From NCBI GenBank assembly GCA_040954595.2, contig CM082583.2, forward strand, positions 9,286,254-9,350,253: a stretch of DNA of 64,000 nucleotides, given 5' to 3'. The stretch comes from Balanoglossus misakiensis. Taxonomy: Eukaryota > Animalia > Hemichordata. The translations under genes and the position numbers were made by a program. Position 1 is the stretch's first letter; every line of letters starts with the position of its first letter. Under the pieces are notes generated by a model, which ran no database searches, was not told the origin of the DNA, and saw nothing but the letters and a program-made list of their open reading frames with translations. Shown here piece after piece: positions 1 through 64,000 of the stretch.

Positions 1-3000
1 ACGGCTAATATAGCGACTTTGGTGTTAAGTTGAATTCAGGTTCGGACTAGAATTCATTTGCCAACAATAAAATGCTGGGTATTTTAGCATGCTGTAGATG
101 TCAGGAGTGCCAATATTGGCATTTGTAATTTTTAAATAACCTACATTGGCACATCTATGACCTGGCTGATAGCCTTATATGAAAGAACTGGTGATCGCTG
201 ACATAGATCCATTTTTGCTGCACGAAATGTCACGAAGAAAATGTTTTCAGATCAGCTTCATTATCTGGGAATTTTGTGAATCTGGTGTACGTATCACCTC
301 GCGTCTTCATGCAGTTGCTGTTGCCGTGATGGTCGTCGTTGCTAGGCATTTTGTGTGTCACTTTGGAATTGCCATTTTCTCCGCAACACACATCGCTATT
401 AGTGCATGATACCCTAGATGTCTAATTTGCCCCCATACTCGCTGAATAGCCGGCGTACTGTTGCACGGATCATACGGACTGAAATTTCACACCATGAAAT
501 TATGATTAAACAGAAAATAACACCAGATTGCAGCATGTACATTGAATCGCCTCCTATAGAGCTCACGAAACCTGTGTTGAATAGTCTTCGTCTCCATGGA
601 AACATGTCAGGTGTCTATTTGCTTCACTCTGTACATTTTTGGTACAATTTTACAGTGATTATTGAAGTATATATAAGACTGAATAAGCGTGAACTTACTT
701 CAGCATGGGCAAAAAAACTAAAATATAATCTAGACTGTCCAGGGATAGTCCTACTGTGTATAGTATGTAATTTGAAGTTAAATTTGATATTAGACTCTGA
801 TTTTCAGTGCCAGATTTAAAATTAGATAGATAGGAAATTGAATGCACTCTGCAAACCCAATTCTTGCAGATAGCTCTCCGCTCGAAACTCCTCAGATTTT
901 CTAGTCAAAAATGAGTCTATTTGATTCAAATTTTCGCTGATGGTTTCATGGTTTGATGCTGCAATTTAATAGAACAGAGTTTGAACGGAAAAAAAGGAAG
1001 TGCACACCTCATACTTTGACAGTGTATAGAATAACTTGAACTCATTCTGAAGACAGGTTTAAATTTTACCAGGCTTGTATCAAAATAATCAATGCAAAGC
1101 TTTCTTATAATGGGAGTATGCCTTGGGATTATATAAACCCTGTGCTAATCACGGACTCATCAGAAGAAAAAAAACGATGGCATAATATACCTTCATCAGC
1201 ACCGATGATATTTGAATGACAAATTCAATTTAGGGTTGCAACAGAGGCAATCATGATGCGACTGAGAAAAATAAATTTGCTCCGACAATTTGAAGGATGG
1301 GAGGAAATAAAGTCGCCTCCCTTATTGATGATTCTTTATGTATTATACACATTCATAGTCGCAGAAAGTAATTTTCATCTTTTTTTCTGAAAGAATTGCC
1401 CAGGTAGGACTATGAGGTCTTCTTGTACACTGAGGAAATTTGCATGTTGATTCAGATGGCGTAGCATTGTCAGCGGCCCAGTAATGAATCCCTGTCACGT
1501 CACCGGTCTAATAACCCTTTCAGCCAAGAAACACTGCATGGATGTGACCATGGAAACGCATCAACAAAATTCATATACACAGTCATGTGTGCACCCAATT
1601 TGCATACATGGACCTGTCACCGCTGTGCAGATTGAACAGAATACATTATCTACCAAACGACACGATGAAAAATAAAAATGCATACAAAACAGTTGTATCT
1701 GATATAAATACTAGTACCCAATTCTGCGATGCTATAAATTTTCCAACAGCGAGTGGGGCGCTTGCTGCGTGGTTGGCTACTTTTTTTCTTCTTTAGTTAA
1801 ATCGGAATAATCAATCACAGGCGACACCTCTAAATGCCATTCCTATCGAATTATAATAAGAGTGGCTTAATGAAACTCACAGTGATATTATATTGTACAA
1901 TAACAATACATTAGCATTTTTGCTGTATACATATTGCAAGACATCTCTGTCTGATTTCTGTCACCAAAATTTTTAATGGTTTTTCAAGGTGTTGGAAGGA
2001 GAATATGATTCTCGACTAGTGTAGTGGTGAAGTTTGATGAAAAAAAAATGATTGTGGATTTAAAAATTGCAAAATTTGTTTATAATTATGTGGTTTAACC
2101 TTTTTTATTTCAGAAAAGGTAGTGAATGAATGCATTAAAAAAATAAATTCAGACAAGTTAGGTCATCCTCACATAAATAAGTAATTACTATGTGTGTTTA
2201 TCAGGGTCACTCTTTATGGTATCGTTTCAGGCAATTATGCCCTCTCTTCACCTGATAATTTATGCACACAGACATGTTTGTTCATCATAAGTTCATGAAT
2301 TTGTTTAAAATATTCATGAACTCCAAAGGTTAGGCAACCAAGCCATTTTTGCACAATTAATTGCTGGATACTCTCCTATAAAGTAGATGCAGTATCGATT
2401 GCATCCACTCTTTCAGTTGTTCCAATATTTATACACCGAGGCGTTCGATTTTACTGAAGAGCAAACCAGCGTGTTAAACTTGCAAATTAAAAAAAAAATT
2501 GAAATACGTGTACTTTCAATTCTATAAAAAATGATACACATATTATGTCACACATTGCTGATCTTGTACACAACTTGCAGTCAGTATAACAGAATTGAAA
2601 TTTAGGTCAGCTGAAATGCTTACTTAAGAACGAGTGTCTTGAATTTACTAGAGAACGAAAACGATAAAAGCGACTGTTAAAAAGAGCATATAATCTGAAA
2701 TGTCTGTTTACTCTGCTGTTTTGATAAAAACACCTACATTTTTCTACCATATTTATGGATACAAAACTATTACCGTAAATTGAATCCGATTAATTACTGT
2801 GTTTACGATGATATGTTATCAGAGGTCTTGCCCTATATTCCATAAAATGGAGATTTAATGGAAGTTTTTGTCCAATCAGACTGCATGTATTAGAAGGCAT
2901 TGATAGATAGCTTCAGTGCATCCACACAATAATTATGGCAGACCCTGTGGTTGAAACCATATCATTGTAATGGAGACATACATTTATTTAAAAAAAATTG

Positions 3001-6000
3001 CCAATAGCAAGAATGAATACATGTACTTTAAACCAGCTCGCATCTGAAATATTGCAATTATATATTACAGCACAGGCACTATGAATTGGTGATTAATCAA
3101 TCGTATTTCTTTGAAAAGAAGGAAAATCCAGATTTTATCCATGTTGTTTTCCCATCTCAGATGGGCGACTAATCCATCTGAAATGATGAAATCCGGTTTC
3201 TGATTAATGAAGTAATTTGGAGAAGAAAAACATCCAGATTTGAAATTGTAATTCATATACGTATATGTAGGTATATGATTTTAACAGCACTCAAATTTAA
3301 GAAGAGACAAATTTAAAGCCAACTGCATCGATCCCTCATCAACTATCTGTTCATGTCAGTTTTTTTTCAAGCGTAATTCTAGATCTTTCAAGTAAATTCT
3401 GAGAAATATGTACTTCACAGTATTTTCGATTATCATTGAGCATTATATTTGTGAATCGGACTAGAAAATCATAAAGTTCTATTTTTTTGCAGCTGACTTG
3501 GCAGGGGATATATTACATGTGAAATATAGGTTTGATTTCCCCCTTCTTCTCAGTAAAATAGGGACGTATACATCATCCTGCGTGAGAACATAGTGCAATA
3601 TTAAAGGTATGAACACCATGACGGCTCTTTTCAAGGACGCCTCTTTGCATATTATATCCGTTCATGAAAAGCATTTTATTGTCGGGGAGGAGATCCGAAG
3701 AGTGGTAAAAGTGCTGCATCTGAAAAGGTGATGATCTCGGGATGTATACGCGATAATAGCCGCATCAGTGGCGCTAAATTACCAGATCCCCGAGCCAGCG
3801 TGGTGCTTCATGGAGTTCCTTGGTCCCCCGTGGACTTTTCAGTCTCTACGGTTCAAAGGGATTTATTGGAAATTTTGGTTATCAGCAGCGCGGCTAATTT
3901 TGTTTGTGTAAAGAAGAGAGAACAAAATAAGATACTGTAGTCGATCGAATTTCCCGGAGTTTTGTGTAGAATTTCGCTTGGGATTTTATTTGCTTAGATT
4001 GAGGTTTTAGGCAATTCACTAGGGATAAGATCTGAATCAAAGTAGATATTATAACCGACGGGAATGTTTGATTGAAGGGTGTGTGTGAATTAAATATTCT
4101 ACTTTGGAGTTTGGAGGAAGAATCAGGTAACGCGTACAATGATCTTCTTTCGCGTTACTTTTGTTAATGGCATTTATTTTAGTTCCATGCGTCTTTCTGG
4201 GTGCCAGATTCGTGCATGCATCTTGCATTTGAATCTATCCATCCATTCGTCCGTCCGTCGATCCATATGTGTTTCCAGCAGTGCATGCATCTTGCATCAA
4301 TGATCGTCCGTACACAGTCCAATCATCCAATTATTCTTTCTGGCTGCACCACTGGCGTCCGTCACCTCTTGCTCCAAGACTCAAGTCACATATACAAATA
4401 CTGAAGAATTAAAAATGGAAAAGTTGTAACGCATGTACATTAAAGTTTCCGCAACTGAATCCGCACCATTCCTTAAAATGTAACTGTGAATGGATCAAGC
4501 CAGTTTTGACTGCCCTTTTGAGGTTTTTAACAGATTGCGAAACACCCGTGCAGTGACGGTATAATGGACAGACATGCTTCAGTGATCTGCCTAATTCCCT
4601 TTTCTGTCTCGATCTGATGCTCTTCAAAACAGCACACTGATTCGCCATTAACATCAAGGCATGTCAAGAGACTTGACACTCTAAAAATTGATGGCATGGA
4701 GCATTTCTGATACTAAGCAATACACTTAGTGTTGTTTATAATCCCGCTCAAATCCAAAGATAACAGGTATGCATGCAAGGTGACCTAAGCTTATTTTTTT
4801 AAAGGAAAGTTAAGTTGCACGCAATATTTTAATTTATTCTTTTTTCTTGAGTGTATATACATGTAGCTTCTTGAAGTTCAATATACTTGAGTCCCTTGAG
4901 GTTTTTAGACTACTAGGACATGCTGACAGTACGAGATACTGACGCAACTTCCTTCTTTCTCTGGGAAAGTAGTTCAAACTTTCACCCCATGCACTTTATG
5001 TACAAGTGAGTTATGGAATATGCCCCAGTCTCTCTGAAAGGTTCTGATTGAGAACGATTCTTAGAAATACCTCACATATCTTGTCTGATGAATTGTGAAT
5101 CAAATTTGCTGAAAGCAAGCGTCTAAATTGTGCCAATGATGGAAAAATGGAAAAACTATAAATAAGTTCATGAAAAGATTTACTGGGGCCACAGTGCACG
5201 TCGTTATATTAGCACTCGGCTCGAGTACACACATGTATATATTTTGTATAAATAGCATAGTTTGCTGTAGGGCACTGGTCTACAATATCACCACTGGACG
5301 AATCTTTCCACTTTTCATATTTCACATTATAAAGGTCTCGCAGCAGTGCCATTCATCTTTCACCCCCATCTCTCAGCGATTTCATCAGAGATTCGTAATG
5401 GCGATATGCGTAATTGCAACATTTAGTGTTTTTATGGCAGTCATAGATTCAGCTAACATGATGGAGTAGCTGATCCTGTCGGGCAGACAGGCAAGTCAAG
5501 TTGAGTAATTGCTCATCTTCCCTGAGAGATCTCAGAAATCAGAAATATCAACATCTAGCTCCTGCATCTTGTATAAATTAAAATTAATAGCAGAATACCA
5601 TATTTTTATACCAATTTTTTAAAACTATAAAGTAACCTTTCTCAAGAATGTCACCTCTAAAGCTACATTGTATTCAGAATTAGCACTGCATCATATTGAG
5701 CATGAATGAAATTTCATTTTGAATTTCTGCAATTTTATTGTCCAGCTGGAGAACTCTCAGCTGTGTGTAATCACAGACTTTCCACTTGCCGCCAGATTTT
5801 ACGACCATAAAATTATCCGTGAGCTTGTACTGTATCTGCAGGCTTGACACAAGCACGATTTATGATTTGCTATTTGAGGCCATAATCTTAATAATCGGAG
5901 ATGTATTTTATGAATTTCTCAAACAAAAGTGACTTGTATATCAAGGTCACCTATGCATCACTTCTTGGTGATGTAGCTATGTACCGTAGTTGTAAATGGT

Positions 6001-9000
6001 CTATTCATGGTATTTTAAGTCAGAAGTTAAAATTATATTGTGTTTGTATCATATTGTTCAGTCAAAAACAGTCACTAAATGTGTTTTGATAAATGGAGAT
6101 TTTTCTCAGGATTTTTTAATTGAATGGAAAGACTAAAATAGGCAAAATCAATGCAATTTAATCCCTTGGCTACCCTCAGCCATGTAACCCTATACCAAAC
6201 AAACTATAGATCCCTATTAATTTGCGCCGGAATTTTCCGGCTGGTAATAAAGGTACGTATATAGCAATTAAATATGTTGCCAGGAATTTCCGGCACTATA
6301 GGTAGTCAAGGGGTTAATTTGACTGTTTACTGTAATGGGAGACCTAGTAGCAGAAAAAAAAATAGTCATGCGGACCTTGATTGTTGTAGCAATACCAGGG
6401 CTGTCGAATGTAATAAATCTGGTCGCAAATCCCACTCCAGGCAAAAAGAATGTCAAGTTGTTTGTGTCACTAGTAGTTTGAAAGCCTTGTACTGCCGTCA
6501 GAGGACGCAGAAATGATCGTGAATTCAGGATGAACTGATACACCATCTTCCAAAAAATGCCCGTGAACTACATAAATTCTTTCTCTTTTGGTTCTTGAAA
6601 CAGAAACACTATCATATAATACTTTGATCACCAAAGGGAATAGATATTTTCAAGTTTTGTACTGCCTTCAGTGACACAGCTATCTCCAAGATGCCAGATG
6701 TTTAGATACGGCTATAAATGCCACAATAAAAAGGTACACCACAGACTCTTGTGTGTTTATAATGAACTGATTTCTGTTTGCCCGTTGGCGATCGGACTCT
6801 TGTGTCATCATCCAGTCTGCAAATCCACCGTTTGAGATCCGCAGTAGCTGAGTGTCTTGAGTGTTGGCAAATTACATTGTTTAGCCGTGGGTTCATAGAG
6901 CGAACAGGTTGTTGTAGCTCCTGCAAGTGTTCTTCTGGGTTTTGGAGTTCTGCTGAATACGTGCAAACGGCGTCCCCCATGAGAAGTGAGTACAGCAATC
7001 ATTTCCGGAGCTTAGAACTTGCTGTGAAGAATGTATAAACAGTAAGTGGTGGTTTTCTTTGATGATGCTGAACTTCCTTGGACACTTTGCGACAGATACA
7101 GAAAATAGTGGCCCCAAAAGCTAACCCTATCACTAGATCTGTCAGTGCAGTACATCATCTGCGTGTGAAAATTCTAAATTGCATGCGCCCAATAAAATAT
7201 ATACTTTCTAGATTATTGCATCTCCTTGGTAACAAACATTTGAAAATCGACCACAAACGAGGTTAATTGCATTGTGAACTGGCTGGGTTATTTTTTTTTT
7301 AAAGTACGCTTTATTGCCGGTCAGATCCAACCACTTTAACAAGCACAATCATCAAAAAAAAAAATACAGCTGCCAAGTTTTCTGTGCATGCAATCAGAAA
7401 ATGGTCTTTTGCATGAAGTGTGCGCCCAAGCGCAGAAATCGCATCACATTACTGCCGTAATAGTTATACATTATGAAGTCATTGAGGCTATTATTGCAAA
7501 GAAACACAGACCCACAGAATGTTTCATATGAATAAATAGTGCTCTGACCTAACCACGCCATTTTTAATGGTTTGAGCAACATTTGCTTCCCAGAATTCAT
7601 AGCTTCCTGTTTCTTGTTGGTCTGCACGCGACGTCGCCTTCTTTTTTGTTTCCGTGACGATTTCTTGCACAGAAAACACAAAAGCATAGGACGATCGAGA
7701 AGAGAAAGTTTGACTGCCAAGATTGTTTGGCATTTGCACATTCACGGGCAATTACCTGTTTGAAAACTAGTGATCATTATCGCCCCAAGTTGGTCATGAA
7801 GCTTTGTATATTTACAATATGGGCTTATCACAAACAGACTATTAGTCTTGTCTGCAGGTACATGTATGCCTGTCAATCAGAGAAGCCACAGGAAAAATCT
7901 GACGTCTGTCACAAACAATTACTTTTCAACGTTGCCTTTCACATTTTTTTTGAGGAATCTATTTCCATTTTATCGAGCAGCGGTGTCACTCTGCAACTCT
8001 TGTTGCGATCGAATCACGTGTGCGATTCACACGGTCGGATAAAAATCAAATCGGCATTGACGTCTGGTGATACGCTTCTTTCTCGCGCAAGACAAAAAAC
8101 GAGAGAAAGGGGGACTGCTGAATGGTGATCCAGCGTGTTTTGAACGAGATTATATTAAGATAGTGAGGAGAAAGCGCAGCAGCTGGTACTACCAGCCATT
8201 CAGGTGGTGCAATGATACTCATGTGGCTGTGATGAATGCACGGAAGTCGAGTCACACTGTTTTGAAGCATTAAAAATCAATTGAAGAGGTTCTTTAAATG
8301 CCAAAGCAGTTACCCGCAGTATATACATGTACACATGCTATAGATAGCTATCAGACGGGGGGAAAAAGGTTTTCCCCAAGAGATGACTTTATCAGAAAAA
8401 TAAACCGACTGAAAAAGAACTTGTTTGTGTCAGCTAGCTATCACCTGACTCGATTTATTCTCAATCTTGATGTGACCCGTGTTCATTACTGCGATAATGT
8501 CAACTGTCACAGAACTTATCAGTTCTTTGAGTCTGGCCGGCTTCTTGGAAATGCCGGCAATTTCCATGCAAATCAAGCCGACACAGTCATTCAGGGGAAT
8601 GGGAAATTTTAACAGCAGTTCCCCCCCCCCCCCCAAACAAATCAAAACAACAATACAAACAAAGAAAATATTTTATATGAGATGAGGGTGCTCATGGGAA
8701 ATTAAAGTGACAATTTGACTTCAGTTTTCTGTGAATAGTTATTTTGTCTATCTCATCACTGGATGTCTTTTAGTTTGTGATCTTAGACATACACTTTTAT
8801 TGTGGTCTGTACAACGGCCAGATTATTTCCGAGTCACTGTGAGAACTTATCAAAATTCCAAGAGTCATCCCACCGCCTCATTACCCGGAGAATGAAAGAT
8901 GGGCTGCAGTCATGTGGGCTCTTTATCGCAAAGTCAGTGGCATTTTAAACTCGATTGGATTAAAGAGATACTGGGAATCGATCGATGGCTGTCCTGTTTC

Positions 9001-12000
9001 CAAGAGCAAGGTCACCTAGAAATCAAAATGACCACCTGTTTTCTACAGCACTGAACTTGTACATATTAGACTCATTTTCTTCTTGATTTGTTGGTCAAAG
9101 TTATTGGAATATTAGTTCACAAATATGCCCCATCATCACGTACTGTCTTGAAAACTGGTAACCCTGTATATGTGATTGATGGCAAAGAAATTTGAAAACT
9201 GTTATCTGCCGTGTTATCAACTCTAAGTGTTGTTTCAAAAGAAAGTCTTAGCCAAGCGTGAAATTCTATTTTGTGAAGTTTGTCTATGATTAAAGGCTAT
9301 TGTGAAATTGTGCAGTTACAACTGTAGATAAATACAGTGCAAGATAAAGGATTAAAAATTGTATGGCCCAATTATTTGTAATTTACACCGAGAGACCTGT
9401 ACAGGTTCTATTCCAGAGTTTGACCCATTAGAATCATAAAATCAAATCATTATGTATATAGTTACTATATAACTGCTTGAAATTTACAGAATACGCAATC
9501 TTGTTGTCGTCTGTTTTCAATGGCTGCCACGCACACATTATGGATAATGAGGAGGAAAACAGTGTTTTTGGCCGCCAATTTCACAATGACTGTAGCGAAA
9601 GTATAAATAATGGCGGAGAGTAATTTCGCTCCATTTCAAAACAAGCCAGAGTGTTCTCGATGCTGTGAAATGGAAATTGATGAAATGGCATCGCGGGGCG
9701 GGGTTGGATTATTAAAAGGAATTGCGTCAGCAGGGTTTTCTCTTTCACGTTTTTGTTTGGTGTAATTAGTACTTGACAGGTTGACTTAAGAGAAAGTGTC
9801 ACAGTAATGCCGGCCATTGTGATGAACAGTAGAATAATTGCAGCCATATTGGTTGCTATGGCAATGGTAACATGCAGTGCCATGTTGATAGATCCGAGCT
9901 GTGTCGTGGTTTTGACGCACATGCTCTCAAATGAGGAACTCGTTTTTTTATTTAAAAAAAAAAGACGGTCACCTCTTAAGGTCTTTGAAATGTCATAAAT
10001 GACAAATTATAAGCATTATGCATGTTTTCTAACGTTATTGTGTCTGTCAGTTGTAAATATGATCTGTTCAGGAAAATTACTTTTTATTCTTACGTCAAAG
10101 CATGACTAAGGCCATCATTAAAGGGGGAAGCACGTAAAAACCCAAGATATGGGCATGACCTTCTTTTTTATATGACGTTTTTTTATTTTGGCGGTGTCCG
10201 TCACTGAAATTCTGTCGGGTGTGGAGCATTAAACTCGTCAGGGTGTATGTTGTGTTTTGATTGGTTTTTAAAAGGGGTTGCGTCAGTACGTTTTGTGAGG
10301 TCACAGGTGACGCTATCACAGGGTGACATGTAGGTTGCATTCAACAAAAACCCAATTGTAACCCTGTCAGTTAAGCTAGCTCCCTCACTCCTGACTCCTG
10401 TTGCAGTGGTTGAGCACTCAGAATTTAAAATCACTTGCATTTGAATGGGTGAATGTCATGATAGCAGTTGACAAAAAAAATACTGCAGTTTCTTCCGGAA
10501 ATATGATGCAACGCCCGACATTTTGCTTAGCAGAACATATTTGTGGATGTAGTCAGCATAATTGTTATTATACAAAAGCGATGATGAAAAGAATATGTCT
10601 GCTTGATCTGCTTGATCTTTAGGAAAATGGAAATACTGTAACAAGTTTTGGCAGCAAATTCAGAAAATGACGATACCTCCCTTGGTAGAAATTAACTCTG
10701 AGACACGCACAATTTGTTGACTGTAGAGTATCATTAGTCACGGTGCACGATCCTTATAGTGGCGATCGATACTTCACAAAAAAATATCTTTCCAAAAGTT
10801 TACTGTTAGTGTAGAGCTTTTTTATGAATATCGCTGCTGTAATCTTTCCATCATAACTCTGCCACTCATAAGTGCTATTCTGAAAATAGGCAGCAAAATT
10901 GTATCTGGCTACTCAATTTGTGAACAAGATGGCTATCTGATAACTTGGAACTGTAAAAAGCATATGGCAGTAAGCAATCACAGGCTAATTTTGTTTCTGA
11001 ATCAAGGAATTTACTTTCTTTCTTACAATCCATCTCATCAGAATACCACTTTGGGGAATTTGGTTGCTATGGCGATCAAAGCCTTGAACCTTTTATCGCT
11101 CAAGGCATCAAGACATTGGACTCGATACAAAGTGCTTTTGTCTTGGAAACTGCAATAAGCTCTTTAGCATCTCCCTAATATACGCTTACAGTACGCAGTA
11201 CATGTGTATTACCACACTCAAAGAATATTCTCCACAAGAGGTTTAAGATCCCCATTAGTATAGATGCATTATGTAGCGCTACATGTTTTTTTGTGAACGA
11301 GTTTTGAGTAGATGGGCTATATAGATGTTAGAGTCGTGAGAATTAAGATTAAGAAGATTCTGAGCATTTCCAAGTAAACCAGAATGTTGTGCTATTGATG
11401 GCACGTAAAGATTATTTCCATGGTGAATTACACACATGAATTCTTGAAGCAGCCGTGCCTGGCACTGTGTATCTAAGAGTATGTACGTGTATCATACAAA
11501 TGTAGGTACCTTTTACGTGACATGTTGATTCCTTGAAATTCATGTTAATGGTAGAGTTCATGAGCATATATGCCCTACATGTATACAAAATATTGTAAAA
11601 CTTATATCAATGCTATTGAACTCTTGGATATTTTTTAACAATCTAACAACCATCTGTTGCTTAAACTTTGATCTACATAACAGCACTCTTCAGTGCTGTA
11701 TTTTTCATGTGTGTATAGATGTGCTGTATACACAGAAATTCATGTGTCGCCATTTTGAGAAAATTCACATCGCAAAAAATTGACTGTACGCTAAACATGA
11801 TCACTGTACCTTGTTGGCTGTCATTACATTAACAGGGAAGGTCAATAGCCAGTCAGAGACAAGTGAAAATGAATCACCATAACAACCACGATGCTTGTTT
11901 CGTGTCCTCAGCTCTGTCGCCATGGCAACAAATAAGGTTGAACTGTGGTCACAGCTAATATAACACTTGCTAATGGTATGAAAGTCATCTAGCCATGTTC

Positions 12001-15000
12001 ACCTCAAACAAAAGCCGACAGCGGTTTATTTCCCACAGATTTCCATCAAAGGTGGTATTTTATTTTAAGATAACAAGGGAGTCTCACTCCATTAGCAGAG
12101 TCAGTTGCATTGTATTTCCTGCAGGGTGGACTTTGAGAATTGTATTTTTTTTTGGGGGGGGGGGATTAAATCCAGGCTGCGATTGGGAGGGAAGGGGAGC
12201 CTTGACACATGTAGGAGTATAGGTATGACCCAATTGACCCAATTACAAATATGATGCGCAAATTTTAAATCGTGAATCTGCAGAAACTGTTGCGCAACTG
12301 ATGAGGTAATCCAGGCTCTTAGGTATACAAGGAGAAAACTTAAATCTTGTCTTGCAAATGGATGACGTATAATCTCTGCAAGAGTCTTTTCAATTGCAGT
12401 TAAGTATTGCCGATGGTGTGCATGGGTATGCGGGAATAATTGAATGTATGGATATTTTTTGTCAATTCGTTAAAAATCGAGTTTGAGATGTATCAGTGTA
12501 GTTGAAATTACGTTAAGTTGAACAAAGCAAGTATATAATGTTGATCTCTTTGAGTGTGTAAGTAAAAATAGCTGACACTTTCAATGAAAACATTTGAATT
12601 CTGAAAGTATAAATTATTTTGTCTTCTTTAGAATAATGATTTACCGTACAATATGCCGCCTGTCTATAAATTTACAGACGGGAGAGACGCAGCCTTTTAT
12701 GCTGAAGGTTTATCGTCTTTGGAATTAAAAACATTTTGAATGTGGAAATGATTTGTATTTCTGTCCTTGTGTGATTGTATCTGAAAAGCATAAATCAGAG
12801 AGTATTATATTAAGTGGAAATTTAGACCTGCAGCATTAAAGCAGGGTCACCTTGAGGGATTCTACGGGGAGTCCCGCTGACGTCTTTCATGGATTTAAAA
12901 GGTCATGCAGTGCCGTCACGTTAAGGAGGTTCGATCACCGCGCTTTCGATATAGGGAACGTCTTTGCCAATGAAACCCAAAGGGTGTTAACGCAAGTACA
13001 TATTTATGTACGGAATGATTTGTGTGAATAAGCCTTGACTTCTTTAGAGGAAAACTCGAGAACTGCGGGATTTCACCTTGTACTCACTGGATATATATAT
13101 ATATCAGTAAATGTATGCATTATTTTCCAGGAAATTACTTTGAACCCGATTCAAATCAGTGGACTGCCAAATTTTTTATTAATATCTGAAATGAATAATT
13201 GAAAAATAGCCAAATAGAGGCTTGCTAAACCATACCATTGGCATCTTGTCCCTCACTTTATTACACTGAAAGTAAGGTGAATCCAAGTATCATATCAGAC
13301 ATTTTATGTCACTTATATTACAGATTTTTTATACTTAGCTTCACGGATCTTTGTGATTTGTAAGAAAAACACTTTTTTGTGAATGTTGATCTTGACCAAG
13401 ATTGCATCAATTTCAAGCAAAAAACTCATTTCAGGGGGGAAAAATGAAGATTCTATGAATGTGCTCCTCACGTTTAAAGAGTGTATTTAAGCAGTGGTGA
13501 CCATGATGTGAAAAATGCTTATTTGGTGTCACGCGATAACCTCAATAAACCGCTGTTCCGTCATCAGAGCGTGTATATCCGGAGGCTGATCCAGGATGCC
13601 TAATGTTTCCAGAACAATGCCAGTTTTTAATGCTAAGGCTTTTATTTCAATACCAGGAACAGTCTTCGCTGCTGGTCAAAGCATAATAGTGTTTAAAAAT
13701 GGGATCATATTTCATGAATGCAGCGGTCTCCAATAACTGAATTTATCCATTTGTGCAGTGCTGCGTGAATGACAAATATGAAAATTCAGCCACATTCGTC
13801 ACTCCACGTAATAAAGTTTTATGAATAAAATAGAGGCGATTTCCTTATGCGCTCGTCCTCCAATTACCTTTAATCGAATCACCTTACACTGATGAAAATG
13901 TTCCAAAATGTCAGCTCCCAGCGATGATTCGGTTGTCGGCTGGCTGCCATGGTAACAGACGTTGCAATCTTATTACTTTACAAATTTTATTATCCTTTTT
14001 CACACTCAAATACGCGATCCCCGATGAACACGTGTTTGATAAACGAAACAAGGTAATTGTTCGTAATTGCCACTGTGCTTTATTAGTTTTTGGACTGCTG
14101 CAGCTTTAACAAGGAGTCCGCCATCTTGTTGCCATGGATTCCAGGGTGATTGACAGCCACCGTGAATCTCACTAAATGTCAGTGTCTTGTATAAGGTTTT
14201 CCAGATGACAAATGTCTGCCATTCAAATAGCTGGTATGAATCTAATGCCTCCAGGCTGTTGTATAAATCACTCCAGTTGTGTGTGTGTTGTATATTGTTG
14301 TATGATACATGTGATATTGAGAGAATCCAGACATCCATAATTATCATGTGATATCTGCAGTTTCAGTACTGGGTTGGTCCAGAATGGACACGTGATAGGC
14401 TTTCTATTCCAGTGTCAACATTGTTTGACGCAGTTTGCAAAAAGAGGGAAGCTTTCATGAAGAAGAATGTTAAGAGTTTGGGTCAATCTGTAATATCATA
14501 CTTGAGTCATAACTCTTAAAAAAAAACCAAAGCTTTTGAATTTCCAATGCCATAAAGGCACATGAATGTTTTTTTTAGAAATTATAATTCCGCCGTAAAC
14601 AGACCAAGACTAGAAAAGTACCTCGGATTCCTTTCACACTGAAGGTCTTTCAGAAATGAATAAATGCTGCCACTTTTAAACCCCTCAGTTGCAGGGCTGT
14701 CAATGATGTTGCCATGCGCGCTGAATGAACCCCTTTCCCATCAACCCCTACTTCCTCATCCCAGTGATCAAGCCCTGAGATTGGAGAGTGTGTTGTACGT
14801 ATAAACCACACAGCTGAGATGACGGGCGCCAAGAGTGCCTCAATTTGCCGTTGTTTATTTTCCCCGCGAATGAAATGTTTGAATTAGGCGAAAGTAAGAG
14901 CTTTTAGCAAATGTGCAAATGTGCCGAGTAATTGGTTTCCACGCAGTGTTCAGGCTGCGTTTTTAGTACCAGATTCTGAGGTGACAGGCTCCTTTTGTCA

Positions 15001-18000
15001 TTGAAGCCTTCTAGCCCGTCGTTTAAAATGAGAAATCTGTGTTTCTTTCTGAGAAATCTTTTTTTTCTTCTGATGTTAAATATTGATGTAACACACCTGT
15101 ATCAGCTCCTATAAGAATAGTGTTGACAGTCTTGGTGCGTGCTAGTCTACATACATGTATGCACGTTTCAGTGTCTGTATAATACTTTCTGAAAGAAGTT
15201 CATAAAGAAGAGAGAAGACGAGATATTCTTTATCCATAAAAAGCAATTTTAAACACCTGCTGTAGTTGACATTCACATTAAATTTACTTTCTTTAAATGG
15301 AACTTTTGTACTGTGTTTCATTCGATTAAGGAAATTGTGGAATAGAGTAAGCGTGAAATTCTTCCTGTGGCATATTTTAAGACAAACCTCTTTGGTCTTC
15401 AGCGACCTGACCAATTGGCAAAGGCCTGCAGCGGTGACTGGGTTGTAGAACAATATTTGTTTTCTGTATCATGACGAACGGAAAGCGATGGCGTTCTCCT
15501 GAGTTCCCCGGGTTTTCAAGATTGATCCGGCCAGATGGACCTTGCGGGCATCTGTCAGCTCCCCATTACAGAGAATACAAATCGTCAGCTCAGGTTGTTT
15601 TAGTTGACACACCAGTGGGTATAATGACTGATGCCAATTGACCCCTAAAGCGGTGTTCTCATTACGGCGGCTCTTTGGCCCGTACTTTTTTAACACTGAT
15701 CAAATACCTGGAGTACCGCGTATGCTCATACACCTCTCTCCAACGGGGGAAGTCGCGATTGCAAAGAGGTTTAGATGTCAAAGATCATGTGCTTTTCCCA
15801 ACATTTATTATCTGCACGAGAATGTCTTCCAAGATGTACTTTCCCGGAAACAGAAGAAATATGACTTGTTGAGAGACTTGCAAATGGTTGTATATGCATG
15901 AACACCAGTGATGCAGGATGAAAGTGGATTATGCTTGGGACCCTGAGGCTCCCGACAGCTCCAAATGTGCCATTTCGGTCTTAATATTCACAATATCAGT
16001 AGTGAGACTCATATAATCTTAGTAATGGATCAAGTGCTATCTTAAGACCAGCTAGTACATGTAAATGTATGTTGTTCTCATCTACCGGTACACGTCACAT
16101 GAGTATTGTCAGAGCAATTGTTATAACAATCAACAGGTGGTTGGAGTCATAAGCTCAGTGTCACTCCTCTATAAACTGCCAATACCGATATACCGGTATA
16201 TCATAAACGGTCTTTAAGTTTGGACTAGTCATCCACAACATATATATTGACATGACATGTCCCAGCCATATGACTTAGTGTCTTTGAACATGTCATTAAG
16301 ATGGAAAAGCAGAATCTGCAGTCGACCCGACATCAAAAACGTGGAAAAATTATCCAGAGAATATATTATGTGCACGTGCATGAATTCCCTTTAAAATCTA
16401 TTCACTATAAAATTATAACAACTCAAACCAGTGTATCTTTTAAAAACAGAGATAAAAAATTCAGAAGAGATAGAACAGTCTTGTATCTAGTTTCATGTCT
16501 CTGCAAGATAGCTCTCTCGTTATCTATTTCACATAGATTATTTGCCTTTCAGGTTTTAAAGTATAATGCTTTCCAGAAAGTCAATATCTTTTCAGATAAA
16601 TCTCTGACGACATGTAGAAATCTCATGGATGTAAGAAAGTTGGACGAGAAAACTAGTACCACGTATATCTCTCTGTACTGGATAGCCTTTATTATTAAGC
16701 CAATAAAATTAGCCATACTGACTGTAACAGTGGAATAACTGAATTTGCGATTGGTACGTCTGAACTTGATTCATTAAAAAAAAAGCAAGATGCCTTCTTC
16801 ACTGTTCATTCAATCTGGTCTAAGTTCCTACATAGAACTTCCTTATTAGATTTAACCATTAGCGTACATGGAACTAGTCGAGTTGTTGAGTAAGGAAAGG
16901 CGTTTGCCCAGAATGAGCTAGGCCAGACAAATTTCACAGCAGGGCGATCAATGCAGCTGTATTTGATCGATACACTAGAAGTTTGAAGTTGAAAATACTG
17001 CTCATTATCACAGTGCTGTTTTCCAATGTTTTTGCCGTTTCGTAATAAAGCAATTATGATACGGTATCGCCGAATGTGTGCGCTTGTGTTGTTCGCGCCG
17101 GGGCACTGCAATCCCCCTGACAGTATACAATACACTTTCACATATCACCCTGGTCTTAGCACCATTTATGAGTGAATTCCTGCATTGTTGATGATGTCGT
17201 TCGTCTTCTGTTCAAACGTCATCAGGATGTCAAGGGACGGATTACAGAATGTGGGTTATCTCTACCTGTGTAGTGCGTTTGTTTCACACCTTCCCGAAAT
17301 AGATACCTGGCGCGACCGTCGGGACTCAGGAAATCCATTTCACTGCATTGATGCCCTAAAGCCTGGTACTGCACATGCAGTCATTGCTGTTACAAAGATC
17401 AGGTTCTGACTGAAACATATCAGTTTTGCTGATGAAAGTTGTGGTTGCCACGGTGATTATGGCACATATGGCATATACTGAAAGCATGTTGTCATGGCGA
17501 AGATAGTCGGAGAAAGCAATATAAAAAGTCCTTTCTACCATGAAAAAAACAAGGAAAAGGCTGTGTGTCTCCTTGATATAAATTAGTTTTTGAAATTTCC
17601 AGACACACACAAAAATATTCCCTTCTTCTCTGGATATACCGGTAGGTTGTACTTTTTTAAACTTCAGAATCTATAAGTTTGGCAATTAAATCATCAAAGA
17701 TAGCCGAAACATGCATGGGCTTAAAACACATACCAAAACTCTAGCTGTTTAGTTTTGTGATGACATATCGCCTTCAGGTGGAAATATCACTACGGGTAAA
17801 CAACTATGTGTAAGTATTTCTGATCCTGAACCTCCAGTGGTGCATGCATGCAGTTGTCCCGAGGCCCAGCTGCATTGAACCGTTGCATGTTTTCTAATCT
17901 GAAAGGTTCGCCCGGGAGGAGTTAGTTCCAGCAGCTTCTCCTAAGAAATGTTTATTTCCAATTGAAAAGGGTACACGATAATCCTGGAGCACTGAATGCA

Positions 18001-21000
18001 AAATAATGAATATCCTATCATAAATTTTGTGGACAATCAATGACCTTTTGAAAAATGCGTCTTTCTCGGATGGGTTCGGATTCTGAAGGATATAATAAGT
18101 CATATTAGACTGAATAGTCAGATAGAGATCTCTTATGGTTTTCAGAGTTAAAATTCGAAAAATGGTTCTTCCCACTCACTGCAGATACATCGTGAGGGCT
18201 GCTGCTGCCAGTATAAAATGAAAGTCGTTTGTGAATTATTTGCCCTGACTCACCAAAAGAAGTGATTTCCCCCCCCCCCCTACATATTTTGCCAGTCATT
18301 ATCTTTCACAGTCGTGTGCAATTTACGAAGTACATGTCTGTACTGGAGTGTGGTTATGACACGTACTGTACGGTAAATGAGATGCCCTCCCCAATATCAT
18401 TATACCTTGAAATGCATCATTTTGTGCTGATTTACCATAACAATGGAGGTAATCAGTGATGTAATGCGGACACGGCCACCGGTTTTCTGTGTCCCGTAGG
18501 GCCAGGTACGGCAGTGTGTCACTCAGGGCGGATAGGGGGTCCCCACCACCATGGCTTTAATTGGTTCTCTAGTCAAGTTCAAGTTTGTGTCATTGTGTCA
18601 ATCAAACGCCTGAACAAAAGTTGTGTATTGCAGCACGTCGTGCAGTTCATTTTTCAACTGGGTTTTTGTATAGATAAGGGGGATACGAGGGTGTCTAGCG
18701 ATCTGTCCATAATCATCCGTATCAATGCAATCTGCTTTATGCCATTGAAAAACACACTTTCAATTTTCATTACTTGTGTCAAGGCTTTTCTAACTGAGCT
18801 TCTATTTAGCTGAGGTGCCGAATTTATAGTATAATTTACGAGAACTGTGTCACAGGGTTTAATCAGATCTGCAACCCGGTCTCAGTATATACATGTACAT
18901 ATGTAGGTGAAAGTTTAAAAGTTAAAAGAAAACTGAATAAATTCCTGCTTTCTGTGATTTGTTTTCATAAAATGTAATGTGAGGACAGTTAAAAGTGGTT
19001 TTATTTTATGCATTGCACACGTTTATGGATTTTTTTTGTATTCTGGTGTTCATATAAAAATGTGACTGTTGTTCTTTTGTATGACAGGGATGGAGGTCTC
19101 AGTTGCCAGTACAGGTCATGATAAATTTCAGACGACAGCAATTTATTTTTCTTATATTGACATCACTGAGAAAGCATGGGGAAGAATTTGTGTGATATTT
19201 AATAGTGTCTGAATGATTCGTCATTCTTTATTGCCACTTTATTGGCAGCTGTCGCCTACCGCAAGCTCCTCTAATTCTGACTTTTCACTGATTTCACCAT
19301 TCATCAAGATTCATAAGGTGTCTCGAAGTACTTAGCCTTTGTGTCAATTCAGTGAAATGGATTCTTCTCTATCTTGTCAGATCATCAGCAAGGGGTGAAT
19401 GTGACCCTGATACTGTCTTCTTTCCAATATCATTATACTGAGTGTACTTGAAAGCAGGAAGCTGTGCGTGGATGGCATTCATTTGCTGTGAATTTGAAAC
19501 ATGTTAGTTATACAAAAACCTTAAAATGGGAGGAGTGTCCATGATGCATACGACAGTTTCTGAGCAATTTACATTTTTGTGCCAAGCATTGAGTTTGATT
19601 TGTAGTGGACTAGAGGTTCATTTCTCTGATGTTATCTTCGCATGATGGTATATTAGTCTTTGGCAAGCTTTGAGAAAAGTGAGCTGTAGACATCAGATTT
19701 TACTGTCTACTGGTTCACTTGTTTTCATATCAACGTACGGTACTATTTAGCTATAGAAACTCATCTTTAGGAATTCTTCCCAGGAATAATCTCGTAAATA
19801 CTTGGACAATTTGGCTGTAATCAGCTTTCAGATCTGTGTTTTCAAGTCTGTGGCGCACATATAGCCACCTTGTCTGGACTTTTTGACATATCATTTAGCC
19901 TTTTCACATTGCAGTGCTTTTGCACAGTCAATTAGAAGAAAAAAATGATAGGGATGGCAATGCCTGGGGAGTTTTATCAGGTATTTCCTCTCAAAGTAGA
20001 ATGAGTGAAGCCTTGCCTTTGGGACTTCAATCGTCTGATATGTCTGGCAAGAGTGGCGTTCACGTTTTTTTTTATGTTTCAGTGTGTCCCCGTGAACATA
20101 AGTGCATTGGCATGTTGAAATTTGTATAACTGCATGAATTTATAGGGTGATTGTAGATTTATAAATTCAAGAAAGCAAACTAGAGAATTTTGTTTAGTGT
20201 TGCTGCACGTAATAGGATATATACAGAACACATTTGGCTGTACGTTCACCATCAGAATGATTCTAGATAGCATTTTAATGATTAAAGAACGTGGCTTCAG
20301 CAAAATACTGAATGATGACTGTCCTTGGCGTGGTCAATCACACCTCCTCTGATGGCTGCTACCTTGGCCAGCTTCTTGTAACAGTTTCTTGATACTTCCA
20401 CTTACAGTTCTGAGAATTGACCCATCAACGTGTCAGCCCATCAAACACATATCTCCCTCAGTGTTAGGAAATGAGCTTATACATATAGTGCCTGGCGCAT
20501 GCTCATCAGAGCCATCGAATGCAAAAAACAAAATGGCACAGTACGACGGCTTCATTAACCCTGTAACCTTCTCACCGCCATTGTCAGCGTTTTATCGGCG
20601 TCACAAAATGTATCTCTGCATCATCTTTTATTGAAGAAGTGATCTTGTGTCACATTCACGCGTCGCTTCAAGGATAATGCCGCCTTCTTGGAACTAACGT
20701 GAATTTTGAAAAGGTTCACTTACACCCATAGAAATTTATGTTAAAAAGTAAACTCATCACGCGCTTTTATCTTTGTCGGAATGTCATAACAATAACAAAT
20801 TTTTAAAAGTGGATGAAAAAACGCTGTAATTTGCATCACGTCAATTATAAGCGGTGTATTCTGTTTGTGAAAAAGCTTTTTTCTTGTTTGAATTGTCTTT
20901 TGATGGCCGTGTTATTTGATTGATGGTTTTCATTAAATTCTACTTTGGTTACAATGCCTGAACACACAAACAAATTAGTTTTCTGGGAACGCTGGTGTAT

Positions 21001-22500
21001 CAAGTTGTGTATTCCATGCAAATGATGAGTGTCGCCACTTTTCAACTCCCCTGCGACGGAAACAAATACACTTTTCAAACTCGAGCCACAGTGTTGGTGT
21101 AAGCTGTACCAATGATCGAAAATAGGTACAATGCTGTCAGACACACATTTAAGTTTTATTGCAAAAGGTGAATAGTGCAGTCAACTCCAATGTAGCTTGC
21201 GGTGCCTTTGACATTTGATGAACTTGGCCTTGAGAGACAATTACATGTAACTCTGATGTTCTTGTATTGATACAAGTTATTGCAAAAAAGATTGCGCGGA
21301 CTGAATATGACATCAAAACGAAATTACAAAATTTGTTTCTGACAGCTTAATAAATATTTTGACTGTAATATAGACTGATTTATTGATGACCGTCACTAAA
21401 CTGACACCTGTGAAATTAGACTGGTGTCAAATATCAAGTGCTTTGAAATAGCACCATTGACTATTTTCACCTGGTCATTTTTAATGATTTTTTTTTTGGT
21501 TGAAAATTTTCAGATCAATCATGTCCCTTGATATTCTCCCTTATTGGTTAATGTTGTGTCAGTGTTATGCAAATGAATGCAGTCTTTATAAGTTTACGTA
21601 TTGACGTCGTGGAAAAACCCTGAACCATACTTAATTCATCTGCAGGTCTTTATGAAATGCAGCGACCCTGTCAGTTAGCATGCTTGAAAAGTCTTGCAAA
21701 TTACCAACGCTATACTTCTGACCTTTCTGTAGCTGAAAAAAATTATCTTAATCTGTCAGCCGTAGCTGAGTGTAAAATAAATTATCAACCTTGAAGAAAA
21801 GGGACGATAATTGCAGGATTTTTTGAAATGATGGACAGCTGGCGTCATTTGGACCGCGACTGATTCTGTGTGATTATATTTACACCAGCAGTTCCATCAT
21901 CAACAGGTATTCATAGTATGCATCAGACAAAATTGATGTACATTTTGAATTCAATAATTTGGAGGGATTCCAATGTTGATTATGTAAATCTCCAGTGTTG
22001 AATGCCTTAGAGGTACACAATTTTGCTCCAACACATTCATTCAGCAAATTTGGTACATTGTCCACTTTTGCTTTTTATTCAAATCGAGATTTCATTGAGT
22101 GTCTTTGTAAATGAAAACATGTTTTGACTGAAAAAATAAAATCGTAGGCTGTAAAATTATGAGGTTATAGTTGCCGATAGCACATGTATCATCAACCAAA
22201 GCTGAAACTTAAACTTTTTGCTGGCATTTACATGTTGACATTTCAGTTTGCGGGGAAAAGTTATAAATCTCCTTGTCTTCTTTTGTACCCTAGCTTATAA
22301 GCTGGTTTATTAGTAGTTTTTAATGAAATATTGATAAGCCTGAGATATGTAGTATATATGGTAAGCAGTTTATATAGTCTCTCGAGGTGCCCAGTAGATT
22401 AATACAACAGGCCCATTATTTTTACACAGATAAAATATTCATCCATCTGTGTTGATTCCTTGAGGGCTCTCACACTCACTGGGTACTTTTCTTAGTTAAC

Positions 22501-22549
22501 AGTATCCCAGGTGGTACATGTAAGTATCCCAGGTGGTACATTTAAGTAT
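22501..22549. repeat. 22-bp tandem duplication
   Basis: AGTATCCCAGGTGGTACATkTA x2 plus a partial third copy. Confidence 0.85.
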
Positions 22550-25500
22550 ATATCCTCCCATATTTGATATCATACCGTATATAACAAGGTGATCCCCAGT
22601 CCCACCGGGCAGAGATACTGGCCTGTCCCTTAACATCATGCCGTCGTTCTGTGACGGATAAAATTGTTTCAATCAATTCCTGGAGAGGTATACGTCATTT
22701 GTCGTGTAACTATATGTGCAGTCACCATTGAAATTTGGGCAGTGGGTGAAAGTGAATTGAATGGAGCAGATGATGCACAGATTATGACCTGCTTCATTTG
22801 ATGATTCAGATGCTGGTGTCAATAATCACCTCAGAAGTGCCACTTCTGCTCTGCCAGATTAGAAGAATTTCTAATTGCGCAGGGAGTTTTTTCACGGTCC
22901 AATCAGTGACGCACCACTCTTTTTAGCATCTCCTCAAATTAAGCGCTAGTTGAACTCTGATCTTTTCTTGTTTTATTATAAAAGTGAAATCTTTGGAAAA
23001 AAGTATCTGGTGTTTACCATTGCATTGACATTGGAGGAATTACAATGTCATGTTGAGCAATTGGAGATCAGTGTGTGAATAAATAACACTGATGCGATGA
23101 AAGGAGCTTGAACAGAAATGTGCTTTTGTCTGCAGTAATGCAGGTCCAGTGTGTTTTGGAAATCCCGTTTTGACAACATAATAAAACCTGTCTTTCTCTA
23201 TCTCCTCGTTAAACACTGACGGCATCTCAAATCCCATCCTCAATTGTAATTTACGGTCAGTCACTATGACAATTCTTGTTGTTTTGCTGCTCTCGAACAA
23301 TAATTATGATTTATCCCCACTGCCAAGGGTTGCTAGGTGACCACTGTTGCCCAAGGGTGGATATAGAGGATGGAGGGATTAAATCAGAAGTAGGGAGGGG
23401 GGGGGCTTTTACCCCTCAAATGCAGCATGAAGGAAAATCTGGCATTTTCGCATGTGTGATAAATAAGACATGATTTTAGAAGCTTCAAGGGTTGCCAAGC
23501 TGCCGTATAATATTATTGTTTAAGAGCCTGTGTCATTGAATAGCAGTTACATGTATGTACATGTAGGTTGAGGACTATGTTTAAATCATCTCCAAACCTG
23601 CCATTTCAGCATAAAGTTAATATTCTGCTCCCAAAAGAAATCTGATGAATTTGTTACCGAGTTGAGATGAATTAACATTATATTGTGATCATTGTAGCAT
23701 GAAATCTCATTTCATGATATACATTTTCCGCTGAATGTTATCTCAGTACAGTTCCCAGAAGTATCCAGTATTGGCCATTGAAACACAACAAAAGTAACAG
23801 TCAGCCGAGGCTGTGTATAGATCGATCTCTGTCTCACTCCCTGCGCAACACTAGACAAGGGAATGATCTAACTCCCATGTGACCTCCAGTCTCTTCCCAT
23901 CAAGGTCAGTTAGCTGTAGGTCATCCTATGTCATAGTCACTGGGTGGGCTTAGTGTGTTAATTTGGTCAGCCCACAACACCGCCTCATTACTGTCTCAAT
24001 AGGTGGTCTATTTATCCTTCACAGTTGTTGCCATGGCAATGTTTGGCATCTTTTATGTTCGCTAATGAAATGTATAATCCGGCTCAGCAGAATATGGTGT
24101 CTATAAATATAGCTGCTGTTTGTAATTGTAGAAAAGAACAGGAAAAAAAGTTTATGTTTGGATTTGGGATTTTTTTATAATTTAAAAGGATTTCACCATC
24201 AAAGTATTTTTTATAGACCCTTAATTATTTAGAGAGATTCTGGGAACAAGCATTCATATTACTAGATATGAATCACAATGACAAGCTAAATCTAATTAGC
24301 AAATGTTAGTGTATTCATAATTCAACATTTCCTAGCAAATGTTTCAAACCAGGGATGTCGAAAAACTTAATTGTGTCCTTCTAATGCTCAAAAATATGAA
24401 TTCGCTTTTGACTATATTGATCAGATACTATCGGATTCATCTTCGATTAGAATGCATGATTACCTACCGGCTCTTGCAATTTGTAACACGAGACACTCAG
24501 ACAGCTAGAGTTTCTGCAGAGCTCCCGGACTAATATGTAACATTAAACATTGCTTGGGCAATAACTATCCGCATATGTACGGTAGTGCGCACCTCGAAAA
24601 TCAGTCTGAAGCATTTTATCATCATATTTTGCTCAAGGCAACTTTAGATTAATCCTTTCTTTAAAATTGAGAGTAAAAGTTGGGGGTCACCATGCAAATT
24701 TTTGAAACTGTAAAAAAATTTTAAAGGGAAAATTTTCATTCTGAAATGTTGGTTGTATTTTGGTTTATCTTCTCAAATGAATTATCCAGTCTTAAAAAGA
24801 TAACACAATTCTTGTTTAAACTGATGATAAAAATGCAAGCGTCACCAATTATGCTCCATTAGCTCTTAAACATCCTTGGCAGAGGAAACAGTTTACGTTA
24901 ACAAAGTTAGACGTGAACATAATGATATTTTTTCTCTAGGTTTTTTGAGAAAAATGTTTTATGTTGAAGTATAGTACTTCACCTTACAAGAAGAGTTTAG
25001 TTATTTGTGGAAATTATGATGAAAACCTACACGTGACTGTCAGGGAAAAAGATGTGGGGGTGGTAATGGGCTCTCAAAGTTATGGTTTTCTTTTCTTTTC
25101 ATAACAAGTAATTTGTTTCCACAGCAACTCAGGGGTTCTTTTTTGGTATCAATTAACCGAAAGAAAACTTCACTCATAGTGAATGGTTCTGTGGTCAGTG
25201 CATCCAATAAAAAAGTGCCTGTTATTTGATTTTGCTCCAGCGTATCAAAGGCATATTTTTTCTTTTCAAATCTGCGAGCATGAAATTTCTTCTCAGATCA
25301 CGTCGGCATGGGAATATGAAAGAGCAGCTCTGTGTTTCCTTGTTTGGTAGACTGGATAAATGATCTTATCAAGCGACTTCAGATAAACAGTCAAGAATGG
25401 CAGCTCTTTGCCACAAACGTTGTGTCTCCTCACATTTCATTTGCAATTCAGAATTCACAGTGATTCCTGATATCTCACGCTCCCCCCTCCTAGACTGCAT

Positions 25501-26630
25501 ATCTTATCGCTTCTCTTGTAAATTCACAAATGCATTTACTTTCAGTTTGTCTTGCTACTGGGGTGGGTGTATTAACTTTTTAGTTCATCGCGATAAAAAA
25601 AATTGAGCCAATTTTGCCCGTCGAAAAATCTGCTGGATTTATTCATTGCCAAATATTCAGACTGTCCTAATTTGAAAGAGATTATCACAGCATTCTGTTG
25701 ACCCATTATCACCCCTATTTTCCAGTTCACTGGTCCAGTCTCACTGTTGAAAATAACTGGATTACACCGTAGCATGGGGGGGATACATGTACAACATCAC
25801 GATCAATATACCATCTCAGAACAACAGAGTTTTATTTTTTTATATTTTAAAACAAAAACAGCATTGACTTATATTCCAGTGAGAGTCCATAATCAGAGGA
25901 AATTACTTCATATGAACAATTCTGAAGTAACATCCTCACCATTGCCAAATTCTCTCCTGAGCACACCTTGTTTCCATAGCAACCTCATGTTTCTCATTTG
26001 ACAGTGCGGCAGCTGGGTAACACTAATAATATTTCTAATGGATTGTACCTGAAATCAATGTTAGTATATTGGCTTTTTTTGTTGAGAAGAAAATGACTTG
26101 TCGAGTTTAATTTCCCTGATTGGTACGCCTTTGAAGGAAAGTTTCTAAGCTCGTCAATTCTGCGCATATTAGATATCGATAACTTGAGTAAATTTCATCT
26201 CTGATAAAGTAGAAGTGCATTTTGTCAAGGTTGGCTGAGAGAGTGGAGGAAAGTGCATCATGGGAAATCTCAAGACTGACACTGGCTAAGCATTCAAGTA
26301 TAAGATGTGTGACAATAAAAGTCTAAAATTGTTTTTCTTTACTTTTTGTTTAAACAACAAATCCCAAATGTAGAGGAAATTATGGTAGCACTGTTTAATT
26401 GACTGCATGCAAGTGCCTGGGAGCATAAAAACTGTGCAGAATCAGTGTCTGCTGAATTTCATATCTGACCCAATCTGAAAACAGGGAATTGAACACATTT
26501 ATTAGTGCATTGCACTCCTGATAAACCGAGGTTCTGAGAATGCACAATATGACGTGCTACGTACATCACATGTGTTCTAAAAGTATATTTATAATTAACA
26601 CAATTTTTCTCTCTCATTTTCATTGAATAG

Positions 26631-26760
26631 ATTCCGTCTGGTTCGTTGCAGAGGAGAATTTTGCGGCGTCAGTGCACACTGCCAATATTACGATCAGCAA
26701 ACACATATCGTCATGGTGCCCTGCAGTTGATGATTCACACCATAGACCCAATCAGTGAAA
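26631..26760 (+). CDS. NCKX: NCKX (SLC24) K+-dependent Na+/Ca2+ exchanger, internal exon (start of cytoplasmic loop)
   Basis: Pyrimidine tract + ATAG acceptor and GTAAGT donor. Translates IPSGSLQRRILRRQCTLPILRSANTYRHGALQLMIHTIDPISE, containing the NCKX1/2-type QLMIHTxDP motif. Phase-1 end joins the next exon in frame. Confidence 0.9.
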
Positions 26761-27117
26761 GTAAGTTCAGCATATATCAGTGAAAATAATTCTCTTAAAA
26801 GTCAGTGATCTTTAGCGTACTTAATATAGAAGCCCCCCTACTGAGGCTGATCATTGAGAGGTGTTAGCCAGACAATGAGAGACAAGGATGTGTGCAGACG
26901 ATATTGTGACATCTTGAGGTGTAGGCCACTTCCTTTAACCTTGATATTAATTCCCTCAGGATTAGGACGTGTTGTTGGATGATCTACTGGGAAATATCGT
27001 TTAGGCTGATACTAAACTGCGATCAAAGATGGGGATGATATATGTCATGCATGCTTTCATCATTTTCCGTTATGCAATTATATGACAGTAAGCGTGCTGA
27101 TTATTTCGTTCCTTCAG

Positions 27118-27599
27118 GAGATCTCAACGACAAAGCGGTCAAGTTACACGCTTTGGCCGGCAACCACTCGGGCGACGAACAGAATTGCGACACCAAGGAG
27201 GACCCGGAGAGCGGCGGCGGAGGTGGTGGTGAGCAGCCGGTCAGAAACGGCGTCGGCATCGGATCCGGAAACCCCGACAACTATGCATCCACAATGTCAA
27301 TCATCAACTCGGAGCATCTTCCAGAGCAGAGCTCGCCCGACGGACGGGGCAAGGAGCGACACCAGAGCGAATCGACGGACAACAGCACGGACCAGACGGC
27401 GGCGAGCCAGCAACAGGTGCAGCGCCACCGGTCCCAGGACGCCTCCTCCAACGCCACGCAGATCACAACAGTGGACACACCCCTGGACACACCCCAGGAC
27501 ACACCGCCGGCGTCTCAGAATCACGGCCGGCAACCCATGGGAAGTTCGACTAGCCAGTTTGAGAGGGTCAATGCCACGACACTGAATCTACCCACGCAG
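27118..27599 (+). CDS. NCKX: NCKX internal exon, low-complexity cytoplasmic loop
   Basis: ttccttcag acceptor and CAG|GTATTA donor. GC-rich open frame (ORF 27042..27674) DLNDKAVKLHAL...NLPTQ. Phases 1 to 0 fit both neighbours. Confidence 0.85.
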
Positions 27600-29154
27600 G
27601 TATTAAAATTGGCTGTTCGAAACTGCATGAATTATCTCGATCAAAAATTGAATATGTACATTTCTGCCAGCTAAAGGTCATCCAGATTTGAACAATGTGT
27701 ATACTTTTTCTGAATTATGTGTACCGTAATAACCATTGAAGCTTACACAGACATACTCATTTAATTTTATTCACACTCCAGATCATCTATGTCCAAACCA
27801 CGTCCATTTAATAATATGCAATTATCTGCCAAATTTCATGTTGCCATGGTTGTACCCTGGTCCAACAATAGCTGTTGCAGTGTCTGTTATGGTTGTAAGA
27901 AAAAATGTCAGAGAGTTATTCAAATCGAACCGTGATGTCAGCATTCAAATCGTAACACTGCAGATGTATTTATATAATCTGAACATTGTGATAAATGCAC
28001 CAGTGTTGCTAGGATACCAGTCTTATTCCCCTGGTACATCTTAACACGAGACTTTAATATAATACAGTCCACTATTTTTGGTTGTGGTATTTTATCCCGC
28101 AAGTCAGAATTTTCTTTTTTGTAATTTCTGTAGTGGCACATTGTCCATCCCCATGGCGATCGCTGGTTAGTTCGCAACCGTAGAAATATATGCGTGTTGA
28201 TCGTGGTGCAATATTGTGATTGGAAGGAGAGATTACGGCAATGACGTGGTTGTGTAAATAGAAATGAACGATATTGATTCTTGTAATTTACCTTTTATTG
28301 GGAATGCAAATATCCATTACCTGAGGTCTGGCACACCTGGGTACCGTGTGCAGGAATTGCATTTCTGACGGAAATATGGAAGTGTCTGAAATATATGTCT
28401 GTATATGTAGCAGCAGCTTCGGAAAATCAGCTGAAAAAGCAATCGATGTACACTTTATGCCAGTACGTCATACTATGATGTCATGACGTTCATGAATTTA
28501 GAAGTACAATGTATTGTTGGTCAAAGGGAAATCACAGTCACACGTCCATTTAAACTGTATACAGTTTGCTGTGCTAAGACACTGCCCCACAAAGTTTTTG
28601 ATAATCATGCAGAATATATTCTCTCACTAGTGGGGCATAATATGTCCGGTAGGCTGGCCTTTTTATATACACATGGAAGTCATACATCCATTTGAATAAG
28701 TCTTAAATCAAGGATAAACTTTAAGACTAAGTGCCCACTCTTTTTTTTAATTACTTGGAAGGTGTGTTCCCACCTGAATAGCTTTTGTGCGACAATTTTT
28801 TACCATATCAGTTTTCTTTGTGAATGTATGTAGTATACGCCACGAAAGTCGCTGATGACGACAATTCAGTATTGTTCGAATTTTTTTATTGTTTCCCTTT
28901 TTCAGATGATGTTGCTCATTAAAAGGGCAAAGACCTCACTTCTGTCGTTTTCTGTCTGTTGATTCAAGATCCCAGCTTGTCTGGCTGAAAAGATCGTCAA
29001 ATATGAAAATGCTACACCAGCTGGCATGGTCTATGAATGTGCATGATTAAAATCACGACCCACTGAGCTTTTCATTTTTCATTTCTATATTGAAGAAATT
29101 TTTCAAGCTATTCCCCGAGAGTGATTTTTTTTTCTTCTTCAAATTTTTTTCCAG

Positions 29155-29295
29155 CAACCGCCACAGGAGGAAGAGGATATTGAAGAGCCCCTGGACTTGT
29201 CTTGGCCAAAATCATGGAAGAAGAGACTGACGTACATGATTCTGATGCCGATAGTCTTTCCACTGTGGGTGACACTGCCAGACGTCAGACGACCG
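29155..29295 (+). CDS. NCKX: NCKX internal exon (end of loop)
   Basis: tttttttccag acceptor and GTAAAT donor. [47 protein letters not shown] matches the NCKX PLxLxWP...TLPDVR motif. Confidence 0.95.
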
Positions 29296-30224
29296 GTAAA
29301 TCTTTATCCTCTTTCAACATCCATAACAACAACATCATCAGAAAAAAAGTGCATTTTTCTATGTGCCATAGTAAGAGCTAGGGTTTATATCTTGTTCAAT
29401 TGGCGAAAGAGAATTGTCTGTTAAAAATAACAGAATTATTGAACAGGAAAAAAAATATTTTTTGTAAAAATAAGAATTCCAGCATCGTGTATTATCAGCA
29501 GACAGGACATGTGTTGTAATGTATTATATAAAGTGGCTTTTGATGTTAATTCCCTCGTCAGCTGTTGCCAAAATGATCCCTGAAATGAAAACCAATAAAA
29601 GCAACAGCAGAGAAACTTTGCCCGGCCTTGATATGTTATTGCACATCGTGCAGATTGATATTTTGTCAAGGTATCAGTTATTGGTATTTTGTCAACCTTC
29701 AGTCGAGACCTCTGTCTAGCAGATGAAAAACAAATACTCTTTTTCATTATCAACAAAGAGATCTGTTCAGCAGCAAAGTAATAAACAGCATCATGAATTA
29801 AGGCTGCTGAAATCTCGAGTCTTGCCAAGGTCGGGTTGTTGAGTATTAAGATTGATGCACTAGAGAGAAGTTATGTGGACACGGATCATTACAATGCATC
29901 TAAGTCGCGGTAATCCACGATAACACCGAGATATGTCAGTGAAACTTCAACTCCTAGTCTTGCATGTTCAGCTCCATAAATCTCTGATCGAGGAAAGAAA
30001 GCGTTAAATCATACTTTCTGCAGTCACTTGTGTTTATGAGCTGTCTGTCAGGAAAGCTTTCATTTTACGTGGACAAGCGTAGGCCTTCGTTTGGCGGCAA
30101 TGTTTCTGTTGTTTTATAAATAGTCAAAAGTTTATACACAGATAGTTAACCTTTAATATTCCAGCCACATTCTGACCCATTTAGTAACTTTTGTGCCACT
30201 TGTGGTTTCTTTAATCTGTCACAG

Positions 30225-30347
30225 GAGAAGAAGAGGTGGTTCCCCGTCACGTTCATCGGAAGTATTTTGTACATTGCCATGTTTTCGTACATGATGGTGT
30301 GGTGGGCCAATCAGATCATCGAGACCATCCCTGGAATGCCAGATGAG
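30225..30347 (+). CDS. NCKX: NCKX internal exon (transmembrane)
   Basis: ctgtcacag acceptor and GTGAGG donor. EKKRWFPVTFIGSILYIAMFSYMMVWWANQIIETIPGMPDE carries the FSYxMVWWA motif. Confidence 0.95.
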
Positions 30348-33300
30348 GTGAGGAAATCTTATAATAGCCAATCAGAATGACCTTTAGAAGCGACTGATTA
30401 TGCAGGGAATATGTAATTCATATGTGACAGTTTCTTTGCTCTGGTCTGATTACTTATGATGGCCATAGGTGTAAATTGTCACAGGTTTGAAGTTGAGAGA
30501 TCTGCATGGTGCTCTGGTTCTTCGTTCCAAATCATACGTGAAGCATTTTGTTTTCTGACCTGGTATAATTCTTTATTTCTTACATCGGTATTTTGGGAAA
30601 TCAAATTAGAAAGAGTCGAGTTAAATCTTATAGTGCTGTTGTTCAAAGATATCTTATCTTTGCTCTTGATGGCTGATATAATAATACAGACACCTCTTGA
30701 TGTCATTTTGTGAAATATCAAAATACATTCTGATGCAAGCCAGTCCAGAATTTGTTTGAAATGGCCAAGGGCAATTTTTTTGCTGGAATGGAACAAGACG
30801 TCACCAGACATCAGAATGAAATGCGAGTGCATTGAGTGAGTGTGCGTTACTTGAGGAAACAACTTTTATTCCGCTGTTGAATGGTCAATGTGTGGACATT
30901 TTTCAACACTGATGGATTTCCGTCACAGTACTATCTAGGTCGGACGTCTTGGTAGCCGTAATCATCCTGTTCTGTGCCAGTGACGTGCATACATGTATAG
31001 ACGACGACAACAGCACAACAACAAGATATAAACATCAAAAGTTTATCTGATCAAGGGGATTCTGTTAATGACGTCATTATAACTGGGGCAGACGATAAAA
31101 TTTACAAGCAGGGATGATATGTTTTGCAATGTGAAGCTATAATTGTATAAAAACAGACGTAAACAAAAAGCGGCTTGAGTTTTCCCATTAATTAGACCAA
31201 AAGTAGATTGTGCACCAAATGTACTTGGCATACTCAACACAGCAACAGAGCTATGACTAGGTTAAGGGATGCCATAGAAACCAATTGCGCTCTCACTCAG
31301 AAGTACACAGCATGAGAATAATATCATGACATCCATTTGATCGTTATTCATCAAACTAGCGCAGCAAGAAATATTCCATGTGAAATTACTATACATTCAA
31401 AGAACTTGTGTCATCCATAATGCATTACAAACTATTAAACGTTAAAAAAAATGAAATAATAATATTGCAGTATCCTTCTGAATGATTATCAGAGTCTTGG
31501 CGAAGGTTTCAAGTATTTCTTTTCGCAATATTGATTTTTTTATTGAATTTTTTCAAGGTTTAATTTATCAAAAGCGTTCAGCTATCACTGTGTGGAGGCA
31601 TTTGTCCATGACATCAGAGAGAGCTTGTATGGCTTGCCTTCACCATGCTGGGAAGACACATGTGGAAACTAAGATTTATAGTATTCAAATGTAAAATGGC
31701 GTATTGAAAACCTCTTCAGAGGATTTTATTGATTATTTTATGAAGATGTTTCCCTTTACAATGCAGCATATTGGATTTTTAGATCATCTCTCCTTTTATG
31801 ACTTGAATTAATCAATCAATCATTTAAGATAATTCTGGGCGGTTGCCTTAGTAACTGCTGAATGGGATCCCCTAGTATCATATTGTTGCAGATAAAAAAA
31901 AATGAGATATCGTAATGCCAGTCACATACTCTCCTACGAGCCACAATCATTATCGCTGCATCGTACCGGTACTCGTAATCACATTACGCATTTGGTTTTG
32001 TGACGTTTGTAAAACAAAGCCAAATTAGACTGCACATGCCTCTCTTGCCGCACAACATTTTCCAATTAATTTTCCTGGCTGATTTTTATATTCCATATAC
32101 TGATTTGGCAGCAGGTTCACTGTGTTCATAATTAATAACTTCTCTGCAGAGTCTTGTACAATGCAAATTTACTGTCATCCGATGCCTCTAATCAGTTGAT
32201 TGGCTGAGAGAGAAAAAAAACATGGCTCCTCTGTTGTGTATAAATTTACCTATCACCATGACAACAAGACTGGATGTTAGCATATGCACACGCTCTGTCC
32301 AAACAGCGACTGTGAAAGAATGAAATGAGTGGATGTAGGGAGCAACTTCACACCTTTTGGGTAACTTTCATCTTCTGTGATATTGAGATCCAACTTGTAA
32401 ATTTTGAGTACTTTTGAAGAAAAGTGAAGTCTATCGTAAATTTTGTAATGAGACGAGGACAACGTAGTATGGGGTAAAAATGGTGTTGCTTTCGGCATTT
32501 GGATAAGAAATTTATAAGCTTGATTTTATCAGCTTGAGATTTGCAGTCATGCTAATCAAATCATGCACGTTTTCGACTGAGATTTTTGCATTCACCAAGT
32601 CATGCACCAGATCTATTTTAGAACTTGTGAAGTCTGCAATACACGCATTACCTGAAATGAAATATTTACCGCATAATATTCCTGAGGCGCATGATTCAGT
32701 CTTTGTGTGTCACATATCAGATTGCAAGAAATGCTACTGTTAGTGATGTGCTAGCAAATTTGCCTCAGAGGGTTATACTAGATCAGTGGTGTGTATGACT
32801 TGGATCCATCAGGGCTCACCACGTTAGGGACCATGGATTTTTAAAATGTGCGTAACGTCAAATGGAGCTCACAGCGTTTGAGCTAATCCCCCTCTCTCTC
32901 CCTCCCCTAAATGACAGTTTTGAAGTGTGATCATGAAACAAAGGATGCTTTTGCCCCACAAAAACATTGGCTTAAGGGGTACAGTACTGCATCAGTTGGT
33001 GCTAAATGATGTGCCAAATTGAATTGAGATTTGATAACAAAACGTCTGCAACTCTATAGTATGCTGCACAGCATAGATGAGCCGGCAGCTAGGTGACAAT
33101 AAACAAGGTTACAGATGAGGTCGAGACATCCAGCACAATTAACCTGTACGTAGTTCACTGGTACATGAATTTGTCAAGTTGAAGTCACAGTGTGAACGTG
33201 GGATGACAAGATTGATCGCTGACTGTATAATACCCTTCACCTGAAGAAATTTTAAGTCATCTATCAACCCAGAAAAGAAAAAAAAACTGTTGCCATGGTT

Positions 33301-33367
33301 CTTTCACACACAATTAAGGCATCGGCCTCCATCGTCGTGGTAACACATGTGTTTCTCTGTTGCTTAG

Positions 33368-33504
33368 GTGATGGGATTGACTATCCTGGCAGCCGGCACC
33401 AGCATCCCTGACTTGATCACAAGTGTTATCGTCGCCAGAAAAGGTCTCGGTGACATGGCTGTCTCCAGCTCAGTCGGCAGTAATATATTTGACATAACAG
33501 TGGG
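33368..33504 (+). CDS. NCKX: NCKX exon encoding the alpha-2 repeat
   Basis: [46 protein letters not shown] is the canonical NCKX alpha-2 repeat. ttgcttag acceptor, GTAAGT donor, phase-2 end. Confidence 0.97.
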
Positions 33505-34613
33505 GTAAGTTGATGAAGCAATGAAACATGTTTAAGCTCAGGCCGTCTTGAAATTACAAAGAAATCAAGGCAGCTGGCTGTGACATTCGTACATTTCTGT
33601 AACAAGGTTTGTTCCAAATGTACAGTGGGCATCAGTTGTTTTGGCGTTAAATCAGCCAGATATTTCTTATTTAAGGCGGGGAATGTCCTTATATCCGCAG
33701 TATATTACAGCGGTTCTGTTTTTTCTCAAGTCTCAGTGGTTGACATTGTGTACTGTTTGTGGGTTTATGTAAGCCTTAACCTGTCGCATAACCATATATG
33801 GCAGTGCATGGCCATGTTACCTGGAAAATTACACATTTCCTGTCAGTATATCACTCGAAACAATCAAGTTGATGTACAAGACATAATTATCAGGAAAGAC
33901 AGAAATGGATGTAATGAGCCGTTTGGAAACACATCAGGAATGGGTTCACTAGTCGGTTGGATGACGATGTACGTCACATGAACTTTGTATGCCGTGGTAC
34001 TAGTTGTTGCCACGTCCCAGGATCTGTTTACCCTAGAAACAATTGTGCGGGGATTACTGTCAAATCGGCAGAAAGTGTTTGCCCTGTCACGGTGACATTC
34101 TGTTATTGCTCTGAAAAGGTCAGAAGTGGCCGGGTAATCTCGTCTGAAATTACCGAGAGAAAAGAGGGCGGACCTCGGTGTTGCCTGGGAGTGAAACGGG
34201 CGTGAAATTCGATTTGACACAAGTCATTCTTCAAGCATCCGAAATTGGTAACCCAGAAATACATTCTGATTGGAATGAGGAAAATGAGCTATTAAGCCAA
34301 AGTGTCAGGGACCTGGCTCTCTTTTCAACTGCTCACCCGAGCAATGGATCTCCTTAATTGCCAAATTGTCCCGTTTATTTAGAATCGGTTTCTGCTCTTT
34401 GTGATATGGCTTTTATTCTCAATATATCGGAGTTCAAAGTAATGTCTGGAACCCAAGTACTTTTTTTTTATAAAGATTCCTGATGTATTTATTCAGCGTT
34501 TAAGCCCTGCCCACACTGCCTGTCTTCTATATGTGTGCGTGTTTCTGAGAACTGACTGCCTGGAGACTTTCTCGCCCTAATAGTCCTCCATTCTTGGCGT
34601 GTTTGCGTTTCAG

Positions 34614-34860
34614 ATTGCCGTTTCCATGGATAATATATTCAGCCATCTACAATGGCAAGTCGGTGGTCGTCATCAGCGAGGGTCTCTTCTGCTCCATCCT
34701 GTTGCTGTTCTGTATGCTGATGGTCGTCATCATCACCATCGCTGCCAACCGCTGGAAGATGAACAAAGTTCTCGGCTTCACCATGTTCCTCATGTACGTC
34801 ATCTTCGTCACCATCAGCATTCTGTTTGAGTTACGTGTGATGATCTGTCCCTTCAAGTGA
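34614..34860 (+). CDS. NCKX: NCKX last coding exon (C-terminal TM helices, TGA stop)
   Basis: gtttcag acceptor in phase 2. LPFPWIIYS...GLFCSILLLF...WKMNKVLGFTMFLMYVIFV...ICPFK* is a typical NCKX C-terminus. Confidence 0.95.
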
Positions 34861-34941
34861 CCTGGAACATCATCTGTGGCAGTCAGTGAATGAGCGAGAA
34901 AGACTTGTCATTCGTCGTTGCCAAAGTAACTTCTCGCAGTG

Positions 34942-34955
34942 CCACCAGGGGGCGC
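34942..34955 (+). promoter_or_regulatory. CTCF-binding motif (perfect core)
   Basis: CCACCAGGGGGCGC matches the bilaterian CTCF core consensus. Confidence 0.6.
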
Positions 34956-35354
34956 TCTTCACATCAAATGTGTCGCAAGTGAAAGTTCGGCATTTTAATG
35001 CACTGACGATAGGAGCAGTGAGTGCTGGCAGATTTCATCTTTTGATGACAATTTATTTGAAATTTTCGCATCTGCAAATAGAGGAATTATGATTATCGCT
35101 GTGGGTCGATGTAGTTTTTCGCCATATCACCTTTTGTGCTGCATGCAAGCAGGTTCTGAATGCAGCCATTGGTCGAACATTTGCAATGAGCACATCATTT
35201 ACTATGATCTTTGAACCCACTTCATTACCAAAATTATTTTTTTTTATCAAAGGTAGTATTTAAATTGATTTCGGTAGGTTATAAAATTTCTCAGACAATA
35301 TTTCAGCATTGACGTGTGTCGTGAAGAAAAAGTATAAAGCTGTCAACAACCAAA

Positions 35355-35560
35355 CAGGGTTTATTCATCCCAGAAAGCCCCTGGAAGTTTGGACCATGCC
35401 TGGAAAATTATGGAAAGGGGAAATTCACTTATAATTGACTCCTCTTTGATGCAATTAGTGCAAGATCACTGGTGGAAAATAGCATATGCCCCTGGAAAAC
35501 TGGTGGTGAAGATCCCTGGAAGCCGTGGAATTTTGAGTGACTTTCAGTGTTGAACTCCGT
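35355..35560 (+). mobile_element. Degenerate MITE-like repeat in the NCKX 3' region
   Basis: Starts CAGGGTT, has repeated CC(C)TGGAA units and ends GAACTCCG (degenerate inverted end). Shares AGGGTT...AGAAAGCCCyTGrAA with the inverted copy at 57503-57592. Confidence 0.4.
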
Positions 35561-36354
35561 AATGAAAATACATGTATACACATACTATAGTACCCTGGTA
35601 CTCTACTGGGGAATACTATCATTCCTGTACTGTTAGTCCATGTATTATGTTAGCCTTTTTTCAAATCTGAAATAATTTAATCTTTATCCTTTTTTTCCAT
35701 GCTTGTACTCAACAAAACATGGATCAACCGCACACACCTTTTCATCTCATTAATTTTTAAAAGCCAGAAAGCTTTTTTCTAGTTTTAACCATATTTATTT
35801 TTTAATCTTTGACAGCAAAATATAGTTAAATCTGACTTGATAATGTTTTGGAGAATTCTATCTTAGGGATATACTGTACAAAATACTTGTAAATAAGGAG
35901 AAATTTCCAGATCATCGTGCTAATGTACTTTTCTACTTTCTTGGCAAATTATATTTTGATTTCCGTGGGGGGAGAGAGAGAGAGCTTATATCTGTAAATA
36001 TTATACTGTGCGTAAGACTTGAATTATTTTGACCTTGCCTTCCGTGCATTTCCTGTGACGGCCCTTTTGGCGGAAAATGCTTGGATTGTCAGAAGAGACA
36101 GGAAATGAAGAAGGCTCTTTAAAAATGTCCAATTTTCTCATGAGCAGTGCTGTTTAATTGTGTTGTTGTTCATGATGGATAGGTCATGTTGCTTCTAGTA
36201 CTTTTTGTCGTAAGAATAGAAAATTGTACCACTCTTCATACAAGAATAATACATTATTGGGGGATGGGGGTCACTAACATGCACAAGTGCTATGTAATTT
36301 TACCCATCTTTTGTTTTCTCAGTAAAATCGAATGTCTTAGGTGAAATCTGCCAT

Positions 36355-36376
36355 CCCCCCCCCCCCCCCCCCCCCC
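36355..36376. repeat. Poly-C homopolymer (~22 nt)
   Basis: Seen directly. Shorter C runs lie near 8621, 18268 and 46803. Confidence 0.9.
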
Positions 36377-38631
36377 TTACACTGTGCGTGGTTCCAACTA
36401 CACCTACATCCCATTGAAAACTATTTGTTTGAACCACTGCTTGGACGTAAAAACATTTCTTTTTTCTACACTATTCATTAATTTCAGAATGATGTTGATA
36501 AACTGCTTGCGCCTCAAAATCATTTTTGATTTGTGGCATTTTAAAGAAACAGAAAAGTTGATCTGATGAAGAAAAAAAAATGTTAATAGGACGGGTGGTG
36601 TACAAGTCTGGCATTCGTTGATGGGACTGGAGTAAACAAATCCAAAACTTGAGTCCAACAGAAAAGACCCCTTGTACCATAAGTGAGATGGTGTTGTGGC
36701 TTTTGGTTTGGTGGTGGCCGGTATATGTCTGCTTCCCACATACAAGTATGTTCAAGACACTGAAAGATATCAGACTAAATCATGATCCAGTGCTTTTTCG
36801 TGGACTTGTATGTGCTCGTTCATCCTTTGTTGCTTATACAGTGACAGTGATGTATCTTTTGTTGGAAATTTCTTTATCTGCATTCATTGCTTTATTGATC
36901 TTTGATTTCTCTTTCCAAGTGTAAATTTTTACTCCGAATTCTGCATTCGTGCCTTCAATTCCAACATCTAAGTGAGTTTGTGTTCGCGAAAAAAAAACTT
37001 ATTATACATGAGGCTGAGAAATCTTGTTTCCATTTGTAGTAAAAATGGCAACATAGTGGTTTGTGGTGATTGGAGTTAAAGTCTGGTCACGGAGAAACCT
37101 CAAGACTTGAATCTCTTTTATTTTTGCATTTTTCTCCACATTCCGTCAAAACACACTACATGCAAACTGAGCTTAATAGAACGAGAAAATATTGTGACAT
37201 ATACCTTTATATTTCCCCATTGGGCGATTAAGATTTTAGCGCACTTTATTTGTTATCCTGAAATAATTGTCTCAAAGCCTTCTCTAAAAATAGCACCATT
37301 CATCACCAAAGATGACCGTTGAAGTGACAATCTTATGTATCCAATTTTCAAAATAGATGTGTATGTTTTTTAATCATTATTTTGGGAAACAAGAAATTCC
37401 TACAGCCTCACCTTCTTTGATGATATGTAGATTTAGTATGAATATTTAAAAAGAAATATCTCATAGATGAGCAATATTGACCCTGTGTCAAAGGTCATTT
37501 AACACAGTCACCTTCCTTCCGGGTTGCCATAGCAATTTTGCACTGATGAAAATGGTGTGAATGTAGAAATTAAAATAGAATATTCAATTAAAATTCAGAA
37601 ATTATGTCACTAATGTCCACAGATTTCTGGCTTGCCATTTTTCCCATTTTCATAGTATAGAAATTAAATGGTGGGAGGTATACGATGTCACTATTAAAGA
37701 TAAATCTCTTTACCCTCTCACCCCCATATCTCTGTACAGAGGTCCAACAATACCATTGAAAACAGTGGAGTTGGCCCAAACCACAGTGGTGAAAGGGTTT
37801 AAGTCATGAACGCTAGAGTTCCACTATTTTACCTGCTATGTTTATTTCTCCGATAATTATAAAATCAATCTTATAAATTACTGCTGGTGTCCTAGAAGTT
37901 CAGAATCTTTGATGACATATTCCAGTTGATGTGGCTAATAGTTATAAATGAATGAATAAATAAAGGTTAAAATGCCAAATTAGAGTTACAGAATTTACAA
38001 ATACATGTTAATGTACCTGCTTGTAAGGAAATGTTACTTTTCTGTCTACACACCTTTGTCTGTCACAGAGAAAAGCCAATCTCTCCATTTCTCAGAACAC
38101 CTGTCCACCCCATCTTGCAATGAAATGGAATGTTCCTGCTTTGCAAGACCAATAGGAATTGACCATGCATGCAAGAAGGTGGGATGGACAAGACTTGAAA
38201 GAGGGAACGTATGCAATTTTCACTCTCTGGACACTTTGTAGACACTGTGATTTGTGTCGAGTTAAATTTTTTTCTGTGTATGTGGTATATTGGTGTTGCT
38301 CTTCTGACTAAAATGAAATTTACTGAGAATAATATAAGCTTGTAAATATATTCCTATTATGGGTAATACGGTAATAAGAATTATACCACTGAGTGCAATA
38401 CTGGGAATTTTAAGAATGGTTGCAAATAAGATTATTTTATTTCCACTGTAGGTTTATAAAAAACACTATAAATGTACAGAACAGGGTTGCATGTTTTTCC
38501 TTTTTCTTGGTTTAGCCAACATTCACCAATTTAGGACTTTACAGCAATCAGGTTGTAAGAATTTCTATGTGGATACACATTTCTGTAAATCTCTGCTCAA
38601 TCTTGTAAATTTATTCAAGTCCTGCAAACAG

Positions 38632-38637
38632 AATAAA
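38632..38637 (+). terminator. Candidate distal polyadenylation signal of NCKX
   Basis: AATAAA ending a long AT-rich region with TGTAAATA Pumilio-type elements (35888, 35993, 38341). An alternative AATAAA lies at 37955-37964. Confidence 0.5.
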
Positions 38638-38822
38638 ACTTCTTTTCTGCACACAAATGTGGAGCCGTTTTTTCTTTCATTCGCCTCAGATTGGAAGAGA
38701 GCCTAGCCACATGCTGGGGTCCAACAGGCATTCACACTCGTGACTGGCTATTCTGCATCACTGGGGAGCAGCCACGAACAAAAACATGCAATCCACAAAT
38801 GTAGAAAGTTTATATTGCACAA

Positions 38823-38828
38823 TTTATT
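38823..38828 (-). terminator. Candidate polyadenylation signal of the BH3-only gene
   Basis: AATAAA on the minus strand about 770 nt after the stop codon. A second lies at 39009-39014. Confidence 0.55.
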
Positions 38829-38924
38829 AAAGAATATTTACAGCACATTGTAGTACATCTGTATTAAAACTTGACAATGAAGAGTATATGTGGCTCATAT
38901 AAGTAGCAGATCCACTATCAGTAT

Positions 38925-38938
38925 AGCGCCCTCTGTGG
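38925..38938 (-). promoter_or_regulatory. CTCF-like motif, reverse orientation
   Basis: Minus strand reads CCACAGAGGGCGCT, matching the CTCF AGRGGGCGC core with a weaker 5' part. Confidence 0.4.
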
Positions 38939-39592
38939 TTCAACGAAGATGCCAGTTACATCTCAAACTTTGACGCCAGGCCGGGCATGTAAATTTTTAT
39001 CATGTACTTTTATTAGTTCTATAAAAGTGTAAATCTTTGCATGTTAGAGAGTGAATATACTGATTTGTGCGCTTGAGTAAATGCAAAGTTCTTCATACAT
39101 TTATAATGAATTCACTGTTTAGATGCTAACATTACAATCTTCATCACAATATTGCAGGCACACTGAGTGCCCCACAGAACCAAGAGCAGTTATTATTTAT
39201 ATTCCATTGGAATATGAGGCTTAACTGAATTGCTCATATATCTGCCATGTAAATAATAATGCCAAGAAAACAATCCTCTGCTTTTCAAATGTACATCTCT
39301 AGATCATGTGATATCTCATGTGACACTGGTCATACTGCTTGGTTAGACTTAGATGTTAGCCATGAAAAGTTAAGGTCCTCCACATCTTTAGCATAATCTG
39401 ATATTAATTATAGCATATCTTTTGCAAGATTCCAATGCAGACCACTGTGGAATAACCTCATTCCTTTTTCTGGCAGTCTTTTGTTCCTGTTCTCACGACT
39501 CTCGGCATTCAGATGCATTCTTGATGCAGGTCAGTTGAGAACACTGTGTGTAAGGCTTATCCATCATTGCTGTGGGGTTATTTTCAACAGCA

Positions 39593-39868
39593 CTATCTTT
39601 CTGGAGGAGTTCTAGGAGGCCTGTAGAGTACCATGGGCGATTTATTAAACAGCCTGTCATTGGCATCGTCAGCAATTGCCCTCAAGGAGAGTCCAATGTT
39701 TTTGGCACGCACACGGGCATCACTGTCTCCTGGGTTGCCAAGGTAACGGCCGGATGGTACAGATCTGATCCTGTCCATGTTGTTAAAGACACCTGTATCT
39801 GTCATGAAGCTCGGGTTGCCAGTGGCTGCTTCAAAATTGTTCATTGGGTTTGATTTTTCCATTAACAT
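39593..39868 (-). CDS. Candidate BH3-only pro-apoptotic protein (91 aa, PUMA/BIM-like BH3)
   Basis: ORF contains RAKNIGLSLRAIADDANDRLF (I-G-x-x-L-R-x-I-A-D-D-x-N; compare PUMA IGAQLRRMADDLN). It lies in an exon with a tttcctttgcttacag acceptor (exon starts 39919), an upstream donor at 40511 and downstream polyA signals. Confidence 0.72.
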   Translation of the reverse strand: MLMEKSNPMNNFEAATGNPSFMTDTGVFNNMDRIRSVPSGRYLGNPGDSDARVRAKNIGLSLRAIADDANDRLFNKSPMVLYRPPRTPPER

Positions 39869-40511
39869 AACTTTTCTGTATCTTGGAAAGGCTTTTTTTC
39901 TGAAATGACGATTCCCAACCTGTAAGCAAAGGAAATTGATTCACATGAGAAATCCAATAAACAGTTACACACAATGTTGACAATGTAACCATGGTGACCA
40001 CGAGAAAGCCATGCATCATGATCACACAAGGGTGGAGTACCTCCAAGGTGATGACATCATTTTCAAATATTGATTACTTTTGGTCCTTGTGTTGGAAAAA
40101 TGAACTTTCTTCGATCAAATTTTTGTGCTATATACCCATCGATTCTTTGATGATAGATTTATCTGAGTGGATAAACTCCATCTGTGTTGATGTACCCGTG
40201 GAGGGGAAATTTTAAGTTCACATGGAACTACACTATTGTTACTACATGAAATCGAATCTGGCTCAATCATGATTCTGCTTGTCGATATCAACATGTAAGC
40301 TATGTAATCGTACGAATTTTGAATGAATAACATAAGATTTCAATGGGAAAATATCGGGGGCAAATATTATATGGATCTATAAGTTGGGGGAGATTTCTGA
40401 CATGACAACAATGGTCAAATTTGAGAAACTACGTACGTTATCTGCAGCTTCACTCGGTCAGTGTTTTCCAGATCTATAATAATATATTCTCGAGTGCTTC
40501 CCTGTTCTCAC

Positions 40512-40600
40512 TTCTCTTCGTCGGGACGCTTCACTGACGTGGACCGTCCGATCGGACTAACTTGAACACTGGCTGAGCTAATGGGAAATCCGTTGTACTG
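40512..40600 (-). other. Non-coding first exon of the BH3-only gene (5' end approximate)
   Basis: GAA|GTGAGA donor at 40511 on the minus strand. CpG-rich, with no ATG in this interval. Confidence 0.5.
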
Positions 40601-40830
40601 CGAATAAGGAAGTAAAATCTCTCATTTGAAAGCGAATTCGCGGGAACTACGTTCGTCAAGTCACGGAGCTCTGGCCAAAAATAACTTGTAATTTTCCTGA
40701 TCCTCCAATCAATGGACGCCGTCACCATTGACGACACGGCAGACGATGACGTTGGATGCTATATTTAGATCTGTGACGTATAACTGGCAGACCCAATGAG
40801 CTTTCGAATTTTCCGGAAGTTATTTGCGTC
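40530..40830. promoter_or_regulatory. CpG-rich bidirectional promoter shared by the BH3-only and Mcl-1-like genes
   Basis: Locally high CpG. CCAAT boxes 40705 and 40793, ETS/GABP CCGGAAGT 40813-40820, CRE/ATF-type TGACGT at 40535, 40747 and 40774, MEF2-type CTATATTTAG 40759-40768, partial GGAACTAC 40643. Confidence 0.65.
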
Positions 40831-41005
40831 CGACAAAAAAACGATCTTCACCGAACATTAATAAGTATTGAGTATATTCGTATGTGTGTTTGTCGAAAGA
40901 GTGGCCGCACAATCGTACCGTCAGGATTGAATCATTTTGTCTAGTTGTATCTCACACCAAAGAACGTACGTTCACTTCGACCAATCGCCAGATCGTGAGT
41001 GTACC

Positions 41006-41575
41006 ATGGCCGCGGCAATCCCTGGATCGAATTTTTTCACACCGCACAATATCTCGCGATTATACGGCGGCGGTTCGCCCGGTAAAGATTCGGCGCAGAG
41101 AAATGTGTCTCAACCAGAAGATACAGATTTACCGTCGCCAAACACAGAGAGAACTGTTCATTTAGGGGAAGAAGACATCATGTCAACTGCGAAGCTGTTA
41201 GCAGACGACTACATCAGTTACAAGACCAACAGGAGTACAAGCACAAAACCTCCAAGCACGCACGCCGCAACGCTCCGGCGAGTGGGGGATGAAATCGATG
41301 AAAAATACTGTATTTCACTGAACGGCATTACAGAAAGGTTGCAGTTTTCACCGGAAAGAGATGGCTACGACGCCTACAGGGCGTGCTTGGACAGTATGTT
41401 TGACGAGGGCAATGTGAATTGGGGCAGGATCGCAACAGTTTATGTTTTCAGCGCCAGACTTGCCAAACATTGCCAAGACAGAGACCTTGTCGAATATGTC
41501 GACGTTGTCAAGGAGTTCACGGCGCAGTACGTGCGCTCCAAATTGTCGAAATGGATTCAGAAACAAGGCGGATGG
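41006..41575 (+). CDS. MCL1: Bcl-2 family protein, Mcl-1-like, coding exon 1 (BH3, BH1, start of BH2)
   Basis: ACCATGG Kozak start. BH3 ATLRRVGDEIDEKY, BH1 MFDEGNVNWGRIATVYVF and BH2 WIQKQGGW followed by a GTACGT donor at the conserved phase-0 GGW|D intron. TLRRVGD, AKH and a PEST-like N-terminus resemble Mcl-1. Family is secure; orthology is inferred. Confidence 0.93.
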
Positions 41576-42225
41576 GTACGTTGGGTGCATAATTTTCCCA
41601 TTTGTAGATTACAAAATGTTCGTTTTAGGGTTAGCCGTACATTGTAGATGCATCAGGAAAAAAAATTAACAGAAAAGCTAGGTACGGCCAGTTTGCTTCC
41701 GAATCATCTACATCCATCGGTTGCCCCACAGACGTGACGTGTGTGGCGGCTCCAGTTTGAACCGCCGCATGAACTGTAAACAGGCGGTGGGGCTCGGCCG
41801 TTGACACGATCTCAATGCATAAACGATGCAAACAATTCCAAATCGCATGACATGCTATGTATAGCTGCCATACATAGTCACTGCAGCGTGTACATTTCAT
41901 CTTGTACATTTCAAATGAGTCAGAGTATGTTGAGAACTTCACTGAAATTTCATTTTTTTGTGGCCTTGGCAACTAACACGGAAGATGAACATGATGAACG
42001 GAGACAGGAAATGTTTCTTTTACTGGCATGGAGGGAATATCGCATGGAAATTTTAGATCATCACACCAGGAAGCAAAACTATAAAAATACTTGTAAAAGG
42101 GAACTGTTTGGATCAAGTTTCGTTTTAGAATGTAATCCATCTTTTGTTTCGATCACGCGTCCATTTCCCCTTATTTTTCTGTCAATGTCATGTATTTATA
42201 TGCATTTCATATTTTTGTCATTCAG

Positions 42226-42348
42226 GATGCCATGGATGATGCGTTCAAAGAGAAAGACTGGAGAGAGAAGGTTGCGTTCAATGGACTTATGGTGACTGGA
42301 GCTGTTTTAACTGGCCTGGCAGCCCTGAGATTCATGATGGGAAAGTGA
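42226..42348 (+). CDS. MCL1: Mcl-1-like protein, last coding exon (tail anchor); total 230 aa
   Basis: tttttgtcattcag acceptor. DAMDDAFKEKDWREKVAFNGLMVTGAVLTGLAALRFMMGK* completes BH2 and adds a hydrophobic C-terminal anchor with basic residues. Confidence 0.92.
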   Translation, partial: DAMDDAFKEKDWREKVAFNGLMVTGAVLTGLAALRFMMGK

Positions 42349-44042
42349 ATGGTGCAGATTACTAAAAATAATGTGGACAAACAACTTGTCAAATCAAATT
42401 CCAGAGAGGCTGGCAATGAAATAGCTGGAATTTTTCAGAGAGACTTTCTTCTGTACATAGACACCATCCAATGCAAGAGGTAGTGTTTGCTGGGGCAGAC
42501 CATTTTGTCAGGGGAAGGAGCCACCGAATTGTGTTTTCTGTTTTGTAAATGAAAAGAAAAAAACGTTTTCTAATCAAACTCCATGTGCAATATATGAAGC
42601 TTTTACATGTATTTAGCCTTTTACAAGTTACCTTTCAAGGTATCAAATTGTACCAGTCTTGAGTTGATTGCATTTGACGAAGTTGGCCCCCTTCTCCTGA
42701 GAAAATTTGTCTGTCCCAGGTGCTAATATCAATAAATTGGACTGCTTGACATCCATTGAGCCCATGGCAGTTTCTGATTATATCAGAAACTCCGGTTTAC
42801 TTGCATGTATATATATACCTCCGCCGCCGCCTCCCAGCATGGCAATTTAAAGTCTACAGTATCCTGTCAATCATTATTTGTGGGTGAATTAATGTGAATA
42901 TGTTGAAACATGAAATATGTCTTACATGAACTTGCAAGCCGTGCCCACCTGAAATCAGCACACGATACGCAATAATAAGACAGAAAATCAGCATTATTTA
43001 TATTTTGGCTGGATCTGAAATATCTCGAAGTAATGCAGAGCTCCTAATCCCGTGATTTATGTTAAACTGAAAGAAAAGTAATGATACAATGTGCACCGAA
43101 GTTTGACTGCAAGGGCATGTAGGATAAAATCCATAACTCTACTTTTGGTACGGGTTATGGTGGGGTGGGGGTTTTGGGGTCGCACCTAGTGCAAAATAGT
43201 TTAGTCTAAAATACGGTTTACCACCGTTCAACAATCACCAATTATTTGTAACGCAGTTTTGGTTTTGAAATGTAAGAAGTCTGTACAAAAATCTACCATA
43301 ACCACTTTACACTTCACAAAACGCCAAGTCCAATATCAAAGTATCTAACTGCTTGAATATCTATAGGTATAAAACCAAATTGACTGTAACTCCCATCCGA
43401 TCGGTGAGGTCAGTTCCTTTGAGGTCTCTGTAACTTTCAACAAAGAGCTTTCTTGGAAAGCTAGATAACATTTCATTCTTAGTGATAACATATTTTTGTT
43501 GTTTTGTTTTTTGAGTGAAAGGAACTTGTGTACTGGGACAAGTGACAACTGCCATCATTTTTGCAGTCAAGTTTTCATTTACCTACGTGTAGTCTGGTTG
43601 AAGTGCTTCTTTCATTTACGATCAGAGTTATTTTTCAGGGATGCGCTGTATATAGCAAGTGTGCACTTTTTTTTCACTGGATTTTAACTTTTTTCTATTT
43701 TTTACAATATAATTTGACGAATCAAGAAAAGTTAAAGCCCGGTGAACGTGCATGCTTCCTTTTACAGTTATGTGCTTAAAAGCGAAAGAGAAACGTGTGG
43801 TTGTCACAGCTGAACAGCTGGAAAAAAATCTGTAAATTTGTTCTTGTGGAATGTGTACATTAGTTGTGGATTCAGAAAGTGAACAAGTCAGAATGGATGT
43901 AGCCAGAAGAATAGCACTCGTATATTTTTGTTGAGTTATGGTTTTTGTTCCGCAGCTGATTTTTATCTTTTCTGTTCAGAGTATTTTTATATAAAATGTG
44001 GTTATCCTTTAAAACGTTTAAATCTATCATCTGTACGGTTCT

Positions 44043-44048
44043 AATAAA
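44043..44048 (+). terminator. Candidate polyadenylation signal of the Mcl-1-like gene
   Basis: AATAAA followed about 30 nt later by a GT/T-rich tract. A proximal AATAAA lies at 42731. Confidence 0.55.
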
Positions 44049-46868
44049 CCTTCACAAAATTGGACAAAGATCCTCTCCGTGTGTGCGTTTTATTTTTGTG
44101 TCAGCGCTAGTTGTCGCATGTGAATGTGTTGTGGATTGATGTCAGAAATATATGTTAAAGTAAAAAAAAAGAAGAAAAGAAATCTGGTTTAGTTTGTAGT
44201 AGATTGTGTAGTCGAGACCCACACAGCAAGTCTGAGAAGCTGACCAGTGCATATAACAGATTGGACTCTTGCCAACAACCGGATCGTGAGAACACAATCA
44301 TTGGTTTCTAAGGGTGTAGGTGGAATGCTATTGACGTGGCCCAACCTTAGACACAATGGGTCATTGATTTTCTATTGTTGAAAGAATACCTGCGTCTATT
44401 TCATCCTCTGCACTAAAGCCACAGGTATGCGTCACCCACTGCATTGTGGGAGACTCCTGACACACATTATATTCAAATGCAGTCTGCCTACGTGAAGAAC
44501 GTATCGATTTTATGAGAATTGTCAATCTCACCCCTTTTGTCTGATCGGGGTCCAGAATCTTGAGTTGGGATTGGGATTGCGAGGTGTGTCGTAAGCAACA
44601 CCCACCATAATTGGTCAAAGACTAGGACCTCAATACAATGACAAAACAGGAAGCCAATGACCAATTCATGAGTTTCTTTCCAGGAATTAATTGGTAATCT
44701 CCCTGTGTACATGTTTGAGCAGCACTGGCGCAGTTGAACTTGAGAAGTGAATTGCTGTGTCATGTATGAGTCACACGTCCGCACAATTGGTGCCTGTCTC
44801 CAACCAAATTCCACATGGCCTGAAAGGTTGTCGTGGGCTTGTTCTTTCAGGCAAAATTTCATTTACAGTTCAACCTTGAGTTTTAGGACGATAAATTCGG
44901 AGTACTATACTGGGGGCTCGTATTTCACATATTTGAGAGTCCGCACCAAAATAGGAAAAATATGGTTCCTTAGCATGTTGCAGCACTGAGTATATAAAAT
45001 TATGGAAGATAAACAACATTAATATTCATGAAATCTCCAGGCATGATTGGGGATATCATTGACGTTTATTTTGAGCTTCGGCTGGGACTAACATTGACAT
45101 TAATTTAGATAATCACTTTGAGCATTTGGAGTTGCAAAAATGTCGCAAGGTTCGTTTGGGCATTGACAGCTGTCGGTGTGGTGATTAATGGCGTTGCCAT
45201 GGTAGTGTCACATGATGCTGACTTGCCTCTTCCATAGAATTACACTCCCCCCTCCCTCTCATGCGTTATGAAACAAACACGCCTGTTGTTTGCCAGAGTG
45301 ACGTGAGAGGTCACCTATTGGGGTCACTGACCAGGGCAATGCACTTTTAACCTTGTGTTTGCCAGAGTGCCAATTTCATGAACACCTGGTTGGTTGTACC
45401 TCAAAATAAAAACTGACCTTTTCATCAAATTTCAACAGCAGTCTTTTTGTTTATTTTTATGTAAATAAGATACAAATGTATTGTTAAACCAATAGTGCAT
45501 TACGTACCTTCATCTCGTGAGCTTGCAATAAAAGATACAAAGAGCGCACATGACTGCGTATCATTTCACAGGTCAGGTAATCTGGGGTTGACATTTCATA
45601 AGCTTTTTTTATCATCTGTGACCATTAATGATTCAGACGATAGTGCATAGCTAATCCCAGTTGAAACAGAACAGCATTTTTAGCACATTGTTCAAGTTAA
45701 TTTGACTACTGAAAGTAAAAGTCAATGTCCACTTGAAAGTGTATGTGGCCAGTGTGTAGTGATCTGGCAAGGTTGTTTTTGATTGGTCAGTTTATTGTCA
45801 AACAGGTGTATGTAACCAGAAGGGATAGGTTTTTCTGACTCTCTGCGCATTGAGTGGCCAAGGGTATGCAGGTGGTCCATCCATAAAGTTTTGAATTCTG
45901 TCATCACAAAATTATTAATTGGACCCGTTCAAGAATACTGTACCCTCATCTCTCTGTAATACTATCATAGTGTATTTTAAATGGCGAACTAGTGGCATTC
46001 ATACTCAATGGCAGTGATGAAACCGGACAATGATAATCTTCTGCAAATACATATTGTATTTACCTGTATTCATGCACACAAAGGCGGTTTTCAAACTGCA
46101 TGACGTCAATGTAACATTATTTCAGCGGGTAAACAATTGTTTTGTCCCCCAACAAAAGTGATTTCGCATCATTGCATCATGCCAGAAAACATTGCAAAGC
46201 GTTCCATCGAAAACAACTGCTTGGCATTCCACAGAATTTTATCATCAAGTACATTTAAACAGTTTCTAATACATGTATTCTGCATGTGTTCATACTCACG
46301 TACAATATTTAATCAGTTCCAGGTATTGTTTTCCAAAACTTTTACTTTCATGCGAAATGAAACAAGACGGTATATGGCTGATTGTATATAAATACACAGC
46401 AAACATAATTGTTTTTCAGTGCATGCCTCCATGTTTTTTGGAGATATTGTTATCATAATGAAATACAAGTATGATCTGTCACAGCAATTATGCACGCAAT
46501 ATTAGTCTGGACATGATATTTGCCTGGGACAGTGTTGTTGTACACATGTTTACGTCTGATGTCTACGTCTGTTTCTATTAATAAACCAGTGGTATGTTCC
46601 CCCACGCTGTCCAAACATATGTTTGCATGGTTTTTAATTCCTCCTGTACTACGCGTGACCTCAATTGTTGTTTTTGTGAGGCGGTTGACGGCCCAGAGAG
46701 TTCAAGGCAGGCTGTTATCATAACAGTCACCTACCTAGGCGTGTATATATGCACATAACGTACCTGCGTCAAAAGCAGCTTAGACGGAAACCTCGCTTTT
46801 AACCCCCCCCCCCCCCCAGCCAGCGCCCACCCAGATGACTCTTCTCAAATTTTGACGCACTTGTCAAT

Positions 46869-46886
46869 ATGTAAACATGTTTACAT
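46869..46886. promoter_or_regulatory. Perfect 18-bp palindrome with inverted forkhead (FOXO-type) sites
   Basis: ATGTAAACATGTTTACAT = GTAAACA + TGTTTAC. The central AAACATGTTT is also a p53 half-site. Confidence 0.45.
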
Positions 46887-49800
46887 GTCTGCGACAAACA
46901 AGTCGTTCACCTGGTGCATTGCGCACAGGTATGATCTGCTGTCGTCATCATATGCTTTCTAGTTAAGATAACCTTCACAAAATGACAAGCGATCATTTTT
47001 CATGAGGTATTCACATATCTCTTGATAATAAAGCATGTTGGTCACGAGTCTGCAATGTATCTGTTGTTCAGGTGAACTCAGTCGGAATTAATCCGCACAG
47101 CATTGCATACATCCTGAACAGAAATTTTGCTGGTTTTTTTTTTTTTTTTTTTTGCTGATTTGAATTCTCAAATGGCTATACTGAATGTTTGTAGACTGTA
47201 GAAGTGAGTAAAAACTTTTGAAAACCGATACTGGAAAAAGATACTTTGGCTGTCGTCAAATTACTGTGCTGTTTGTTTTCTCCTTCCTAAATGCAGACAT
47301 AAAAGCTGTCAAAACTTCCATGATGTTGGGTGTCAAGGTGGTTTTTCGTGACCTCAAAGTTCAACCCTTCGCATCTCAATGATAACAAACAGAAAAGTGT
47401 GATTCAACAAACTCAAGTGGTTGCCTTATCCGCAATACTTTAAAATGTTATTGGTCTAAAAACAGAGATTCATTAAGAATTTGAGACATGAAAAACCTCA
47501 TTGGCATGTCTCAATATGTATTTTTTTGACCATGAAAAACAATTTCTAGACTAAAATATGTTTGGTGATACATATTGCGCTGTTATTGTCTGGGTACATG
47601 GGATAATTATCACACTTTTATTCAACGGAAGACTCAAATTCAGGTCACCATGAAGAAAATACGTAAAAATTGACAACAGTTACAGATATTTTACCAAGGA
47701 TGACTGTATTATATGATGATTGGTAATATAGTATCAAATTTAGTCTTGTCTTCTTCCTTAGTTCTAATAGTCTAGTAAAAAATTTTGTTTGTTAAACCCT
47801 TCACAACTATGGGGAAATCTGTACACTTGGCTACTTTTTAGTCAAGGTTGCTATAAACAGAACTGGATGCAGACACTCCATCAATCAATCATAATCTTGA
47901 TATTAATTGTCCAATTACATGTCCTCTTTGCTTCCTGATAAACAAGTCAATTATTTCAATATTTCTAATTTAGAAGGCCAGTTCATGACACTTTGATAGC
48001 CTAGCTTCATTGTGAACCTATATCCCCCAAGTGATCAGTCACACCTTTCAAAATCACAAAAACTGTCCACATTTCATTTTGATGTATTACTTGCTTGCTT
48101 CTGCCAGAAAATTGTGCAGAATCTAGTTTTGTCACCTCCAGTAAACTCTGTGATGTGAATTAACTACCCATGGAACCTAAACACATTGTTGATCATGTGA
48201 CATGGTGTTCGACCAATCACAGGCACTTACATGTTTACCAGATGTAAATATTTCACAACAGCGTCACTCAAAGCCATTTTTCTGCTAAGTTTGGTTGATA
48301 TTCCAATATTCCGACATCTTTCCGAGGCGATGTTTTTAGCTGATAAGCTGTGTTGACAAAGTAGCCAAAAATTAATGATAGTGGATCTTTGATATTCATG
48401 TATTCTATGTGATGTTGCCGATATGTAGGGGACTCCATGCTGTTAGCTGTGAACAGTGCGGCATTCTGTGCACTTTGGTTCACAAGGTAGTGCCCATTAA
48501 CAATCATTAAATCAAATCTATTCTGTTTTCACAAGTCAAGGCTATTTTTATTCAACCAATCATCCAAATTTAGTGTATAACCATTAAATTTTTTGGAGGC
48601 ACGGGGGTCTGATATCTTATGTTTATCACATATACAAACACATCAAACCAGAATACTTTATGTTACTCTATAAAACAGTGACATACATCAGAGTTTGCAA
48701 GCCAGCTATCAAAAAAACCAGTGATCAGAAATTTACACCTGAATTTTCAGCAGTTGTAATACCACCAGTTTTACCATCAGATTGTCTGACAGATTGTTAT
48801 TTCCCTCCTCCAATGATGGATGACTGAACTACTATATATTTCCTTAGCAACCAGAAAGAAAGAAGAAAAGGATGTTAGGGCTGATTCAATCCCTATGTCC
48901 CTGAAATACATCTGTTCCAATTTGATAAATGCCAAATCACAAGTGAGAGCTAGAGTTCATTTGAGTCTTGAGTTTTGGAGTAAGATTGACAGTGACCGTG
49001 AAATCATTGGTAGGCATTAAAGCAGGAAACACGTCCGCCTGTTACATTTACTCCATATGGCCTCCATGATAAGTTTGTAGTCATGGCAGAAAAAAAAGTG
49101 CCAGTAGTCTCTGCTATATATCTATCACAGTTATATCACTGCTGCAGGATAGTGGAGTGAAATAAAAATGTATGATAACAGTAAAATATTGCTAGCCAGG
49201 CAGGCAATACGCATGAGCACAGGCCATAAAAAATTCAACAGCCCAGAGGTGTGGGTTTTTTTTTCTCATGGAGGAAAAACAATTGTAGAATTAAATTTGG
49301 GCAACATTTTATTTAGAAATGGGAATTGGAAATTTTTTTACTGACTCGAAAAGTAAAAAGGAAGAAAGAGACTTCATGCTTAGGTTTTTCCTGCATGGCA
49401 CTTTAAGGTTTAAATGTAGAAACATCTCAGTGTTTCGAAAATGCCCTTGAAAATCCCTCACTAGTGAAATAAAATATTTGAAGGAAATATATCACCCAAA
49501 GAGACAATACGACTCTCTGGAGAAATTGGGTCAAAAAAGGTGGGAAAGTAGAGAGACAGGAGAGTTTCTAGGCTAAGACGACCGGAAATTTGAGCGACAT
49601 ATCCCTGTGTTGCCATGGAAACTGCTACGAGACCTTGGGCATTTTGTCTGGGGAATAATAATGAGCCGGTTTCAATCTGATTTTCCAGAGTATCTCAAAA
49701 ACAATAGTCTAGTTTTTTTTATCTGTGGCTGCTGATGAGCAGATCCATTTTAGGTTTTGTTTAACAACATTCCTGCAAAATTTATAGAAATTTCTGAATA

Positions 49801-50753
49801 AAACTGAGAGGTTAGAAATATTGACTAGAGTTTCAACGAAATTGCAGAATTTAAATTTTATTTAGAAAAAAAAATATGTGGATGTCTTCTTCTGTATTAA
49901 ATATAGATGCATTAGAGGTGACGTGATCTAGAACATGGCCAACCTAAAGGTGACATTGGCCAAGTCCCGCAAGGTTAAAGTGACATAATTTTGTTGGAAT
50001 GTATTGACGTTGGTCACGTCTCTGACATTGGGTCATTTTTCATCAGATCATTAAAAAAGATTATGACAATACAGTTGTAACCTTTGTAGTAGAACAATTG
50101 AAGTACATTCACAGACGTTTTTATTGATTTAATGATGGATGTGTATATTGATCTTTTTCTGAATATTTTGCATATTATTGTAATATGTATAGGTCATTTT
50201 CTCAGTGACCTTAAAGTCTAATACAAACCATTGTTAAGTCAGAGGCTTAGGCTGGTGTTGTACAATGGAGAGAATTCAGGCGGACGGCGAGAGGTATAAA
50301 ATAGGTGAATCTGAGACATGTTTTTTTTCAGATTCCTTACATTTTAGTAAAGAAAATAGAAATTATTTTCCTATAAGCTCCGATTCAAGTTTGATTTTTA
50401 TTTCCATGTATTAACATGTCTTGTAGGGTGTTTTTTTTAGGGGGGGGAGGGTTCAAAAGAGGGGGTACATGTTGGGAGCTTTAAACAGAGCATAGAGGAG
50501 GGACTCTGAATGTAGCAATTTAATTTTAAAAAAACAGCTCCTGTTTGAAATGTATGCTATTTGTCACCAGTGAGCTCTGAGTTGACAACAAATTCCCAGT
50601 AGACAGGTGAGCCCAGGTATGCTGAGACAGTCTCCATACTTTATTACCTTGTAAATTACAAAAATGTTCATCACAAATATAAGCCAAAAAAACCCCACCT
50701 CCCCAAGTATCACATTTATCATTTATAACATGTAAAGGTGCAAATGTAGACAT

Positions 50754-50759
50754 TTTATT
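50754..50759 (-). terminator. Candidate polyadenylation signal of the Ski-SAND-domain gene
   Basis: AATAAA on the minus strand (another at 50640-50645), after about 2.4 kb of AT-rich sequence with minus-strand TGTAAATA elements (51771, 51884). Confidence 0.45.
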
Positions 50760-53159
50760 GAACACATTATGCAAAAGGAAAAAGACATTTAGCAAAGAAG
50801 GTACAAGATTTTACAGTGCAGTGAGCACATTGAAAACTGAATTTTACATTAGATTGGTACAATATACATTATTCATGGGACTTAGTCTGCACTGAGTGGA
50901 GACACACGACCCATGATGCCTCTGTGTGCGTGTGTGTGTTTGTGTAGTGTGTATATCGCTCACTCAATGATGTGCTAAAAATAGCCTCATTTAATCATTG
51001 CACAATTCCAGAACACTGCCCTGTGTACATATGAATTTACTTTCAAGGTTTTTATGTGGGTGATTCACCACATTTTTTTTTTCATTCCACACTAAAGATA
51101 AATTATCCTGGAATTTGCCGTTCATATTACCTTGTGAGTCCATTAACACTGTTTTATAAAAATAAATTCACAATGATCTGGAATGGGAATAAAATTTTAC
51201 GAGCACCGACATTCTGAATATAGTTTTGTTGATTAGCGATCCCATTTTTTCCATACCCAACTTAATTTCATCAGCAAAGTCAATGGATTTCATCATTCCT
51301 AGTTTAGCGACATTTCAGTTTCAATGATAAAAAATATTGATTCTCAGCATGTTATTTTGATACCAAAAACATATTTCTCCCACATACATTATGTATTTAT
51401 GGCCTCTGAGTTATATATACACTTACGAGCTGACGGATCAACCACTTAATATCAACTATGCTCATAAATGACCCAAGACCACACAAGACAATATCAAATT
51501 ATAACTGCCAATTTCACGAAAGAATGTATTATCACATTCACCCTGCCTAGACGTCTCTGTATGTGTCTCAAAATTAAAATAATCATTTCCTTTCCCCTTT
51601 GACTATAAATCTAAAATACCGGCATTTCTAGAAAACACCGACAGTAAATTTAATCGCAAATTCTGCATCTTCAGGTAGCGCTGAAGAAATATAGACAGAA
51701 AATCTTGCAACCATCATTTTAATACTTGAAAATTCATTTCAGACAGAAATACAATGCCCCCGGTTTTTAATATTTACATGTTTTCAAGCCTATTGATGTG
51801 ACATTTTACAATACAAAGGCGTTAATAATATCCAGCAAGCCCCGACTGCTGCCAGTATTATTACGAAAATTCATCACATGTTATATTTACAGAAAATGTC
51901 TATTTATAATGGAACTATTTCGGGTGAAAAGAATATTATGTGTCGTGACACCACCATATTGCTGATGATGATTAAAAAGGCATGAGCTAAAAAAAAGGTG
52001 AACATTCTCCAGATGAAGCTCGAGTTTTTTAATATGAAACAGAAGCATATTTTTTCAGTATTGTTTGTGAAATGGGTGTTTTGATGGCAGGTGTGTGGAG
52101 GGGCCGTTTTTGTCTTCAGGCAGCAGACATAATACAGCGATGAGAAATGAGGTGTCTGGTACGTGCCGTGGGCATTGATGAAAAGGAAAGCCACGGGGTT
52201 TCAAAATTAAAAAAACAGAGTGGGATAAACGGGGAAATGTGGACCACAAAGTGTGATTAAAGTGAGCTTCATAATCAGCACTAGGGCACTGACGTCACAG
52301 GAATTCTCGTGTAGCAATTCATCGTTATGTAACCTGTCTCCAATCAGCGCGGAAACAAGAAATCACTCCGGGTTGTGACGTCAATGCTAATTCGATTCCT
52401 GTCTGATTAAAAGCCGACTGGCTGACTCCTGTGTTTTAGGGGCAATTCCGCAGTCTGGTTTTTCAATTTCGGGGCAATAAACTCTCACTGAGCTGTCTGA
52501 AATGGTGATCAGAATTCAGCACATTGTCTTTTTACCTTAGTTGTGTGTATTGGGCTGTGGTTCTGCCGCCATCTGCCGTGACTGGATTTTTAAAAAATTG
52601 ACTTTCCTTATATTTTCATCTCCATGAAATTTACAGCGCAAACAGACAGGTACATTGAATCTAGAATATCAGAAGCTGTATTCACAAAGATAAATTATCA
52701 AAACAGCGGAAATGTGATAAAGCTTTCCGATGATGTGTGAGATTAGTTCAATTGACGTACACACCAACATGACGCATCATATTATTAACACAAGTTTCAA
52801 AGCATAAATATCATTACAGGGACTTCAAAACATACCAAAGTAGTTTTGTACTGGAAGATCTGGTGTGGGAAGGAAAGTTTCCAGTACTTCCGTAAATCTA
52901 TTCACATTAATCCAAAATACCGAAACCCTGAAACCCAGTGAGCTGAACATTTTTCAAAATGCTATCAAAACAGTGGAGAAACATATGTGCTATAATATTG
53001 TACAAATTATACACATAATAAATACATACATGTAAACAAAAACAAAAATGTTTGAGATTTTGCATTTTTTTGTATTGTATAGAAAATGTCTGATTCTGAC
53101 AAACTACGGATAAGTGGACGAGTGAGCTGCCAGTGGTTGTATGTACTGCACATCGGATA

Positions 53160-53239
53160 TTAGCTGTCGAGGCAGGTCTTGTACGCCCTTACCTGCTCCT
53201 CAAGAACCTCTCTGCGTATTTTTTCCTCTTGCAACCGTC
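53160..53239 (-). CDS. Ski/SKOR SAND-like domain protein, last coding exon (coiled coil)
   Basis: ttattttctctgtag acceptor in phase 1. (R)RLQEEKIRREVLEEQVRAYKTCLDS* continues the coiled coil of the previous exon. Confidence 0.75.
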
Positions 53240-56200
53240 CTACAGAGAAAATAATAGTCAGCCAAAATCAGTTATGGAGGGATACTTAGAAGAAACAAGT
53301 AAAAAAGTACACTGCATTTGCTGCATAGATACCAAGAAGATTCGCTAAGCATTCATAAGATCGAGGAAACAATGAGAGGGTCTCTGATTTGGCATGGCAA
53401 CACCCGTCATCGACGTCATGTCACCTAACATCATAAGCAAGAATAATAACTTTTGTGTCAAAGAACACAGTCGACAGCAAAAATATTGTGACAGGTGTGT
53501 GTGTTTTGATTGAAATTGATGGTATCTGAGCTACACTCTATCAAGATTTTCTCCAAAAAAAATTCAGCCAAAAAAAAAAAGGATTTTTATCACATTCGGT
53601 AATTGCTTTTCCCAATTCAATTAAAATCAAAATAATCTTCTCTTGGAAGGGGAAAATAGCAAGTGACAATAAAAACACCAACAAACTATGCTCTCTGCTA
53701 ATTGCAGCTGTCCCTAGAGTTTCGTTACATGCGCAGTCACAAGTAACCTTTGGCAATCTTTCAAAATACCATTTAGTATTCAATTCTACTTTTTTATGGG
53801 GTCCACTCCAGCATTAGCCTTCAAGGTTGCAATAAAATCGACAGATATGATTCAATTGGCACACTGATCTTAATCATTAAAACGTGCGGTTGCGCAAGTG
53901 AAATAGAGTGTTTGCCAAAAAATAAAATGATGTCAACCAGGAACAGCTGGTTAGAACTAATATTGAAGGAAATATTACCCTGGCTGGTTTTTATCAAGCG
54001 TTTGTCTGGAAAACGGATTTTCAGCAGCTGTCACGTTTTTCGACTCGCGATGCGTGGTTGCTAAAATAAGTTCTCCTGGTTATCGAAACCAAGCTTTACT
54101 ACAAGTGTATACATGTACTAAATCCACTGAGATTACTGTTATGTCCAGCATGGTGCTTTATCAACATCATAAATTGAAGCCTGTAGAAACTGACACTTGA
54201 AACCACTCATACAACATTTTTCTTTTGGAACATACGTAATAGAACAGCGATTGTTTTCTTTCAGTTTCACTTGAGCAAGATCAACTTAGAATAAAAAAAG
54301 AAGTGGCAGCTACTGAGGCTTTAGTAATTTCTGTTGTTGTTGTGGATTTGCCTAGCACTTGACTTTTGTATTGTAGTTTGCTGGTAAATATGTTGGAAGG
54401 TGTTCACATCTACTAGTGCCTTGGCAACATCTTGATTGATTTTGTGTGTTTTGTCTATGTAAACATTTAAAACCCCGGATGAGCAAATAAATTTTATGGG
54501 ATGAACATCTTCTCTCGTGCACAACAAGTGAAAAACACAGTCAGGGTCATGAAGACATCTTTGTACCGAAAATGGCCCATTGAAGCAGATCATGTTGAAT
54601 ATTTTGCAAAAGTTCATAGCAGTGTGATGAAATTTATCACAGAAACTGCATGTATTGTTGCTTTATTTGACTCAGACAGGACTGTCTAGACAAATGATAT
54701 ATTTCCAACGCTTAATAAAAACATCACCTGGTTATTTGCCAAAAAAGGCACAATAAAAAAAACACTGCAATTACTTCTAAATACTGTATAGCCAATCCCT
54801 GCAAGCACGTCAGATATCCACGGTCACCCACATAAATTACCTGGGGTTTTGTTAAATTGTGATTGGTAGTTAGTGTGACCTTGGCTAATGAATAATTAAC
54901 ATCCACAAGCTCATGAATAATTAATGTACTCACTGCAGCGTGGGGTCACTCAGAGATCACTGTGTCGTTTACCTTTAATGCAACTCCATCTGGAGTTTGT
55001 ATTACTCATAGAAAATGCATCATGTAATATTTGCCCAGACACTTGATTAAATTTCCAGAACAAAAACACTGCCATTGCCCATAATATCCAACAATTCTTC
55101 ATCCAAAACGACACAATGATATATTAGTCTCTGCAACATTATATTATACTAAATTTTCCATATCAAACAGAGCAAATGGTCCTGTATCGAAATATGAATG
55201 CATAGTTTGTTTTGTGTGGTAGGTAGATTGCATGGCACGCAATGTAGATGGACAGTCATGCGACGTACAGCGTGACTAATGCCCAAGTTATATCTCAAGA
55301 GATAATTTTAACTTTGTGTGTACGTACAAGTTACAACTATGCGTTTCTCTCTAATCAGGCAACCTGGCACGACAGACTGTGAGCAAACACTAGAGTATAG
55401 CCTACCATCTATGTTTTCTCCATGGATTGGCTTACATAACCCGAAATAGGCATTATTACCCGTATCGCAACCATGGTTACTTTATCTGTTCAGATGTGTG
55501 TAGTCGTAAAGTTGAAACAGGTTTATCGCACAGGTGACGACAAGAACTTTGTATAAAATAGATGTCATCAGATGAGTGTACAAACTAGTGCCAGGTACAA
55601 AAAGAAATACATCACCACTCTGAAAACTTCTATTCGTGTTGAAAATGCATCCGTTTCTACCCCCTTCTATTCTAAAATGTTCCGTACAGCAGAAATACGT
55701 TTCGATTTATGCCAGAGAAACACCCAAATTTTGCTGCCTCGGTGTTTGCATTTTAATTGCCAAGCCACAGGAAACTGAGATTTCCATGTCATTGGCCCAC
55801 CGTGCAAGCGAGAAGTCAAGCTGTTAACTCACATTCTCTGTAATGTGAAAAGTATTCTGTGAGAACATCATTTGAGAGTTGTCAGATATTAGAGACACAC
55901 AACTAACTTCTGACCCGATCAGTTTTTACGCTTTTAAAGCCATGACCTATGGATGCCCTTTCCAATGAAGAAGTGTTAAGGATTATTACCAGCGGACGGC
56001 GATAAATTATTATCTGAAAGAAAATCTGACGACTATTTGGCAGAATGTCAGGCACTGTGGTCGGTTTTTACTGGTGATTGTTCATCGTTCCCAGAGGGAG
56101 GAGTCACAGCAGCTCCCAAGGGACAATATTCAATGATTTTTTGCGGGATATGTAATGGAACCTTTTTCAAATGTACTGTGCTGGCCAGCATGGGAATTCA

Positions 56201-57502
56201 TTCTTGTTACAGATTTGTTTTATGTTCGATCTCAGGTTTTGCAGTTAACTTTTACCTCAGTCCCTCTATGTGATAAAAGGACTATGATTTTACTTCATCG
56301 TTTTCCTTTGAAATGAATTATTAACACCTGTTGAAGTGAATGACAGGTCACCAGGCTGACATTCGCCCCATTTTATATAACTATAATGCTAACGCACTTT
56401 CATTCGTGGATGAGAGTATACGAAGAAAGGCGATCGCTTCTCAGAACTGGAACAAAGAGACGGGCTTACAATGGGTTAATAAATCATGAGATTCCCAGAA
56501 GACATTTATACTTCAATGAATCAACATGGAAAATTGAACATAACTCGCATATTATGCAGTCTGGTCATGTGACAGAACTCCGTGATTTATGAGCACTATC
56601 CGTGCCGTGCAGAAGTTCTTTAATTTTTTCTTGCGAGTGCTAACAGTGTATTCTGCAGCAGTACTTGCACGAGTGCAGTCAATGAAAGTGCATCAGAACA
56701 TTTGAGTGACAAATCATTTCCAGCACAGATATCTTTCTGGTGTCGAGTGTACAGAAAGTTGTCTTTAAAAAATAGATATTCCAGTCAGTTGAAAACTGTT
56801 ATGTCTGGTAGACTTATTCATCGTGAAATAACTTCATCTTGGTAGTAAATTTTCTTCAGGTATGTAGGTTGATGATCATAAAAGATCATGACTAATGAAG
56901 CAAGTCAGGAAACCTGTTACCAGCTGTCTAGATGTGTGACATTACCAGAATGAATCATGGTGACGGGGAGCTAGGGTAAAGTGAAGTATTTTTGACGCAC
57001 ATGTACATGTAAGGTCTCATTCAGTTTACGGAAATGCATGATACCATCCAATAGTTTCTTGTGTGATGATCACACTATGAGATCTATGTGGAATAAATAA
57101 CACTGGCGGGGTTTGGATAAGTCAAATAGTTTTTTTGAGTTGAAGGTCTTATTCAGTTTAAATATGGCACCTGCAGTATACGTGATGCTGACACACAGTA
57201 TCTACTGTGGTCAAACAACTTTTTTGAGTTTCAGTAGAGATTCGAAAGCTTGAAATAACCCCCAAAATCGCATAACTTTCTGTCATTTTTCTGGTCTTTT
57301 CAAGCAGTTTAAGCTAAAAATGGTATCTTACAACGAAAAAGACTACCGGTATGCAATGCTTCTGCAAGATTTTGCTTCATACTGTGACTAACGTCAAACA
57401 TTGACGACATACCTGACATTTTCTGATCAAGCTGGCATTGCTGAAGCCACAACTGACTGAAGCAAGAATCAATTTTTAACGCTGTACATTTTTTTTATTT
57501 CT

Positions 57503-57592
57503 TTCCCAAGACTTTCAAGGTCCTTTCAGTTCCAGAAGGGTTTCCAAAATTCCAGGAATTTCAAGGGCTTTCTAGAAAAGTGTGTGAACCCT
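57503..57592 (-). mobile_element. Truncated MITE-like repeat end, intronic
   Basis: Minus strand reads AGGGTTCACAC...AGAAAGCCCTTGAAATTCCTGGAATTTTGGAA, resembling 35355-35420. Confidence 0.35.
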
Positions 57593-57648
57593 ACAGTTCT
57601 ATTTTTGACATGTAAGACAAAACCCCTACCACAAGCTGAGCAACTTAC

Positions 57649-57747
57649 TCTCCAGATTTCTCACTTTCTCTTCTGTTTGTAACCTGAGTGTTCTTTCTTG
57701 TTCAAACTTTTCTGCCCAGACCGAGTCGTTTCCAAAATTCCCTGAAC
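57649..57747 (-). CDS. Ski/SKOR SAND-like domain protein, coding exon 3 (coiled coil)
   Basis: tttttgatag acceptor and GTAAGT donor; 99 nt, phase 1-1. SGNFGNDSVWAEKFEQERTLRLQTEEKVRNLE. Confidence 0.82.
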
Positions 57748-57913
57748 CTATCAAAAATGTAAGAAAAATCAGTAATTATTTTGTTCACAACACATCATAC
57801 TCCATCCGTCCATCCATCTCTACTGCTGAAGACTTTAGGATTCAATCAACACTGATGAAAATATGTGAATAAAAGCCGTGAACTGTACGGAACATGGAAA
57901 TACAACAGCTCAC

Positions 57914-57973
57914 CGAGTCTGCTTGTAGCTAGAGAGATGAGTTCTTGCGCTGTCTGCAAAATATATACAGGAT
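57914..57973 (-). CDS. Ski/SKOR SAND-like domain protein, coding exon 2
   Basis: ttttcttctctcattgtag acceptor and GTGAGC donor; 60 nt, phase 1-1. DPVYILQTAQELISLATSRL. Confidence 0.8.
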
Positions 57974-58683
57974 CTACAATGAGAGAAGAAAACAATGCAT
58001 TAAAGGGACATTAGCATTAACATCTGGCGATTTTTCAGTATTTATATTTCATGTGTCAACTACATTTCTTGTCATACTGCCTTTTAATGGTAAACCGTTA
58101 TTTTAAAAATAACATGAAGATGACCTGAACTTAAAAGTAATCATTTTTTATAGCTGCTTGTTTAGCACACTCTTCAACTCATATAAGAGAGAAAAAATCG
58201 GCATGAGTTATTGCCTATTGGTTGCAATTCTGAGAATAACAGGGTGCTAAAATTTTAATGAATTATTTGGAAAAACTAAATCTCCCTTTTTACATCTAGG
58301 GCACATTTATTACGAAAAGTAGTGAAAATGGGTTGAGTGATAGTGCATGGTTGATTGCTCCTGTGTGGCACGACACACTTTGCTGAGTAAATCTCCCATA
58401 ATTCACTGCTATAAACTGACTTGGAACATGGAAAGCTGCTTCCGGGATAGGGATTCTAGACAGCAAGAAGACTTGAAGAAGCTACATCAGTGCTTCAGGA
58501 TGCCCCTGGCAACAGGGTACCATGGCAACCAATATGAAATGTCACTGAGGCAAAAAAAAATCCCCAAGATACAAGAAGATACAACTTGGGGCTGGGACAA
58601 AGGAAATTTTGACAATCCCTCAAGTGAACTCAATTAAAGCTCGCTAAAGTCATGTCTGCTTGAAGAGGTTTGAGGTTCCTCAC

Positions 58684-60049
58684 CTTCCTTATGCATGTTA
58701 TGTAGGGTGCTAAGCGGACGGTCGTCTTCAGGGTGGAGGGTGCCGGCGTTGGAGAGTGTTGAGCCATTGTTCTTCTCATCTGGGGTGAACGTTCCATTTG
58801 CGACACTTGAGATGTTAGACAGGGAGCTGGTCCGGCGCAGGGAGCCGTGACTCCGCAGATTTGTCTTCACGGAATCGGCGGACATTCGGGAAACTTCCCG
58901 CATGTCCGACGGAAGGTATTTCTGCAAGTTGTTTTTCTTGGAGAGGGAATTCGACTTGGCCGGCTGAGGACCCATGATGACCGGCTTGCTGTGGCGGGGT
59001 GCCGTTCGGTCCAAGTCGTTCATGCTGCCTGCCTTGCGGATGAGCAGCCCCGGAGCAGACGGCCTGCGCTCTCGTCTCGAGCCGTGCCGTCTGGGCAGGG
59101 CCGAGTCGTCCACACTGATCCCGCTCATCTGTGGGTTGAACTCGTCGGAGAGTTCCCCCGCCACGGACATCTCCTCCTCTTTCAGCCCTGACACGTCCAG
59201 GGCGCCGTTCTGCCTGCTGCACTTGGAGAGCAGCAGGGAGTCGGTGAAAGTCGCTGGCCGCTTCCTGGGAGAGATCTGCTGCAGCTTCATCTGGAACTCT
59301 TCCCAAAGGCGGATCTCCTTCTCCGTCGGACTCTGAACGTCCAGCTGGAGGGCCACGCCGCCGTCGCAGTCCTGCCGCCTTCCGAACCGGTCGTGGAAGT
59401 GCTTCAGGAAACTGCCGGGGGTGTAGAAGATGCCGCAGTCTCGGCAGCGTATGCACTTGGACTCTCCCCGAGTGTGATACTTGGGCAGCAGCATCCCGCG
59501 CTGCGTTCCTTTGCTGCTGCTGTGTTTCACGGGGATCTGCTGGCTCATGCTCTGCCGCAGCCGGTCAGCCGGCGAGGGGCACCTCTTTGTCTGTTCTTCC
59601 TCCCCGAATTCCATCACCACATTCTGTCTCGCGTTTCGCAGTATCTCGTCCACACTGCTGGCCTGAATCTGGCCCTGACGCGTGCTGTGTTGCTGGAGAC
59701 TAGACATCTTCGACGTCATCATGGAGTTCTGAGAAACTGAAGTGACAGGCTGGTCTGTAAGCTCGGCTATCCCTTCGTCCAACTCGGCAATGATGTTGTC
59801 GAGCCCACTGCCGGAATCATTCAAAGACGGGGATATCCTCTTGGCAGAAGTCTGCAGCCTTCTAAAGCTGCCATTTCTCTTGTCAGTCTTCGCCTGTGCC
59901 ATGATCGGGCTCAAACTCTCCATGCTGATGTCCATATCTGAAGTCAAGTCTCTCAGATCAAGTCCTGCCAGATTTTCATGCGAGGAAGCCATCCTAATTC
60001 CAGCCATGAAGTGAACTTTCTTCTTCGGCGACCTAAGTGATCTCTGCAT
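58684..60049 (-). CDS. Protein with c-Ski/SKOR-type SAND-like (Smad4-binding-family) C2H2 zinc domain, large first coding exon; total about 534 aa
   Basis: GC-rich long ORF. IPVKHSSSKGTQRGMLLPKYHTRGESKCIRCRDCGIFYTPGSFLKHFH aligns by eye to Ski [47 protein letters not shown]. The exon starts at 60125 with an in-frame TAA upstream of ATG 60049. AAG|GTGAGG donor at 58683. Confidence 0.85.
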
Positions 60050-60518
60050 TATCAAATTTTCTTCTTCTTTAAAATGTTGTTGTTTGTCAAAGAGACATTT
60101 TTCAGCACCAGTGATGAAGAATTATCTGTGAAAATAACAGAATGTCTATGATAAACATGTACATCTTGTAGGGACACTGAGGCTCTGTATATATGAAGTA
60201 TTGGTTATGTATAATTACAAATGGTTTTGAGGCGGGATAAGACTACATGTAGCTATCCATGAGGGAGGTAAAATTCTAATGATTATTTAAAAGTGTATGA
60301 GTTTTCCTGGAAATTGCATGGAAAAAAGAACTCTTTGGCTGGATCTTACTGATTCCATTTTTTTTATTAGTGTGTGCAGAGGTTGTAATGTAATCTTCTT
60401 TCTATTAGTACATCTAGAAGAGATTTTGATGTCAAACCCCATGGTAATTCCTGTTTGTGAAGTATATGAGTGTAAACAAAGATAGTCAAATAAAGGAAAG
60501 TTGTCTCAATGTCTGCAC

Positions 60519-60571
60519 AATGTCACGATGCCCTTCAGTTTAATGTCACAACGCCCTTCAGTTTAATGTCA
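60519..60571. repeat. 23-bp tandem duplication
   Basis: AATGTCACrAyGCCCTTCAGTTT x2 plus a partial third copy. Confidence 0.85.
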
Positions 60572-63500
60572 GTAAAACTCTGTCAAGGAAATTAATCAGG
60601 ATCTCTAAAACAATGGAAGCAGCCCAGAGTTATTCTAAACAAGCTTTCTAAACATGAACTTCCGATTAAAAGTGGAATGAGGTCGTAAATCAAAACACAA
60701 AAAATTGAATGATTTCAATGACTCTTTCGACATTCAAAGTCAAAGTTTGATGAATAACGCAACAAACAATGAAACCATTGAAAAGAAGACTGCAAATAAG
60801 ATATGTCAGGGATGTTCTTTTGAAGAGATTGTGAAAAAAAGATTACTATTGTCTCATGTTATTTACTCTTGGCATAAATACATGACTCAGAAAGAACGTT
60901 AACTGGCCGGCCGGCAAACACAATTTCAAGCGCAAACAGGAGAACTGTGTCAAATACAAAAATACATATCATCTCTGTATGACTCAAAAGTCGGACGTTC
61001 ACTAAAGCGATTCCCACGGTAAACAGGTGTGGCACGATCTCCGGTTCATGTAATTTTTAGTAGCGGCGTTCCGTTTATGCACGATGGACAAATACCATAA
61101 TTGTCTATCGATTGAGTAATTGAAGAAGTTTATTCAGGAACACAAGTTCACTTCCTCCCACAAAATTGATGAATACTAACTGATTCAATCTGCGCTATGG
61201 ACCATTGGAGAAAATGCACCTGTCTGTCGTCGTGGGAATTTTTTCCCACAGATTTCAGAAAGCCATCTTGAATTTCTAATAACGGTCGTTAAAACATATT
61301 TCTATCAAAATCAGAAATGGTTGATGACACTGGAAGTTAGGAGGAGGTCAGTCACGGCGTACTTGAAAGGTTGCAATGACCTTTACAAAGTCAGATGCCC
61401 TTCATTTTGTTAAAATTGTCAAGGGAATTTGCAGAGGCTTTGAAACAATTGACGTTATTGAACTTTTTTCATAATTTGTTCTAAACATACATAGACTTCC
61501 TGGCAATGACATATTAAAACAAACGTACACAAACGAACAGAAAAAGTCATTGTCTGTTGATATTTATGGAAAGTGAATTTCTGCCAGTTGGTATTATTGA
61601 ACATGTACACACATGTTGAATTCATACCGGGCCCTGAACATAGGCATTCTATGCAAATACTTTCAGTGGATTAATTTCTGGCAATGAACCATAGACTAAA
61701 GAGTAGGAATACATGTACATGTATGTACCCTGGCCTCAAATTTTTCACAAGCAAGATGATAGGAGAACATTTTTCAATTCATGATATTTTTTTACCCTTT
61801 AATAGTTGTCTTTGGAAGGTAGTCTAATCTCAGGAGCAATATGGTTGTAAATGTTAGGCAACTTTTGGGATGAATTAAAAGTTACAGTTTTTTGGAGACC
61901 AGCTGAAAAGCACACATGCTGGCAATGATATTGAAAAATGGATGCGAATTTAAGTAAGGTTAAGTTTTCCACTGCCTACTGGCTCTTGTCTACCTTTGAT
62001 CACCAAACAATGAGGAATGTGTAATCACTTTTCAAGGATGGATTCCGCAGAGATTAAAAAAAATGAAAGCTTCCTTCTTTTGTGTGTCATGTTTGCTTTT
62101 GGCATAAATATCATTTGCAAGGTAGTCTGGTATACGCAGTGTCAGTCCTTGCGTTCAAGGAAATCAGTGGTTTGTGTGTCACGTGACACATTCGACAGAT
62201 GGTACAGATTTGTCAGAGAGACTCTGTGGTTGAGATTGTGTTTGCTGCAGTGCAATGGTCAGTCAGGAATTCAGAGCCCCTTTTTTCAATAATTTGCAAG
62301 TGTTTTGCACACAAACAAATCATTGTACGGAGATTTACTAAAAGGCTTTTGTGAAATACCATGCAGGCTTTGGTATTGGCATGATTCCCATGTACCGGTA
62401 CATGTGATTGTGTCTTCAAGCAGTTTGTCAGGAGATAACATAAAACAGACACCAGACTTACTCTGACAAGTTACTGTATTTTGAATCATGGGAAAAGAGC
62501 ACCTAGTTTGATGCCTCTGTCACGTCATGTGATATGGTAGGGACTATTTTCTGGGCGATTTGGGGATTGACAATTTCTTGCCACATAATACAAATGTGGC
62601 AAAGTTCCAATTCTGTGCAATAGGACTGCTTCTCTATACTTTTAAAAAGTAAAGCGGTGACATAATGCGTGAGTCTGGCAAGATTCGTCAACTATTAGCT
62701 GTGGCAGAGTGCTCGGAACACCAAAATGCAGTATCAATTGATAATTCGAACATGCCAATCTGCATGGACAATGCATTTGAATAATGGTGGACATTTCTGA
62801 ATGGCTGCAAAATAACAAGAAATAACACCGATTTGGTTCTTTGGGGGATTTGTTTTGTTATTGCTGGGGTAACCTAATCCCCCAGGTGTATTACCCGGCA
62901 AATTGAACACAATCGATACAATAAGTGGTTTCACCGTTGGAAAGCCGGAATTCTATACTCTCTGTACACAAGGTAATGGGGTTTCCAATTTCTACATGAG
63001 CAACCGGCGCGTTGCTGATCCGTGTAACTGTGAAACTCTGAAGATTCATCCGTACGTAGCCTTGGATGAAGGGGGATAGGCAGCAGACACTACTATGGGT
63101 AATCCGGATGACCTCTGAAATCACATAATTCTAGAATCAATAACCCAGATAGGTAGAGTACACCCAGCGGGGGAAAAAAGGGGGAAGTAATATTGATTTC
63201 ACTCAGCAGGTACATGTACATGTACAAAAACGGTGATCAACCGTCTATACATGTACACACCATAAATAGAACTGGAAGAATAGGAATCATTACAAAACAA
63301 TGAAAAGAATCAACATGCACGGCCATGGTGATTGGACATAACACAACGCGAAACCATATTTGGCAAGCAATGCCGGACTGTCAACCACTGTCTGTACAAT
63401 CTTGCGTCAAAACAGACTAATCAATTGAAATTTTCAATCACCAAGGACTACAAACAAAAATTCCCATTCACTAGATTGCAGAAAGTATGCATGACCCTCA

Positions 63501-64000
63501 TATTTCAATTTTTTTGTTCATAGTTTTTACGATCACTAGGTCATACCTGCTATAAAACTGACACTGTATCTGGAATCTAAGCATACTGAGTATTTGTTTT
63601 ATGACACTGGAAAAGCCTATTGTGACATTTACAAGGGCAACTGGTGAAGCAGACAGTTTTACAGTCTACCAGACAATCAGAAAACACACATTTATTCAAA
63701 CAGGGGTTGCTAGGACCACTTCTCAATAACGCCAATTGCAACTGCCGAGGAAACGAATACCACAGCTTAAAACTTAAAAGTCATCAATCTTATGGTCAAT
63801 AAAAATCTACCTTGTTCAGCAGTTCACCTTTATACAGAGCTACTGCAAGATGCATCATATTCACACTGTAACTGCTGTCGACTGCTGCGACAGTGTTGTT
63901 CGTGATATTTTGGCAATTATGACGAGTGCAACAAATATCAAGAATGAATGCTCAGATTTCTGTAGTTTTCCAGAACATTACTAGACTAAAATACGCTTGG

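Follow-up and report, generated by a model that had tools for sequence, protein, structure and literature searches.

A candidate BH3-only gene lying head-to-head with a Bcl-2-family gene in the hemichordate Balanoglossus misakiensis

BH3 motifs share a short core, defined as L-x3-[GAS]-D in the passage of PMC10107002 that deals with them. The human BH3-only proteins span 54–198 aa, and the chemistry by which a BH3 occupies the groove of a Bcl-2-type partner, including the Asp-Arg pairing, is established (both in the relevant parts of PMC7022251). In invertebrates, genes of this class are difficult to detect. Potential cnidarian members have been proposed (PMC8998228, in the part concerned with them), the BH3-only repertoire of corals is called an open issue where PMC4715348 touches upon it, and the ambulacrarian members, that is, potential hemichordate and echinoderm BH3-only proteins, have been put forward from sequence only (PMC8998228 section 2.4). 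A potential BH3-only protein of the same phylum as B. misakiensis is that of Saccoglossus kowalevskii (Suraweera et al. 2022, PMC8998228, Fig. 5), which we compare by its description only; the sections of that paper on this candidate contain no mention of a head-to-head position. Full-text literature searches, judged mainly from titles and the starts of abstracts, surfaced no head-to-head pair of a BH3-only and a Bcl-2 gene. The term "BH3-only" occurs in none of the hemichordate papers among the matches listed, and BH3 is not mentioned in the passages of PMC9169294 consulted.

We analysed a window of 64,000 nucleotides (64 kb) of the B. misakiensis genome. Its minus strand carries, at 39593..39868, an open reading frame of 91 codons and a stop, whose predicted product (P0001) falls within the human size range in the part of PMC7022251 cited above. 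Judged from its sequence, P0001 is probably the product of a new hemichordate BH3-only gene; the class is already known, and P0001 is at best a new member. We file it as a probable member because its h4 position and the curated profiles fail.

The BH3 motif comprises residues 58–74 of P0001 (39647..39697, minus strand) and reads IGLSLRAIADDANDRLF, with a predicted helix at residues 62–75. Its positions are Ile58 (h1), Gly59, Leu62 (h2), Arg63, Ile65 (h3), Ala66, Asp67, Ala69 (h4, atypical) and Asn70. The first-pass annotation of this DNA had placed the motif here (39697-39647) and had named h1 to h3, the small residues, the Asp and the Asn, all of which read as described, but it overlooked h4. 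P0001 therefore has the BH3 core with hydrophobic h1–h3 and small flanking residues, and Ala69 in place of the large hydrophobic h4 residue of BH3-only proteins. By itself, the minimal core (L-x-x-hydrophobic-[GAS]-D) is no rarity: the window has 25 occurrences, where 18.75 are expected. A fuller pattern (hydrophobic-small-x-x-L-R-x-hydrophobic-small-D) occurs once in the window, at the P0001 motif, and in two of 60 simulated windows, or in one of 60 when it must lie inside an ATG-initiated frame of at least 60 aa; these patterns were written post hoc, with the motif already known.

The motif is identical at 11 of 18 residues to the BH3 of PUMA (BBC3; PDB 2roc_B and 2vof_B), including IG..LR.IADD.N. 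A search of 177,635 PDB sequences with a 32-residue piece containing it gave two matches at E≤10, both of them PUMA BH3 peptides (E 0.76–0.78), while the whole protein has no match among PDB sequences. Like PUMA, P0001 is short, and it is predicted to be disordered outside the motif. Unlike PUMA, it has Ala instead of Leu at h4 and is without a hydrophobic tail. No similarity is seen beyond the motif, Pfam PF15826 is unmatched, and no p53 consensus half-site is present in positions 37000-44000. The earlier description of the protein as "PUMA-like" thus stands for the motif, by virtue of the PDB matches, but not beyond it. As the likeness spans 18 residues, no claim of orthology is possible for P0001.

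The nearest named clusters to P0001 by ESM Atlas features are those of BMF, PXT1, BIM, NOXA and BIK, at scores of 0.76–0.85, all below the guide value of 0.9 for a lead; its recognition value is 2213, below the guide value of 2300. As a control, the window's other frame carrying a chance BH3-like motif (20848-21180) retrieved no BH3 family and had a recognition value of 1652. The Pfam models of the five named proteins miss P0001. A BH3 profile scan, which the first-pass annotation had listed as a check, went against it, in that neither P0001 nor any of three sub-pieces matched a Pfam family at E≤10; Bclx_interact matches all six other members of our alignment A2, P0001 excepted. A profile built without P0001 ranks the motif second of 48,819 18-mers (17.3 bits; 0 of 40 null windows as high), a rank that is partly circular since 15 of the 21 training pieces came via a P0001-derived pattern. 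A profile made from the BH3 of the orthologues of the neighbouring Bcl-2 gene alone leaves the motif outside the top eight of 60,372. The BH3 exon would be the last in P0001, compared to second-to-last in most mammalian members (relevant part of PMC7022251).

Searches for an orthologue of P0001 covered protein collections and metagenomes. A word search of 5.8 billion proteins, restricted to 50–160 aa, gave one candidate and none at E≤10, and a full phmmer search of 1.84 billion representatives gave five matches and no orthologue. These five were rejected as repeat proteins (WD40, TSP3, lectin-like) matching through many weak stretches outside the motif. A metagenome pattern scan with the P0001 motif returned 316 matches, none confirmed as an orthologue; a second returned 60 loci, with a best tblastn E of 0.004, and in none of them does the likeness reach far past the motif. 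A profile search yielded 23 of 105 candidates, comprising the coral type and one further short BH3 protein, and none of them carries a hemichordate name. This lack of an orthologue tells mildly against P0001, since the collection contains orthologues of the Bcl-2 neighbour from three named hemichordates. Short ORFs are often dropped by annotation pipelines.

Eighteen of the 60 metagenome loci pulled by the P0001-motif pattern, many of them redundant, encode short proteins that lack a tail and have their BH3 at the C-terminus (L002, L007, L021-L025, L027, L028, L031, L039, L044, L045, L048, L052, L053, L055 and L058; proteins P0014-P0035). Their named relatives (five named of 23) are stony-coral "hypothetical proteins" from Desmophyllum, Oculina and Acropora, with three copies named from Oculina patagonica. 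The peptides match Bclx_interact with a best E of 8.5e-6, and P0014-P0035 are likely to be coral BH3-only genes, of at least three subtypes by eye. Like P0001, the stony-coral proteins are short (mostly 75–160 aa), have their BH3 near the C-terminus and lack a tail anchor, and some read LRAIGDD. Unlike P0001, they have Leu at h4 and an Arg/Ser-rich N-terminus, and they match Bclx_interact. By sequence they are not P0001 orthologues, and no Bcl-2 exon is found within the 1.5 kb flanks of their loci; they indicate that a P0001-like architecture exists in other invertebrates. A different short frame (P0036; L015:754-1002, minus strand), in which the BH3 is followed by a possible intron read-through, resembles a BH3-coding exon from a spliced animal gene.

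A Bcl-2-family gene, missed in the first-pass annotation, begins 1,138 nt from Met1 of P0001 on the opposite strand, in a head-to-head arrangement. Its coding exon 1 (41006..41575, plus strand; Pfam PF00452, E 8.6e-26) contains its own BH3 and a BH1 with an intact NWGR, and ends at the GGW of BH2; coding exon 2 (42226..42348, plus strand) contains helix 8 and a hydrophobic tail. Two coding exons split at GGW are the layout of pro-survival members as given in PMC8998228 section 2.2. Exon 1 is 74% identical to the protein found in Ptychodera flava, 64% in Glandiceps talaboti and 58% in S. kowalevskii. These three are the named ones, all enteropneust hemichordates, of six relatives found among 70 candidates, and exon 2 has 72–95% identity to the C-termini of all six. 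From the exon layout we infer a pro-survival type and go no further than inference, because the database names of the orthologues conflict (BAX-like, A1-like, Mcl-1 homolog) and because the Mcl-1 and Bax scores follow closely among the PDB profile matches (Bcl-2-like 4, 76 bits; Bcl-xL-type, 61–76; Mcl-1, 62–63; Bax, 61–63). Nor do these scores single out an Mcl-1-like type. The poorly conserved N-terminus contains an acidic PSP-x-T stretch (41117-41143, plus strand) that is kept in five of the six relatives. Mcl-1 has a phospho-degron, and by analogy this stretch could be one as well.

The two genes are separated by a CpG-rich interval (40437..41005), and they may share one, bidirectional, promoter there. 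CpG observed/expected ratios of 1.23 and 1.11 in 40001-42000 are the two highest of 64 bins, compared to 0.28–0.35 in 37001-40000. The interval holds seven TGACG, three CCAAT and one TGACGTGG. Only one of 112 bins has at least seven TGACG, a count that in the interval is itself raised by CpG richness; the cluster suggests control of the CREB/ATF stress type. The TGACGTGG at 40533-40542 (plus strand), within this putative shared promoter, is one of three in the window and is presumably an unfolded-protein-response-type element.

The minus-strand frame is open over 115 codons (39940-39593). Translation of 39868-39596 gives 91 residues followed by a TAG stop (39595-39593), in agreement with the 91-aa, BH3-bearing frame annotated originally. 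In-frame Met codons occur at residues 1, 3, 9, 22 and 31. The most favourable start context among them is that of Met31 (39778), with A at −3 and G at +4, like the ATG of the Bcl-2 neighbour. The first five ATGs 3′ of the splice acceptor described below are all in this frame, as are six of nine overall. P0001 has a codon score of −0.004, compared to −0.418 ± 0.162 for 79 non-gene ATG ORFs of at least 60 aa, under a model trained on a small set of five exons within the window. None of the 79 scores as high, one does when the Bcl-2 exons are omitted from training, and none of 13 GC-matched null ORFs does. The frame scores best among its six frames, and it lies at the low end of the true exons, which score 0.03–0.61 when left out in turn. 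Its GC content is 0.476, compared to 0.36 in each flank (1.3% of 5,861 windows are as high); the codon score, the GC step and the related coding signals share a dependence on GC. By segment, the score is −0.27 for Met1–Pro8, between +0.08 and +0.17 over Met9–Phe74, and −0.31 at the Pro-rich end; a product of 61–83 aa, starting between Met9 and Met31, is as plausible as one of 91 aa. No long or high-identity repeat runs across the ORF, an Rfam scan of 36000-46000 gave 0 matches, and strand skews at P0001 are uninformative. P0001 looks coding, and the codon score and the acceptor favour its expression and translation.

That acceptor, a pyrimidine tract and AG (39920..39936, minus strand; AG at 39921-39920, exon from 39919), belongs to the best 0.13% of 6,993 AG sites when scored with a simple, home-made consensus. 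As annotated, 17 open codons separate it from the first ATG (39869..39919, minus strand). The annotation had also allowed that the start could lie further upstream, which the data do not support: these codons resemble non-coding DNA (codon score −0.56, GC 0.35) and are likely to be 5′ UTR, and since coding-like scores begin at Met9, an upstream start is unlikely. A donor-like AAC/GTACGT (GT at 40436-40435), whose GTACGT is identical to the donor of the Bcl-2 neighbour, could close a non-coding first exon of the P0001 gene (putatively 40431..40560, minus strand, with a guessed 5′ end); the 150 nt upstream of this site contain no ATG, and an in-frame stop lies eight codons back. The first AATAAA past the P0001 stop (39009..39014, minus strand) is a putative poly(A) signal by sequence match only, and further A[AT]TAAA occur downstream at 38828, 38615, 38441 and 37846. 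As a gene model, a small BH3-only gene of two exons seems rather likely, with the ORF as its coding exon and with transcription running away from the Bcl-2 neighbour.

The best surviving rival takes P0001 for an ORF that arose by chance, either within a non-coding divergent transcript of the Bcl-2 promoter or in untranscribed DNA; its motif would have been noticed through six-frame scanning near a Bcl-2 gene. The blank orthologue and Pfam searches and the Ala at h4 are what this explanation would lead one to expect; the window has 41 stop-to-stop frames of at least 100 aa, and the Bcl-2 promoter alone accounts for the CpG peak. However, a codon score above 78–79 of the 79 null ORFs, the GC step and a strong acceptor coincide 1.1 kb from the Bcl-2 gene, five ATGs are in frame, and the motif arises in only one or two of 60 simulated windows. 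Annotation often misses genes this short, and the coral BH3 proteins are all named "hypothetical". We thus regard a chance ORF as unlikely.

P0001 contains no transmembrane stretch (GRAVY −0.73; best 19-residue hydropathy 0.04), has a FoldIndex of −0.02 and, by Pfam search, has no Bcl-2 domain (PF00452) and no BH1 or BH2. A single-sequence AlphaFold2 model is coil except for helices at residues 49–56 and 62–75, with a mean pLDDT of 57.8 and a value of 79 for residues 61–70; Foldseek with this low-confidence model found no match at E≤0.001. The original picture of a mostly disordered protein without BH1/BH2 or a hydrophobic tail anchor is borne out by these results. Disorder outside the motif and a motif that can form a helix are, for P0001, prediction only. 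RIRSVP (39766-39749, minus strand), about 20 residues before the BH3, fits an R-x-x-S-x-P pattern of the 14-3-3 type, and PRTP near the C-terminus (39616-39605, minus strand) is presumably a proline-directed kinase pattern; phospho-control of P0001 through either is possible.

The predicted helix need not be a working BH3, and a second rival accepts P0001 as a real microprotein whose helix has no effect on Bcl-2 proteins, being some other binding helix or a decayed BH3. It draws on the Ala at h4 and on the failure of the Pfam BH3 models to detect P0001. It also has the precedent of ApoL2, given as an example of a BH3-like motif that is non-functional in the passage of PMC4611713 concerned, and the statement in PMC10107002 that BH3 motifs, as short linear motifs, can arise through convergence or chance. 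However, h1–h3, both small residues, Arg63, Asp67 and Asn70 match PUMA, and P0001 adjoins a Bcl-2 gene. Moreover, Mcl-1 and Bcl-2 tolerate a single change of h4 to Ala: according to the binding data in PMC2213596, Bim F69A keeps Mcl-1 binding and loses 2-fold towards Bcl-2 and 18–45-fold towards Bcl-xL and Bcl-w. As this substitution spares Mcl-1, Ala69 in P0001 would predict selectivity rather than loss. We therefore give a helix without a Bcl-2 target little credence.

Two other genes of the window flank the locus. A Na/Ca-K exchanger-type gene (PF01699; 27118-34860, plus strand) converges on P0001, with exons at 27118-27599, 29155-29295, 30225-30347 and 33368-33504 and a last one ending at 34860. 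A SKI-type gene (60046-53162, minus strand) encodes a c-SKI SMAD4-binding domain within its long first-seen exon (PF08782, E 3.3e-9), shows no Ski_Sno domain in the 495-codon frame, and has small coiled-coil exons at ~57950-57910, 57747-57649 and 53239-53162, with a strong internal donor at 53192. A third rival makes P0001 the terminal exon, perhaps an alternative one, of this SKI-SMAD-domain coiled-coil gene (60046 to ~53160); a 13-kb intron would then contain the Bcl-2 gene, and the product would be a long, BH3-bearing protein. In its favour, the exon 53239-53193 closes with a strong donor of phase 0 (CAG/GTAAGG), the 39919 acceptor is also phase 0 with an open frame, and echinoderm BH3-only candidates of 350–373 aa are reported in PMC8998228 section 2.4. 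Against it, read-through of the donor yields VRAYKTCLDS and then a stop, continuing an EEKVR/EEQVR repeat, an alternative phase-0 acceptor that comes with a stop lies at 51680, 12 AATAAA lie on the minus strand within 53160-42400, and the 17 codons that follow the 39919 acceptor have the codon score of non-coding DNA. We consider this rival quite improbable.

The reading of P0001 as a BH3-only protein is supported by the PUMA peptides, the Atlas leads, the codon score and the adjoining Bcl-2 gene, but not by the orthologue searches, the Pfam models or the Ala at h4. Under this BH3-only reading, P0001 and its neighbour would be transcribed divergently from the shared CpG-rich promoter, the non-coding first exon would be spliced to the 39919 acceptor, and translation from one of Met1 to Met31 would give 61–91 aa. 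The disordered protein would fold residues 58–74 into a helix within a Bcl-2-type groove, binding through Ile58, Leu62 and Ile65, while Asp67 would form a pair with the Arg in its partner's NWGR. Occupancy of the groove would free Bax/Bak, and the natural candidate target would be the Bcl-2 neighbour. Having an Ala at h4 and lacking a tail anchor, P0001 would most likely be a selective sensitiser (NOXA/BAD-like), not a Bax/Bak activator. A bolder and distinctly doubtful proposal is that the locus is a self-balancing killer/guard cassette of acorn worms, in which a BH3-only gene and the pro-survival Bcl-2 gene that it antagonises lie head-to-head on a stress-responsive promoter, with the Ala at h4 tuning the killer to its partner.

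P0001 is a good candidate, not a finding, and its value hinges on synteny in other acorn worms. With a candidate partner physically linked to it, this short candidate offers two proteins that can go straight into a binding test, and a landmark for synteny in other deuterostome genomes. The head-to-head BH3-only/Bcl-2 pair, if real, would be an unusual wiring of apoptosis control. If it is both true and conserved, the cassette may be a remnant of a linkage between BH3-only and Bcl-2 genes that dates from the deuterostome ancestor, and may give a foothold, through synteny, for finding BH3-only genes in invertebrates.
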